Of a stretch of DNA of 64,000 nucleotides, positions 1-64,000 are shown in pieces. The translations under genes were made by a program, and so were the position numbers. The DNA lies in the NCBI GenBank assembly GCA_965197925.1, contig CBDAOC010000020.1, positions 864,001 through 928,000 of the forward strand, given 5' to 3'. The stretch is from Nitrososphaerales archaeon. GTDB lineage: Archaea > Thermoproteota > Nitrososphaeria > Nitrososphaerales > UBA213. The notes below the pieces were generated by a model. The model saw only the letters and a program-made list of their open reading frames with translations. It made no database searches and had not been told where the DNA came from. Each line of letters begins with the position of its first letter. Within the stretch, counting starts at the first letter, position 1.

Positions 1-510
1 TCTATCAAAAAATAAAATTGTAATTTTGGCAGTTTGACCTACAAAATAATCATTGCGATCTTCATAAAATCCTACCTTCATGAGCTTAGGGTGTATCTCT
101 AATCTACCAGCAGTGATACTTTTTGATCCAGTATAATGATCCTTTGAACCGTAATACTGATCACGACCATCAAAAATGGCAAAGATGGTAATAGTACCTT
201 CTTTCCCACCTTGAATAAGCTCTGCAATCCATGAAGTTTCATATACTCCATCCTCATTGGTCCATGCCGTAATCAGTAATATGGATTCAGTTTCTCTTTC
301 TTCCACAATTCTAATGGGCATATTAAAAAGACCCTCGCCGGTAGCTGATCTCAGAGTACCAGTAAATACAACCTCATCTCCAGGTGCAACCTTGGATGTA
401 TGTAGATGGAAAGTCAAGCGAGTTGCCATATTATTATCTGCGATCGCAGTGGAAGAAATTCCTGCTAGAAATAATATCACTGTCAGTGACACGGCCGAAT
501 ATTTAATCAT
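1..510 (-). CDS. Secreted/surface protein, Ig-like beta-rich (partial, runs off the window start)
   Basis: Manual translation from ATG at 510: MIKYSAVSLTVILFLAGISSTAIA (signal peptide) then ...VAPGDEVVFTGTL...TNEDGVYETSW..., with no stop before position 1. Absent from the ORF track because it lacks a stop codon. Confidence 0.7.
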   Translation of the reverse strand, partial: MIKYSAVSLTVILFLAGISSTAIADNNMATRLTFHLHTSKVAPGDEVVFTGTLRSATGEGLFNMPIRIVEERETESILLITAWTNEDGVYETSWIAELIQGGKEGTITIFAIFDGRDQYYGSKDHYTGSKSITAGRLEIHPKLMKVGFYEDRNDYFVGQTAKITILFFDR

Positions 511-1122
511 CGTCACAAAAGTATGTGTTCGTTGGATCACTATATAGGTTTCAACACCAACAGTAACTAACAAATAATCCCATAAAGCTATCTTCAAAGG
601 TGAAATATTGTTTAGAATTATGGAATTGATTCTCTATGTTACCTTTGCTGCAAAAACACCAATATCTTCACCCTATAAAAATTGAATATTTCTCAGACCT
701 AATTCGGATAATACTTGATACGACGATGTAGGTCTATTTATTCAACCGTGAGATCATACAAAGGCGCAGAATTCAGAGATAAAATGTCTAATATCAATGG
801 TTTGGAATCTAATCTTAACTCTTCCTTTCAGCAAATGTCTAATCTACACATATTTCCCTTCAGCTGAATTATAGAAAAGCCTTTTGGCATACACAATTTC
901 ATTTATTGTGATTTTGAAAATATGTACTTAATTTAAGAACACTATACTCCCTCTTGTTTTTCACTAAGATTATTTTGATGGATAATTAATGCTAGGGACG
1001 TACATCGTATCCAGAACAGTAATGCTGATTGAAATTTGGTATGGATAGAAAAGGAAATCGATATTCTTTAAGATCACTAGTACCAATATGTAAAACATAA
1101 TCACAAAACCTTATAGATAGCT

Positions 1123-2222
1123 GAGACTTAGGCATAATTCAATTATAATATTATTTTGAAATTATTACTATTAACTTCCCAACATGTGCTTCAATGCCCT
1201 TAATGGTCTTCCTGTCAAGTAGTTGTAGTATACCATCAGCTGGTATAGCAATATAGAAATCAGAACGATGCTCCTAGCTTTATCAAATCCTCTAACTGGC
1301 AATGGATCTATGGTAAATACATCCTTCATATGCTCTATCAATGGCTCAACACTTATGCTTCTTTGTGAATATACATGCTGCCCATATTCAGAGTTATAGA
1401 ACTACAGCAATGCCAGTCTATTATTATCTGTAGTATGCCTATACCTTTCCAATGGGAATACTGGATGCCCTCTATACCTGCTGAAATCACATAACTTGTG
1501 ATCATCATATCCTTCATATCCTTCATATCCTACAACATACCTTACCATTCCTGTAGGCAATGAAGATGTTATGCTTTCATACATCTTGTTATCAGTAATG
1601 TTAGCTGTTGTGAAATCAGCTGATAATGGAACTATCAACGAACCTGTGCTAGATGCTAGATGCATCTTGTATCCGAATATCCATCCCTTGGTTCTGCTGT
1701 AGCCCCATCGAGCATCTGTATCTATACCGGAGCGTGGCACTTCATTCTTCTTCATGCTAGATTTGTGCCATACATGTCCCTTTGCTTTCAACAATGAACT
1801 GTCAACGGATACTATGGATGAGTCTACCAACCCATCTTTTATGAAGAGCATACCCATAGCACCTATCCTTGATCTTATGTCAATTGATACGGCCTTGACC
1901 TTCTGTCGAATGTTCTTCTGTCTGGTAATCTATCAAGACCACATGCCTTCATTACCTTCCTGTTGTATGGCATGTCTATCGAAAAATATTCATGTAACAC
2001 ATTGTTGCTTGGTATTCTTACCCATACTCTAACGATGAAGCATCTCACCATAACTGTAGGAGAATAGTAGTAGGGTTTACCTCTCTTCTTAAGAGGTTTT
2101 GTCCGAGGAATCACGTCAATCAAAAATAATATACGAAGAAGTATCGAGTCTGAGCTAAACATATCAACAATAAAAACTAGAACCTGATCTTATCGTTTCG
2201 AGCCAAATTACGCCCAAGCCTC
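1123..2222 (-). mobile_element. IS type X (DDE transposase, IS4/IS5-like superfamily), frameshifted copy
   Basis: Ends GAGACTTAGGCATAATT / AATTACGCCCAAGCCTC form inverted repeats. Fragmented ORFs 1875-2162 and 1402-1857 carry VSVDSS, DTDARWGYS and FGYKMH motifs. Homologous to 30981-32072, 49231-49722 and 55341-55885. Confidence 0.85.
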
Positions 2223-2736
2223 AAATAATTAAGAAAATTTAAAAAAACATTAGCGACTGGGGAGATTGGGGTATAGATTATTTCGAAAAATCTGATTCTA
2301 AGAATATTTCAATGGAGTTTTCATTAGTGGTTACGGAGATGAGATTGAACATGTTATGGTTAAGAAAGGTAAAAACAAATTCGAAATACCTCTAAATGAG
2401 CCAGAAATTAATCAAGAATTTCAAGGTCGCTCCTAACTAGGAGTTAATGCGCAAGTAATGAATCATTAAAACTACAATCGGCAATATTTACAATTAGAAA
2501 ATTCACTCGAAAATGCATCTAGTCTTTATTATACAGATTCTAAATTAGTATTTCTAACAACTACATTTAATTCAATTGTTAGTTTTAAATAAAGCCAAGT
2601 GTAATCTATACAGGATTATACGAAAGATTCTGTTTTCTTTGGAAATAATTTTTATGAAGAACCTGAACTAGATTTTGATTTTTCAAGTACTGATTTTCAG
2701 CATTAGAATTGTGCGATTTGTATAAACATTATTATA

Positions 2737-2783
2737 TATAAGAAATCTTATAATTCGAGGTGATTTGTATAAGAAGTCTTATA
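2737..2783. promoter_or_regulatory. Two 16-bp palindromes TATAAGA-NN-TCTTATA downstream of the ATPase gene
   Basis: 2737-2752 TATAAGAAATCTTATA and 2768-2783 TATAAGAAGTCTTATA. Confidence 0.6.
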
Positions 2784-2786
2784 ATT

Positions 2787-3983
2787 TTACCCATAATTCT
2801 GCTTGAGAAATTCCTTCACTATCCTATCGCGTATGAAGAAAGTTCCTTTCTTTTCTACCAAATCTACCTTCACTAACTCATTCAGGTAAGGAACAAGAGA
2901 TGTTGTAGGTTCATTGAGTTTTTTGCCAATCTCTGAGTATGACATCCTATCAGATTTAGCTAATTCGGTCAAGATCGAATTTAGCATTGGTCCACCTTGA
3001 GCTCTAGATATTGATTCTGATAGTACATAATTGACATACAATCTCAAAATACCAACAGGTGAAGAAAGTGATTTTTCAATGATTTTAGGTAATGACAGAT
3101 TCGGTTTCCATTCTTCTGCAAGTGCCATAAGGTAGAAAGGATGTCCTCCTACCAAATCAAATGCTTCTTTTGCAAGTTTAGAGTTAGGTTTTTGATCTCT
3201 GTCTTTAAGATATTTGTTGAATAGTTCTATTGCTTCATTTTCTTTCATCTCTCTTATTGGAATTTGAATAAAATGCTGGAATAATGATGATTTTCCCTCT
3301 TGAAGCAAAGTATTAAGTAAATGAACATGCGATCCACAGATTACATAATATACATTTTTGCTTCTTTGTTGTAAAACACCCCGGAATAGATCGATAATAT
3401 TACGAAGTCCTTTGTGACGTTTGAGTTTGATAAGATCTTGGAATTCATCTAAAATAACTACAAATTTCATGCTAGATTCATCTGCTATGGCATTAATAGT
3501 AGCAAATACTGCTTCAAACATAGGACGATAGTCTTTTTCACTATCACCAAACTCTAATTTTGGGAGGACTTTGACTTCACCGGTAGTATCTGTAGATAGT
3601 TCAATCCCTATACCTTTAATTTTTTTAGAGGATAAGGCCCAAGTGATCTTGGAAACCAATTCAAGTTTTTTGGCTTTGACTTTTAATCTTTGAATAGTTC
3701 CTAATTTTTGTAGATAAGCATAAAAAATTGCAGCTTGAAGGTTTTTGAGAAAAGTTTTTGGTTCTCCAAGATTGTACTGAACATCAAAGTTAACGACAAT
3801 GGTTTTTTTATCTGATGATAATATATGCTCTACTTTTTTAAGGATGGAGGATTTGCCAATTCGTCTATATCCAATAAGTACCATATTGTATCCAACTTTA
3901 GATTTAATTTTGGATACAACATTATCTACTTCTTCTACTCTTCCTACTAGATCTTCTGGAGGAGATGGTTTTCCTACATACAT
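2787..3983 (-). CDS. Archaeal AAA+ ATPase with C-terminal winged-helix domain
   Basis: Walker A GYRRIGKS, Walker B VVILDEFQ, GGHPFYL motif, and C-terminal wHTH (SYSEIGKKL...YLNELVKVDLV). Confidence 0.85.
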   Translation of the reverse strand: MYVGKPSPPEDLVGRVEEVDNVVSKIKSKVGYNMVLIGYRRIGKSSILKKVEHILSSDKKTIVVNFDVQYNLGEPKTFLKNLQAAIFYAYLQKLGTIQRLKVKAKKLELVSKITWALSSKKIKGIGIELSTDTTGEVKVLPKLEFGDSEKDYRPMFEAVFATINAIADESSMKFVVILDEFQDLIKLKRHKGLRNIIDLFRGVLQQRSKNVYYVICGSHVHLLNTLLQEGKSSLFQHFIQIPIREMKENEAIELFNKYLKDRDQKPNSKLAKEAFDLVGGHPFYLMALAEEWKPNLSLPKIIEKSLSSPVGILRLYVNYVLSESISRAQGGPMLNSILTELAKSDRMSYSEIGKKLNEPTTSLVPYLNELVKVDLVEKKGTFFIRDRIVKEFLKQNYG

Positions 3984-3992
3984 CTATAACAA

Positions 3993-4024
3993 TATAAGAA
4001 TTCTTATATATAAGAACTCTTATA
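3993..4024. promoter_or_regulatory. Two abutting 16-bp palindromes TATAAGA-NN-TCTTATA upstream of the ATPase start
   Basis: 3993-4008 TATAAGAATTCTTATA and 4009-4024 TATAAGAACTCTTATA, 10 bp upstream of the ATG at 3983. Confidence 0.6.
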
Positions 4025-4128
4025 TGGTTATATATAAAGGCTATTTAAATCAAGAGTGAATAAGAGCATAATTTGAACCATAAGACCATTAATTGAAAAA
4101 TAGTCTATAGAACGGTCTTTGTCTGTCA

Positions 4129-4238
4129 AAGCTCGGGACAGTGAGCGTTTGGGGTTTTGTAGCCACTCCAGTGGCTTACTGCCCAATTTTGATTCGATGG
4201 ACTTGAACTCACATTGGGTTCAAATCCCACCGAGCCTA
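4129..4238 (+). other. tRNA 3' fragment (T-arm plus acceptor strand, att-like) inside a predicted structured element
   Basis: 4215-4238 TGGG-TTCAAAT-CCCAC-CGAGCCTA is a T-psi-C arm plus acceptor strand. Upstream GCTCG can pair with CGAGC, and there is an internal hairpin AGCCACT-CC-AGTGGCT. No canonical D-arm or anticodon arm is present. Confidence 0.55.
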
Positions 4239-4348
4239 CTCAAGTTATGGTTTCAAACAAGTCGGTTTATTTCTGACCTGAATATTCTTGACGAACAAGT
4301 CAGAACGGTGAGATACTTTTATACTGTGAAGATTCCAGTTAAATGGTT

Positions 4349-4879
4349 TTATGTATGTCCGTGATTTTCTTCACCTTTCTCACCATGTATCGTTATCGTC
4401 ACAGTATATCCAGCATTACCATGGAAACGAACTCTTTCTTCCGATGTGTTTGCTAGAGCAATATCTGTAATACCTTCGCCTATATCAGCATGATACACGC
4501 ATGACAACGGGGGGTTCGAAAGTGGGGCAACATACTCCAATTCCAAAGGAGCAACATCTGGTGCCACACCGACAAGCAAAGTTAAAAGTTGTTTACCATC
4601 GGGTCCACATGGAACTTTCATTGCAACATGTCCCTCTTCAGACAAGTATGTTGTGATGTCCATTAGAAGTATGAAATCACTTGGATTTATCCAGCCATGA
4701 AGATTAATTGTTTCGGTATCGACTATATGCCTGCCAAATTCATCTTCTATCATCTCTTGCATAGATCCTTCTTCTTCCATTTCCTGACTAGCAGCCTGAT
4801 TCTGTCCCAGAAGAGCAAAAGGAATTAGTAAGCCTACTAAAACTACTGCAGAGACAATAACTATTTTGTTCGTTTTCAT
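4349..4879 (-). CDS. Secreted hypothetical protein (His/Cys/Met-rich, possible metal binding)
   Basis: N-terminal signal peptide, acidic linker, and GHVAMKVPC / SCVYHAD motifs. Confidence 0.65.
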   Translation of the reverse strand: MKTNKIVIVSAVVLVGLLIPFALLGQNQAASQEMEEEGSMQEMIEDEFGRHIVDTETINLHGWINPSDFILLMDITTYLSEEGHVAMKVPCGPDGKQLLTLLVGVAPDVAPLELEYVAPLSNPPLSCVYHADIGEGITDIALANTSEERVRFHGNAGYTVTITIHGEKGEENHGHT

Positions 4880-5680
4880 AATGGGAATTATCTAAGAGAT
4901 GATGTGAGAATATTTAACCTTTTATTGAATAGTTCATTTAAAGTGATTAATTGCTAGACGTATAATCGCATTTATACTAATTTACACAAAAAATAAAATC
5001 ATCAAATATATTTTGCAACTTTCATCCCAATTGAATAGATGAAGGTTCTTACTCAAATTAAATATCATTCGTAAGAAAATGGTAAAACTACAACTAAATG
5101 GAACTAGTACTATGGTCTGAGATAGTAATTACCAAACTAGAAACTTCACAATTTTGTAAGATTATTCTTGACAAGTCACACGGCGGCACATATGCGTGTA
5201 TTTATACGCCCGCGTGTACTCTAATAATATGAAGGCAAGCCTCCAAGTCTGCAAAGGTAAATCCTACACCATCTTTATCTAGTCTATAAAAGCAGAAGAG
5301 ACAAGGGTTAGGTACAGGCAAAGACTCAGGAAGTTCCTTACTGTTGTTTGTCATGATACCGAAAGCCTAGCTGATTTGGGAAGGTCTAACCCAAAGAAGC
5401 TAACGGAAGTCATAATAACTTACATATTGAAGGAGAAGGAACGCGTCAGGTCTAAGGAAATAAAACCTGGTACTCTTGCAGAGAATATCAAACCTGTCAG
5501 ACTCTTTTTCGAAATGAACGACATACTTCTAAACTAGAAGAAACTTTACAGACTCTTGCTAGGGCAGGAAGAGAAAACGGAGGACAGAGCTTATTCAAAG
5601 GAAGAGATTGCAAAACTCCTTGAGTTTGCTGACATTCGATCAACAGTCATCGTCCTTAGTATGGTGAGCTCTGGTTGCAG

Positions 5681-6575
5681 GGTAAGGTAGGGTAAGGTAG
5701 GGTAAGGTAGGGTAAGGTAGGGTAAGGTAGGGTAAGGTAGGGTAAGGTAGGGTAAGGTAGGGTAAGGTAGGGTAAGGTAGGGTAAGGTAGGGTAAGGTAG
5801 GGTAAGGTAGGGTAAGGTAGGGTAAGGTAGGGTAAGGTAGGGTAAGGTAGGGTAAGGTAGGGTAAGGTAGGGTAAGGTAGGGTAAGGTAGGGTAAGGTAG
5901 GGTAAGGTAGGGTAAGGTAGGGTAAGGTAGGGTAAGGTAGGGTAAGGTAGGGTAAGGTAGGGTAAGGTAGGGTAAGGTAGGGTAAGGTAGGGTAAGGTAG
6001 GGTAAGGTAGGGTAAGGTAGGGTAAGGTAGGGTAAGGTAGGGTAAGGTAGGGTAAGGTAGGGTAAGGTAGGGTAAGGTAGGGTAAGGTAGGGTAAGGTAG
6101 GGTAAGGTAGGGTAAGGTAGGGTAAGGTAGGGTAAGGTAGGGTAAGGTAGGGTAAGGTAGGGTAAGGTAGGGTAAGGTAGGGTAAGGTAGGGTAAGGTAG
6201 GGTAAGGTAGGGTAAGGTAGGGTAAGGTAGGGTAAGGTAGGGTAAGGTAGGGTAAGGTAGGGTAAGGTAGGGTAGGGTAAGGTAGGGTAGGGTAAGGTAG
6301 GGTAAGGTAGGGTAAGGTAGGGTAAGGTAGGGTAAGGTAGGGTAAGGTAGGGTAAGGTAGGGTAAGGTAGGGTAAGGTAGGGTAAGGTAGGGTAAGGTAG
6401 GGTAAGGTAGGGTAAGGTAGGGTAAGGTAGGGTAAGGTAGGGTAAGGTAGGGTAAGGTAGGGTAAGGTAGGGTAAGGTAGGGTAAGGTAGGGTAAGGTAG
6501 GGTAAGGTAGGGTAAGGTAGGGTAAGGTAGGGTAAGGTAGGGTAAGGTAGGGTAAGGTAGGGTAAGGTAGGGTAG
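5681..6575 (+). repeat. Tandem array (GGTAAGGTAG)n, about 89 units, i.e. alternating GGTAA/GGTAG pentamers
   Basis: Directly visible. One phase irregularity at 6271-6290. It ends in the native GGTAG of the Arg-Val-Gly codons. Confidence 0.97.
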
Positions 6576-6997
6576 GCGCCCTTCCCAACTTGAAGGTGAA
6601 GGATATCATACCGGTTGAAATTGATGGAAAGGTAGTTTGTAGAAGAATTTGTTTATGCAAATTCGGCAGGGGAACTTGTAACATTCGTGAGCTTAGGGTG
6701 TTATCATGCTATTGAGAATTATTACGAATATAGAAAACGTAATCATGAAAAGCTCAACACGGAATCTCCCTTGTTGCGCGATTCTGTCAGGGTGTACAAC
6801 GTGAAAGAGATAGAACGGTGCAGGCCCCTTGAATAGAACGATCAAGATATCATGAAGACGTACAAATCCGGTCTTAGGGTGAAAATGGATGCTTGCAGAT
6901 ATGGGGTCTCAACTGACCGTGGTTTCCGCAAGTTCTTTAACGCCCAAGCAAAGCTTGCGGAGATGGAACCGCTTCATAAGGAAATGCTCTTGGGTCA

Positions 6998-7156
6998 CAA
7001 AGTAGGACTGGAGAGGAGCCATTATCTGAAAAGATCCGATATCTTGTCGATGTCATCACCTGTCAAAGTAGGACCAGAGAGAAGCTATTATGCAAACAGG
7101 GCCGGGATTGAAATACAGGGTGACAAGCCAGAGTAGGACCAGGAAGGATCTATTAT
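6998..7156 (+). repeat. CRISPR-like array inside the integrase: three 28-bp direct repeats with 38- and 37-bp unique inserts
   Basis: R1 6998-7025 CAAAGTAGGACTGGAGAGGAGCCATTAT; R2 7064-7091 CAAAGTAGGACCAGAGAGAAGCTATTAT; R3 7129-7156 CAGAGTAGGACCAGGAAGGATCTATTAT. Confidence 0.8.
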
Positions 7157-7491
7157 CGATCCCCCTGAGAGTGCCCTTCTGAAAGACTACAGGGTCATGC
7201 CAAATCTTACAATCAACGATGCAGAGCCGGTACGACTTGCCCAGAGTTGAAAAGGGACTGAACTGAAATTGAGCCGCTGAAGGATAAAGTTGCAGGGTTT
7301 GGGGAACTAGCCAAACACCTCAAAGAGCATGGTGTACTGAAGGATACCTCTTTCTAGAATATGCTCAGATCCCCTTGAACCTGAACATGGCTTCTACACA
7401 TGGCAACTAACAAAACCAAATCAATATAATTTTTGTAATCAGGCATCCTGGCTCCGTTGGGCACATCATTTCCACATAAGAGCTTGAACCA

Positions 7492-7595
7492 TATCCGTCC
7501 TCGAACTTCACCCGTAGGGTTTCCAACAGTGTGAATGTTAACACGCGTATTTCCCGACGTCATCTCGGCAATGAGTGCAGACAACATCTTACCAT
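7492..7595 (-). pseudogene. C-terminal fragment of a CHRD-domain gene abutting a CRISPR repeat
   Basis: LIAEMTSGNTRVNIHTVGNPTGEVRGRI matches the CHRD C-terminal signature (G.xYvNiHT..nP.GEiRGqi). Confidence 0.6.
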
Positions 7596-7625
7596 CCTTC
7601 AACCCTGCAATGGTTCGATTCAAAC
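7596..7625 (-). CRISPR. Isolated CRISPR repeat
   Basis: CCTTCAACCCTGCAATGGTTCGATTCAAAC, 26/30 identical to repeat 2 of the 9557 array. Confidence 0.75.
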
Positions 7626-7851
7626 CTATAGTATTTCACCGGGATAAGGAAACAGTGGATAGGCAACCAGCCAGGTATCTAATCCACCGAGTAATGACGG
7701 CAATAAAATTATTGCAAGGTGGAAAATAATATTTTTTAGGCGTGATCCTCTCTGCAAAAATGCAAAATAAGCATTGTTTGAGGATACTTATTTAACCATT
7801 AAGTGCCATAATACGTAGTAAAATCCAAAAAGAAGGCAAGAGATAGATACC

Positions 7852-7882
7852 CTTTCAACCCCTACAATGGTTCGATTCAAAC
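7852..7882 (-). CRISPR. Isolated CRISPR repeat, followed by a possible leader (7883-8179)
   Basis: CTTTCAACCCCTACAATGGTTCGATTCAAAC. The adjacent ~300 bp are non-coding and contain AAACTTTAAG (TATA-like) on the minus strand. Confidence 0.75.
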
Positions 7883-8179
7883 ATATTTCTGCCATTTCTC
7901 TTTATTGGAAAAATATGCCGGACACACCTTGAAATTTTGATCTGAGAATCGATCCAAGGTAAAAGCTGGACTGCCCTAGGCCGTGGTCGTGTATGTATCG
8001 CTCTACGAGATCCTAGAGAATGTCGCTCATGGCCTTCCCCTCCTTTTGAGAAATTCTCTTAAAGTTTGCGATTAAATCTGACTCTGCCGAGAATCCGAAA
8101 CATTCACGATTTTTGTATTTCCGCGGGCGCCCAAACTCCTATCCCTTCCCGTCCATATTTTCTTATATATATATATATA

Positions 8180-9056
8180 CAACTGATCCCAAAACTGATC
8201 ATTTAGTGAATAATTGACGATCATTTGGATCTATTTGCAATGCTGCCCGTAGCAGATCATGAAATTTCAGGAGATAACAGGTGAACAATGGAAGATGATA
8301 TCACCGCATCTCCCCAAGCCAGCCAGAACCGGAAGGCCAAGGGCAGACGACAGAAAGACAGTCAACGGAATCCTGTTTGTCGGGATAACAGGATGCAGGT
8401 GGACTGGGATGTCACAAAGGTACGGCTCCAAATCAACTGCGCACCGCAGACTGCAGAACTGGCAGCGACGTGGAATATGGAAGAATATCCTCTCCGCTGC
8501 AGTCAAATCAGCCCACAGATCAGGCAAGATGCAGCTGCAAAAAACGGTCGATTCGTCATCAGTTCCGGCCAAAAAAGGGGAAGCGTCATAGGATACAACG
8601 GATTCAACAGGATTTCAGGCACAAAAATACACGTTGCGGTGGAACAAAACGGACTGCCAGTCTCAGTAGTAATGTCCTGCAAATCAGCATGACTCTGCAA
8701 GATTTGTAGACGTGATGGATGGCATCTCACAATATCTGGATGAGAGATCTATCAGAAAAATTGCGCGGTGCCAAGCAGACAAGGGCCATGATGCAGAATT
8801 CATCAGGAAATACCTCACCAAAAGAAAAATCTCTGACTGCATGCCTTACAGAAAAAACAGTAAGACACAACAACAAAATGATAATACAGAACAATACCTA
8901 TACGGCAAGACGCGCTATGTTGTGGAGAGATTCTTTGCCTGGTTGAAGAATGGGTTCCACAGAACCAGGATCAGATATGAGAAGAATGCACAAAACTATC
9001 TGGCATTTGTTATCATTTCGTCGATTATGATGTATTGGAGAGTATTGGGATGACTT
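8180..9056 (+). mobile_element. IS5-family element (IS427-like group, type IS5a), orfA/orfB with A6G4 slippery site
   Basis: orfA 8259-8591 (MKFQEIT..W..GRPR..GCRW..STAHRR), AAAAAAGGGG near 8571, orfB with ADKG and RYVVERFFAWLK. TIRs AACTGATCCCAAAAC / GTATTGGGATGACTT. Near-identical copy at 25036-25912. Confidence 0.9.
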
Positions 9057-9154
9057 TAGTATATTTATATGAATTAGTTAGCGTATAATATTCCTGACCG
9101 TCATAAACTGTGTCGCTAAGACCGGGTGACAAAATCCATGTGTAAGGAGATTTA

Positions 9155-9469
9155 TTACATTGAATCGCTTGCGTATTCCGTAAACTCATCGCAGTAATTA
9201 GAAACACTTTCCTCCACCTCTTCACCTTGTAAAGCATCATTGAATAACATCCCGCATAGTTGCATTGTTCCCTCATTCGTTAGACCTTCGACCTCCTCTG
9301 GGGAATAACCAGTAGAATCTATGAATGTGTTAATCTCATTAGCCCATGCACGCACTTCTTCGTCTGATTTCATTATTTCAATTTCAGGCGGCTGTATCAT
9401 GTTCATAATCACAGTACCAGCTATAATTCCAACTATAACAAGCAATATGATTTTTGTATTTTTCTTCAA
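9155..9469 (-). CDS. Small membrane-anchored/secreted hypothetical protein
   Basis: N-terminal TM/signal, acidic body with two Cys, TTG start preceded by AGGAGTGA. Confidence 0.65.
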   Translation of the reverse strand: MKKNTKIILLVIVGIIAGTVIMNMIQPPEIEIMKSDEEVRAWANEINTFIDSTGYSPEEVEGLTNEGTMQLCGMLFNDALQGEEVEESVSNYCDEFTEYASDSM

Positions 9470-9556
9470 ACCAGTATCACTCCTTTACCTGCTCAGCTAC
9501 TCTTATTTATGTTTCTCGTAAACCTGCTCTGAAAATTCTATTTGTTGGTCTTGATT

Positions 9557-9738
9557 CTTTCAATCCTACAATAGTTTGATTCAAACAAAAAGGGTCAGTC
9601 GAAAAGATCGACTACATGACGCCTTTCAATCCTACAATAGTTCGATTCAAACGACTGATGTCAGGTTCCTTCACGGACTGGCACAAATAGCTTTCAATCC
9701 TATAATAGTTCGATTCAAACTAATAGTTCGATTCAAAC
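9557..9738 (-). CRISPR. Orphan CRISPR mini-array: 3 repeats, 2 spacers, plus an 18-bp partial repeat
   Basis: Repeats at 9557-9586, 9623-9652 and 9691-9720 (minus-strand consensus GTTTGAATCGAACTATTGTAGGATTGAAAG, with the canonical ATTGAAAG 3' end). Spacers are 36 and 38 bp. 9721-9738 is TAATAGTTCGATTCAAAC. Confidence 0.9.
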
Positions 9739-9984
9739 TTGGTTAAAATTGTTCATTATTATATGATTGGAATGAATGAATTATTCTCTAATAGCCGGAC
9801 ACCTCGTAGAGTAATTCAAAGACAAACGTTCAACATATGCTTTCTATTGCCTCCTTTACTGGATTACCGCCATCATCGTTTAGAGAACAATCAACTGCGT
9901 TTAGCACAAGTCCACCCTTTGCTGAGCATTTTTATCTTGACTTTCATATTGGGTCATTATCTACCTTTAGGTTATGGTGATATT

Positions 9985-10078
9985 CTCAAAATATTCATCT
10001 ATGTTGATATTGGAGCATATTATACTAACTCAAAATATTCATCTATGTTGATATTGGAGCATATTATACTAACTCAAA
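9985..10078. repeat. 44-bp perfect tandem duplication
   Basis: CTCAAAATATTCATCTATGTTGATATTGGAGCATATTATACTAA x2 plus CTCAAA. Confidence 0.9.
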
Positions 10079-10294
10079 TAATTGCTTTAGAATCATAGGA
10101 CCTTTCATCGCCTATTATTTCCCTGTATTAGGTTCTACAGTGAAAAATGGTAACTGGGGAAGCAGCAACAGTGTAGACAAAGAAAATTCTTGCAGAGGCT
10201 TCAATTATAGTTAAATTTGTTGTTAATGGTTAGTATTAATGCCTTCTCGGTAGAGTAACAGTTATTTAAGGTAATGTACCATAAACATATAGGT

Positions 10295-10510
10295 ATGTCT
10301 CAACTAGAGATCCACAAGCGTACTAGGGATTTGAGGATACTTGCCCTTACACAATGGACCATGGATAACAACATCGCAAATTTTACATACATTGTGGCTG
10401 AGACACAGAGAAGATTCAATGTTTCAAGATCGACTGCGAATTCTTACGCAAATGAAGTTGTTAAAAGATTAGATAAGTTGAAGCTTCAAACTTTCTACTG
10501 TAGTATCTGA
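10295..10510 (+). CDS. Small HTH-like hypothetical protein
   Basis: FNVSRSTANSYANEV resembles an HTH recognition helix; TATA-like TTTAAG at about 10265. Confidence 0.45.
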   Translation: MSQLEIHKRTRDLRILALTQWTMDNNIANFTYIVAETQRRFNVSRSTANSYANEVVKRLDKLKLQTFYCSI

Positions 10511-10690
10511 GAAAAGTCTACAGACGATACAATAACTGTCTTATATACTGTTATACACATAAAGAGTTACAGTGTATTAAAAGTTGGAACGCTTTTGAAC
10601 ACACATTCCTACTGTTCCGCAGGATTCCTAAAGTAAACCGCAATCCTATACTATGTAGAAGAGAGATGAGTGGTTTGGGAGGTTATGAAG

Positions 10691-11737
10691 ATGGCATTAA
10701 GTGAATTACGCAGGGACTACCTAGTAAACCGGTTTGTAGTAGTTCCAACAGATAGAGGTACTAAGATTGGCAATGGCAATGGGCATCCAAGAAAGCTTGC
10801 TAGAGCGTGTTTGTATTGTCCCGGCAATGAACATTTGACTTCTCCAGCAGTGCTAGCAATGGTACAGAGGAACGGGATGTATCAGATGCTTAGTGATGGT
10901 GAAGGCGATCAGGTAAAGGACTGGTCTGTCAGGGTATTTCCAAGTAGCGAACCCGCAGTTAGTACGGCTCCGAATGTTTCTTATGGTGACGAACCCTTAT
11001 ATCGAGAACCTGCTTATGGTTTTCATTACGTAGTAGTACCGGCACCAGATCATAAGCAGAGTTTATGGAATATGCCAATAGAACAGTGGACAAATTCATT
11101 ATTGGCTATACAAGACAGGGTCAAATGGTTATATTCACAAAAAAGAGTTAATTATGTATCGATATTTGCAAGTGATGGAAATAATGGGAATGCCGTGAGA
11201 GAGCATTCACATATCAATCTAGTAACACTCCCAAATATACCGCATACAATTCTACAAGAGGCTGAAGCGGCAAAGAAGATAATAGAAGACACTGGGACAT
11301 GCCCCATATGTAACATAGTTCATTTTGAAGGGGATGGACCAAGAGAAATTTTGTCAACACAACATTTCGTTGCAATATGCCCATGGGCATCAACATCTCC
11401 ATACGAGTTCTGGATCGTACCGAAAAGGCATTCAGCAAATTTCTCATCAGTTACTCAGATGGAGGTCAATGACTTAGCTATGATGTTAAGGTCTACTCTT
11501 GGCGGATTATGCAAAACATTAAAGGATGTACAATTCAATTTGGCATTTCACTTGTCTCCAGAAAGGAAGAATAATGTAATGGTACATTGGCATGTAGAAG
11601 TGTATCCACAGATATCTAACTGGGCCGGATTCGAGAGAGCTTTCGGTGTTTACATGAGCAATACAAGTCCAGAAGATGCCGCACAGGAATTAAAGCCTAA
11701 TTGTAGGGAAGAGTTTGCAAAATCTGTTGGCGTATGA
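10691..11737 (+). CDS. galT: Galactose-1-phosphate uridylyltransferase (GalT/HIT family)
   Basis: SELRRD..., CLYCPGNE, HSH motif, CPIC, HWHVEVYP, and AGFE. Confidence 0.8.
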   Translation: MALSELRRDYLVNRFVVVPTDRGTKIGNGNGHPRKLARACLYCPGNEHLTSPAVLAMVQRNGMYQMLSDGEGDQVKDWSVRVFPSSEPAVSTAPNVSYGDEPLYREPAYGFHYVVVPAPDHKQSLWNMPIEQWTNSLLAIQDRVKWLYSQKRVNYVSIFASDGNNGNAVREHSHINLVTLPNIPHTILQEAEAAKKIIEDTGTCPICNIVHFEGDGPREILSTQHFVAICPWASTSPYEFWIVPKRHSANFSSVTQMEVNDLAMMLRSTLGGLCKTLKDVQFNLAFHLSPERKNNVMVHWHVEVYPQISNWAGFERAFGVYMSNTSPEDAAQELKPNCREEFAKSVGV

Positions 11738-11978
11738 AAATTTCGTTGGCCTGATGAGTTTGAAGCTGAGTCAAAAGTAAAAGAATTTACGGAAAAAATC
11801 TAGATATATAATCCAATTAAGATGTGATGAACTATCCTATGGTTTGTTTTACTTTGGATATTCTGGGGTTGCTTGGTTTTATAACTAATATTAAGGTAGT
11901 ATCACATGACTTGCGAAAATGTAAAAAATAGTCAAGACCCAATGCTTTTATATAGAATGTATAGAAGTTAGACGAATA

Positions 11979-12683
11979 ATGGTAAATCCTAGAGCATGGC
12001 TTGCTGAAGCAATCTCCACTTTTGCTCTTGTCTTCTTCGGTACTATATCTATCACCCTAGCAGCCGTTTCCTTTGGAAATGGATTATCAGTTGAGGCAAT
12101 AATAATGATTTCCTTAGCACATGGGGGTGCGATAGGTCTTATGGTATATGCATTCGGACATATTTCTGGGGCTCACATTAATCCTGCGGTAACAATTCCA
12201 ATGATGATAACCAGGAAGATTGGTGTAGCAGACGGTTTTGCTTACATCGGGTCTCAATTGGCAGGAGCAGCTGCTGCCGCTTTTGCACATAAAGCAATAC
12301 TTCCTCAAGGGGCATCTGTAAATTTTGGCGTACAGACTGGCCCGAGCGAACTCTTAGGATTCAGCGTATCGTCTGCCATATGGGTAGAAATGATACTTAC
12401 CTTCTTCCTGGTTACTGTGATTTACATGGTCGCGGTTCATAAGAAGGCTCCAGCCGGAATACATGGAATAACTATTGGCGGTATGGTATTTCTAATTCAT
12501 CTTATAAGCGTACCATTGACTGGTGCAAGCGTAAATCCTGCCAGAACCTTTGGACCTGCTTTAGCATCTGGATTCTGGGAATTCCACTGGATTTATTGGG
12601 TAGCGCCCATAATAGGTGGAATAATTGCTGGTGTTATAATGCAGTACGTTTATGTCAGAAAGGCAGACAAAGAATCAACCTAA
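11979..12683 (+). CDS. Aquaporin (MIP family)
   Basis: Two NPA motifs (HINPAVT, SVNPART) and six TM helices. Confidence 0.95.
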   Translation: MVNPRAWLAEAISTFALVFFGTISITLAAVSFGNGLSVEAIIMISLAHGGAIGLMVYAFGHISGAHINPAVTIPMMITRKIGVADGFAYIGSQLAGAAAAAFAHKAILPQGASVNFGVQTGPSELLGFSVSSAIWVEMILTFFLVTVIYMVAVHKKAPAGIHGITIGGMVFLIHLISVPLTGASVNPARTFGPALASGFWEFHWIYWVAPIIGGIIAGVIMQYVYVRKADKEST

Positions 12684-12777
12684 ATGTTGCAAATCGTTAC
12701 TAACATTTTGTAATTGAGAAAAATTGTTTATTGTCTACTTGATTCAATATACATTACTTAATTTAGGTAATAGCATC

Positions 12778-13362
12778 CTATCCGAGATCTAGTGATCTAG
12801 AATGTTTGTTAGTATGCGGTCTCTCTCCTGAAAACCTTCTCCTCATATGACCTGAGGGCCTTCCGTACAGAAGCTCCAAGAACCATGCTTCGTGTTCAAT
12901 TTCTTCCTTAAGAATATCTTTTGCTACATCAAATGTCGCAGGGTCTTTGCCGTATGTCATGTTACAGACTTTATTCCAGTTTACAATAGCTCCCTGTTCT
13001 GCTACAAGACACTTTTTCAAAATTTCCCTAATATCAGTTTTTTTTGGTGGCAATTGCAAAAATTCACAACCTGACATCCTGATAAATTCCTGCGCATCAT
13101 TTGGCAGCATTCCTCCAAGCTCATAAATCCTGGATAAACACGATTCAAAATGGCTCAAATCTTCCAGTCTGGCATCTTCGATTACACCTTTAATACTTTC
13201 TCCTTCAGTCCCAGTACAGTGTGCTCGAAGGTTAGTAAAATAATAGTATGCTGTGAATTCTACCGAGCAATTGAGCACCAATTGTTTTATGAGTTCATCA
13301 ATATTAACACCGTTCTGCTGTAGTATATTTACGCCAACTACATTGATTTTCTCTTCCGCCAT
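12778..13362 (-). CDS. dps: Dps-like (DpsL) ferritin-like protein
   Basis: EFTAYYY..LR, EDARLED..HFE, RIYELGG, EEIEHEAWF, GRPSGH. Confidence 0.9.
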   Translation of the reverse strand: MAEEKINVVGVNILQQNGVNIDELIKQLVLNCSVEFTAYYYFTNLRAHCTGTEGESIKGVIEDARLEDLSHFESCLSRIYELGGMLPNDAQEFIRMSGCEFLQLPPKKTDIREILKKCLVAEQGAIVNWNKVCNMTYGKDPATFDVAKDILKEEIEHEAWFLELLYGRPSGHMRRRFSGERPHTNKHSRSLDLG

Positions 13363-13606
13363 ATTACAATACTCGACTACAAGGAAATTTGATTGTTAAT
13401 AAGTATTTTCCGCAATTATATCTTCCAGTGAACATACTCTTTCATTTGTTCAATATGTTCCTTTGAATTCTGAAGGACGCACGATAAAATGTAACTTTCT
13501 ATGAAAACTTTAGCTCATCCGCTTTTCTATAAGAACTATTTCAAGTAATTAATTCGTGGGAAACCTTTAGGAATCCCCATATAATTACAACGTATTAGGG
13601 AATTAA

Positions 13607-13906
13607 TTGACATCTATTAGCCAATGTGAATGGGATCTGCATAAAAATACTGAGTTCGAAGATAGCGAACTTTCATACTATGGATGGTGTTTTGTTACTA
13701 TTTCCGTAAATATCACATTTATAGGAAAGATGATGGAATCTTACAAAAGTTTCATGAATTCAAATGGTTGGGCCAATTATGATAAGTTTGATATTTGGCT
13801 ATATACTACGATAGATGAAATAGGTTTCAAGACTGAGGTCAAGGTACCCCTTCTGGAAGAGTATAATGGATTATTCTTTTCCTATTATTCAGAAGTTAGG
13901 TTCTAG
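13607..13906 (+). CDS. Hypothetical protein or gene remnant
   Basis: ORF only, TTG start, no recognisable motif. Confidence 0.3.
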   Translation: MTSISQCEWDLHKNTEFEDSELSYYGWCFVTISVNITFIGKMMESYKSFMNSNGWANYDKFDIWLYTTIDEIGFKTEVKVPLLEEYNGLFFSYYSEVRF

Positions 13907-14047
13907 GTAGATATTATTTGAGATGATATTGATTATTAGTTTGGCCAGTTTAAAATAGTATCTTTTTTCATGCAATTTACCACAAGCAATCACTCAATAA
14001 AATTTAATTCATCATTATTTAATCGCTTTTATAAATAAAACACTATT

Positions 14048-15076
14048 ATGAGAGTATGGCCGATAATAGTTATTCTCAGTTTGCTTTTTTTGCCTGCATA
14101 TGGCACTTCAGATGTAAAGCCCTACAACTACTACACCTATATCAACTCTAGTGGGTCACCGGTTATAGTGGGGGAAGTTGTGAACGGCGGTAAGGATTCC
14201 ATCAGAGATGTTGAGGTTGAGGCTAGTTTCATAGATCACTCCGGCAATATTCTTGATTCCGAATCTACCATGGCTATGATTGATCTGATACCACCTGGGC
14301 AGAGGACACCATTCATGATTGTAGGCGATAAGGAATATGCATCTGATGTTAAGAGTTTCGAAATTGAAGTAATTGACTTTGCTAAAGGAAAAGTGAAGCC
14401 TGCCAAATTAGAAATCATTAAAACAAATGAATTTTCTGATGGTATACGGGAGGTCACCATAAGTGGGGAGATTAGAAACGCAGCAGAAAACGTGGCAGTG
14501 ATGTCAAAAGTTTATGCGACTTTTTATGATGATAGTAACAGGGTAATAGGATTTTCTTCCTCAAAAACAGATCCTTACTCGATCGCCCCAAATGCTAAAG
14601 CGAACTTCATACTTGAACTCCATGAACAAATTCCATTAATCAAGAGTTATACTCTTTATGCAGAATCTGAGCAATTTTCTACTATACCGTTTGGTCTGAT
14701 GAGCCTGGGCACCTACCCGGATATTGGTAACACGGTTAATCTATCAAGACTTATGCTTGTTGATCAACGAGGGGAAAGAATAAGTAAATTTGCTCCCAAC
14801 GAATCTGCATGGATAAAATCCGATCTACAGAATAAACTATCTGTTAAGCAGGATTTCACATATATAGTGCTTATCAAAGATAAGGATGGTTTTCCATTAG
14901 CATTCAAGTGGATCAGCGGTGTCCTTGGCCCAAACATGTCATTAACTCCAAATATATCATGGACTCCAGATCACGAAGGTATCTACTATGCAGAAATATA
15001 TGTATGGCACAGCATGGAGAATCCTATACCATTATCCACAAGCATTAAGACAATGCTCCTATACGTTCAAACCTAA
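14048..15076 (+). CDS. Secreted FxLYD-type Ig-like domain protein
   Basis: Signal peptide, two IVGEV.N...A.F.D..G repeats, and C-terminal SWTP..EGIY.AEIYVW. Confidence 0.75.
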   Translation: MRVWPIIVILSLLFLPAYGTSDVKPYNYYTYINSSGSPVIVGEVVNGGKDSIRDVEVEASFIDHSGNILDSESTMAMIDLIPPGQRTPFMIVGDKEYASDVKSFEIEVIDFAKGKVKPAKLEIIKTNEFSDGIREVTISGEIRNAAENVAVMSKVYATFYDDSNRVIGFSSSKTDPYSIAPNAKANFILELHEQIPLIKSYTLYAESEQFSTIPFGLMSLGTYPDIGNTVNLSRLMLVDQRGERISKFAPNESAWIKSDLQNKLSVKQDFTYIVLIKDKDGFPLAFKWISGVLGPNMSLTPNISWTPDHEGIYYAEIYVWHSMENPIPLSTSIKTMLLYVQT

Positions 15077-15104
15077 GTAATTTTGTGTTAGAGAAGCAAA
15101 GAAA

Positions 15105-15287
15105 TTATTCGACAATCGATTGTACTTCATGTCCGCGTTTTATCTCTTCAACTTCATATCTTGCTATCTTGTTTCTTAATGCCTTTTTCAGCACACTTAC
15201 TTCATTCCTCAGTACTGATACTTCCTGTTCCAGTTGCATAATCTTGTCTTCGAGTTCTCCCAATATAATCAAAAAAGTATATACCAA
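15105..15287 (-). CDS. Small coiled-coil hypothetical protein
   Basis: Heptad pattern LEDKIMQLEQEVSVLRNEV..LRNKIARYE; co-oriented with the upstream operon. Confidence 0.6.
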   Translation of the reverse strand: MVYTFLIILGELEDKIMQLEQEVSVLRNEVSVLKKALRNKIARYEVEEIKRGHEVQSIVE

Positions 15288-15405
15288 TTTAGCTTAAAAA
15301 TCTATCTATATCATGAATTTTGCACTACATTTCTCAAGCTTGCTCTCATTTCTTATTCAAAGGGATGAAGAATGATGAGATGGTGAATACAATTTCTAGG
15401 TATTA

Positions 15406-15960
15406 CTAGTTTTTTGTGAGATGTATAAAATTGCCTAGAATCTCCAACCCATCACTGCTCACTTCAGGATGAAACTGTGTTCCAAAAATATGCTTTTTCG
15501 CATGAGCTATAATTTCGTACTTGGCACTACTTGAATCAGCCAAACACGTAAATTCCTGAGGTAAGCGTGCAATATGATAACCATGACTTTCGAATACATT
15601 TAGTGACTTCCTATCAGTAAGCACATTTTCCTTCTTCACAGCAATTTCATTATAACCTATTATTCTGTTATTCATTCGTTGTAAAGAGCCACTGAATGCC
15701 AGCGCTGTGATTTCTGCACCATAACATATGCCAAGCAACGGTTTGTCATCTTTGTATGCGGATTTGAGAATTTTCATGTTAAAAACATTCATTTCCTTTG
15801 CATTGTTAGTTCTTCCTGACAGGATAATACCATCATAGTTGTTTATTGACTGGTCACTATGTTCATCATATTTCCTTACTACGTAGTTCACATTTAGTTT
15901 GTTCAAGCACTTTCTCAAGTCATCAAGGTATGAGGAAAGATTGTTTATCAGTAAGAGCAT
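15406..15960 (-). CDS. Class I glutamine amidotransferase (GMP synthase subunit A-like)
   Basis: GIILSG, LGICYGAE and QFHPE triad motifs. Confidence 0.88.
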   Translation of the reverse strand: MLLLINNLSSYLDDLRKCLNKLNVNYVVRKYDEHSDQSINNYDGIILSGRTNNAKEMNVFNMKILKSAYKDDKPLLGICYGAEITALAFSGSLQRMNNRIIGYNEIAVKKENVLTDRKSLNVFESHGYHIARLPQEFTCLADSSSAKYEIIAHAKKHIFGTQFHPEVSSDGLEILGNFIHLTKN

Positions 15961-15963
15961 TCA

Positions 15964-18810
15964 TTATTCTACCTCAAAGGTTAGGTAATGCAATTCCGTT
16001 ATACCATCAATAATAACTGTGATACCAAAATTCACCTTTTCAGCATCGTCCCACACCATAACACGTTTTGTATCTACTCCTTTCCATTTGTCTACAAAGC
16101 CGTTGACCGTATTCTCTACGTTTCCAAAGTCCTCATCATTATCATAAGTTATTTGCTCCTCTTGGAAAGTAAGAGGCACAGAAATTGATGTAGGAATTAC
16201 AATGGTGTAATTCATACTCTCAAATATTTCTTGTATATTTGTTATTTTTTTGTTCCTGTCAAGTAATTGTAACGGGGCTGTGCCTGGTGTGCTAACGCCG
16301 GCAAGCTTTGCCAAATAAGCCCTGAACGCCTCTTCAACAGTTTGACCGAGACCTACATAATATTCACCTGTGAACGCTGCCCCTACGGCTGCTACCGTTC
16401 CTAGCTGGGTCACAACCCCACCAGCACCAGCAGTATACACCGGCATAAAGTAGACATCATTATCCCCAATCCTGTAAATTATGTTATCCCCAATCCTGGG
16501 ATTTCTCAACAGTGTCTTCAACTGTGCAAAATCGGGATCCCTATCAAGAGCTTCCCTAATGGCTGTAGGTCCTAGCAATTTTGTTTCAGCTTCTAAAGAC
16601 ACTTCATAAAATATCATTTCACCATCATGAGGATAGTCATTCCTTACTACCATGTAACCTGCAAGGTTCCTACCCGCAGCTCCCCGTAATTCCAATGACA
16701 ATAAACCTAGATACTCAGTCTTATCAAAGCCAGGTGGTTTTGCTATTATGTAGTATGGTGAAAGTTCAACCGGGATCTCAAAGAATTCCCTTGCACCAAT
16801 GAATGTAGATACATCAGTGACGTGATAGAAATTGTACATGTTTACCTTCCACCAGAAGAACTCTTCAGGGGACCTCAGTTGACTGTGTAGCCAGACAGGA
16901 ATTTCTTTCGTTACATGGTCTTGGTATCCCTCGACAAACATGTTTGTGAAAAAGTCATCTCCCTTGATCATAATATCTGGTTTACCATCGAAGGTGTTAA
17001 GCATGGCATAGCCTACAAATCTATACAAAGGATTGTTTGCGCTCCATGGAACGTTTGATGTATCCAATTTTACCAGGAGAGGCATAAGCCAGTATGTATT
17101 TGCCCCATCCGTTACGGGTAATACATCTACATCCCTGTTACCAAATTGATATTCAAAGTATGGGTAAAGTAACGACATTCTTTCATGTATATCCTTGTAT
17201 CTCATCACATGTATTGCCTTATCGGGATATGAAAGCAAAAAATTGGGTTCGAAGATCCAACTTACTGGAGGTGATACCGTTATTCCCCCATTTCCATTAT
17301 AGAAGAAGTCTCCTAACTCATCACTTTCTTCCCTATCCACAGGAAATGCTGACCAGACTTCTCCTATCAATCCTCCCTCTCCATAATAGATCTTACGTTG
17401 TTCAAAAAATTTATCACTGTTAGCTATTTCTCCCGAATGCGCATTAAGCATGAGAAAACCATTTGGTACGTGGGTATAAACCAAGTGCTGTGCATACCAC
17501 CTATTGTCTGCTGTAACACTGGAGGGAAGGATTGGTTTCATTGCAGCACTCCAGTATAGTGTGTTGTTAAATCGTATTACGTCTGAATCTTGAAAGTCAA
17601 CATATGGTATCAAACCTATTTCCGGTTTAAGTTTTGTAAAGGCCGCATTCCAGTCCCATAAACGAATTTTTGTCAGCACGTCCTGGTTATTTGCGACTAT
17701 ATTATTGATGTTACTTTGTTGCGTGGTAAATAACTTTACATCATAGTTGATCTCCTTTACTTCGTCGAGTTCTGCAAAATATCTATTAATTGCAATCTCT
17801 TGTGCCGTATAAGGACCCAGATACTCGATCTTTCTCGCATCTGCTATACTGTTGTTGACGGCCATGACAGATCCTACTATGACAGCTATTGAAACTATCG
17901 TCAACAATCGAATATACACGTTCCTCTTAGAAGGTAATATTATAACCTTCGATTTCCTTCTATCTATTACTGACCATGCTATGAATGCAGCACCAAGTAG
18001 AGCTCCACCAATGATGGCGTACTTCGTATTATAGTCTATGTTGTAAGTGAAGAACATATTGAAAGATGTCCAGAATAGTCCCACACCTAATACTAGTTCA
18101 ATTATTGATAGGTAGTAGAGGAACTTCGCCTTCCCTTCAGAAGAGTCTACGACATAACTAGACGCTATGTGTGCTATATTGCGTACACCAACATAAAGCA
18201 TCAGTCTTATGCCAATTGCTCCAAGTAGCGGTGGTATCAGTAACGTAAGAGATGGTATCATAGGTATTACGAGTTCATTTGCAATTGCAGGATCTGGAGA
18301 TGTTATGAATGGAAGATGGAAGATTTTTGGCAACGCCCCAATCCCAAGGTCGTTACCGTCAATCACATAAAGGGAACTCATCCCAAACATCAAGTTAACA
18401 AACAAAGGAGCAAGCAGTAGAACCTTGGTTATCTGCCATATTGTAAAATTAATCTTGCTAAGTTTGAATTCACTGTATTTTACCGGTATCTGTGTTGAAT
18501 CAAAAGCTTCACGTTTTACAAAAGAGATCCCCATTGCAAAAACCCACCATATCATGGATTCTCGCTTTCTGAAATCTATTCTAATAAGGGCGATTGTAGA
18601 TAATACGAGTCCAGAGAAGATTGCATAGTATATTGGCTTTACAAATAACTCACTAAATTCATCAACATTCATAAAAATATTAATTGATTGGTTACTGATT
18701 ATACCAAATATTACTATACCTATTAGAGCAAAGAGCCCTAGTCTAATGTATCTACCAACATCTAGTTTTGGCTTATCTTCTGGCTTATCTTCAGGCTGAG
18801 AATTCCACAA
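15964..18810 (-). CDS. UPF0182 family membrane protein
   Basis: N-terminal TM bundle, IRLWD, HLVYTH, IYYGE, PYY and RNLAGYM motifs. Confidence 0.85.
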   Translation of the reverse strand: MWNSQPEDKPEDKPKLDVGRYIRLGLFALIGIVIFGIISNQSINIFMNVDEFSELFVKPIYYAIFSGLVLSTIALIRIDFRKRESMIWWVFAMGISFVKREAFDSTQIPVKYSEFKLSKINFTIWQITKVLLLAPLFVNLMFGMSSLYVIDGNDLGIGALPKIFHLPFITSPDPAIANELVIPMIPSLTLLIPPLLGAIGIRLMLYVGVRNIAHIASSYVVDSSEGKAKFLYYLSIIELVLGVGLFWTSFNMFFTYNIDYNTKYAIIGGALLGAAFIAWSVIDRRKSKVIILPSKRNVYIRLLTIVSIAVIVGSVMAVNNSIADARKIEYLGPYTAQEIAINRYFAELDEVKEINYDVKLFTTQQSNINNIVANNQDVLTKIRLWDWNAAFTKLKPEIGLIPYVDFQDSDVIRFNNTLYWSAAMKPILPSSVTADNRWYAQHLVYTHVPNGFLMLNAHSGEIANSDKFFEQRKIYYGEGGLIGEVWSAFPVDREESDELGDFFYNGNGGITVSPPVSWIFEPNFLLSYPDKAIHVMRYKDIHERMSLLYPYFEYQFGNRDVDVLPVTDGANTYWLMPLLVKLDTSNVPWSANNPLYRFVGYAMLNTFDGKPDIMIKGDDFFTNMFVEGYQDHVTKEIPVWLHSQLRSPEEFFWWKVNMYNFYHVTDVSTFIGAREFFEIPVELSPYYIIAKPPGFDKTEYLGLLSLELRGAAGRNLAGYMVVRNDYPHDGEMIFYEVSLEAETKLLGPTAIREALDRDPDFAQLKTLLRNPRIGDNIIYRIGDNDVYFMPVYTAGAGGVVTQLGTVAAVGAAFTGEYYVGLGQTVEEAFRAYLAKLAGVSTPGTAPLQLLDRNKKITNIQEIFESMNYTIVIPTSISVPLTFQEEQITYDNDEDFGNVENTVNGFVDKWKGVDTKRVMVWDDAEKVNFGITVIIDGITELHYLTFEVE

Positions 18811-18847
18811 TGTAAATCATGCCCAGAAGGCTAAATTAATATTTTTA

Positions 18848-20002
18848 CTATTTTAAATCGGCCAATCCCTTACATATAAGGTATACCGCTGCATATGTGG
18901 GCAGCTTTACATTCTGATCTTTGAAAGGACCAAAGGAATTTTCCTTCAGCCTAAACCTTGGCGAATATCGCACATGAATGTTGACTTCTTCATCACTAAG
19001 AACACAGGCAATAGTGAAAGGATCGAAGTTTTCAATATCATTGCATAGGACCTTTGTGAGACCACTTTTGCTGTTAAGCGTTCCTTGAAGTCTAAAGACC
19101 CTATGAATGTCCATAGTCACTTTCGGATCTATATGCACACCCACATCCTTTGTTATGTTGTTCAATTTAACTTTGAACTGTGAGTATCCCTTTTTCAGTA
19201 TCTTATTCACTAACCTAGGTTTCTGTGCATCATCCTTCATGAGTATACATGATATCCGTCCGCGCCAACCAAAATCATCTTTGTTCGGGAATTTTGAAAC
19301 TACGTCCTTTATTGACCGCGAATTTTTCCTTATTCCAAAGGTTTCAGGCAATATATTGTTGCACATCACATAATCAGCTATCTCTGCTCTACTATGAGCG
19401 TCCATAGACTCGAATTCTGTATTGTGTATATGAAGGTGAAAACCGTGATTTCCTGAAAAATACACTTTGATTTCATGCTCCCGAATACCAAGATCTTCCT
19501 GGAGCAATTTTAATAGTTTTTTCACTTCCCACTTTCCAGCATCCATACATCTATCACATGCCAGAGATACTTTTTCAACTTTCGAGCTTCTACATGTATT
19601 ACAATTCTCTCTGCTTCCCATAACATTATTGCAATCATTGCATATCCAGACTTCATGATTAGTTGCACATGTTAATTCAAGATCGTCGGCATCTATATCA
19701 AATATGAGATCGGCACCTCTAAAAATCTTCTCCTGCATTGGAGCAGTTGGGTTACTGTAATAAGCGCAGGAAGAATAAACGTCTGATGGAATATGTTTGA
19801 GCAAGTGTACATACATTTCATTTTGATCCTTGAATGACAAATGTCTTCTCATCCCACCAGTAAATTGCATGTAACCAAATTCCCTTTCCTTGATACGCAA
19901 TGGAGCTTCTAAATGGTCAGGATGCTTGAAATAAAACTCCTTAAATGACTGCTTAACCAGATTCAGGTTTTGCTCCTTCATTTTCCCCACTTTTTCTTCC
20001 AA
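18848..20002 (-). CDS. priS: DNA primase small subunit
   Basis: REFG, DLIFDIDAD, FSGNHGFH, and D..VT.DIHR.FRL.GTLNSKSGL. Confidence 0.95.
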   Translation of the reverse strand: MEEKVGKMKEQNLNLVKQSFKEFYFKHPDHLEAPLRIKEREFGYMQFTGGMRRHLSFKDQNEMYVHLLKHIPSDVYSSCAYYSNPTAPMQEKIFRGADLIFDIDADDLELTCATNHEVWICNDCNNVMGSRENCNTCRSSKVEKVSLACDRCMDAGKWEVKKLLKLLQEDLGIREHEIKVYFSGNHGFHLHIHNTEFESMDAHSRAEIADYVMCNNILPETFGIRKNSRSIKDVVSKFPNKDDFGWRGRISCILMKDDAQKPRLVNKILKKGYSQFKVKLNNITKDVGVHIDPKVTMDIHRVFRLQGTLNSKSGLTKVLCNDIENFDPFTIACVLSDEEVNIHVRYSPRFRLKENSFGPFKDQNVKLPTYAAVYLICKGLADLK

Positions 20003-20990
20003 ATTGGATAGGATTTATTATTCCATTACATTCATCCGTTCTGTAGCAATTTTTATCACTGGCTACTTTTTTACATGAAGGAGATATGTACTTTGTTCTA
20101 CTACCCTTAATTCCAGCTAAATGTTCCACTTGATATCTGGTAATACGGTCATTGTAATCCGGTGCGGTTTCAAATAACATACAAATTTCATCTACGGATT
20201 TGCCTATTACAAGCATGTAGGTTGCTAGGAGAAATCTTGCAGAATGTGGTGGGTTTTCACCTTTAGAAAGCATCTGCAAAATATGCTCTATACACGGCGG
20301 ATATTTCTTTGTTAATAAATATCTCTTGTGCTCTACATATTTGCCGACCTTTCCCTTCAAGTCTTCTACTTTACTACCTATTGATTCTGGTAATTGTCTA
20401 AGTTCTATCTTGTTTATTTTATCGTAGATATACTGGCTAAGCTCATCACGGATGAGCCTAACACTTTCCCTGGGATCCAGATAAACAAAGCCCTTGTTAA
20501 CTACTCTATTCACCAACTGCCAATGAGCCTCATGGAAATAAGTAGAACGTTTCAGATAGTCCGAAACCTTTACCTTGAATTTGCCTTTCTCCATCACAAT
20601 ATCAATATAGAAGAGATCTTTGAAAATTCTCGTCAAAATTGATAACATTCGGTATTCGGGTTCGTTTTTTAGATCCCATTCTAGGAACATCTCTATTCTT
20701 CTAGCTTCACCAAGAGAATACTTCCTACTTATACTCTTAATATCAAGTGCACGAACCATTATCAATGCAAGTAGGAATGAAACAACTTCGGTATCCAGAT
20801 CATCCAATGCCTTGAATAACTTGCCGTCGACCGCAGTAAGTATGCGCTGGTACGCTCGTTCAATAATTCGTTTCCTAGACGGATCTCCAAACTCTTCAAG
20901 ATTATAATCAAGTTTTTTTAAGTATTCACCTGCCTCCGATAGAAATGGATATTTTGCAAGATCACCTTTTCCTAACTGGATGAAGATCAA
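19953..20990 (-). CDS. priL: DNA primase large subunit
   Basis: KYPFL, YPPCI, GEN.PH.ARF, TRYQVEH, and Fe-S Cys cluster. Confidence 0.93.
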   Translation of the reverse strand: MIFIQLGKGDLAKYPFLSEAGEYLKKLDYNLEEFGDPSRKRIIERAYQRILTAVDGKLFKALDDLDTEVVSFLLALIMVRALDIKSISRKYSLGEARRIEMFLEWDLKNEPEYRMLSILTRIFKDLFYIDIVMEKGKFKVKVSDYLKRSTYFHEAHWQLVNRVVNKGFVYLDPRESVRLIRDELSQYIYDKINKIELRQLPESIGSKVEDLKGKVGKYVEHKRYLLTKKYPPCIEHILQMLSKGENPPHSARFLLATYMLVIGKSVDEICMLFETAPDYNDRITRYQVEHLAGIKGSRTKYISPSCKKVASDKNCYRTDECNGIINPIQFGRKSGENEGAKPESG

Positions 20991-21066
20991 ATATCACAAT
21001 ATCGCACAAACCACAATAAAAGTTTGTGTGGCTACGGTTAAATTACCTCATGATTTCATTCCACGT

Positions 21067-21912
21067 ATGATGGTTGGTCTTCATGTTTCGATATCAGGAT
21101 CGATTGACAAGGCTGTTGATAATGCTATGTCGCTGAAATGCACGGCATTTCAAATTTTTACTAAAAGTCCAAGAGTATGGGCATTTAAGAATTTAGTAGA
21201 TAAAGAAGTGGAAGGCTTTAAGAAAAAGCTAGCAAGGAGTAACATTGATCAATATGCTGTGTGTGTACACATGCCATACCTTCCAAATCTATCCTCTCCA
21301 AAGAAGGACCTGTACAATAAATCATTAAGGGCACTAATAAATGAGGTTAGAAGATGTGGAGCCCTAGGTGTGCCTTACTTGGTTATTCATCTTGGTAGCC
21401 ATTTGGGGGCAGGAACAGAAGTTGGAATTAAAAATCTTGTTAATGCGTGTAATACTGCAGTTGAAATGGTGAATAACGATTCCATCATATTGTTGGAAAA
21501 CACAGCGGGGACCAAAAATAGCATAGGCTCAAGGTTTGAAGAGTTAAAGGAAATTCTGGAGGGGTTGGAACCCAGACAAAGGTTTGGAATTTGTCTGGAT
21601 ACATGTCATGCATTTGCTGCAGGCTATGATCTTAGGGGAAAAGATTCACTTGATGATGTAATTGCTTCATTTGACAAAAACATAGGAATGAAGGAACTGC
21701 GAATAGTACATCTCAATGATTCCAAGGGCGATTTAAATTGCAATAAAGATAGACATGAACATATTGGATTGGGTTACATTGGAGATAAAGGCTTCAAGGA
21801 ATTATTGGCAAATAATGAAATAAATGAGCTTCCATTAATCCTCGAAACTCCAATAGATGATAGAAGAGATGATATAGGAAATTTGGAGAAAATAAGGGAA
21901 TTAGCTTCCTAG
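21067..21912 (+). CDS. nfo: Endonuclease IV
   Basis: GLHVSI, HMPYLPNL, ENTAG, CLDTCH, HLNDS, DRHEHIG, LETP. Confidence 0.95.
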   Translation: MMVGLHVSISGSIDKAVDNAMSLKCTAFQIFTKSPRVWAFKNLVDKEVEGFKKKLARSNIDQYAVCVHMPYLPNLSSPKKDLYNKSLRALINEVRRCGALGVPYLVIHLGSHLGAGTEVGIKNLVNACNTAVEMVNNDSIILLENTAGTKNSIGSRFEELKEILEGLEPRQRFGICLDTCHAFAAGYDLRGKDSLDDVIASFDKNIGMKELRIVHLNDSKGDLNCNKDRHEHIGLGYIGDKGFKELLANNEINELPLILETPIDDRRDDIGNLEKIRELAS

Positions 21913-23340
21913 AATAGAATCTTTAGAAGTCATATTTTTCTGCTTAAGCGAGATTTCTGGTAAAAATCTCTTCACAAGTGTGATTACTTCTTCATCCAAC
22001 ATCGCGGTAACCCTACCTTCTTGATACTGTTTGATGACTTCATCTTGTATGTTTTGAACTGCTGGATCCTCCTTTTTTATTTTTTCTTCATCATTCAGTC
22101 TGAATGTTGAGTTTATCCAGAATGCTATACCACTAAGCCCTGAATGTTCGGATATCATAACTTTTGGAGGCAGGTCAAGCAATTCTTCTGTATCAAATGG
22201 TAAATACATTTCAGGGTTCTTCAACAATCCATCTGCGTGTATACCAGCCCTTGTAATGTTAAAGTTCTTTCCAATTATTGGGTAATAGTAAGGTAGTTCA
22301 TAATTTAATTCTGATTCGTAATAATCTCTTACATATCGCAAAACTCTTGTATTGATACCGTCAAAGGAACCTTTTATCATTGAATATACAAATATCATTG
22401 CTTCCAACGGAATATTACCTGCTCTCTCTCCAATGCCTAACAATGTGCAATTGTTAAGTGAAGCACCATAAAGCCATGCCGATGTTGCATTGGATACTCC
22501 AAGGTGGAAATCGTTCTGACCATGAAATTCAAGCCATTCTGATGGTACACCCAATGCTTTGTTGAGCAACCAAAACAGTTTGGGGATTCCTCTAGGTAAA
22601 GCAGCTTCTGCCCACGGTAAGCCTACACCTAATGTATCGGCACATCTGATCTTTACAGGTAAATCATATTTTTCTGCAAGTTTCATTGCTTTTTTTACTA
22701 GTGGAACCACTACCCCAAAAATATCGGCTCGAGTCACGTCTTCCATATGCAGTCTAACGGCGATGTTGTTCTTGAGAGCCTCTTCGGTAACATCCAAGTA
22801 ATTCTGCACTACTTGTGACCTGCTCTTTCCCTTGAACTTGTAGAAAATATGATAATCGCTTACCGAGGCCAGTATGCCAGTTTCTTCCAAGTTCAATTTT
22901 TTGATGTGCTCCAGGTCTGATTTAGAACTTCTTATCCACCCCGTTATCCTTGGAAATTCATAACCCAAATCCATACACTTTTTTATTGCCTCCCTATCCT
23001 TCATAGTGTAAGGGAAGAATTCAGTATAGTTTACTTTCCCATTCTTTCCACCAAGATCGTGTAATAATCTGAATAAACTTGCTATTTGGTTACTAGAGTA
23101 AGGCTCTCTAGATTGTTGGCCGTCTCTGAAAGTTGTATCAGATAACCATAATTTATCTGGTATGTTGGTATTTAATATAACACCGTCAAATACAGCTTTA
23201 GGAGCAGCCTTGAACGGGAATGTATCTTTGTAAAGTTTCGGTTTCTCCACATCCACAACTTCATAATCAGGGAGGTCAATCTCCTCACTTTTTACGAATG
23301 CTAGGAATTTCTTTCTTTCCTCAAATTCGAGTGAGCCCAT
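21901..23340 (-). CDS. Re-citrate synthase-like DRE-TIM metallolyase
   Basis: DTTFRDGQQ, TEFF.Y..KD, SDYHIF, HMEDVTRAD, GIGERAGN, TRAGIHADG. Confidence 0.8.
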   Translation of the reverse strand: MGSLEFEERKKFLAFVKSEEIDLPDYEVVDVEKPKLYKDTFPFKAAPKAVFDGVILNTNIPDKLWLSDTTFRDGQQSREPYSSNQIASLFRLLHDLGGKNGKVNYTEFFPYTMKDREAIKKCMDLGYEFPRITGWIRSSKSDLEHIKKLNLEETGILASVSDYHIFYKFKGKSRSQVVQNYLDVTEEALKNNIAVRLHMEDVTRADIFGVVVPLVKKAMKLAEKYDLPVKIRCADTLGVGLPWAEAALPRGIPKLFWLLNKALGVPSEWLEFHGQNDFHLGVSNATSAWLYGASLNNCTLLGIGERAGNIPLEAMIFVYSMIKGSFDGINTRVLRYVRDYYESELNYELPYYYPIIGKNFNITRAGIHADGLLKNPEMYLPFDTEELLDLPPKVMISEHSGLSGIAFWINSTFRLNDEEKIKKEDPAVQNIQDEVIKQYQEGRVTAMLDEEVITLVKRFLPEISLKQKNMTSKDSILGS

Positions 23341-23535
23341 CTTTTCTAACTTTTTCTCCTGTCGCTTTATTAATAAGTCTAACTATAATTTTTTATAAAA
23401 ATCTTCATCAAATTTGTTCAAACAAGACAAATATTGATATTGATGCCACATTAATTGCAATAAGTATAGATCAAGTTTTTCTTAATTACCCTTTCGTCCA
23501 AATAAATTTAAGAGCCAACACAGCATGCAATAAGC

Positions 23536-24996
23536 ATGAATTACGATAATGTTATGAAACTAGCATTGGAAAGAGGGTTTTACTTTCCCAGCTGTGAGAT
23601 TTATCCTGATACACAAGCAGGTTTCTGGGATTATGGTCCTCTTGGTGTTAGTCTCAAGAATAAGTACATAGAATTGTGGAGGAAAGAATTGGTAAGAAGG
23701 GATGGCATGTTGGAAATTGATGGCTCCCAGATAATGAGCAAGAGCGTTTTTTTAGCATCGGGCCACCTAAACAGCTTCAACGATCCAATTGTTAAGTGCC
23801 TGAAATGCGGATCTATATTCAGGGCAGACAGGTTTGTGTCTGAGAAAATAGGTAAGAACGTTCCTGAGAAGTTGAATGATTCCGAGATAGATGAATTGAT
23901 CACTAAACATTTTGTGAAATGTACCAAGTGTAAGGGAGATCTTGGAAAGGTCAGCAGGTTTAACATGATGTTTCAGGTTTTGATTGGACCCAACGGTGAA
24001 GAAGCGTACCTAAGACCGGAAACTTGCCAGACAATCTTTATTGGATTTCCAAGAATATTCAAAACGATGCGTGGTAAACTACCATTGGGCATAGCACAGA
24101 TAGGTAAAAGTTTTAGGAATGAAATTTCTCCTAGACAGAGTTTGTTGCGATTGAGAGAGTTCTATCAAGCAGAAATCGAAGTATTTTGTAATCCTCGAAG
24201 ACTGAATGAACTTGACAGCTTCGAAAAAATCAAAGATACGATATTAAGAATATATGATGGAAATACAATAAAGGAATTAACATGTGATCAGGCCGTTAAT
24301 GATTATAACATAATACCCAACAAGTTGATAGGTTATTACCTTGCGCTGTTGAGCGAATTTTATTCTAAAACTGGTATTGATATGAAGAGAACTAGGTTTA
24401 GAAGACTAACCGATGATGAGAAGGCTTTTTATGCAACCGCTGCCTTTGATTTTGAAGCTGAAAGTACAATCGGCTGGCTTGAACTTGTTGCATGCAATTA
24501 TAGATCTAGTCACGACTTAGATGGCCATGCGAAAATTAGTAGACAGAATATGGAGGTGCTTGATATTGATGGTAAGGTATTACCACATGTGTTCGAACTT
24601 TCCATGGGTATTGATAGAAGCCTTTATTGCATATTAGAACACTCGTTTGTGGAGGACAAACCAAATAATAGATTTGTTCTAAAAATGAAACCCTACCTGG
24701 CTCCTATACTTGTAGGTGTATTTCCATTGGTTGCCAAAGATGGTCTTACCGAAAAGGCTTCGAATATATTTGATAGTATAAAGAAGAACTTTGATGCTGT
24801 TTTTGATGCGTCTGGCTCCATAGGCAGAAGATATAGAAGACTAGACGAAAGCGGTGTGCCCTTTGGGGTTACAATTGATAGACAGACAATTGAAGACGAT
24901 ACCGTTACAATAAGGGATAGGGACAGCATGCAGCAGGAGCGTATAAAATTCATAGATCTTGTAGATTATTTGACGAAAACAAAGGATGTCTATTAA
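23536..24996 (+). CDS. glyS: Glycine--tRNA ligase (alpha2 type)
   Basis: DYGPLG, LRPET.Q, FRNEISPR, REF.QAE, GSIGRRY.R.DE.G. Confidence 0.95.
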   Translation: MNYDNVMKLALERGFYFPSCEIYPDTQAGFWDYGPLGVSLKNKYIELWRKELVRRDGMLEIDGSQIMSKSVFLASGHLNSFNDPIVKCLKCGSIFRADRFVSEKIGKNVPEKLNDSEIDELITKHFVKCTKCKGDLGKVSRFNMMFQVLIGPNGEEAYLRPETCQTIFIGFPRIFKTMRGKLPLGIAQIGKSFRNEISPRQSLLRLREFYQAEIEVFCNPRRLNELDSFEKIKDTILRIYDGNTIKELTCDQAVNDYNIIPNKLIGYYLALLSEFYSKTGIDMKRTRFRRLTDDEKAFYATAAFDFEAESTIGWLELVACNYRSSHDLDGHAKISRQNMEVLDIDGKVLPHVFELSMGIDRSLYCILEHSFVEDKPNNRFVLKMKPYLAPILVGVFPLVAKDGLTEKASNIFDSIKKNFDAVFDASGSIGRRYRRLDESGVPFGVTIDRQTIEDDTVTIRDRDSMQQERIKFIDLVDYLTKTKDVY

Positions 24997-25035
24997 TCTA
25001 ACATAGTTTTTTTAAAATTATTGCATCACACCATG

Positions 25036-25912
25036 AAGTCATCCCAATACTCTCCAATACATCATAATCGACGAAATGATAACAAATGCCAGATAGTTTT
25101 GTGCATTCTTCTCATATCTGATCCTGGTTCTGTGGAACCCATTCTTCAACCAGGCAAAGAATCTCTCCACAACATAGCGCGTCTTGCCGTATAGGTATTG
25201 TTCTGTATTATCATTTTGTTGTTGTGTCTTACTGTTTTTTCTGTAAGGCATGCAGTCAGAGATTTTTCTTTTGGTGAGGTATTTCCTGATGAATTCTGCA
25301 TCATAGCCCTTGTCTGCTTGGCACCGCGCAATTTTTCTGATAGATCTCTCATCCAGATATTGTGAGATGCCATCCATCACGTCTACAAATCTTGCAGAGT
25401 CATGCTGATTTGCAGGACATTACTACTGAGACTGGCAGTCCGTTTTGTTCCACCGCAACGTGTATTTTTGTGCCTGAAATCCTGTTGAATCCGTTGTATC
25501 CTATGACGCTTCCCCTTTTTTGGCCGGAACTGATGACGAATCGACCGTTTTTTGCAGCTGCATCTTGCCTGATCTGTGGGCTGATTTGACTGCAGCGGAG
25601 AGGATATTCTTCCATATTCCACGTCGCTGCCAGTTCTGCAGTCTGCGGTGCGCAGTTGATTTGGAGCCGTACCTTTGTGACATCCCAGTCCACCTGCATC
25701 CTGTTATCCCGACAAACAGGATTCCGTTGACTGTCTTTCTGTCGTCTGCCCTTGGCCTTCCGGTTCTGGCTGGCTTGGGGAGATGCGGTGATATCATCTT
25801 CCATTGTTCACCTGTTATCTCCTGAAATTTCATGATCTGCTACGGGCAGCATTGCAAATAGATCCAAATGATCGTCAATTATTCACTAAATGATCAGTTT
25901 TGGGATCAGTTG
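25036..25912 (-). mobile_element. IS5-family element IS5a, second copy
   Basis: Reverse complement of 8180-9056; the orfB translations differ by one residue (H/Y). Confidence 0.9.
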
Positions 25913-25916
25913 ATTA

Positions 25917-26458
25917 TAACATCCATGCATTTTGTACTGTCATGTTCATTTGCTGGACTCAACAGTATAGATATTGGAAATCCGTTACTCTCTACTGCGG
26001 CATGTATTTTTGTACCTGTTATTCTCTTGAATCCATTATATCCAGTTACATTGCCCCTTTTTTATCAGGAATGGATGAAGAGTCAACTGATATTTTTTGC
26101 AGATTAATTTTGCCAGATTTATGTGCTGAGTGAATAGTACGTGATAGAATATTTTTCCAAATTCCTTTTTGTTGCCATTTGTTTAACCTTCTGTTTGCAG
26201 TAGAATCATCACCATATCTTTTTGGCATATCGTCCCATCGGCATCCAGTAGTTAGAACATGGATTATTCCGTTAATGATTTTTCTATCATCATCCCTAGG
26301 CCTGCCAGTTTTTGCATGTGGTGGTATGTGTGATTCTATCATACTCCACTGTTTGTCTGATAATTCTTGGAATTTCATAAAATAATTTTAGATGTCGCTA
26401 TTCATGGATCTAAATGGTCACTAAAAATTGTCTAAATGGTTAGTTTTGAGATGAGTTG
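25917..26458 (-). mobile_element. IS5-family element IS5b, truncated
   Basis: Matches 50060-50602. orfA is 26046-26378. Only one TIR (GTTTTGAGATGAGTTG) remains, and the other end is replaced by IS5a. Confidence 0.85.
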
Positions 26459-26484
26459 ATGATTCATTCAATTCTTTTATTAAT

Positions 26485-27063
26485 ATGGGAACTTTCTCCC
26501 TAGTTCCAAGTGACGAAGAAAAAACCACTACGCCGGAAAAAACGACCTCAACTTTACCTTTTAGTTTGAATGTTGTAGAAACTGAATTATGGCTCTACTT
26601 AGCTGGTCTTTTGATTGGAGCAATACTGGGAGGGATTTTTGGTTTCTCTAGAGTACAACGCATCAAGATTGCAACCATATCTGCTTTTACCATTATATTG
26701 GTTGCTGCAATAGGAGAAGGATTCTCTCTCTTTGGTGATACACAGTTCTTTAAATTCGATAGCTTTGCTTTGTTGATAGCTGTGGGATTTGGGATATTTG
26801 CGTTGGCCGGGGTATTGTATAATAAGAAGCGTTATAGAGCAACTGGAGTTTATATTTCGGACGACGATTTTTCCAAGTTAAAACAACTAGAAAATCAATA
26901 CGGGGCCGGCTTCAGAATAGATGATCTACGAATTTTGGAAGCCTACGATAAAGGGAAAAACAATCCAAAAGACATATCTATTTTTGTCAATATTAAAGAG
27001 AAACAAGTTAAAAAACGGATAAATTTCTTAATCAAAAAAGGAGTATTACGTAGAAACACATGA
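26485..27063 (+). CDS. Membrane protein with C-terminal wHTH, possibly 5'-truncated by the IS
   Basis: Three TM segments, and C-terminal NPKDISIFVNIKEKQVKKRINFLIKKGVL. Confidence 0.55.
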   Translation: MGTFSLVPSDEEKTTTPEKTTSTLPFSLNVVETELWLYLAGLLIGAILGGIFGFSRVQRIKIATISAFTIILVAAIGEGFSLFGDTQFFKFDSFALLIAVGFGIFALAGVLYNKKRYRATGVYISDDDFSKLKQLENQYGAGFRIDDLRILEAYDKGKNNPKDISIFVNIKEKQVKKRINFLIKKGVLRRNT

Positions 27064-27419
27064 GCCATCACAATTCACACGAGCAAAGTCACTTTCATAC
27101 TTTATTTACCTTCCAATTCGGCTTTTAGCTTCTTTGCAAAACCTTCACAGTCGTAATCAAACGGAAGTGAAAAGATGGAACAAAAGAACATGACAACTAA
27201 TTTCTTAATCATTATCCAACCGAAGAATTGTCCTAAAAGATGTTACATTTTATACATGTTCATAGAATAGCTGATTCCTGAGCTACAACATGTCTAATGG
27301 GTAATAATTAGTCCCTTCACATTCTCTGTTATTTCCTGATTTTCTTGGCAGAATTCATTTTATTATAAAAATCCAGTGTATTTTATAAATACATAATACT
27401 AATATTTGTCTAGCATCAC

Positions 27420-28076
27420 ATGCATTTAATTGATGAACTTGGTACAAGAATAGTTTTGTGCAAAAAGTGTCCCCGACTTGCGAAGTATATCAAAATTGTT
27501 GCAGAAGAGAAAACAAGACGTTACAATGATTGGGAATATTGGGGGAGACCATTACCAGGATTCGGAGACCCAGATGCAAAATTGTTGATAATAGGATTGG
27601 CACCGGCAGCTCATGGTGGGAATAGAACAGGTAGGATGTTCACAGGTGATTCCTCTGGTGATTGGCTGATTAGAGCGCTCTATGAGAATGGTTTTGCAAA
27701 TCAATCCAGTAGTGAGAAAAAGAATGATGGCTTGGAATTGAAAGGTGTCTATATTTCAGCAATAGTAAGATGTGCACCACCAAGAAACAAACCTATGAAA
27801 GAAGAAGTTAAGAAATGTACTAGTTATCTGGTTGAAGAGCTAAAGATCTTGAAGAACATTGATATTGTCTTAGCACTTGGTAGATTAGCCTTTAACACCT
27901 ATACATCTATACGTGGCATTAGCGGATTGAAGTTTTCACATGGCTTCCTTTACGACTTGGGTGATGTGACACTGGTCGCATCTTATCATCCAAGCAGACA
28001 AAATACCCAAACTGGGAGGTTAAAATGGGACGCGTGGATAAGTGTATTTAAAAAAATAAGGAACATATCAACTTAA
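27420..28076 (+). CDS. Uracil-DNA glycosylase family 5 (UDGb)
   Basis: C..CPRL, GLAPAAHGGNRTGRMFTGD, HPSRQNT. Confidence 0.93.
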   Translation: MHLIDELGTRIVLCKKCPRLAKYIKIVAEEKTRRYNDWEYWGRPLPGFGDPDAKLLIIGLAPAAHGGNRTGRMFTGDSSGDWLIRALYENGFANQSSSEKKNDGLELKGVYISAIVRCAPPRNKPMKEEVKKCTSYLVEELKILKNIDIVLALGRLAFNTYTSIRGISGLKFSHGFLYDLGDVTLVASYHPSRQNTQTGRLKWDAWISVFKKIRNIST

Positions 28077-28880
28077 AAAATCTAGCTTAAAATCAAGCCT
28101 AACCTCTTCGATTTTATCTTGTATACCAAGAGATCGCATAATACTTTCGAACTGAATTTTATTTTTTGAGACAAGTATACGCATGCTTCCTTTATTCTGA
28201 GAAGCTATGTCGTGATTATGCAGATAGGTCTTTACCTGCCTAACAGTGTCAGTTGCGGGATCAACGAATTTTATTCTAGGATAAAGTTCTGCTAGAAGAT
28301 CTTTAATTAGTGACAAGTGCGTACTGCCCAAAATTATGACATCAATTTGTGAGTTTGATTTTATATTTCGAGTATGTTCTACGATATTTTTCTTCACCGT
28401 TGTAACATCATCTAAAAACTTTCCTGATTCAACCAGATTTATTATTGGCGACGCATTTATTTTAAATATATTTGTGTTTGTAATGTAAGGTTTGATATAG
28501 GCATCAAGCCCTTCACTTTTTATTGTCCCTCCCGTTGCTAGAAGGGCAATGAATCTTGTTTTAGAAGACCCAACTGCATCACCTATATTTAGATAAACGC
28601 CAAAAACAGGAACATTTGCATATAACCTGCATTCCTTTAGTACATGCATTGATGGAGTAATGGACGCAACAATTATTGCTTTAGGATCAAACTTTTCTAG
28701 ATATTTCAGTGTCTGGATTATTATCGATTTTAATTGTCTATTAGTTTTAATGCCGTAAGGATAGTGAGCTCTATCGGCCAGATATACTATAGATTCATTA
28801 GGCATTTCCTTTCTTAATGATTCTATGACTGAGAACGAACCAATTCCAGAATCAAATACAGCTAAAGGTTTGTTATTCAT
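28068..28880 (-). CDS. murI: Glutamate racemase-like protein (catalytic Cys replaced by Ser)
   Basis: VFDSGIG, YLAD...PYG, LLAT..T, plus ASITPS and LGSTH. Confidence 0.75.
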   Translation of the reverse strand: MNNKPLAVFDSGIGSFSVIESLRKEMPNESIVYLADRAHYPYGIKTNRQLKSIIIQTLKYLEKFDPKAIIVASITPSMHVLKECRLYANVPVFGVYLNIGDAVGSSKTRFIALLATGGTIKSEGLDAYIKPYITNTNIFKINASPIINLVESGKFLDDVTTVKKNIVEHTRNIKSNSQIDVIILGSTHLSLIKDLLAELYPRIKFVDPATDTVRQVKTYLHNHDIASQNKGSMRILVSKNKIQFESIMRSLGIQDKIEEVRLDFKLDFLS

Positions 28881-29000
28881 TATATTGGAAAGTTAAGCAC
28901 AGTAATAATTTGATTACTGAAGGACTGATGTATCAGTTTGTCGTTTTTATCAATAAAAATACACACCTAAAATTATTAATAAAATGTATTAGGATCGCAT

Positions 29001-29633
29001 ATGAATGCTTTATCTAAGAACTGGACTAGAAGTGATAACAGGGGAATTAGTGAAAAGGCACGAGACACGATCAGACCTCAAGGACCTCTTAGACCACGGT
29101 TGGATACGGCCTCAAGCAGACTGCAAGCACAAATACAAAAGATGGATACAATGCTTGGAAAGATGCGGGAGAAGGACTCTACACTTTTCAGAAAGGTAGT
29201 AGATTCTATGCAACAACATGACATCGATGCAGGAAAGGTATTATCCAATGAGCTCGCTGAGGTTCGCAAAGTAACAAAACTATTAGGTAATACAAGGATG
29301 GCACTTGAACAGGTACACTTAAGATTGGGTACTCTTCATGACGTTGGAGATGCAGTTGTAGCACTTGCTCCAGCCATAGGTGCATTGAAGACTGTAAAGA
29401 CAGGTATAGCAAAATTCATGCCTGATGCAGAGAATGAGATGGGAGATATGTCAAATATGCTAGGTAACTTGTTAATGGATACACTACAAGGAGGTAACTT
29501 TGCCTTCCAGAACGATGTATCTAGTGAAGAAGTAGAGAAGATACTTTCAGAGGCCTCGGCAGTAGCGGAGAAGAATGTTGATAGCAGATTACCTTCAGTT
29601 CCAGGAGTGGAAGAACTGCCCAGGTTCACGTAA
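29001..29633 (+). CDS. cdvB: ESCRT-III/CdvB (Snf7) protein
   Basis: ELAEVRK, ALEQV.LRL.T, and C-terminal EVEKILSEASAVAE..LPSVP. Confidence 0.85.
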   Translation: MNALSKNWTRSDNRGISEKARDTIRPQGPLRPRLDTASSRLQAQIQKMDTMLGKMREKDSTLFRKVVDSMQQHDIDAGKVLSNELAEVRKVTKLLGNTRMALEQVHLRLGTLHDVGDAVVALAPAIGALKTVKTGIAKFMPDAENEMGDMSNMLGNLLMDTLQGGNFAFQNDVSSEEVEKILSEASAVAEKNVDSRLPSVPGVEELPRFT

Positions 29634-29646
29634 AAAGGTGCTTGCA

Positions 29647-29859
29647 ATGGGAAGACTTGCAGCACTCTCCATATTTTCTGCAATAGGATTTGCAATAGGT
29701 TTTCTAGGTTACCTTTCATACCCAACAGTTTTGGCTTTGGAATTGACCGGAGTTCTTAGTTTATTACTCAACCCTGTTTTTATAGGAGCATTTACCTCAG
29801 GATCAGTTGGATTGATTGCGAGTTTGGTTCTAGTGTTGAGATGGGCAAAAAAAGCCTAA
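29647..29859 (+). CDS. Small two-TM membrane protein
   Basis: Hydrophobic ORF directly after cdvB. Confidence 0.55.
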   Translation: MGRLAALSIFSAIGFAIGFLGYLSYPTVLALELTGVLSLLLNPVFIGAFTSGSVGLIASLVLVLRWAKKA

Positions 29860-29998
29860 TTTCAATTGCAAAAATATGACAATTCACAGATAAGAAATCT
29901 CAATTGGTTTGTTAGAAAATCCGGTCGTTCTATAAGGGTAACCTAGAATCTTAACCAAGGTCGAGGGTATTGTTCATGTATATTGCATCTCTGTCAAA

Positions 29999-30959
29999 GG
30001 CTGTGTAGAAACCATAGATTTTAGCCTGTTGTGCACGGAATTGCACCATGAGATCAATGTATCACATATAACTCCTGCCTATGCATGAAAGAGTCAAGGT
30101 ATGTCAAACTTGCTAGAACCATGCTCAATGTTTTGATAAAGGCCAGGATATCCCTGTACATACACAAGAAGAGCAATCATATCTACACTGTATGGCAGCA
30201 TACAATCCTTCTGGCATTAAGGCAGTATGAAGGGAAGAGCTACAGGAGGTTTGTGGAATGGCTGCATGAAGCATACTACCTGAGGATCTTTCTACATCTA
30301 GATATAGTACCCCATTATACAACACTGCAGAAGTTTGCTTCAAGGATGAATGACATGCTTCTGTACAGGATAATCAGTTCATTCATCCTTCTTACGAAGG
30401 TAAGGAAGATGTTTGTGGGAATAGATGCGTCTGGATTCAAATCCAGTAACGCTTCATCATATTATACTGATGTAGCAGGAATAAGGAAGCGTTACATCAA
30501 GCTGTCTATAGGTGCTGAAGTGAGAGAGCAGCTGGCATGTTCTTTGAAGATAAGAAGAGGGCCAAGACACGATACTATAGATTTCACACCATTGCTGCAA
30601 AGGGCATCAAGTATAATGCTATTGTCTATAGTTGCAGCTGATAAAGGCTATGATAGCGAAGCAAATCACGAATTTGTTAGAGAGTATCTAGGTGCTGTGA
30701 GCAGTCCCTGCTAGATATGGAGATGTACCAGTATGGAGAACGCATGGAAGATACAGGAAGCAGATGGAGAGGAGATTCTACAAGGAACTTTACTGTCAGA
30801 GTAACAAGAACGAAACCATACTGTCTGTGGTAAAGAGAATGTTTGGTGAGCATATACTATCAAGATCTGTTAGAATGCAGAACAGGGAGCTGTTCTTCAG
30901 AGTAATTGCCTACAACATGCATAGATTAACTGTATTTTTGGTATGGTTTCTACAGAGCC
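29999..30959 (+). mobile_element. IS type Y (IS5 family, ISH1-like), frameshifted transposase
   Basis: TIRs GGCTGTGTAGAAACCAT / ATGGTTTCTACAGAGCC; 8-bp TSD CTGTCAAA / CCGTCAAA; ORFs with PHYTTLQKF, GIDASGF, ADKGYDSE. Confidence 0.88.
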
Positions 30960-30980
30960 CCGTCAAAAGAATATTTAATT

Positions 30981-32072
30981 GAGGCTTGGGCATAATTAAG
31001 CCGGTCGAAACGATAAGATCAGGTTCTAGTTTTTATTGTTGATATGTTTAGCTCAGACTCGATACTCCTTCGTATATTATTTTTGATTGACGTGATTCTA
31101 GTCAAAACCTAATAGGAAAAGGGTAGACCATTCTACTATTCTCCTATAGTAATGATGAGATGCTTCATCGTTAGAGTATGGGTAAGAATACCAAGCAACA
31201 ATGCTTTGCATGAATACTATTCGATAGACATGCCATACAACAGGAAGGTAATGAAGGCATGTGGTCTTGATAGGTTTCCAGATAAAAGAACATTCGACAG
31301 AAGGTCAAGGCCATATCAATTGACATAAGATCAAGGATAGGTGCTATGGGTATGCTCTTCATAAAAGATGGGTGGTAGACTCATTCATAGTATCCGTTGA
31401 CAGTTCATTGTTGAAAGCAAAGGGACATGTATGGCACAAATCTAGCATGAAGAAGAACGAAGTACCACGCTCCGGTATAGATACAGATGCTCGATGGGGC
31501 TACAGCAGAACCAAGGGATGGGTATTCGGATACAAACTGCATCTAGCATGTAGCACAGGTTCGTTGATAGTTCCATTATCAGCTGATTTCACAACAGCTA
31601 ACATTACTGATAACATGATGTATGAAAGCATCACATCTTCATTGCCTACAGGAATGGCAAGGTATGTTGTAGGAGATGAAGGATATGATGATCACAAGTT
31701 ATGTGATTTCAGCAGGTATAGAGGGTATCCAGTATTCCCATTGGAAAGGTACAAGCATACTACAGATAATAATAGACTGGCATTGCTGCAGTTCTATCAA
31801 TCTGAATTTGGACAGCATGTATATTCTCGGAGGAGCATAAGCGTTGAACCATTGATAGAGCATATGAAGGATGTATTTACCATAGATCCATTGCCAGTTA
31901 GAGGGTTCGATAAGGTAAGGAGCATTGTATTGTTATCTGTATTGTTGTATCAGGTAATGGTGTACTACAATCATCTAACAGGAAGACCATTAAGGGCATT
32001 GAAGCACATGCTCAGAAGTTAATCAATCAGAGGCATCAAGTTATTTTTGTTATGAAATTATGTCCATACCTC
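30981..32072 (+). mobile_element. IS type X, full-length with frameshifts
   Basis: TIRs GAGGCTTGGGCATAATT / AATTATGTCCATACCTC; perfect 8-bp TSD ATTTAATT; ORF 31372-32022 carries the DDE motifs. Confidence 0.9.
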
Positions 32073-32628
32073 ATTTAATTAGCTATTGATAAGAGATTAT
32101 ATTAACTCCTTGTCTCCCTTTAGGCCTATCTTCCAAAATATAATTTACCTTAATTGTAGATGTTTGTTGTTAATTGCTGTATCTAGAGTTGTTATTGTTA
32201 GATCTTTAAAAATACCTTAAAGGTTTCTCAGAAAAAGAAAATTTGATTTGAAAAGAAGAATAGAGCAGAAAAAAAAGTATTTGTTTTGTATGTATTCCAT
32301 TAGCCCTAGCTAGCTATATGCACAATATTTTCTAGTCAAATTATTTAGCAGATGATACTCTTTTTTTGTCTTACCCTATTTGTTATAACCAATATTTCCT
32401 GTTAATATCCTTCCATCTATTCTTTTCTGGAAATTCCTCTTTCCCTATCAGCTAATTCTAGATATTGCTTCTTGATGGTGTTGTGTGATAGTTGTTAATA
32501 TCTTAGGTAAGTGTTGGGTAGCAAGAATCAGAATCTATTGATTGATGCGTTGAAAGATAACTTATAATCAGAGTCTGACGGGTAAAGTAGAAGTTATTAT
32601 TGAGACTCATCCTACAAAATCATACAGC

Positions 32629-33402
32629 CTAGTTCTTCTTAGCCTTTCTAAATCCATGAGTAAATGAGGGATTGTAAACCTGCGAATAGTTATAACTTTT
32701 TGGTTTTATTACGTCTCCAACTATGACAACCGCGGTCCTGCTCACATTAGCTTTCTTCACCTTCTTTGCTATATCTGTAAGCGTACCAGTTATTATGAGC
32801 TCATCCTCCCAGCTTGCTCTGTAAACTACAGCAGCAGGAGTCTCCTTCACGTAACCTCCAATCAACATCTCCTTGATCAATTGGTCTATTAGATGTACAC
32901 TAAGGTAGAATACCATCGTAGTTTTATGCTTAGCCAATTCCGAAATCTTCTCTCTTGTAGGAACCGGTGTACGCAATTCAGCCCTTGTTATGATAACTGT
33001 TTGAGTTATCCCTGGCAACGTAAGCTCAAGTTTCAACCTAGCGGCTGCTGCAAATACCGCACTTATTCCAGGAATAACTTCACATTCTATACCCTCCTCT
33101 TCTAATTTGTCAATTTGTTCTCGAATAGCGCTGAACAAGGCAGGGTCACCATCATGAAGCCTCATAGTGAGCTTTCCTCTTTTTGCATTGTTCCTTAGAA
33201 TTTCGAATATTTTTTCTCTGTCTATCTTTGCAGCATCAATCAATTCCATACTTTTCTTATTATAATCTAATAGTTTGGGGTTGAGCAAAGATCCAGAATA
33301 CACTATTATCTCTGCTGCTTCGATCAATTTTTTTGCTTTCAACGTAATTAGTTCAGGATCTCCAGGTCCTGCACCAACAAAAAATACCTTACAGTTATTC
33401 AC
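32629..33402 (-). CDS. cbiF: Precorrin-4 C11-methyltransferase
   Basis: VGAGPGDPELIT, YSGSL, RLHDGDP, EQI, SQ/TQTVIITR, VVYRASW. Confidence 0.92.
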   Translation of the reverse strand: MNNCKVFFVGAGPGDPELITLKAKKLIEAAEIIVYSGSLLNPKLLDYNKKSMELIDAAKIDREKIFEILRNNAKRGKLTMRLHDGDPALFSAIREQIDKLEEEGIECEVIPGISAVFAAAARLKLELTLPGITQTVIITRAELRTPVPTREKISELAKHKTTMVFYLSVHLIDQLIKEMLIGGYVKETPAAVVYRASWEDELIITGTLTDIAKKVKKANVSRTAVVIVGDVIKPKSYNYSQVYNPSFTHGFRKAKKN

Positions 33403-34123
33403 GCTTTACCACCAAGATCGAAAAATATTTTTCAGCAGGTTCTCCATTTATAACATCTTTCAATTTCGATACTTTCACTATCTCACCATCAACGGATACT
33501 TCCTGCGCAATCGCGACTAGCGAATTATCAGAAAACCCAGATTGCTTGAGCATTTCTATAACTTTAGTAAAATACCTTCCATCCTTTAGGAAAATTAAAG
33601 TATCACATGAACTGGCCGTTGACTTTACCTTGTTAAGATCGTAACATGCAGGAAGAATTGCTAATGTTTCCTCGCCTTCTGCCAAACTGATCTTAGCCTG
33701 GGATGCAAATGCGAACATAGATGCAACACCTGGAACCACTTCTATTTTAATCGCCGGATATCTATCCTTCAATTCCTTGTGAATGTAGATAAAAGTGCTG
33801 TATAGTGAAGGGTCTCCCACCGTTAGATATACTAAATTCCTTTCCCCATCACTTTTCTGAGCTATCTGGTCTGCATTGTCCCTCCATGTTTTCTGTAGAG
33901 TCGCTTTATCTTTGACCATGGGAAATACAAGATTAATTATTTCAGGATTATCTTTTCTTTCTCTTAAAATTGGTTTCACTATAGACAAAGCCATACTATC
34001 TCTTCCCGGCCTTGCGGTTGGGCAAAAAATCGTATCTGCTGATTTGATAATATTAACAGCCTTTAGTGTTAGCAATTCAGGGTCGCCTGGACCACATCCT
34101 ACGCAAAATAACTTCCCACTCAT
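33395..34123 (-). CDS. cbiL: Precorrin-2 C20-methyltransferase
   Basis: GCGPGDPELLT, FPM, GDPSLYST, YFS. Confidence 0.92.
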   Translation of the reverse strand: MSGKLFCVGCGPGDPELLTLKAVNIIKSADTIFCPTARPGRDSMALSIVKPILRERKDNPEIINLVFPMVKDKATLQKTWRDNADQIAQKSDGERNLVYLTVGDPSLYSTFIYIHKELKDRYPAIKIEVVPGVASMFAFASQAKISLAEGEETLAILPACYDLNKVKSTASSCDTLIFLKDGRYFTKVIEMLKQSGFSDNSLVAIAQEVSVDGEIVKVSKLKDVINGEPAEKYFSILVVKRE

Positions 34124-34162
34124 TGAGTTAGCATAATTTACTGCCTTATTTAAACTCAGTAA

Positions 34163-34753
34163 TCATATTTTTTCTGCAGCTATTATTATAACAGGATTTC
34201 TAGCCAACATCATCGTACCACTCTTAACTTTTCTGCTTTTAGCTATTGTTATTTGTGTCAGGTCTAAATTTACCAAATTCAATTGGTTTATTGCTTCAAG
34301 TGAATGAAACATTGTTTCAATTAGTATTGTATTGATCACAATTCTTCCTCTGCTCTTTAATTTGTCGTAAGCCATCTTGATTATATCAAAAGTGTCACCA
34401 CCAGTTCCCCCGACAAATATTACATCTGCACTAGGCATATTGCTAATTATCTCCTGTGCCTTTGAATGAATGATCTTTGTATTTGAAACATTGAATTTTG
34501 CAACATTTTTTTTAGTTAATTTGATTGCATTTTCATCTTGATCTATTGCGTAAACTGTGCCCTCCGGAGTTATTTGCCTTGCGACTTCTACTGTTAAACT
34601 ACCACTCCCGCATCCAACATCTATCACAATAGCGCCTGCACTCAATCTTCCTTTGCTTATCGTAACTGTCCTAACCTCTTCTTTAGTAATAGGAACATTT
34701 TCTTCTCGTTCAAACATTTCGTCAGGAATACCTGGTGTTCTAAAGTTCCACAA
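34163..34753 (-). CDS. cbiT: Precorrin-6B C15-methyltransferase (decarboxylating)
   Basis: PGIPD..F, PITKEEVR, DVGCGSGS, ARNPV. Confidence 0.92.
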   Translation of the reverse strand: MWNFRTPGIPDEMFEREENVPITKEEVRTVTISKGRLSAGAIVIDVGCGSGSLTVEVARQITPEGTVYAIDQDENAIKLTKKNVAKFNVSNTKIIHSKAQEIISNMPSADVIFVGGTGGDTFDIIKMAYDKLKSRGRIVINTILIETMFHSLEAINQLNLVNLDLTQITIAKSRKVKSGTMMLARNPVIIIAAEKI

Positions 34754-34793
34754 TTAAGACTTCCACTGCTGAAAACTGTATTTAATCTATCTA

Positions 34794-35075
34794 TTAGCCA
34801 ACTGTATAAGTATTATACAAAATCCATACAATCATGAACGTAAATACATATCCTGCCATACCAGTGGTCACCATCTTCCTGTATTCCGTTGGAAGTAGAT
34901 ATGTTGAAATGTAGACTCTCGCAATTATATAAGAAGCAAAATAGACCATGAACCCAACTCCTATACCTCTGAATGCCTGGGGATTGAAACTAAGATAGCC
35001 AAGTGCTCCGGCAGCTATGCCTGCTAACACGCCTAAACCTATTCTCATCCAGAAAATCCTGTCTATAGGACCCAA
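34794..35075 (-). CDS. Small three-TM membrane protein (EMC6-like)
   Basis: FWMR.GLG.LAG, and G...YVF...VWILYNT. Confidence 0.6.
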   Translation of the reverse strand: MGPIDRIFWMRIGLGVLAGIAAGALGYLSFNPQAFRGIGVGFMVYFASYIIARVYISTYLLPTEYRKMVTTGMAGYVFTFMIVWILYNTYTVG

Positions 35076-35501
35076 AGCCTTCCCGCTTCTTTGTACGCAA
35101 ACTCTGTTTAATTCCTTTTGGTAGGCATAAGAGTATAAATTTGGTGCATGTAAGCAAAAATATCTTAAACCCTCTCGTATAGCCGCGGTACAAGGTAAAC
35201 GAAATAAAGAAGAAAATCATTAACTGATATCAAATTAATAATCTTCATGGAATTACAATAGATTCCATTAATAAAATCTCTGCTATATGTTTTATTCGCA
35301 TCAGGTAATTCCTTATCACCAGATCTGTAATAAGGCTCAAAACGGACTTTACCCTGCTAAAGATGTATTTTCTAAACCTAAAATGGGTTTGATTTTTATG
35401 ATATAATCTTGTACTACCAAGAGGAGATTGGATATCATCTTTGCACACGAAGTGATAAAAGTGATCTTCATCAAAATGATTAAAAGCGAGAGCGTATAAG
35501 C

Positions 35502-36089
35502 ATGATTATGAGCGATAGAGGAGAAACACATGCTACTAGTAGATTAATGGTGAAGGATATCATGAATAGTCCGGTAATAACAGCTTCGCCAAGTGATAAT
35601 ATGAAGGTTATTGCTGAAGAAATGATCAAGGCTGGTGTGGGAGGCATAGTGATTTTAGATGATGATAAACCTGTTGGAATTGTAAGCGACGGGGATATAG
35701 TATCCAAGACTGTTGCAAAGGATCAAATGCCCAGCAAAGTACTTGCTAAAGATGTAATGCACCCCTTGCATACAATAGGGAGTGAAGAAAGGATACTGGA
35801 AGCTGCGAGGCTATTGCGCAAGCACAATATAAAACGGTTAGGAGTTACTTACAAGAATAAACTGGTAGGAATGATCTCCTCATCTGACGTAATAGCAGTG
35901 ACACCCGAGCTTATCGATGTTGTTTCAGAAAAGGCTAATATATTGAGGGGAGAGTTCGGCAGGAAGCCAAGTCTTGTGTCTGGTTACTGTGATGAATGCA
36001 ATCAATGGTCAGAGTATTTACAGTACGTTGATGGAACATTCATTTGTGAAGAATGTAGGGGAGATGTTCCCGCTAAAGATCAGAGATGA
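35502..36089 (+). CDS. CBS-pair protein with C-terminal Zn ribbon
   Basis: Two CBS domains, GYCDEC..FICEEC. Confidence 0.9.
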   Translation: MIMSDRGETHATSRLMVKDIMNSPVITASPSDNMKVIAEEMIKAGVGGIVILDDDKPVGIVSDGDIVSKTVAKDQMPSKVLAKDVMHPLHTIGSEERILEAARLLRKHNIKRLGVTYKNKLVGMISSSDVIAVTPELIDVVSEKANILRGEFGRKPSLVSGYCDECNQWSEYLQYVDGTFICEECRGDVPAKDQR

Positions 36090-36577
36090 ATTTTGTCAGT
36101 TTTATCATCGACGGTATGCTTGGAAGCTTGGCAAGAAAATTGCGATTGTTAGAGTATGATACTCTCTATTATAGTGATGTTGATGATGAGAAACTTATAG
36201 AAATCACTGCTCTACAAAATAGAGTTCTGATAACACGTGACAAAATGCTGTTCAAGAGGGTTATGAATACAGGTATTATTAGTGTGTTATTAGATGGGTC
36301 AAGTGACATAACTGATATGGTACATCTATTAAGAAATTTTGGAATTTCTTCTGTTGAGTTCTTACCTGAAAAGTCTAGATGTTCGTTGTGTAACAGTGAA
36401 TTAGATAAATGTGATAAATCTTTTGCAAATAAAATTATTCCTGCCAAGGTTACCAAAATGCATGAAAGATTTTATTTCTGCCACCATTGTAACAAGGTAT
36501 ATTGGGGTGGGGGCCACTTTAGGAAGCTGCAAGAGTTTGGAATCACCGTTAGAAAGAGGTTAAACAATGCATCTTAG
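36086..36577 (+). CDS. Mut7-C RNase (PIN-like/Zn ribbon) protein
   Basis: DGMLG.LARKLR, LITRD, RCSLCN, C..CNKVYW.G.H. Confidence 0.9.
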   Translation: MNFVSFIIDGMLGSLARKLRLLEYDTLYYSDVDDEKLIEITALQNRVLITRDKMLFKRVMNTGIISVLLDGSSDITDMVHLLRNFGISSVEFLPEKSRCSLCNSELDKCDKSFANKIIPAKVTKMHERFYFCHHCNKVYWGGGHFRKLQEFGITVRKRLNNAS

Positions 36578-37190
36578 GGAAGAGGATGGATCAGAACTAG
36601 TAAAACTGGCAAGATATGCTATAGAAAATTATCTAGTTGAAAAAAATACAATAACTACCCAAGGTCATATCGCAATGAAGTATAAAGAGAAGTCTGGGGT
36701 ATTTGTAACGCTTAATTCTGCTAAGACCAACCCAGAAAGACTCAGATGATGTATCAGTTTTCCTAATGCAGACAGCGTCTTGCATGTTGCTGTAATAAAT
36801 GCTGCAATAGCATCTGCTACTAACGATCCTAGGTTCAAACCAGTTGTAAAGGAAGAACTTGACAGTATTACAATTGAGATAAGTGTGCTAACGCAGCCTC
36901 AATAGATTGTGGTAAAAGATCCCAGGCAGTTCAAGGAGAAAATAAAAATTGGTAATACTGGATTGATAGTGAAATGGCGTTATGGTTCTGGTCTGTTATT
37001 GCCACAAGTTCCAGTTGAATATGGATGGGATGAAGAACACTTTCTGTGTGAAACATGTATCAAGGCTGGTGCATTGCCAGACTGCTGGTTTTATGAGGAT
37101 ACAATAATATACAGATTTGATGCGCTTGTGTTTAAGGAGGTCGAACCTGGAAGGAACGTAATCAGGGTTCCCCCCGATGTAAAAAAATGA
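36567..37190 (+). pseudogene. AMMECR1-domain (TIGR00296-like) gene with two in-frame stops
   Basis: GVFVTL..LR*CIS (TGA at 36747 in place of G of LRGCIG), DPRF, EISVLT, TAG at about 36903, GLLLPQV, KAG. Confidence 0.85.
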
Positions 37191-37556
37191 TCATGGCTTG
37201 TATCGAGAAAAATGTCTAACGTAAGCTTTTAGAAATTCCTTGGCAAAGACGTCCGCATATTTCTCGGTACCTTTATGCTTCCCTGAATTAGACCTCAAAT
37301 GATGATAGAATTCGTGGAGCATGATAAAAGGATTGAACATTATTATTGAATTTAAAGCTAGTATAGTATTATTTTTTTTGATGTATACGGCCAAAACATT
37401 TTTTCTACGACCCTTCACAGTACCTACTCGTAACTTAGGCTTTTCCACTCTGTACATTGTGGAAAGAAGTTCAAAAGCATCTTCAGTTCTCTTCGCAAGT
37501 ATGAGCCGTACAACCCTTGCTTTGTTTTCGTCGTCAAGATACACGTAACTACCCAT
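37191..37556 (-). CDS. Hypothetical protein with HEXXH motif
   Basis: LHEFYHHLR ... E..AD. Confidence 0.65.
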   Translation of the reverse strand: MGSYVYLDDENKARVVRLILAKRTEDAFELLSTMYRVEKPKLRVGTVKGRRKNVLAVYIKKNNTILALNSIIMFNPFIMLHEFYHHLRSNSGKHKGTEKYADVFAKEFLKAYVRHFSRYKP

Positions 37557-38218
37557 AATAATTAGTCGATGTTGTACCCAATATACCTTGATACTATAAT
37601 ATGCATTTTAAGATAATAATTGAAACTCACAGGATGATATATGATGTACTCCTTTCCACTTATGTTTCGGCAGCAAACGTTCATGAGAAGAAATATTATA
37701 CATTAAACGGATATTATTGTAGATAATGGATTTGAACTGATAAGATTAACCATCATTATAGGAAAGAGATTAGATTTTCTAAATGCAGAACGGATTAATT
37801 TATGTATACATATATCATGTATGGCGAACACTAGAGCTATAGAAGAAGTTTCCTAATTCGCGGATACGTGTAATAAGTACGGTATTTGCATAAATCAGTT
37901 TAGTAGATGATTGGTGTGACTCAAAGGAGGACAAATATAACTACGAATAATATAGTTCATCTACTGTCTTGTCAAGCAGTACGATCTAGAGGTATTGGTA
38001 TGAACAAATTTCCATGGATTACATATATGATTTGTTGGCATTAATACCAAGTCTTACTAGAGTCCAAAACTCCTTCTGGAATCATTATTTCCTAATTACT
38101 GAAACCATAACAGATAAGTTCTTCTACATAGATAGGATTTTAGACCCGTTCTAAATTAGTGTTGAATTTCATGATTTTTTAGCAATAAACATTTAATCCA
38201 TAAAATTGATCTATAGAT

Positions 38219-38992
38219 GTGGGTAACAACAAGATATGTACTACAATAGGTACTAGCGACATCAATAAACTAGGAATCATGTTCGATGATTCTCTTAATA
38301 GCAGCGCAAATTATTTTGAAATCAGATTCGACTTTCTTGATAACTCAACATTGAATGATGCTCTGGCTGTTGTTCTAGATTACAAAGACCAAGCTGTTTT
38401 TACTTGTAGAGCACAAAATGAAGGAGGAAATTATCGTGGTGCAGAGCAAGATAGGTTAAAAATACTAGGGCGATTAGCAGCTTTTAGACCTATGTTATTA
38501 GATATTGAATATCAAACCATGAAAGAGAATGAATATTTGTTAGATCAAATCATGGCGCTAAATTGTGATATTTTGGTATCATGGCATGACTTTGAGGAAA
38601 CACCAACTAAAGACCACCTTATAAGTATGTCAGAAAAGATGAAAGAGTACAGCAATAACATAAAGATCGTTTGTATGGCAAAGAGCTTGGAAGACAGTAT
38701 TTCAGTATTGAAACTATATGAGAATGCAAGGATATCGAATATAAATTTAATAGCATTTTGCATGGGTGAATATGGTATACTTTCAAGAGTGCTATGTACT
38801 TATGCGGGTTCAAGATTCACTTATGCAAGTCTTGAGGAGGCATTAGCGCCGGGACAGTTGACTATAAAGCAAATGCAAACAATATTTGAAAGACTTGATC
38901 ATGAAAAGTCAGAGTTAAATAATTATGACAAATGGAAGAACAGACAAGATTTCAATGACATCCTTAACGTCATAAATGATAGCGTACGATAG
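38219..38992 (+). CDS. aroD: Type I 3-dehydroquinate dehydratase
   Basis: EIRFD, TCR..EGG, SWHDF, MG..G..SR, APGQ. Confidence 0.92.
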   Translation: MGNNKICTTIGTSDINKLGIMFDDSLNSSANYFEIRFDFLDNSTLNDALAVVLDYKDQAVFTCRAQNEGGNYRGAEQDRLKILGRLAAFRPMLLDIEYQTMKENEYLLDQIMALNCDILVSWHDFEETPTKDHLISMSEKMKEYSNNIKIVCMAKSLEDSISVLKLYENARISNINLIAFCMGEYGILSRVLCTYAGSRFTYASLEEALAPGQLTIKQMQTIFERLDHEKSELNNYDKWKNRQDFNDILNVINDSVR

Positions 38993-39831
38993 TGAGACAA
39001 ATGTCAACAAATGAAGGCTTCAGAACCTATTGTATTGTCGGTGATCCCATAACTCATTCGCTTTCACCAGCAATGCATAATGCTGCTTTTAAAGCCTTGA
39101 ACTTAAATTGTGTCTATTTTGCTTTTAGGATTGCAAGGAACGAATTAGATGCTGGATTATTATCGTTAAGGAAAGTAAGTGTGGCAGGGTTCAATGTTAC
39201 AATGCCTCACAAAGTTGACATAATACCATTGCTTGACGAACTTGATGAAACAAGTAAAAAGACAGGTGCAGTAAATACAGTAAATAACGAAAAAGAGAGG
39301 TTTGTAGGGTATAATACTGACATTCAAGGATTCATCGAACCTATAAAGCGTAGAAAGATTGATCTGGATGGCAAGACTGTATTGTTGATTGGTGCTGGTG
39401 GCGCTGCGAGAGCAGTAGTGACTGCACTTATGGATGAACATATAAAGGAAATTGTAATTGCAAGTAGGTGTTTAGTAAAATTGAAGATATTGAACGATAT
39501 TTGTAAAGGATCGAATGTTAAGTGTGAAATGATATTATTAAAGGACGTAGAGAAATACTCACCCAAAGCGGATCTTATAGTTAATGCTACACCCATTGGT
39601 ATGAATCGAGAAGCGAGTATAATTACAGCTGAATATTTGAGCAGTGAGAGTATAGTGTATGACCTCGTATACAGACCAATAGAAACAGCCTTGATTAGAA
39701 ATGCTGAAGAAGTTGGAGCTACTGTTATCCACGGTTATGAGATGTTATTGGAACAAGGTGTAAAATCATTTGAAATATGGGAACAAATGGAGGCTCCTCG
39801 CAATGTGATGAAGAAAACATTGGTTGGATAA
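38992..39831 (+). CDS. aroE: Shikimate dehydrogenase
   Basis: HSLSPAMHN, NVTMPHK, GAVNT, NTD, GAGGAARA. Confidence 0.95.
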   Translation: MRQMSTNEGFRTYCIVGDPITHSLSPAMHNAAFKALNLNCVYFAFRIARNELDAGLLSLRKVSVAGFNVTMPHKVDIIPLLDELDETSKKTGAVNTVNNEKERFVGYNTDIQGFIEPIKRRKIDLDGKTVLLIGAGGAARAVVTALMDEHIKEIVIASRCLVKLKILNDICKGSNVKCEMILLKDVEKYSPKADLIVNATPIGMNREASIITAEYLSSESIVYDLVYRPIETALIRNAEEVGATVIHGYEMLLEQGVKSFEIWEQMEAPRNVMKKTLVG

Positions 39832-39862
39832 TTTATTTGGATAATTTATTTGGATAATTTAT
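39824..39862. repeat. 13-bp tandem repeat x3 overlapping the aroE stop codon
   Basis: TTGGATAATTTAT x3. Confidence 0.85.
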
Positions 39863-39950
39863 TAAATGTAAAAGAGAAGAACTAATTTATGGTTCCTAAT
39901 TTGACAGTCGTGATTAAATATATCACAAAATCTTCATGGGTTGATGGATT

Positions 39951-40802
39951 ATGAAATCAGCTAATGCTACCCTACATGGTGCTATATCAATTGTGAATGC
40001 TATAGCAAACGGGAATGGTTGCTCCTTGGGAATATCACTTGAAGCAAATGCTTCAGTTGAATTTCTGGGTGGCACTGGTATAACATTCGAGCCAAAAGGA
40101 GAGTTCAGGGATGACAAATTGGTAAAAGCTGTTGTAAATAGAGCTGTTCCACAGCAAATGTTGGAACAATATCGCGTAATGGTGAGCATAAATTCTGAAA
40201 TCCCTATAGGTTATGGACTTAAAAGCTCAAGCGCCGTATCAAATGCAATTTCATTAGCGTGTTTAAAACTTGTAAGAGGTAATTCAGGCGATCTTGAAGC
40301 TGTTAATACCGCTGTTGATGCGTCTTTCGATGCAAAGGTTACCATAACTGGGGCATTCGATGATGCTTGTGCATCATACTTTGGTGGTTTTGCAGTCACT
40401 AATAATATAAATAGACAATTGATAAGAATTGAAGAAGCGCCGAATGATCTTTATGCTATAATTCTCCTCCCACAGAAAGCTAAGAGGAATGATCCGTTGC
40501 GATTACGGATGTTATCTAGATTTTTTGATGAAGCATTTTATCTCGCAAAAAATGCAAAATATTGGGAAGCGATGATGCTTAACGGAATACTGGTTTCGGC
40601 TGGATTAACAATGCCGTACGAACCAATAAAGGAAGCTGTTGAGAATGGTGCTCTTGCTGCGAGTGTAAGCGGTAATGGGCCAGCTCTGGCAGCAGTAGCG
40701 TATGAATGGCATCTTGATGATATCGTTAAGTGTTGGCAAGCTTATACTGGCAAAGTATTGGTTACTAAAATAAATAATGAAAGGGCGAAGGTAATTGGTT
40801 AG
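39951..40802 (+). CDS. aroK: Archaeal shikimate kinase (GHMP family)
   Basis: GAISIVNAIA.G.G, GLKSSSA, TGAFDDA, SGNGP. Confidence 0.93.
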   Translation: MKSANATLHGAISIVNAIANGNGCSLGISLEANASVEFLGGTGITFEPKGEFRDDKLVKAVVNRAVPQQMLEQYRVMVSINSEIPIGYGLKSSSAVSNAISLACLKLVRGNSGDLEAVNTAVDASFDAKVTITGAFDDACASYFGGFAVTNNINRQLIRIEEAPNDLYAIILLPQKAKRNDPLRLRMLSRFFDEAFYLAKNAKYWEAMMLNGILVSAGLTMPYEPIKEAVENGALAASVSGNGPALAAVAYEWHLDDIVKCWQAYTGKVLVTKINNERAKVIG

Positions 40803-42072
40803 TATTGAGGTAAAGCAATCCAAAATTGGTGGAACTATAACTTGTTCTGCTAGCAAGAGTTATACACATAGAGCAATCGCAATTGCGTCGCTTGCGAGAG
40901 GAGAATCAACTTTAATAAACACACTATTGGCTAGAGACACACTAGCAACAATAAATGGATGCAAAATACTGGGATCCAATCTTTCGCAATCCAATGGAAT
41001 AATCAAGGTTTTTGGTAAGAATAAATTCAATTCAGCCAACAGGGAAATAAATGCTGAAAATTCAGGCACAACTATAAGATTCTTGATTTCTATGTCAACG
41101 CTAGTGGAACTTGGAAGAACAATCTTGACTGGTGATGAAAGTTTACGAAAGAGACCAATGCAACCATTATTAGATGCACTAAAGGATCTTGGTGTAGATT
41201 CAAATTCTGTAGATGGTATGCCTCCTGTTGTTGTGAATGGAGGTGGTATAAAAGGCGGTCATACAGAAATTTATGGTAATGTATCCAGTCAGTTTATCTC
41301 GTCCTTACTGATCTCTTCCATTTATGCAAATAAAGATGTTACGATATCTGTTAAAGGAAAACAAGTATCAAGACCATACATAGATGCTACAGTAGCAACA
41401 ATGAAGCGATTTGGTGTGGAGGTAAAAAACAGACAGTATAGCGATTATGAAATAAGATGCCAGGAATACAAACCAGCAAAATTTGTTGTACCAAGTGATT
41501 TTTCAACTGCTGCTATTTTGCTTGCTGCAGGTGCACTGGTTGGCGAAGTCACTGTTGGTGGTTTGAACTTTGAATTGCCACAAGCAGATGTAAAGATCGT
41601 AGATATCTTGCACGCTATGGGTGTTAACATAAAGATGGACAAAGCTAAGGGCATTATTAGAGTAGAAGAGTCAGGAAGGCTTGAGGGAGGTCTATTCAAT
41701 TTACATGACAGCCCTGATCTGCTGCCAGTTGTATCAATCTTGGCATTGAAAGCACAGAAAAAGGTAACTATTTGTGGAGTTGCGCATGCAAGGGTCAAGG
41801 AAACAGACAGAATATCGAACGTATCTCGGGAGATCAAGAAGCTTGGTGCAGAAGTAGAAGAATTTGAAGATGGTATGAGTATACGGGTTTCAAACAAATT
41901 GAGAAACGCAAGACTAACAGCTTACAACGATCACAGATTGTTCATGGCATTCAGTGTTGCGTCCTTGTTAACAGAAAAATGTATCATAGATGGTCTTGAA
42001 TCAGTAGATGTTTCATATCCAAACTTCGTAAACGACTTGCAAAAATTAGGTGCAAATATCAAAAAATTGTAA
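40795..42072 (+). CDS. aroA: EPSP synthase
   Basis: SKSYTHR, NSGTT.RF, RPM, SSQF.S, KETDRI, DHR. Confidence 0.95.
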   Translation: MVSIEVKQSKIGGTITCSASKSYTHRAIAIASLARGESTLINTLLARDTLATINGCKILGSNLSQSNGIIKVFGKNKFNSANREINAENSGTTIRFLISMSTLVELGRTILTGDESLRKRPMQPLLDALKDLGVDSNSVDGMPPVVVNGGGIKGGHTEIYGNVSSQFISSLLISSIYANKDVTISVKGKQVSRPYIDATVATMKRFGVEVKNRQYSDYEIRCQEYKPAKFVVPSDFSTAAILLAAGALVGEVTVGGLNFELPQADVKIVDILHAMGVNIKMDKAKGIIRVEESGRLEGGLFNLHDSPDLLPVVSILALKAQKKVTICGVAHARVKETDRISNVSREIKKLGAEVEEFEDGMSIRVSNKLRNARLTAYNDHRLFMAFSVASLLTEKCIIDGLESVDVSYPNFVNDLQKLGANIKKL

Positions 42073-42149
42073 CTTATGAGAAACCAATTTGTTCTTCTCC
42101 TCTGGAGTAGATAATGTTCATGTATTAAGAATGATGTTACAATTTTTTT

Positions 42150-43022
42150 TCATGATTCCCTGAACATCTTAAGTATTTCATACATTTTTTGATATGATTT
42201 TTCTAGGTTAGCCTGTTTAGAAAGTCTATCTTGTATTTTTTGATATGTCTTAGAAAGTCCTCTAGGATTCTCATCCAGAATATATTTACAAAATTGTTGG
42301 GTAGTTTCAAGAAGAGTCCTTGCATAGTGTTTCATATTTGAATTTGACATCAGTAAGGATTTGAACAGTTCAGGGTGATCATTCATTATGCTTTCACTAA
42401 CAAGGGATTGCATCCTGTAAGTTGAACCCCCAATCTCCTTTAATCTATCAAATTCTTTTTCATCAGAGATTATCTTCGCAAATATGGCATTGTTCAAATG
42501 TGTAAGTCCTAGCACTACTGCTATTATCTTATCATGATCTTTAACATCTACTATTACTAATGATGCACCATGTAGTAATTTTTTAGCATTTCTTAACTCT
42601 GTATGTACATCGAAGACCGGAATCAATGCGATCTTCATTTCATTAATATCTTCTGCACCAGGCCCAAACAAGGGATGAACACATAAAGGCTTCAGCTTAT
42701 ACATTCGGACAACCTCAGACAAAATTTTATGGGCTTCGTGCTTTATAGAAGAAATCTCAATCAGAGTAGCACCGATCATCATATATTTTGATACGTGGAG
42801 TAATACACGCTTCATCGAATTCATAGGCACACATACAATTACAATGTCTGAATTCATCAGGACAAATTTCAAATTGTCAACAATATTGACTCCCAATCTC
42901 TTTAGTTTCTTCAAAGATTGATTATCGGTATCATACACAAACACCTTATGCTTGTGTTTAACGAAATACTTTGTAAACCAAGAACCCATCTTTCCTGCTG
43001 CCCCTATGACTGTAATACGCAT
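42150..43022 (-). CDS. tyrA: Prephenate dehydrogenase
   Basis: GAAGKMG, SSIK, HPLFGP, HD. Confidence 0.88.
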   Translation of the reverse strand: MRITVIGAAGKMGSWFTKYFVKHKHKVFVYDTDNQSLKKLKRLGVNIVDNLKFVLMNSDIVIVCVPMNSMKRVLLHVSKYMMIGATLIEISSIKHEAHKILSEVVRMYKLKPLCVHPLFGPGAEDINEMKIALIPVFDVHTELRNAKKLLHGASLVIVDVKDHDKIIAVVLGLTHLNNAIFAKIISDEKEFDRLKEIGGSTYRMQSLVSESIMNDHPELFKSLLMSNSNMKHYARTLLETTQQFCKYILDENPRGLSKTYQKIQDRLSKQANLEKSYQKMYEILKMFRES

Positions 43023-43047
43023 ATTAGCTATCCATTATCAATCCTTT

Positions 43048-44421
43048 TTAATTATAATGTTTACACCGAAGTTCCTGCTCTAGAATATCTAATCCTTCTT
43101 CTATCACATCTTCAGACTGTCCAGCGGAAATTCTCAAAAAATCGGGATAATTTCCAAAGCCAGTTCCAGGTGTCAAGGCGAGTCCCCGATCTAGAATCTT
43201 CTCAGTAAATCGATCTGCATTAAATCCATCAAGATCAACTCTAGCAAATACATACATCGCACCTTCGGGCTGCTGGAAGGAAACCGGCATATTTTTCAGT
43301 CTATTTGAAATTAAAGATAAACGTCTCTTCATTGCTTTGGCATTTTCCTTTATATTGTTGCTTTGTAGAACACTTAATGCAGCTAACTGCATTGGCTCTG
43401 CTACGCTTGTAAGCGCAATAGCCTGTAATTTCACCATCCTAGCAATTATATCTTTGTTAGCTACTGCATAACCAACCCTGAAACCAGTCATCGCTGGCCC
43501 CTTTGAAAATGATGAGACCAAAATGCTGTTATCATAATTATGGTTTAGAATGCTGGAGAATTTATTAGAGGAATAATCCGCATACACCTCATCACTCATA
43601 AGGATAATTTTATTGTCCTTTGCTATGCTCACTATTTTTTCTAGATTTTTATGATCAAGTACCTTACCAGTTGGATTATTAGGATAATTTATTATCAGCA
43701 TTCTTGTATTCTTGTTCACCATGTTTTCAAGCTTCCTTATATTTGGCATCCAATGATCTTCAAGAGTTGTGTGTAAAACTCTTAACTTTGCATTTACAAT
43801 ATTTGCACATTCCCTGTAAGCAGGCCAATATGGTTCTATTATAACGATTTCATTCCCTGGTTTTACTAATGAGGATATTGCAAGGAAAACTGCAAACCTT
43901 CCACCTACTGTGACTATTAATTGCTCTTTCCGAACTGAGGAATTAAACTTGTTGGCCAAGGAACTTGCTAATTCACACCTAAGTTTTTGCACCCCGCTAG
44001 GTTCCGTATAATGGTAATGCCCTTTTTCCATTGCGTCCATTAATGCATCCTTGACAGTTGCAGGAGGCACAAAATCTGGTTCACCCACCTCTAAATGTAT
44101 TATCTTCCTGCCTTCACTTTCAAGTTTTTTTGCTTTAGCAAATATGGCTGTAGGTGTTTGTTTTAGCTGAACTCTTTCTGATTCATTAAGCAAGACGTTC
44201 AGCAATCTTATCCCGATATCGTTCTCAAGTCCTATCTCTGAGCATAACTCAGTGATTGATCCACGTAATTCATCCTCTGTCTTTTCGTTAACAATTTCCA
44301 GATCCATTTCTTTTTTTATATTACCAATTTGATTGGCAATTTCCATTCTCTTCCTAACATGTCTCATAATGTCTGCAGTTACTTCCTTCATCTCTCCCCT
44401 AAGCCTCTCGAGCTCATCCAT
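43048..44421 (-). CDS. Chorismate mutase-aminotransferase (class I/II) fusion
   Basis: N-terminal AroQ-like helices, then GEPDF, NYPNNPTG, DEVY, SFSK...TGFRVGY. Confidence 0.88.
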   Translation of the reverse strand: MDELERLRGEMKEVTADIMRHVRKRMEIANQIGNIKKEMDLEIVNEKTEDELRGSITELCSEIGLENDIGIRLLNVLLNESERVQLKQTPTAIFAKAKKLESEGRKIIHLEVGEPDFVPPATVKDALMDAMEKGHYHYTEPSGVQKLRCELASSLANKFNSSVRKEQLIVTVGGRFAVFLAISSLVKPGNEIVIIEPYWPAYRECANIVNAKLRVLHTTLEDHWMPNIRKLENMVNKNTRMLIINYPNNPTGKVLDHKNLEKIVSIAKDNKIILMSDEVYADYSSNKFSSILNHNYDNSILVSSFSKGPAMTGFRVGYAVANKDIIARMVKLQAIALTSVAEPMQLAALSVLQSNNIKENAKAMKRRLSLISNRLKNMPVSFQQPEGAMYVFARVDLDGFNADRFTEKILDRGLALTPGTGFGNYPDFLRISAGQSEDVIEEGLDILEQELRCKHYN

Positions 44422-44426
44422 GAAAA

Positions 44427-45527
44427 TTACCTCTTGAGTACAGGGGGAATTAGTCCATATCTAATAGCATGATCTGTGAGGATAATCGCCACAATAGCTT
44501 CGACGACTGGGCTTGCTCTTGGAACCACACAGGGATCGTGCCTTCCAGGTACCGTCATTTCTATCTGCTCCATTCTCTGTATATCAACCGATTGTTGTTT
44601 CTTCGCGATTGATGAAGCAGGTTTAAATGCAATTCTCATTAGAACAGGCATGCCGTTCGATAATCCTCCAAGTATTCCTCCAGAGTTATTTGACACAGTC
44701 ACGATCTTATCATTCTCAATTTTGTAGGTATCATTATTTTGAGAACCTCTTTTTTTCGCACCTTCGAATCCTGAACCAAATTCAACACCTTTAACTGCTG
44801 GTATTCCGAATAATGCTTTGCTAAGATCAGATTCTAGAGCACCAAAAACTGGTTCACCAAGACCAGTTGGTAGGTTCAGGGCTATACATTCTACTACTCC
44901 CCCTAACGAATCTCCCTCCCTTTTTGATTTTACTATTGCCTCCTTCATCTTCTCCGCTACTATTGGATTGGGACATCGAACCTCATTTGTATAACGTAGT
45001 TTTCTAATATCATCTATTGACAAGTTATCAACTCTTATACCACCTATTTCCAAAGTATACGCAAGAACTTCTATTCCCAGTAATTGTTGCAATAATTTCT
45101 CAGCAATAGCCCCCGCCATTACAAACGTTGCGGTTATCCTTCCAGAAAATCGTCCTCCCCCTCTATAATCATTAAAGCCTCCATACCTCACCATCGCAGG
45201 ATAATCTGCATGTCCTGGCCTAGGCATGTTTCTTATTTGATCGTATGGTCTAGAATCAGGATCTTTATTCCATATTAGCATACAAATAGGAGCACCTGTA
45301 GTATTTCCATTGAATATACCAGAAAGTATCTCAACTTGATCCTCCTCTTTTCTTTGTGTCGTAACTACCGATTGACCTGGTTTTCTGAGGTCAAGTTTCT
45401 TCTGTATATCCACATCATTAATAGGCAAGCCCGCAGGACAACCATCTACAATAACACCCACACATTTTCCATGGCTTTCACCAAAGCTTACAGCAGTGAA
45501 ACGTTCCCCTATCATATTACCTGACAT
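44427..45527 (-). CDS. aroC: Chorismate synthase
   Basis: GESHG, RPGHAD, GGGR.SGR, GRHDPC. Confidence 0.96.
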   Translation of the reverse strand: MSGNMIGERFTAVSFGESHGKCVGVIVDGCPAGLPINDVDIQKKLDLRKPGQSVVTTQRKEEDQVEILSGIFNGNTTGAPICMLIWNKDPDSRPYDQIRNMPRPGHADYPAMVRYGGFNDYRGGGRFSGRITATFVMAGAIAEKLLQQLLGIEVLAYTLEIGGIRVDNLSIDDIRKLRYTNEVRCPNPIVAEKMKEAIVKSKREGDSLGGVVECIALNLPTGLGEPVFGALESDLSKALFGIPAVKGVEFGSGFEGAKKRGSQNNDTYKIENDKIVTVSNNSGGILGGLSNGMPVLMRIAFKPASSIAKKQQSVDIQRMEQIEMTVPGRHDPCVVPRASPVVEAIVAIILTDHAIRYGLIPPVLKR

Positions 45528-45662
45528 TTATTCTCACTGCATTATGCTCTTTTATATCTCTATCATGAATTCTTTTTATATCGAAGGGAAATCCTCTATC
45601 AATATTAACAAGCGTAAAAGAATACAAAAGAATGGAAATTGTACATTAAATGGTAATCATTG

Positions 45663-46967
45663 CTATTGCTCTTTATACTCTCTTTGTTGAGGTAACATGA
45701 TATATACACATGCAGAACCACACATAGTGCAGGGTACATTATTTCCTTCATGCTGTCCTTCCCTATTGTGGATCATAGCAGCTTTTTCTGGATCTATTGC
45801 AAGCGAGATCTGTTTTTGCCAATTTAGAGTTCGTCTGGCATCTGTCATTTCTCGATCCCATTTTATAGCTCTCTCTCTCAACTTCACAAGATCGCCAGCA
45901 TGTGCGGCTATTCTGTATGCAATCAAACCTTCCTTAACTTCTTCAACTGTAGGCAATCCAAGGTGTTCTGATGGTGTAAGATAACAAAGTAGGTCTACAC
46001 CTTCTGCTGCAGATATAGCAGCTCCTATAGCACTAGCTATATGATCATAACCTGCTGCTACATCAGTCACTAAAGGTCCTAGTACATAGTAAGGTACTTC
46101 ACCAATCATTGATTTAGCTAGTCGTACGTTTGCAGCAATTTCGTTCAATGGGACGTGTCCAGGTCCCTCTATCATGACTTGTACATCTTTCTCACGTGCC
46201 CTCTTTGCAAGTCTTCCAACATTGATCATTTCCGCAATTTGAAGCTCATCATGGGAATCAAGAATAGAACCAGGTCTCAATGCATCACCTAAGCTGAACG
46301 TTACATCATATTGTCTAGCTATATCACAAAGATAGTCAAAATGCTTATAGTAGGGGTTTTCCTTACCATATTTCAACATCCATGCTGCGGTTATTGTTCC
46401 ACCCTTGCTAACTATACCAGCGTGGCGTTTCACCTTCATTATCCGTTGCGCAATTTCGTAAGTTATGCCAGAATGTATTGTGGTGTAATCTACTCCATCT
46501 CTAACACATTTTTCAAATGCATTAAGATAATCATCCTCATCCATGGATAGTGGGTTCTTATGCATCTTCACGGCATGGGAATAGGCCTGATATACAGGTA
46601 CATAACCAAACTGTATAGGCGCCTCCTTGAGCAAGGTCTGTCTTATTAGGTCCAAGTCTCCACCGTCGCTTAGATCCATTATAGTATCCGCACCATGCTT
46701 TACAGCCACCTTAGCTTTTTCGATCTCTGCTCCAAGGTTTACCTTTGAAGTTGATGTTCCTATATTCACATTTACCTTTGTCGTTAAACCCGTGCCTATC
46801 CCGACAACCTTGATCTGATCCTTCCTAATGTTATTCCTTGGAATAATGATCGAACCATTTGCTATTCTAGATAATAAAATATTCAGATCCATTTCCTCAG
46901 CTCCAGCTATCATTTTCATCTCTTCTGTCGCTATTCCCCTTCGCGCACTGCTCATTTGTGTGCCCAT
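45663..46967 (-). CDS. thiC: Phosphomethylpyrimidine synthase
   Basis: KVNVNIGTS, GADTIMDLS, SLGD.LRPG, EGPGH, CTMCG..C. Confidence 0.96.
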   Translation of the reverse strand: MGTQMSSARRGIATEEMKMIAGAEEMDLNILLSRIANGSIIIPRNNIRKDQIKVVGIGTGLTTKVNVNIGTSTSKVNLGAEIEKAKVAVKHGADTIMDLSDGGDLDLIRQTLLKEAPIQFGYVPVYQAYSHAVKMHKNPLSMDEDDYLNAFEKCVRDGVDYTTIHSGITYEIAQRIMKVKRHAGIVSKGGTITAAWMLKYGKENPYYKHFDYLCDIARQYDVTFSLGDALRPGSILDSHDELQIAEMINVGRLAKRAREKDVQVMIEGPGHVPLNEIAANVRLAKSMIGEVPYYVLGPLVTDVAAGYDHIASAIGAAISAAEGVDLLCYLTPSEHLGLPTVEEVKEGLIAYRIAAHAGDLVKLRERAIKWDREMTDARRTLNWQKQISLAIDPEKAAMIHNREGQHEGNNVPCTMCGSACVYIMLPQQREYKEQ

Positions 46968-47133
46968 TAAATCACAAAATATAGTATGAATTGGAAAATA
47001 TAAAAATGCATGGGTCTAAAATTACCCAAAGTCAGGATTTTTGGATCCAAGGGTATTTGCTGAGGCTACAACCTTTGTGAATATTGTGTAAGGACTAACT
47101 ACAAATAGCAATTATTGCTTTTTAATCATATAA

Positions 47134-48465
47134 ATGACGAAAGCCCTTACTATAGCAGGTTCGGATACAAGTTCTGGCGCAGGCATACAGGCAGATCTCC
47201 GAATATTTTCGATGCTCAAAGTCTATGGTGCCAGTGCTATCACAGCAGTTACTGCCCAGAACACCAAGAGTATATTCATGATTAGAGCAGTAGATTCTGA
47301 GATGGTAATGGCGCAGATCCGTAGTGTGTTAAAGGATATAGATATAGATGCAATTAAGATAGGGATGGTTTATAGCAAGGAGATCATAACTAGCATAATA
47401 AGAGAGTTAAAAGATGTAAATATTCCTTTAATACTTGATCCTATATTCAGAGCGGGCACCGGTAAAGTATTACTAAAAAATGATGCGTATCCAACATTTA
47501 TCAAGAGACTTGTTCCCATTGTTGATGTTTTAACACCTAACCGCATGGAAGCGGAGAGAATCTCCAATGTAAAGATCTATGACGTAGATGATGCTAAAAT
47601 CGCAGCGGAGAGGATTTCCTCACTAGGAGCAAAAAATGTAATCGTGAAAGGTGGACATATTCGAGCCAAGTATTCTACGGATGTCCTTTACCATAGAAAA
47701 AGATATTTCGAATTTACTAATGAGAGAATCAAGACAGAAAATTTGCATGGTGCTGGATGTAACTTTTCAGCAGCTTTAACAGCAGAAATGGCCAAGGGAA
47801 AGAATATCGTTGATGCAACCAAGAGAGCTAACGAATTTGTTAGATGTGCCATAATGACCTCATCAAGAATAGGAAAAGGGTCTAGCATTCCCAGCCTTGA
47901 ATTGGTAATACCTACGAATAAGTTGCTTGCAGAGATGTACAGAATAGTTTCCATGATTGAGGATACTGATTGTATTGGCACATTAATACCTGAAACGCAA
48001 AGCAATATAGTATATGCAAAAGTGAATGCAAAGTCCGTTGATGATGTGGCTGCCGTAAGAGGGAGGATAGTAAAGATTGGTAAAAAAGCAAAGGCCGCAA
48101 GTGGTGTTGGTTTTGGCGCATCCAAACATGTGGCTTCAGCGGTACTTGCAATTATGCAATATGATAAATCAATTCGGTCTGCTATTAATATAAAGTATGA
48201 TGAACAAGTGATTTCCATATGTAAAAATTTGAGATTGAAAATATCAAATTATGATAGAATGAACGAACCAGTAGAATTGAAATCTATGGAGGGTATGAGT
48301 ATACAATGGGGTATAGAACAGGCTGTGATGAAATTAAAATTAATACCAGATGTTATATACCATCGAGGCGATTGGGGCAAGGAACCTATGATGCTCCTGT
48401 TTGGTAAAAATCCTTTCGAAGTATACAAGAGGGTTATTTCTATTTTACAAAAGCTCAATAACTGA
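47134..48465 (+). CDS. thiD: HMP/HMP-P kinase-ThiN fusion (ThiDN)
   Basis: AGSD.SSGAGIQAD, TPN..EA, HG.GC, then ThiN domain (IPE..SN, FGASKH, GKEP). Confidence 0.93.
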   Translation: MTKALTIAGSDTSSGAGIQADLRIFSMLKVYGASAITAVTAQNTKSIFMIRAVDSEMVMAQIRSVLKDIDIDAIKIGMVYSKEIITSIIRELKDVNIPLILDPIFRAGTGKVLLKNDAYPTFIKRLVPIVDVLTPNRMEAERISNVKIYDVDDAKIAAERISSLGAKNVIVKGGHIRAKYSTDVLYHRKRYFEFTNERIKTENLHGAGCNFSAALTAEMAKGKNIVDATKRANEFVRCAIMTSSRIGKGSSIPSLELVIPTNKLLAEMYRIVSMIEDTDCIGTLIPETQSNIVYAKVNAKSVDDVAAVRGRIVKIGKKAKAASGVGFGASKHVASAVLAIMQYDKSIRSAINIKYDEQVISICKNLRLKISNYDRMNEPVELKSMEGMSIQWGIEQAVMKLKLIPDVIYHRGDWGKEPMMLLFGKNPFEVYKRVISILQKLNN

Positions 48466-48517
48466 ATGAAAAACTGAATGAGTTATCATTATATCTTAAA
48501 TACTTCTAAACTTTATC

Positions 48518-49225
48518 TTGCTTATGAAAACAGTTATACTTGCTGGTGGCTTGGGCACCAGACTACAACCGTACACATTTTTCATGCCAAAACCTATGCT
48601 TCCATTGGGCAACAAACCATTACTTGAACATATTATTACATGGATAAGAAGGAACAATATGAAAGACATAGTGATTTGCGTAAGTTACCTAGGGAACACA
48701 ATTGAAAATTATTTTGCTGACGGCACCAAGTTTGATGTTAGAATTGAGTATGCCAGATCAGAAAGACCATTAGGTACTGCGGGTCAGCTCAAAAGTGCTG
48801 AAAAATTCATACATGACCCTTTTCTCTGTATATATGGAGATTCTATATATGAATTTGATCTGCGTAAACTGGCAAAAGGACATAAATCAAAGAAAGCATT
48901 GGTAACAATGACACTAGTTAAATATAGTGAAAAGTTGAAGTATGGTTTCATCGAATTAAATGGTTCAAGAAGGGTAAAGTCTTGGAAAGAGAAGCCTGAA
49001 TTCAAAGGGCTAATCAATATTGGATGCTATGCCATGGAACCACAATTTTTACAATACATAAAGACAAAATCTGCCAGTAGTATGGATAAGGCATTTATTG
49101 ATGCATTAAAAGCTAACGAGAGGATCTACGGCCATGTGATCAATAGAGGTTTTATTGATATAGGAAACAAGAAATCATATATGAAAGCGTATAAAGATTA
49201 TCTCACAAAATTAGGAAGAGTATAA
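48518..49225 (+). CDS. Nucleotidyltransferase (sugar-1-phosphate NTP transferase)
   Basis: LAGGLGTRL.P, PKPMLP, LGTAG, EKP. Confidence 0.9.
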   Translation: MLMKTVILAGGLGTRLQPYTFFMPKPMLPLGNKPLLEHIITWIRRNNMKDIVICVSYLGNTIENYFADGTKFDVRIEYARSERPLGTAGQLKSAEKFIHDPFLCIYGDSIYEFDLRKLAKGHKSKKALVTMTLVKYSEKLKYGFIELNGSRRVKSWKEKPEFKGLINIGCYAMEPQFLQYIKTKSASSMDKAFIDALKANERIYGHVINRGFIDIGNKKSYMKAYKDYLTKLGRV

Positions 49226-49230
49226 TAACT

Positions 49231-49722
49231 GAGGCTTAGGCGTAATTTAGTTCGAAACGATAAGATCAGGTTCTAGTTTTTATTGTTGATATGTTTAGCT
49301 CATACTCGATACTCCTTCGTATATTATTTTTGATTGACGTGATTCTAGTCAAAACCTAATAGGAAAAGGGTAGACCATTCTACTATTCTCCTACAGTTAT
49401 GGTGAGATGCTTCATCGTTAGAGTATGGATAAGAATACCAAGCAACAATGCTTTGCATGAAACTTTTTGATAGACATGCCATACAACAGGAAGGTAATGA
49501 AGGCATGTGGTCTTGATAGGTTGCCAGACAGAAGAACATTCGACAGAAGGTTCAAGACCATATCAATTGACATAAGATCAAGGATAGATGTTATGGGTAT
49601 GCTCTTCATAAAAGATGGGTTGGTAGACCCAGCCATAGTATCCGTTGACAGTTCATTGTTGAAAGCAAAGGGACATGTATGGCACAAATCTAGCATGAAG
49701 AAGAATGAAGTGCCACGCTCCG
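49231..49722 (+). mobile_element. IS type X, left fragment
   Basis: Starts GAGGCTTAGGCGTAATT, homologous to 30981 onward, and stops at EVPRS where IS5b begins. Confidence 0.85.
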
Positions 49723-50602
49723 CAACTCATCTCAAAACCCTACAATACATCAAAAATGATGCAAGATTAACAAATGCCAGATAGTTTTCTGCCGTTCTTT
49801 CATACCTGATTCTTGTTCTGTGAAATCCATTCTTGAGCCATGCAAAGAATCTCTCAACTACAAATCTTGTCTTGTTGTAATGTTTGCAATCATTATTTTG
49901 CAAGATGAACTTGGAATTTATTTTGTATGGGATGCAACATGCAATATTTCTATCCCACAACCACAAATACATTCTGATGTATTTTGCATCATTTTGTCTG
50001 CATAAACTGGTTCTATCTGTTGTATTGAATCATCATCAAGATAGTCTGAAATTGATCCTGTAACATCCATGCATTTTGTACTGTCATGTTCATTTGCCGG
50101 ACTCAGCAGTATGGATATTGGAAATCCGTTACCCTCTACTGCGGCATGTATTTTTGTACCTGTTATTCTCTTGAATCCATTATATCCAGTTACATTGCCC
50201 CTTTTTTATCAGGAATGGATGAAGAGTCAACTGATATTTTTTGCAGATTAATTTTGCCAGATTTATGTGCTGAGTGAATAGTACGTGATAGAATCTTTTT
50301 CCAGATTCCTTTTTGTTGCCATTTGTTTAACCTTCTGTTTGCAGTAGAATCATCACCATATCTTTTTGGCATATCGTCCCATCGGCATCCAGTAGTTAGA
50401 ACATGGATTATTCCGTTAATGATTTTTCTATCATCATCCCTAGGCCTGCCAGTTTTTGCATGTGGTGGTATGTGTGATTCCATCATACTCCACTGTTTGT
50501 CTGATAATTCTTGGAATTTCATAAAATAATTTTAGATGTCGCTATTCATAGATCTAAATGGCCGCTAAAAATTGTCTAAATGGTTAGTTTTGAGATGAGT
50601 TG
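49723..50602 (-). mobile_element. IS5-family element IS5b, full-length
   Basis: Perfect 16-bp TIRs CAACTCATCTCAAAAC / GTTTTGAGATGAGTTG; orfA 50190-50522; degraded orfB. Confidence 0.9.
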
Positions 50603-51248
50603 ATTATACAACACTGCAGAAGTTTGCTTCAAGGATGAATGACATGCTTCTGTACAGGATAATCAGTTCATTCATCCTTCTTACGAAGGTAAGGAAGATG
50701 TTTGTGGGAATAGATGCGTCTGGATTCAAATCCAGTAACGCTTCATCATATTATACTGATGTAGCAGGAATAAGGAAGCGTTACATCAAGCTGTCTATAG
50801 GTGCTGAAGTGAGAGAGCAGCTGGCATGTTCTTTGAAGATAAGAAGAGGGCCAAGACACGATACTATAGATTTCACACCATTGCTGCAAAGGGCATCAAG
50901 TATAATGCCATTGTCTATAGTTGTAGCTGATAAAGGCTATGATAGCGAAGCAAATCACGAATTTGTTAGAGAGTATCTAGGTGCTGTGAGCAGTCCCTGC
51001 TAGATATGGAGATGTACCAGTATGGAGAACGCATGGAAGATACAGGAAGCAGATGGAGAGGAGATTCTACAAGGAACTTTACTGTCAGAGTAACAAGAAC
51101 GAAACCATACTGTCTGTGGTAAAGAGAATGTTTGGTGAGTATATACTATCAAGATCTGTTAGAATGCAGAACAGGGAGCTGTTCTTCAGAGTAATTGCCT
51201 ACAACATGCATAGATTAACTGTATTTTTGGTATGGTTTCTACAGAGCC
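50603..51248 (+). mobile_element. IS type Y, right fragment
   Basis: Near-identical to 30314-30959 and ends in ATGGTTTCTACAGAGCC. Confidence 0.88.
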
Positions 51249-51826
51249 TCCTTAACAGAGATTATTTATTTACAAAAGTAGGTTTGTTTCCTTGTAAAGA
51301 TTTACGCTCGGGAAATGAAATTATACTAAAAAGACCTAATGGAGTTAGGGACCCATTCAATTTAACTATTGATTCTGGTGTTTCAGTCAGGTATAACATA
51401 ATCAGATTTGATTAGGAATATGGTATGAAAAGGCGATAAACAAGGATGAAAAGACAGCAAATTTTCTCAACAGATAGCTATAGTGATTGCTGATTTTATA
51501 AACCAAATGTTTATCTTTTTCCTAAGCTTCATCGGTGTAGTCCTCGATACTAACTAACAAGAAATTCGGCCTAGTCGTCTCCATAACGGATCTTGTAGAT
51601 AAGTATAATATATGAAAATTATGTGCAGAATCTTCTTTTTGAGTTTACCAAAAATAAACCACTCAATAGTTCATATTAAGAGAGAGTCAAGATTTTCTTT
51701 ATAGCGAAAATATATTTACCGCGACAGAATTCCTTTACTATATCCCTATTTTCCCTGAAGTTCTTTCATTCACCATTTTCATGTAGTTCTTCATACTTCT
51801 AAAATTAATTTCTTCCATGATTTACT

Positions 51827-54016
<2,190 letters not shown>

Positions 54017-54550
54017 TTATTCAATCTTCACTGCTGTCCCCTTTGGTTTCAGGGGTTCCTTCAGCTTTATCTTCAGCTCAAGTATTCCATTCGTGTATGT
54101 CGCCTTTGCAGAACTGTCATACAATTTCACATTAACGGGTACATCAGTATGGTATTTTTTACCACCCTTTTCTGCATGGATCGTGACGTAGTTCTCTGCC
54201 ACTTTCACATCTATGTCTTCCTTTGAAATGCCGGGCATTTCTGCAGTAACTTTTAACAGATTCTCCTTCTCATCTAGGATAGTATCTACTAGAGGTTCTC
54301 TAACTTCTCCCTGCTCCACAAGACCTTTTGCAGATGGTCGTACATTACCAAATTCCCTTATCTGAGGTCTTCCGTCTGATCCTACTATTACTTGATAACC
54401 ATAGTAATAGGGGAAACTGTCAATTTCTGCAAGGTTAGTCTCATGCACAGTCCTGAACAATCTGTTTACCATATCTTCCGCTTCCCTGAACTCTCGATCC
54501 ATTTCTTCGAAAATGCTCCTGGAACTTGCGCTTATTGGTTTTCTCCACAT
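54017..54550 (-). CDS. hsp20: Archaeal small heat-shock protein
   Basis: YYGY...G.DG.P..REFGN, AEMPG, ATY.NGILE. Confidence 0.93.
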   Translation of the reverse strand: MWRKPISASSRSIFEEMDREFREAEDMVNRLFRTVHETNLAEIDSFPYYYGYQVIVGSDGRPQIREFGNVRPSAKGLVEQGEVREPLVDTILDEKENLLKVTAEMPGISKEDIDVKVAENYVTIHAEKGGKKYHTDVPVNVKLYDSSAKATYTNGILELKIKLKEPLKPKGTAVKIE

Positions 54551-54659
54551 ATGAAATTCACCTTACTATTGTAATAGATATTACATTATATATAGTTATC
54601 TTACATATAGTAATATTAAATAGCATGAAACATAATATAGATTACTTGGTGTTAATAAT

Positions 54660-55331
54660 ATGCAAAACTGGGATAGGCCATCCGTACCAGATGCGATACG
54701 GAGTATAATCACTGGAAACCAGCCAGTTTACCTATGCCTAAAAATGGGATTGATAAATTATACGGCACTTGCTGCAAGAATAAGGCCAGAGGTTGAAAAT
54801 CTTGTCGGTGATGCCGTTAATCTTAACACAATAGTTGTAGCTATCAAGAGGTATGTTGATTCTATGGAAAAAATGCAAAGCAGAGAAGAAAGATCGGAAG
54901 TTCTTAAGGCCGCTAGAATGTCGCTTACAGGAGGAATAATAAATGTTGGTTTTCATCCTATCAATAGATTTGACGATTATGTCTCGGATATACTTCATAA
55001 GTTGTTTGATTTTGATCCTCAATTTCGTCTGGTTCAGTCAGAAAGTTTTATGAGAATATTTGCTGATGATGTGGAAGGTGTTAGAAAATTGTTTGCAGAT
55101 ATGGCCAATAGATTTGATGTTGATATTCGTGAAGGCTTTGCTAAGATATCTATAAAGTTACCTATTGAAGCAGATGATAAACCCGAGGTTGTTTCTTTAA
55201 TTTCAGATGTATTATATAGAAATGGAGTTACTTTGCGAGATGCATTATTCGGCCATGATGAGATATTATTGGTTGTGGATGAAAGTGTTGCTGCAAAGGC
55301 TTATGATCTTTTACGAAAGATCTTTGGTTGA
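54660..55331 (+). CDS. ACT-domain-like regulatory protein
   Basis: GLINYTALA..I, VVAIKR N-terminal domain, and ACT-like C-terminus. Confidence 0.65.
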   Translation: MQNWDRPSVPDAIRSIITGNQPVYLCLKMGLINYTALAARIRPEVENLVGDAVNLNTIVVAIKRYVDSMEKMQSREERSEVLKAARMSLTGGIINVGFHPINRFDDYVSDILHKLFDFDPQFRLVQSESFMRIFADDVEGVRKLFADMANRFDVDIREGFAKISIKLPIEADDKPEVVSLISDVLYRNGVTLRDALFGHDEILLVVDESVAAKAYDLLRKIFG

Positions 55332-55340
55332 TAGATATAT

Positions 55341-55885
55341 GAGGCTTGGGCGTAATTGAGTAGCCCAAAACGATAAGATCAGATTTCAGTTCCAATTATT
55401 GATGCGTTTAACTCAGACCCCATCACTTCTTCGTATATTATTTTTGATTGGTGTAATTCGTTGGCGAAAACCTAATAGGAAAAGAGGTAGACCATTCTAC
55501 TATTCTCCAACAGCAATGCTGAGGTGCTTCGTCGTTAGAGTTTGTGTAAGTATTCCCAGTAACAACGTTTTGCATTAGTATTTCTGTATGGATATGCCGT
55601 ACAATAGGAAGGTGATGAAGACAAGTGGGTTGGATAGGTTACCAGATAGGAGAACATACGATAGGAGATTCGAGCTAATATCCTTTGATATCAAAGTAAG
55701 GATAGATGCAATGGGTTTGTTATTCATAAATGAGGGTCTGATAGATTCATGCGTTGTATCTGTAGATAGTGCATTGTTGAAAGCAAAAGGACGTGTACGG
55801 GATGGATCAAACATGAAGAAGAATGAGATACCACGTTTAGGTATAGATACAGATGCAAAATGGGACTACAGCCGAACTAACATAT
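55341..55885 (+). mobile_element. IS type X relative, diverged and truncated
   Basis: Starts GAGGCTTGGGCGTAATT; LPDRRT.DRR, SVDS, and DTDAKW. Confidence 0.8.
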
Positions 55886-56321
55886 AGATAAACTTTAGGT
55901 CTTAATTCAGGAAAGTATTAATCGGATTGGAAGCAGTAGGATTATTCTGCAGGAATTAGATATAAATGATTTTCTGTATTTTGGCTCAAGAAGCCAGATC
56001 ATGATGATAATCAATCTAATACATTTTCCAAGTTATCGCCCTAGGTTTCATCCTTTTGAATCTAATTTTTTCTAATTCATTTTCACCAAACATTAGCTTT
56101 ATGCCAGAAAGTATGGTTTCATAATTCAGGAATAAAGGGAAGACTGTGGAGTAGAGATGATACTATTATCGTGAAACATAGATAATCCAAGAATTCATGA
56201 GGAAAGGATCAAAGCATGAAGTTTCAATAATGGACGAAATGACAATAAATACAGAGTTATAATGTCCGTTTAATTTGTGAAATCAAATATTGTTTAGGAA
56301 AGCTTTTTACGACCATGCTAG

Positions 56322-56855
56322 ATGGTTATCACACGAATGAAACTTGAAAATGTGATACGCTCTTTTCTAGATTTTCCCAAGAAGGGAATTTTATTTAGGG
56401 ATATTAGCCCCATTTTACGAGATCCTGATGTATTATTCTATGTAATTGATCATTTTTATGAGCATTACAAGGGCACCAAGATCGATCTTATTGCTGGAAT
56501 AGAGTCAAGAGGCTTTATCTTCGCATCCGCACTTGGTTTGAAGTTTCACAAAGGTATTATAATGATAAGGAAACAGGGCAGGTTACCTGGAAATACATTA
56601 ACTAGGAAATATGACATTGAATACGGAAGTGCTACAATGGAGATACAGCAGGATGCGGTCGACGAGGGACAGAATGTGCTAATTGTGGATGATCTTATTG
56701 CTACTGGAGGCACAGCAAAGGCATCTGCTGAACTGATCGAGAAACTTGGTGGAACTATAGCTGGGTTCGCTTTTGTAATGGAACTTGCAAGCTTGAAGGG
56801 AAGACACAAGATTATGGATTACGAAATCCATTCTTTGGTGAAATACGATGATTGA
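56322..56855 (+). CDS. apt: Adenine phosphoribosyltransferase
   Basis: DFPK.GILFRD, ESRGF, EYG, VDDLIATGGT. Confidence 0.95.
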   Translation: MVITRMKLENVIRSFLDFPKKGILFRDISPILRDPDVLFYVIDHFYEHYKGTKIDLIAGIESRGFIFASALGLKFHKGIIMIRKQGRLPGNTLTRKYDIEYGSATMEIQQDAVDEGQNVLIVDDLIATGGTAKASAELIEKLGGTIAGFAFVMELASLKGRHKIMDYEIHSLVKYDD

Positions 56856-57645
56856 TCATGCAGAATTGGGAATAATAGGAGGTACGGGGGGTTACCAACC
56901 GGATTTATTTACGAACAAGAAGGAGGTAAAAGTTTATACTCCTTTTGGAGAACCTTCAGATTTCATAACTTTAGGGACCTATGCTAGAAGAACTCTTGCA
57001 TTCCTACCTAGACATGGGAGAGGTCATAGATTACCCCCCCACAAGATCAATTCAAGAGCGAATATATGGGCTCTAAAAAAATTGGGTGTCACAAGAATAC
57101 TTGCGCCAGCAGCTGTTGGCAGCATGGCGATACGACTGAAGCCGGGCCATGTAGTCATACCGGATCAGTTTGTAGATTTTACGAAATCAAGAAAGTATTC
57201 GTTTTACGACGGGGGTGAGGTGTGTCATGTTTCTCTAGCAGATCCCTTTTGTCCGGAGCTTAGAAATTTCGCAACCAAGACTGCGAAATCTCTCAAAATG
57301 AATTTTCAGAACAAAGCTACATACGTTTGCATAGAAGGGCCTCGATTTTCCACTAGAGCTGAATCCAGATTCTTCAAAGATTATGTTAAAGCAGATATCA
57401 TAGGCATGACCGTAGTGCCCGAATGCGTGTTAGCACGAGAGGCTGAAATTTGCTATCTTTCAATTGCAACAATCACTGATTATGATGTATGGGCTGAGAA
57501 ACCAGTAAGTTCAAAAGAAGTTCTAGAAACGCTTCGAAAGAATACTCAAAATATAAAAAAATTATTATCTGAACTTATTCCAAAGATTCCAATTCAAAGG
57601 AAAAGGTGTGAATGCGGCAAAGCGTTAGAGGATGCTAAGCTTTAG
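56848..57645 (+). CDS. mtnP: S-methyl-5'-thioadenosine phosphorylase
   Basis: GIIGGTG, RHG.GH, EGPRFSTRAES, GMT..PE, TDYD.W. Confidence 0.93.
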   Translation: MIDHAELGIIGGTGGYQPDLFTNKKEVKVYTPFGEPSDFITLGTYARRTLAFLPRHGRGHRLPPHKINSRANIWALKKLGVTRILAPAAVGSMAIRLKPGHVVIPDQFVDFTKSRKYSFYDGGEVCHVSLADPFCPELRNFATKTAKSLKMNFQNKATYVCIEGPRFSTRAESRFFKDYVKADIIGMTVVPECVLAREAEICYLSIATITDYDVWAEKPVSSKEVLETLRKNTQNIKKLLSELIPKIPIQRKRCECGKALEDAKL

Positions 57646-57650
57646 AATTT

Positions 57651-57938
57651 TTAGGAATTTATCTCATCTTTTCTTGTCTCAGGCATTATCATATCCCCCA
57701 GGATTATTTTTCTTTGTACTCTTACTATAAGCTCTTCGGGGTCTATACCCAACTTCCTCAAATTCTCTTCATTCTTCTTTGCGATCTTCACATTTATGTT
57801 GTGCCCACCAATTCTCCCAAAAGCAATGGCCTTGAACCTTATCGTTTGTCCTCTGAATGTAAAATATCCGTTAACTTTGCTCGCAATCGCACCAGGGGTA
57901 CTACTAGAAATGTATATTGTAATATCAGCATCACTCAA
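57651..57938 (-). CDS. Hypothetical protein
   Basis: Part of an overlapping co-oriented trio; F.AIAFGRIGGHN. Confidence 0.6.
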   Translation of the reverse strand: MSDADITIYISSSTPGAIASKVNGYFTFRGQTIRFKAIAFGRIGGHNINVKIAKKNEENLRKLGIDPEELIVRVQRKIILGDMIMPETRKDEINS

Positions 57939-58330
57939 TCGATCTCAATCTCCTTGTTTATTGATTCGTCCACTAATACCGTCCAATGTTTGTCATTCTT
58001 AACCCTGTAGTTCTCTATGATGAATGAAACTTCTTTATCTATGCATGAGTGTTTTATCTCGCCTTCCTTCTTTATCCGAATCAGGGCCCATCTAGCCTTA
58101 TCTATGTTCAAACTACAGATGAGAATTGCCCATCGTTCATATGGACCTATGTTAGGCATGCCTATTTCTGAGGAAATATCAAGAATGCCTAACTGTTTTT
58201 CCTCACAGAAAATTTGCTTGCATCTAACACATCTCCATGCATCAATAGCACCAACTGTTTGGTTCTGGTATCTTAGGTTTACAACACCAAAATACACATT
58301 TTGATGGTCGCATTGCATAATGATCGCCAT
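57935..58330 (-). CDS. Hypothetical Cys-rich (Zn-binding) protein
   Basis: CDH, WRC..C..FCEE. Confidence 0.6.
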   Translation of the reverse strand: MAIIMQCDHQNVYFGVVNLRYQNQTVGAIDAWRCVRCKQIFCEEKQLGILDISSEIGMPNIGPYERWAILICSLNIDKARWALIRIKKEGEIKHSCIDKEVSFIIENYRVKNDKHWTVLVDESINKEIEID

Positions 58331-58338
58331 AACAACCT

Positions 58339-58710
58339 CTATTTGGTTCTCACATCTTGATATGGCTTTTCCAATATGGTAGCAATTTGATCAACTGTTT
58401 TGTTTCTCTTCACTTCCTTATTCGCAGTATGACACATCATCCTATACATATTGGTAATAGCAAATCGTGGATTTAACGCTTCAATTTCACCATCCATTTC
58501 AATACAGGTACCCTTGTCGATCAATCCTGTTATAGCCTTTTCCGTAGCAATCATATCCAACGCAGTGTAAAAAGCAATTTTAGCATTGCGCATTTTACCT
58601 CTTTGAAGCAATATCATGTAGATCTTTGCTTCTTCTCTTGAAATATTAAGTTCAGATACCATCACATTTTCCATAGTCTTAACATTGAACATTGTTCTAT
58701 CTCCATTCAA
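58339..58710 (-). CDS. TrmB-like wHTH protein
   Basis: EAKIY..LL..G ... L..KG; PRFAITNMYR. Confidence 0.65.
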   Translation of the reverse strand: MNGDRTMFNVKTMENVMVSELNISREEAKIYMILLQRGKMRNAKIAFYTALDMIATEKAITGLIDKGTCIEMDGEIEALNPRFAITNMYRMMCHTANKEVKRNKTVDQIATILEKPYQDVRTK

Positions 58711-59262
58711 TAATTAAAGTTCCTTATTGCTATCTTATAAATGGAGTTATTAAAGTCGAAGCTAGAGTGAGTTAAATAATAATAATACCCCGGATTTTAT
58801 TAAATTGCTTTTAGGCATAAACGGGAATTCCTGAGTAGCTTATTTACATTATTTCTAGAGATTATGAAAACAATAATTGATCACTGTTGGTGTATATCAA
58901 TGGCAGGAGAATGGATCAAGAACGAGGAAATTAGTAAACCCTCATAAATTTAAGATTTAATAAAGTATGTTTATAGTAATAATATTATAGCAATAAAAGT
59001 ATCCACCTGCTTCTCAGGAACATATTTTAGAGGAATTTCTTATTAACTATCACCATTTTTATACACTTGAAATAAACATTCCATTATCCAGTAACAAAAT
59101 TAGGTTAAATAGGTTTACAGGTCAAAAGTTGATTCAAAGATTGTAGGAAATTGATTAAACCTCCATAGTAATTTGGAGGCTGAAATTATTCTACTATTGG
59201 TAAAACTGATTTTAAGGGTTTATAAGTATCAAAGTCCAAAAAATGAAATTAGACTGATCTAT

Positions 59263-59724
59263 ATGGCCAGATACAAGAGACGTTATGCATATGACCAATC
59301 CCTTGATCTTGTAGTGCCGTTACTAGTTTTACTTTTTCTTGGAGTGATGTATGCGATGGTTATTCGTACAGAACAGAGTTATGCTGGTTTTATACTATTG
59401 GCTATAGCCTCTATTTTTATGGTATATTGGATAAGAGAGCTTAAGAAAATGGCTAAAACAGAAGAACTTAGAGTAATACCAAAAGAGATAGAGGAAAAGA
59501 CATGGGTTTATGACTTGATCAAAGGGAATCAAGAACTTGTGTTCGTGGCAGAAGTACCAGGACCAGAAGATCAAGTAACCGTTAGATTGATCAGTGGGAT
59601 ACTGTATATAAGGGGGGGGCAAGGATTTGCAAGAGACGTACAGCTCGACGTAACCGAAAACATGGGGATTGCTGAATTTAGATATAGAAATGGTGTTCTA
59701 ACTTTGAAGATAAGAAAAATCTAA
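59263..59724 (+). CDS. Membrane-anchored Hsp20/alpha-crystallin-like protein
   Basis: Two N-terminal TM helices, VAEVPGP, YRNGVLTL. Confidence 0.75.
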   Translation: MARYKRRYAYDQSLDLVVPLLVLLFLGVMYAMVIRTEQSYAGFILLAIASIFMVYWIRELKKMAKTEELRVIPKEIEEKTWVYDLIKGNQELVFVAEVPGPEDQVTVRLISGILYIRGGQGFARDVQLDVTENMGIAEFRYRNGVLTLKIRKI

Positions 59725-60818
59725 TCCATACTAGTTGCCATTTCTAATTTCTCTGGTAAGTAATCATCAGTAATTTTCGTCAAGCCATACTTAGAAAAGG
59801 CTTCTAACTCGCTCTTTCTCTTCATCTTTAGAAAGATGTCAAGTTCCCTCTGCCAAATATCCGATTGATACCTTGGATCACGCTTCAATTCATGGCATCT
59901 CTTGATGTCAGCCTCAGTCATTGGATCAGAAGGTAGTTTGTACTTTTGAATGTCACTTGCCCACACTCCTATCCACTTGGCATCAGGCACAGTGAGCTCT
60001 CTCAAATGCGCCGCATTTGCAGAACCTGATTTTATGACCATTGCTATATGTTCACCATAAACATCTCCATCAGCGAGGATGAAAACGTCAAGGTCTAACT
60101 CTTCATGTAATCTTTTCAGCAGAAAGCGAGTGGATCTTGGAGGTTGTCCAGCAGTGTCAACTACAATTGCCTTGAATTTCTTATGTATCTTCTCTTCAAT
60201 AAACCGTGTAAATATACCACCTTTCTCGACTGCAATCACTTTATCTGCTGTAGAGTTAACTAATTCAGCGGTGCTCAAACTTGGTCCAATTAAGTAACCA
60301 TCAGGATGGTCTGATAAATTCAACCGCTTTCCTTCATATCCGGGTACCGTATATTCAATTGTTAGATCACCAAAAACGCTACTCCTCTCTTCAGGATAAA
60401 GGTTGAAGTCTTCCCTTGCCATTGAAATCAGTGCTTCCAAGTCAGTGATAATATGATCAGATTCTGGCTGATCCTCAAAGTCCATACTGAATGCCTGCGC
60501 CGAATAGTAGATATCCCTTAAGGTTGATGTTTTTCCTTCACTTAGCAATTTATTAACAAAAAAGCCCATCCAGATAAGCTGCGTAAACGGTCGCAAATGA
60601 CGCATGTTCTTAGCTGATCTATTCACCACATTCTTCCCGAGAACGTATTGCCTGAGTTTTTTATCATAAACAATATTACTAACAGATCTACTAGGCAAGG
60701 ATACTTCTGGAAATACATCATTATCTAGATCCTCGTAAACCTTGACCCCCAGGTCTTTGAGGAGTTCCTTAACTTTAGCTTTCTTAGCCTTCATTATTTC
60801 CTTCTTCAACTTCTTCAC
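59721..60818 (-). CDS. top6A: DNA topoisomerase VI subunit A
   Basis: STLRDIYY, EKGG, GQP.R.TR, DGDVYG. Confidence 0.95.
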   Translation of the reverse strand: MKKLKKEIMKAKKAKVKELLKDLGVKVYEDLDNDVFPEVSLPSRSVSNIVYDKKLRQYVLGKNVVNRSAKNMRHLRPFTQLIWMGFFVNKLLSEGKTSTLRDIYYSAQAFSMDFEDQPESDHIITDLEALISMAREDFNLYPEERSSVFGDLTIEYTVPGYEGKRLNLSDHPDGYLIGPSLSTAELVNSTADKVIAVEKGGIFTRFIEEKIHKKFKAIVVDTAGQPPRSTRFLLKRLHEELDLDVFILADGDVYGEHIAMVIKSGSANAAHLRELTVPDAKWIGVWASDIQKYKLPSDPMTEADIKRCHELKRDPRYQSDIWQRELDIFLKMKRKSELEAFSKYGLTKITDDYLPEKLEMATSMD

Positions 60819-62637
60819 CCAATTTCAATAATACTTTGTATCGTGGTTGCTTTTTAGCTTTAGCCAACTCCATAGAAAATTGTGCAATCATAGGTATGTA
60901 TTTCGAATATATACCTGCACGTTTCTTCTGCATTGCTAGGTGCCCCTTCTTCGAAAGAAACGCTGCAAGCTTTCTTGCCAGAAACCTTATACCATTCTTA
61001 AGTTCATAATCTATTTCAGCTCTGTCCGCTATATACTCCTTCCCAACTGTCTTGTAGGGCACTTTTGTGGAGCAAATATGTGTAACTATTATTAAAGGCG
61101 AGTCTTGACTAACTCTGTATCTAGGCCAGTCAACCTCTTCTATTGCCTTCAACGCAACATCACTCCCTTCATCGTAGAGCAACGGTATCCGGTTTGCAAA
61201 TCTGTAGAGATTTATCGATTTTGATTTGATTTCTCCACCATAAGCCATACCCATCTCTACTATGAAGGGAAATCCTGAATACGCAGAAGGTGGCCTCTGT
61301 ACCGTAGCTACAAATTCCGGGTTAAAGATCTTCCTTATGCCTACTTCTAGCAATTTGTCTCCCAAGGGTGCGAGACAGGTAGCATCAGGAGCAAGAAATT
61401 TTGGGTATCGTTGCATAGCATCCGCAAGTGTTACAATTTCATCATTAGAAAGAGTACCAACTTTCTTTCTACTATCAATCTCAGTAAAATCCATGAACTT
61501 CCTTGCAATACTTGGTCCCACCCTCTGGAAGTTTTTGTTCATAAAATCCACAACGAAATCCCCTTCAACTAAAGATGAAAGGTGTTTAAAGAAAGGTGAA
61601 ATTTTTTTAAGTTTAATTGTATGATAGTTCTCGTCAAGTAATGTAATGAATGATATCTTCGAATTTGGAATATCAACGCTATCAATACGAACCTTTTCAA
61701 GGTCATCCAAATTTATTTCTAATAAGACTACAAGTGATGCCGCAGTCCTTACAGTTTGGGATAATTTTGACCAGCGTTTCTTTGCAAGATCAGCCACAGT
61801 TACTGCACTCTGGTTTATTCTTTCCGCTCCAAGCTCTTTCTTCAAACGTTCTTTCATATCTTCACCGAAGGACGGTGGAGTATTATATTCCCTGCTTATC
61901 AACCTCCGCAATGTTTCAACATCAACACCTGTTGGGTGCGGTTGGATCTCTACAGGTGGAGGTGGTATTATTTTCGTTATTCGTTTAAATGAGGTCCTAT
62001 TGCCAGCAGGATCCAGCCACGAAATATTTGCATATGGAGTGATAAGCGCTGTCTGTGCTACATACTCCCGTATCTTGTTGTGTGCTTTACCAAAATCTCC
62101 TTCAAGTGTAATGCTTACGGATAAACCCCTAAAACCGTTTGCATTCATTTTTGTTTTATTAAGTATCATCGGTCTGTTACGCTGAATATCAAGCTGCAAT
62201 ATGTATTCGTACATCTTGCTGTTTTGCGTTGTTTTAATCGTGACAGGCTTGTTAGTGGTGATCTGTCCGTACAAAATTGCCATTGTAGCACCAAGGCCAA
62301 ACATCCCTCTTGCTTGTCTGAGTGTAAATTTCGTGCCATAAAGGACCTTACCGAATGCCATAGGGACATAATCTGCTGCTATACCTGGACCATTATCGGT
62401 TACAGTAATAGTGTATTGCTGCGGGTCTATATCCTCCTTCTCTACAGTTTTTATCGAGATCGTAATGTGTGGCAATATCTTATTGTGATCACAAGCATCC
62501 AATGAATTTTCCACAAGCTCCCTAACAGCCATATACAAAGCTCTTGATGGATTGCTAAATCCAGCAAGATCCCTATTTCTATAAAAAAACTCACTCGGTG
62601 ATATCTCGCTAAATGTTGTTTGACTCATAATCAACAT
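60784..62637 (-). CDS. top6B: DNA topoisomerase VI subunit B
   Basis: ELVENSLDA, DNGPG, RG.FGLG, RFANRIPL. Confidence 0.95.
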   Translation of the reverse strand: MLIMSQTTFSEISPSEFFYRNRDLAGFSNPSRALYMAVRELVENSLDACDHNKILPHITISIKTVEKEDIDPQQYTITVTDNGPGIAADYVPMAFGKVLYGTKFTLRQARGMFGLGATMAILYGQITTNKPVTIKTTQNSKMYEYILQLDIQRNRPMILNKTKMNANGFRGLSVSITLEGDFGKAHNKIREYVAQTALITPYANISWLDPAGNRTSFKRITKIIPPPPVEIQPHPTGVDVETLRRLISREYNTPPSFGEDMKERLKKELGAERINQSAVTVADLAKKRWSKLSQTVRTAASLVVLLEINLDDLEKVRIDSVDIPNSKISFITLLDENYHTIKLKKISPFFKHLSSLVEGDFVVDFMNKNFQRVGPSIARKFMDFTEIDSRKKVGTLSNDEIVTLADAMQRYPKFLAPDATCLAPLGDKLLEVGIRKIFNPEFVATVQRPPSAYSGFPFIVEMGMAYGGEIKSKSINLYRFANRIPLLYDEGSDVALKAIEEVDWPRYRVSQDSPLIIVTHICSTKVPYKTVGKEYIADRAEIDYELKNGIRFLARKLAAFLSKKGHLAMQKKRAGIYSKYIPMIAQFSMELAKAKKQPRYKVLLKLGEEVEEGNNEG

Positions 62638-63190
62638 CCTCCCATAGTTTTATACGTTCCAACTTATCACGCCTTTTTTCTTCTTGCAACATGTTATATA
62701 CTGACTTGTGCATGCTACCTCTTGCGAGCATAGTAACAGCTTCATTTGCTAGTCTTACCTCCCCAGGCATGCCGATCATCGCAACTGAGTGACCGTATAT
62801 AGATATGTATGCGCCGCTTAGTTCTTCCATGATTTTTCTTGCTTTGCCATTTACTCCAATGATCCTCCCTTTTATTCTTTCCAGAGCATTACTTGATTTG
62901 CCAGAATAATCCTTAAGATCTTTAACATGCAACATAACTTCTACATCGAGTAACCTGTTTGCTCTCTGTGGAGAAAATCCCTTCCCTATTGCAGTAACAA
63001 TTTCCACTGCTTTAAATGGTAGCATTTCTTCTGGATTCCCTGCATTTCTAATAGTAACATCACCATAATCACTATCTATCTCTAACTTTACCCCGCAGGA
63101 TTTCTCGATTTTATCCTTTACTTTGCCTCCCTTCCCAATAAGTGCACCCATACGATCTTTATGTACCTTCACAGTATGCATGAAACTCAA
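62609..63190 (-). CDS. KH-domain rRNA processing factor (Dim2/Pno1)
   Basis: LIGKGG, GFSP..A, GRIIG..GK, H..VY. Confidence 0.9.
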   Translation of the reverse strand: MSFMHTVKVHKDRMGALIGKGGKVKDKIEKSCGVKLEIDSDYGDVTIRNAGNPEEMLPFKAVEIVTAIGKGFSPQRANRLLDVEVMLHVKDLKDYSGKSSNALERIKGRIIGVNGKARKIMEELSGAYISIYGHSVAMIGMPGEVRLANEAVTMLARGSMHKSVYNMLQEEKRRDKLERIKLWEDVDYESNNI

Positions 63191-63972
63191 ACTTTCTTCA
63201 CCACCTTCATTGCTTTCTCGGATTCATATACATCAATTCCTTTTTTATTAAAAAACCTGTTTATGTTTGCCAAGTCACGCATAAGGAAATTTTCTGCATT
63301 CGGATGTAATACGCTAACAGCGGAACCGAAATCGAATAACATTGGTTTATTTTTGTGAAGGAAGATATTATACTCCGAAAGATCAGCATGAACAAGTTTT
63401 GCCTTGTAGAGTCTTGATACGGTCTTTAGTATATCCAAATAATATTTTCGCTCGATCTTACATAGATTCAATGTGGGTGTGGGAATGCCATCTTCCTCAA
63501 TGAACTCCATTACAAGTACGTTGCCCTTCACGTATATGGGCTTTGGAACTGGAACTTTCGCATAATAAGCTGTCCTAAGATTCTTAAATTCTTTCTTAGC
63601 CCAAATGTTAACTATATTTCGTATACCTTTTCTAGAAACACCAAACCTTGGGTCGCCTGCAATATATTGTGATCTATGTCTAAATTCAGAACTTGTGACC
63701 GTGTAAATCTTCACAGCAACATTTGTATTCTTAGCAGTGACACCAGCGTAAACCCCAGATTCTTTTCCGCTTGCAATCACGCCGTTAAGGTAACGGAAAA
63801 CACCTGCGTTCATTATATGGTTGAGAATCATCAACGTAGATTTATCAAAAACTTCTTCAAAGACAGAGCGATCGGATTTTTGGTTCATTCCCATCCTTTG
63901 CTCCTTATCAACTTTGTTAAGATTCTGCGTAACCTTTCTAATTATCCTCTCAGGCATTTCTTCATCACTCAT
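63187..63972 (-). CDS. rio1: RIO1 kinase
   Basis: GKES.VY, AVKIY, KEF.NL, HADLSEYN, DFG. Confidence 0.93.
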   Translation of the reverse strand: MSDEEMPERIIRKVTQNLNKVDKEQRMGMNQKSDRSVFEEVFDKSTLMILNHIMNAGVFRYLNGVIASGKESGVYAGVTAKNTNVAVKIYTVTSSEFRHRSQYIAGDPRFGVSRKGIRNIVNIWAKKEFKNLRTAYYAKVPVPKPIYVKGNVLVMEFIEEDGIPTPTLNLCKIERKYYLDILKTVSRLYKAKLVHADLSEYNIFLHKNKPMLFDFGSAVSVLHPNAENFLMRDLANINRFFNKKGIDVYESEKAMKVVKKV

Positions 63973-64000
63973 TATGTAACCACCCCCAAATCAACTATGA

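Follow-up and report, generated by a model that had tools for sequence, protein, structure and literature searches.

A probable off-target CRISPR-like array in a tyrosine-integrase pseudogene of a Nitrososphaerales archaeon

Introduction

The origin of new CRISPR arrays and of new repeat families is an open question. Nivala, Shipman and Church in 2018 reportedly described neo-CRISPR arrays resulting from off-target integration by Cas1-Cas2, work that is also covered in PMC7054753 and PMC6698737. The sites at which such arrays form in E. coli resemble the native repeat. By the account of Nivala 2018 that is given in bioRxiv 10.1101/148544, the evidence for natural off-target integration is circumstantial and concerns two species. 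In vitro, the off-target sites attacked by P. furiosus Cas1-Cas2 are bounded by G/C bases at a distance of 30 bp, and they have bases and features in common with the repeat (PMC6698737). In the same organism, spacer adaptation is Cas4-dependent, and protospacer hotspots are found on transposons, mostly IS6, with 36-38-bp spacers taken after CCN (PMC5737086). CCA, or more generally CCN, is a documented I-B PAM (PMC8482600). Among thaumarchaeal elements that carry an integrase, tRNA targets are the commonest (57%; PMC6563490).

The array analysed here lies in a stretch of 64,000 nucleotides (hereafter the window, to which all positions given without a contig name refer). It shares with neo-arrays a single-copy empty state, a spacer-sized foreign insert (the second of two) and a host Cas1-Cas2; resemblance of the target to the native repeat was not found.

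Results

Structure of the array

The array is made of three direct repeats of 28 bp, all on the forward strand, at 6998..7025, 7064..7091 and 7129..7156, which encode KVGLERSHY, KVGPERSYY and RVGPGRIYY, respectively. Between them lie a 38-bp insert (7026..7063, insert 1, assigned to no strand), whose source was not found, and a 37-bp insert on the forward strand (7092..7128, insert 2), homologous to the 3' ends of IS6/IS240-type DDE transposases of the same archaeal group. The two inserts are unrelated to each other, and the periods are 66 and 65 bp. Pairwise identities of the repeats are 24, 21 and 23 of 28 (75-86%), with 8 positions at which the three copies differ among themselves. Coordinates, identities and translations had been proposed in a sequence-only reading of the window, and recomputation gave the same values. 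The canonical array named in this reading and used here as a size yardstick, a mini-array of three 30-bp repeats at 9557..9720 (reverse strand), does have 36/38-bp spacers and a period of 66/68. The 1-nt slip that the reading saw upon collapse to a single repeat was recovered by tblastn: the gap of 44 codons corresponds to 131 inserted bases and a single additional base immediately behind repeat 3, beyond which the integrase C-terminus resumes. The first 66-bp unit is in frame and free of stops, and the second breaks the frame.

The 28-mer target starts with C and finishes with T. In the rest of the 2.91-Mb, 20-contig assembly (G000), the best match to any of the three copies does not exceed 21/28. 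A hand count on the 8 variable columns gave 8 steps when copies 2 and 3 were sisters, and 9 when copies 1 and 2 were.

The array is likely inert, since its repeats are degenerate and have no significant fold, no Cas6 was found, and promoter-like sites occur at chance level. An Rfam search gave no score near the gathering threshold. Profile searches for Cas6_C, DevR/Cas7 and RAMP proteins had no match in the assembly, which is 98.7% complete; with no Cas6 or Cas7/RAMP gene found, processing of the array into guides would be unlikely. Neither the conserved, Cas6-processed repeats nor the effectors that go with a functional CRISPR array were seen.

The host gene and its empty state

The array interrupts a tyrosine-integrase pseudogene (Phage_integrase, PF00589 family) at 5229..7357 on the forward strand. 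Its nearest intact relatives, the orthologues P0001, P0031 and P0032, share ~92% identity with the N-terminal portion encoded in the window, and the motif GH(K/R)VGLERSYYRPPESALLKDY is present once in each of them, so that the repeat is single-copy in intact integrases, as had been anticipated. In an alignment of 14 sequences, H297 and Y305 are invariant, and R151 likewise. Judging from conservation and from tyrosine-recombinase chemistry, the repeat would cover the codon of the nucleophilic Tyr; P0001 had no sequence match in the PDB, and the catalytic residues were assigned in this way throughout. In repeat 1, the invariant Tyr305, the presumed nucleophile, is changed to His.

The motif could be located in 45 integrase loci, two of which are the window's own. 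None of the other 43 had a second copy above 17/28 within ~300 bp, so that the homology-based objections foreseen in the sequence-only reading, such as intact homologues carrying all three motifs in frame, found no support. JGI metagenomes yielded 33 related loci, the best being 67% identical, and no array was present among those with a locatable motif. Close DNA relatives of the locus were found in 0 of 60 genomes, and viral contigs held no such locus.

Besides the array, the integrase gene carries two stops in its N-terminal half, frameshifts, deletions, a mutated HxxR histidine (HGFR to RGFR) and, at the catalytic Arg codon region (GCRV/GALP), an 895-bp microsatellite made by expansion of a 10-bp unit (5681..6575, forward strand). 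Long near-perfect expansions of short units, including the one at 5681-6575, are frequent in the genome as assembled. Among residues on which P0001 and P0032 agree, 21 of 263 are changed in the window gene outside the array, and a hand count gave 5 of 24 within the repeats. Decay of the repeats is thus no less advanced than elsewhere in the gene, and the inserts would be about as old as this decay, so that they may have been an early lesion. The proposal that the array had destroyed the active site is supported in part: the inserts may have arrived early, but given the stops, frameshifts, deletions, histidine mutation and microsatellite, the array need not be the cause of the integrase's death.

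A likely att remnant of the element (4215..4236, forward strand) sits 1 kb upstream of the integrase. It matches, at 22/22 positions, the 3' terminus of a gene at G000 C19:63080 that is tRNA-like as judged by eye, with no ARAGORN call. An integrase paralogue abuts tRNA-Lys. Both agree with the tRNA targeting that prevails in this group (PMC6563490), and not with an att site in the tyrosine codon.

Several other features were noted in the window. An ATPase-like ORF (2787-3983) lies between palindromic 32-bp repeats at 2721-2752 and 3993-4024. A tandem duplication of 44 bp, without mismatches, is present at 9985-10072. Two solitary degenerate copies of the host 30-bp CRISPR repeat lie on the reverse strand at 7596-7625 and 7853-7882. 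At 7354-7625 lies a putatively CHRD-like remnant that has paralogues elsewhere in the genome and is truncated by a solitary canonical repeat.

Origin of the inserts

The best match of insert 2 in its own genome, 27/37 (73%), is at C19:405372, where a transposase gene of IS6/IS240 type has its 3' end, and none of 100 shuffles reached 27. Pfam likewise returned DDE_Tnp_IS240. Among 400 genomes of the order only one other match was found, with 28/37. A GTDB pattern search with insert 2 and these IS6 ends gave four hits, all of which share the C-terminal motif (23-28/37), one of them reading ADRAGIEIQGDN vs ANRAGIEIQGDK. In viral contigs, insert 2 had 0 matches. The bases preceding the 6 distinct homologues are CCA in four, CCT in one and CAG in one, a remnant. 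CCN thus precedes 5 of the 6 and might be the PAM that was used, a weakly supported reading as the count concerns a single spacer and a conserved Pro codon. No flank motif was common to the donors of the other scars described below.

For insert 1, the best match in its own genome was 25/38, and its six-frame peptides had no convincing match. Plasmids and phages gave only matches with E of 2-6. The best of 109 seeded viral loci reached 28/38, its 16-base seed included, and was judged a chance match. No source was found in 80 stretches of the genome of a relative (G002), and GTDB contained 0 exact matches. Database searches with the inserts, recommended at the outset, thus point to a transposon as the origin of insert 2 and leave insert 1 without a source.

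CRISPR machinery of the genome

The sequence-only reading had suggested a search of the rest of the genome for cas1, cas2 and cas4, and all three are there: a type I-B cas4-cas1-cas2 module stands alone at G000 C20:38914-40652, without an array nearby, and is now frameshifted. Its Cas1b scores 391 bits with TIGR03641 (cut-off 304), Cas2 and Cas4 being adjacent, and it is the only CRISPR-type module in the genome. The cas1 gene contains a tandem duplication of 15 bp and runs into cas2 in another frame; cas4 is without a start. The genome also encodes an intact solo Cas1 of 398 aa, casposase-like, together with several fragments; one solo cas1 fragment lies ~50 bp from a member of the repeat family whose solitary copy truncates the remnant at 7354-7625 (C18:193680-193817).

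Of the three canonical repeat families (30, 31 and 37 bp), nothing but mini-arrays is left; most of their periods are 66-73, and most of their spacers 33-38 bp. The duplication in the integrase gene measures 28 bp vs 30/31 and 37 bp for these canonical repeats, and its period 65/66 vs 66-68. When the target was compared to the three families by global alignment, p ranged from 0.52 to 0.995 in all 9 comparisons, which is no better than random DNA.

Related scars across the genome

The assembly was scanned for repeat-insert-repeat units with periods of 45 to 135, after removal of canonical repeats and tandem regions, identical inserts being collapsed. About ten further scars were found in unrelated genes. 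Fourteen of the 24 non-canonical units had a period of 64-73, and 10 fell at the other 81 periods (P 2.5e-8 vs uniform). The 64-73 interval was chosen after a first look at the data; with the canonical 66-73, the count is 10 of 24, for ~2 expected. In G002, a family member lacking Cas1, the same scan gave 1 unit at 64-73 and 7 elsewhere, in 1.58 of 2.3 Mb; this is the sole control genome, and its assembly is more fragmented.

Twelve units remain besides the two of the array. For seven of them a donor is present elsewhere in the genome, in host-type genes, with matches of 36/36, 34/34, 27/27, 30/33, 32/37, 28/32 and 29/34 (gapped). Empty paralogous sites are available for 4 of the 12, two of these being among the seven with donors, and for two IS-borne scars there are ~75 and ~84 empty siblings vs 4 and 1 filled. 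The scars sit in IS transposases and in ordinary genes, so that the process has no special link with integrases. Their duplications form one group of 26-31 bp and another of 35-37 bp, much like the two size classes of the canonical repeats; insert lengths cluster at ~34-39 bp, apart from one of 27-28. One of seven targets of the long class reached p<0.05 against the host repeats, uncorrected.

The scar at C20:730231 is the cleanest off-target event, and likely the youngest: it has a perfect duplication of 37 bp, an insert of 36 bp that is 36/36 identical to C19:469639, and ~84 empty IS siblings. Another IS transposase, with ~75 empty copies, bears a perfect 36-bp duplication and a 37-bp insert at C17:50384, C20:514583, 515586 and 533472; the scarred IS (4 copies) likely spread after the scar event. 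At C17:116185 and C20:935899 the duplications are also perfect, and the inserts share only 86-88% identity with genes of the host, which by eye are cobalamin-synthesis-like and Cdc6-like. This suggests their capture from the DNA of a related archaeon.

Three of the 12 units are doubtful. Left off the scar list on this ground were C19:152326, which is inside a multi-copy element, C9:2796, which has neither donor nor empty site, and C18:191424. A further candidate, C20:976121, detected in the first scan, was absent from stricter ones.

Discussion

Two probable off-target integrations at a non-CRISPR site

We conclude that two integrations by Cas1-Cas2, off target and at one non-CRISPR site, probably left this fossil neo-array, as the sequence-only reading had proposed. 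The conclusion is supported by the single-copy ancestral motif of intact homologues, the transposon-derived insert 2, the cas4-cas1-cas2 module, the sister scars across the genome and the spacer-like sizes. Cas1-Cas2, with Cas4, would have pasted two spacer-sized pieces, one of them from an IS6-type transposon, into the integrase gene. From the established chemistry of the enzyme, both strands would be attacked in a staggered way ~28 bp apart, and gap filling would duplicate the target. A second integration would then have taken place at one of the two target copies. The enzyme may have been that of the host's I-B module before its frameshifts, or that of a module since lost or carried by an earlier host of the element. 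With processing into guides unlikely, inserts derived from the host itself would escape counter-selection. The link of the scars with Cas1-Cas2 is correlative, the scar excess being absent in one relative that lacks Cas1.

The target's lack of resemblance to the host repeats is a misfit, and so is its duplication length, 2-3 bp below that of the nearest canonical repeat. This could be read in three ways: the cognate system has disappeared, or resided in the element's former host; the target was chosen by a few bases or by DNA shape; or the mechanism was other than Cas1-Cas2.

Alternative explanations

An accident of repair or replication independent of Cas proteins, either template switching or end-joining capture, could duplicate ~28 bp round captured fragments. 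Microsatellite expansions are numerous in this genome, the integrase gene itself containing one, the target is not repeat-like, and the scar duplications vary from 26 to 37 bp, all of which would fit such an accident. We nevertheless consider it unlikely, as insert lengths cluster at ~34-39 bp with a single exception of 27-28, the periods match those of canonical arrays, the same site was struck twice, and the Cas1-less relative has no scar excess.

Insertion of short fragments by the solo, casposase-like Cas1 is very unlikely. A casposase is not known to have a Cas2 ruler that would set inserts of 36-38 bp. Instead of the ~13-bp duplication and TIR-derived insert of a casposase product, we found a duplication of 28 bp and an insert from IS6 coding sequence. 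In its favour, the intact 398-aa protein and several fragments are present in the genome, and short substrates of various kinds are integrated in vitro by a family 1 casposase; the latter enzyme, however, duplicates 13 bp at a specific target, not 26-37 bp (PMC8464041).

That the inserts are chimeric junctions produced during assembly is highly improbable. Contigs were available for 4 of the 22 read runs listed, and none spans the array, but these records are filtered, so the gap proves nothing. The best runs hold 0.94-0.96 of the words of positions 6600-9800, an insert-free allele would give 0.951, and rare IS5 words explain only ~0.011; from these shares, a population without the inserts is conceivable. 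Against an artefact, the repeat copies differ at 8 positions, unlike a misassembly, and nothing elsewhere in the assembly comes closer to insert 2 than 73%. Because the copies differ and insert 2 is without a near-identical source in the assembly, we take the junctions to be real. Two short read-derived pieces are identical to 6849-6999 and 7204-7354. In RNA runs labelled sponge metagenome, 0.21-0.31 of the words are present, a share that the multi-copy IS5 would roughly account for by its size, and no habitat is inferred from them. Contig C16 of the assembly, of 150 kb and with 28 clustered tRNAs, is possibly a large virus or a foreign contig in the bin.

An integrase writing spacer-sized cassettes into an att core within its own catalytic codons, the other proposal of the sequence-only reading, is scarcely credible and largely refuted: integrases split by their own att site do exist (SSV type), and the site here lies within a tyrosine-recombinase gene and was used twice, but 0 of the 43 other loci of the family show an array, so that the recurrent site in or beside the integrase of SSV-type or integron-like systems is not seen, none of the best 150 other matches listed from 400 genomes ends at the Tyr codon (by eye, in a list biased towards intact genes), scars of this kind are also present in IS transposases and other genes, and the tRNA 3'-end match 1 kb upstream, like the paralogue abutting tRNA-Lys, indicates a tRNA-type att elsewhere.

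Significance

Off-target neo-arrays are already known, and off-target integration by Cas1-Cas2, our preferred reading, makes the present case a by-product of a known activity. No report of natural neo-arrays in this archaeal group was found in the literature covered, from which most subscription journals are absent. In this genome some twelve natural events can be studied for which empty states and donors are known. One is the present array, with two spacers at a target that resembles no host repeat, and the choice of target thereby becomes directly testable in vitro. Cas1-Cas2 is likely a natural mutagen here, and the locus a likely natural snapshot of the formation of a CRISPR-style array in an archaeon of the ammonia-oxidising type. 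More tentatively, it is possible, if doubtful, that an orphaned Cas4-Cas1-Cas2, freed from interference genes, writes arrays at repeat-unlike sites with duplications of 26-37 bp, revisits these sites and seeds scars that are spread by IS. If this were true, new repeat families would arise from arbitrary coding sequence and not from repeat look-alikes.

Comparison with known systems

The locus shares with thaumarchaeal tRNA-targeting elements an integrase of the same gene family and a likely tRNA-type att nearby; the accessible part of the work on these elements describes no internal array, and the present copy is a pseudogene (PMC6563490). With family 1 casposons the likeness is in a Cas1-family integrase that duplicates its target, and in the solo Cas1 of the present genome, whereas the family 1 casposase duplicates 13 bp at a fixed target and acts on elements bounded by TIRs (PMC8464041). 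The resemblance to P. furiosus Cas1-Cas2 extends to a presumed paired attack ~30 bp apart, spacers of 36-38 bp, IS6 sources and possibly a CCN PAM (PMC6698737, PMC5737086); unlike the off-target sites given for that enzyme, the present site is of 28 bp, starts with C and ends with T.

With neo-CRISPR arrays, the array has in common a repeat-sized target duplication round spacer-sized fragments at a non-CRISPR chromosomal site. It departs from them in the matter of repeat resemblance, its target being without similarity to the host repeats, unlike the E. coli sites. It differs further in being natural, archaeal and type I-B-associated, in having two spacers, and in the age and divergence of its repeats.
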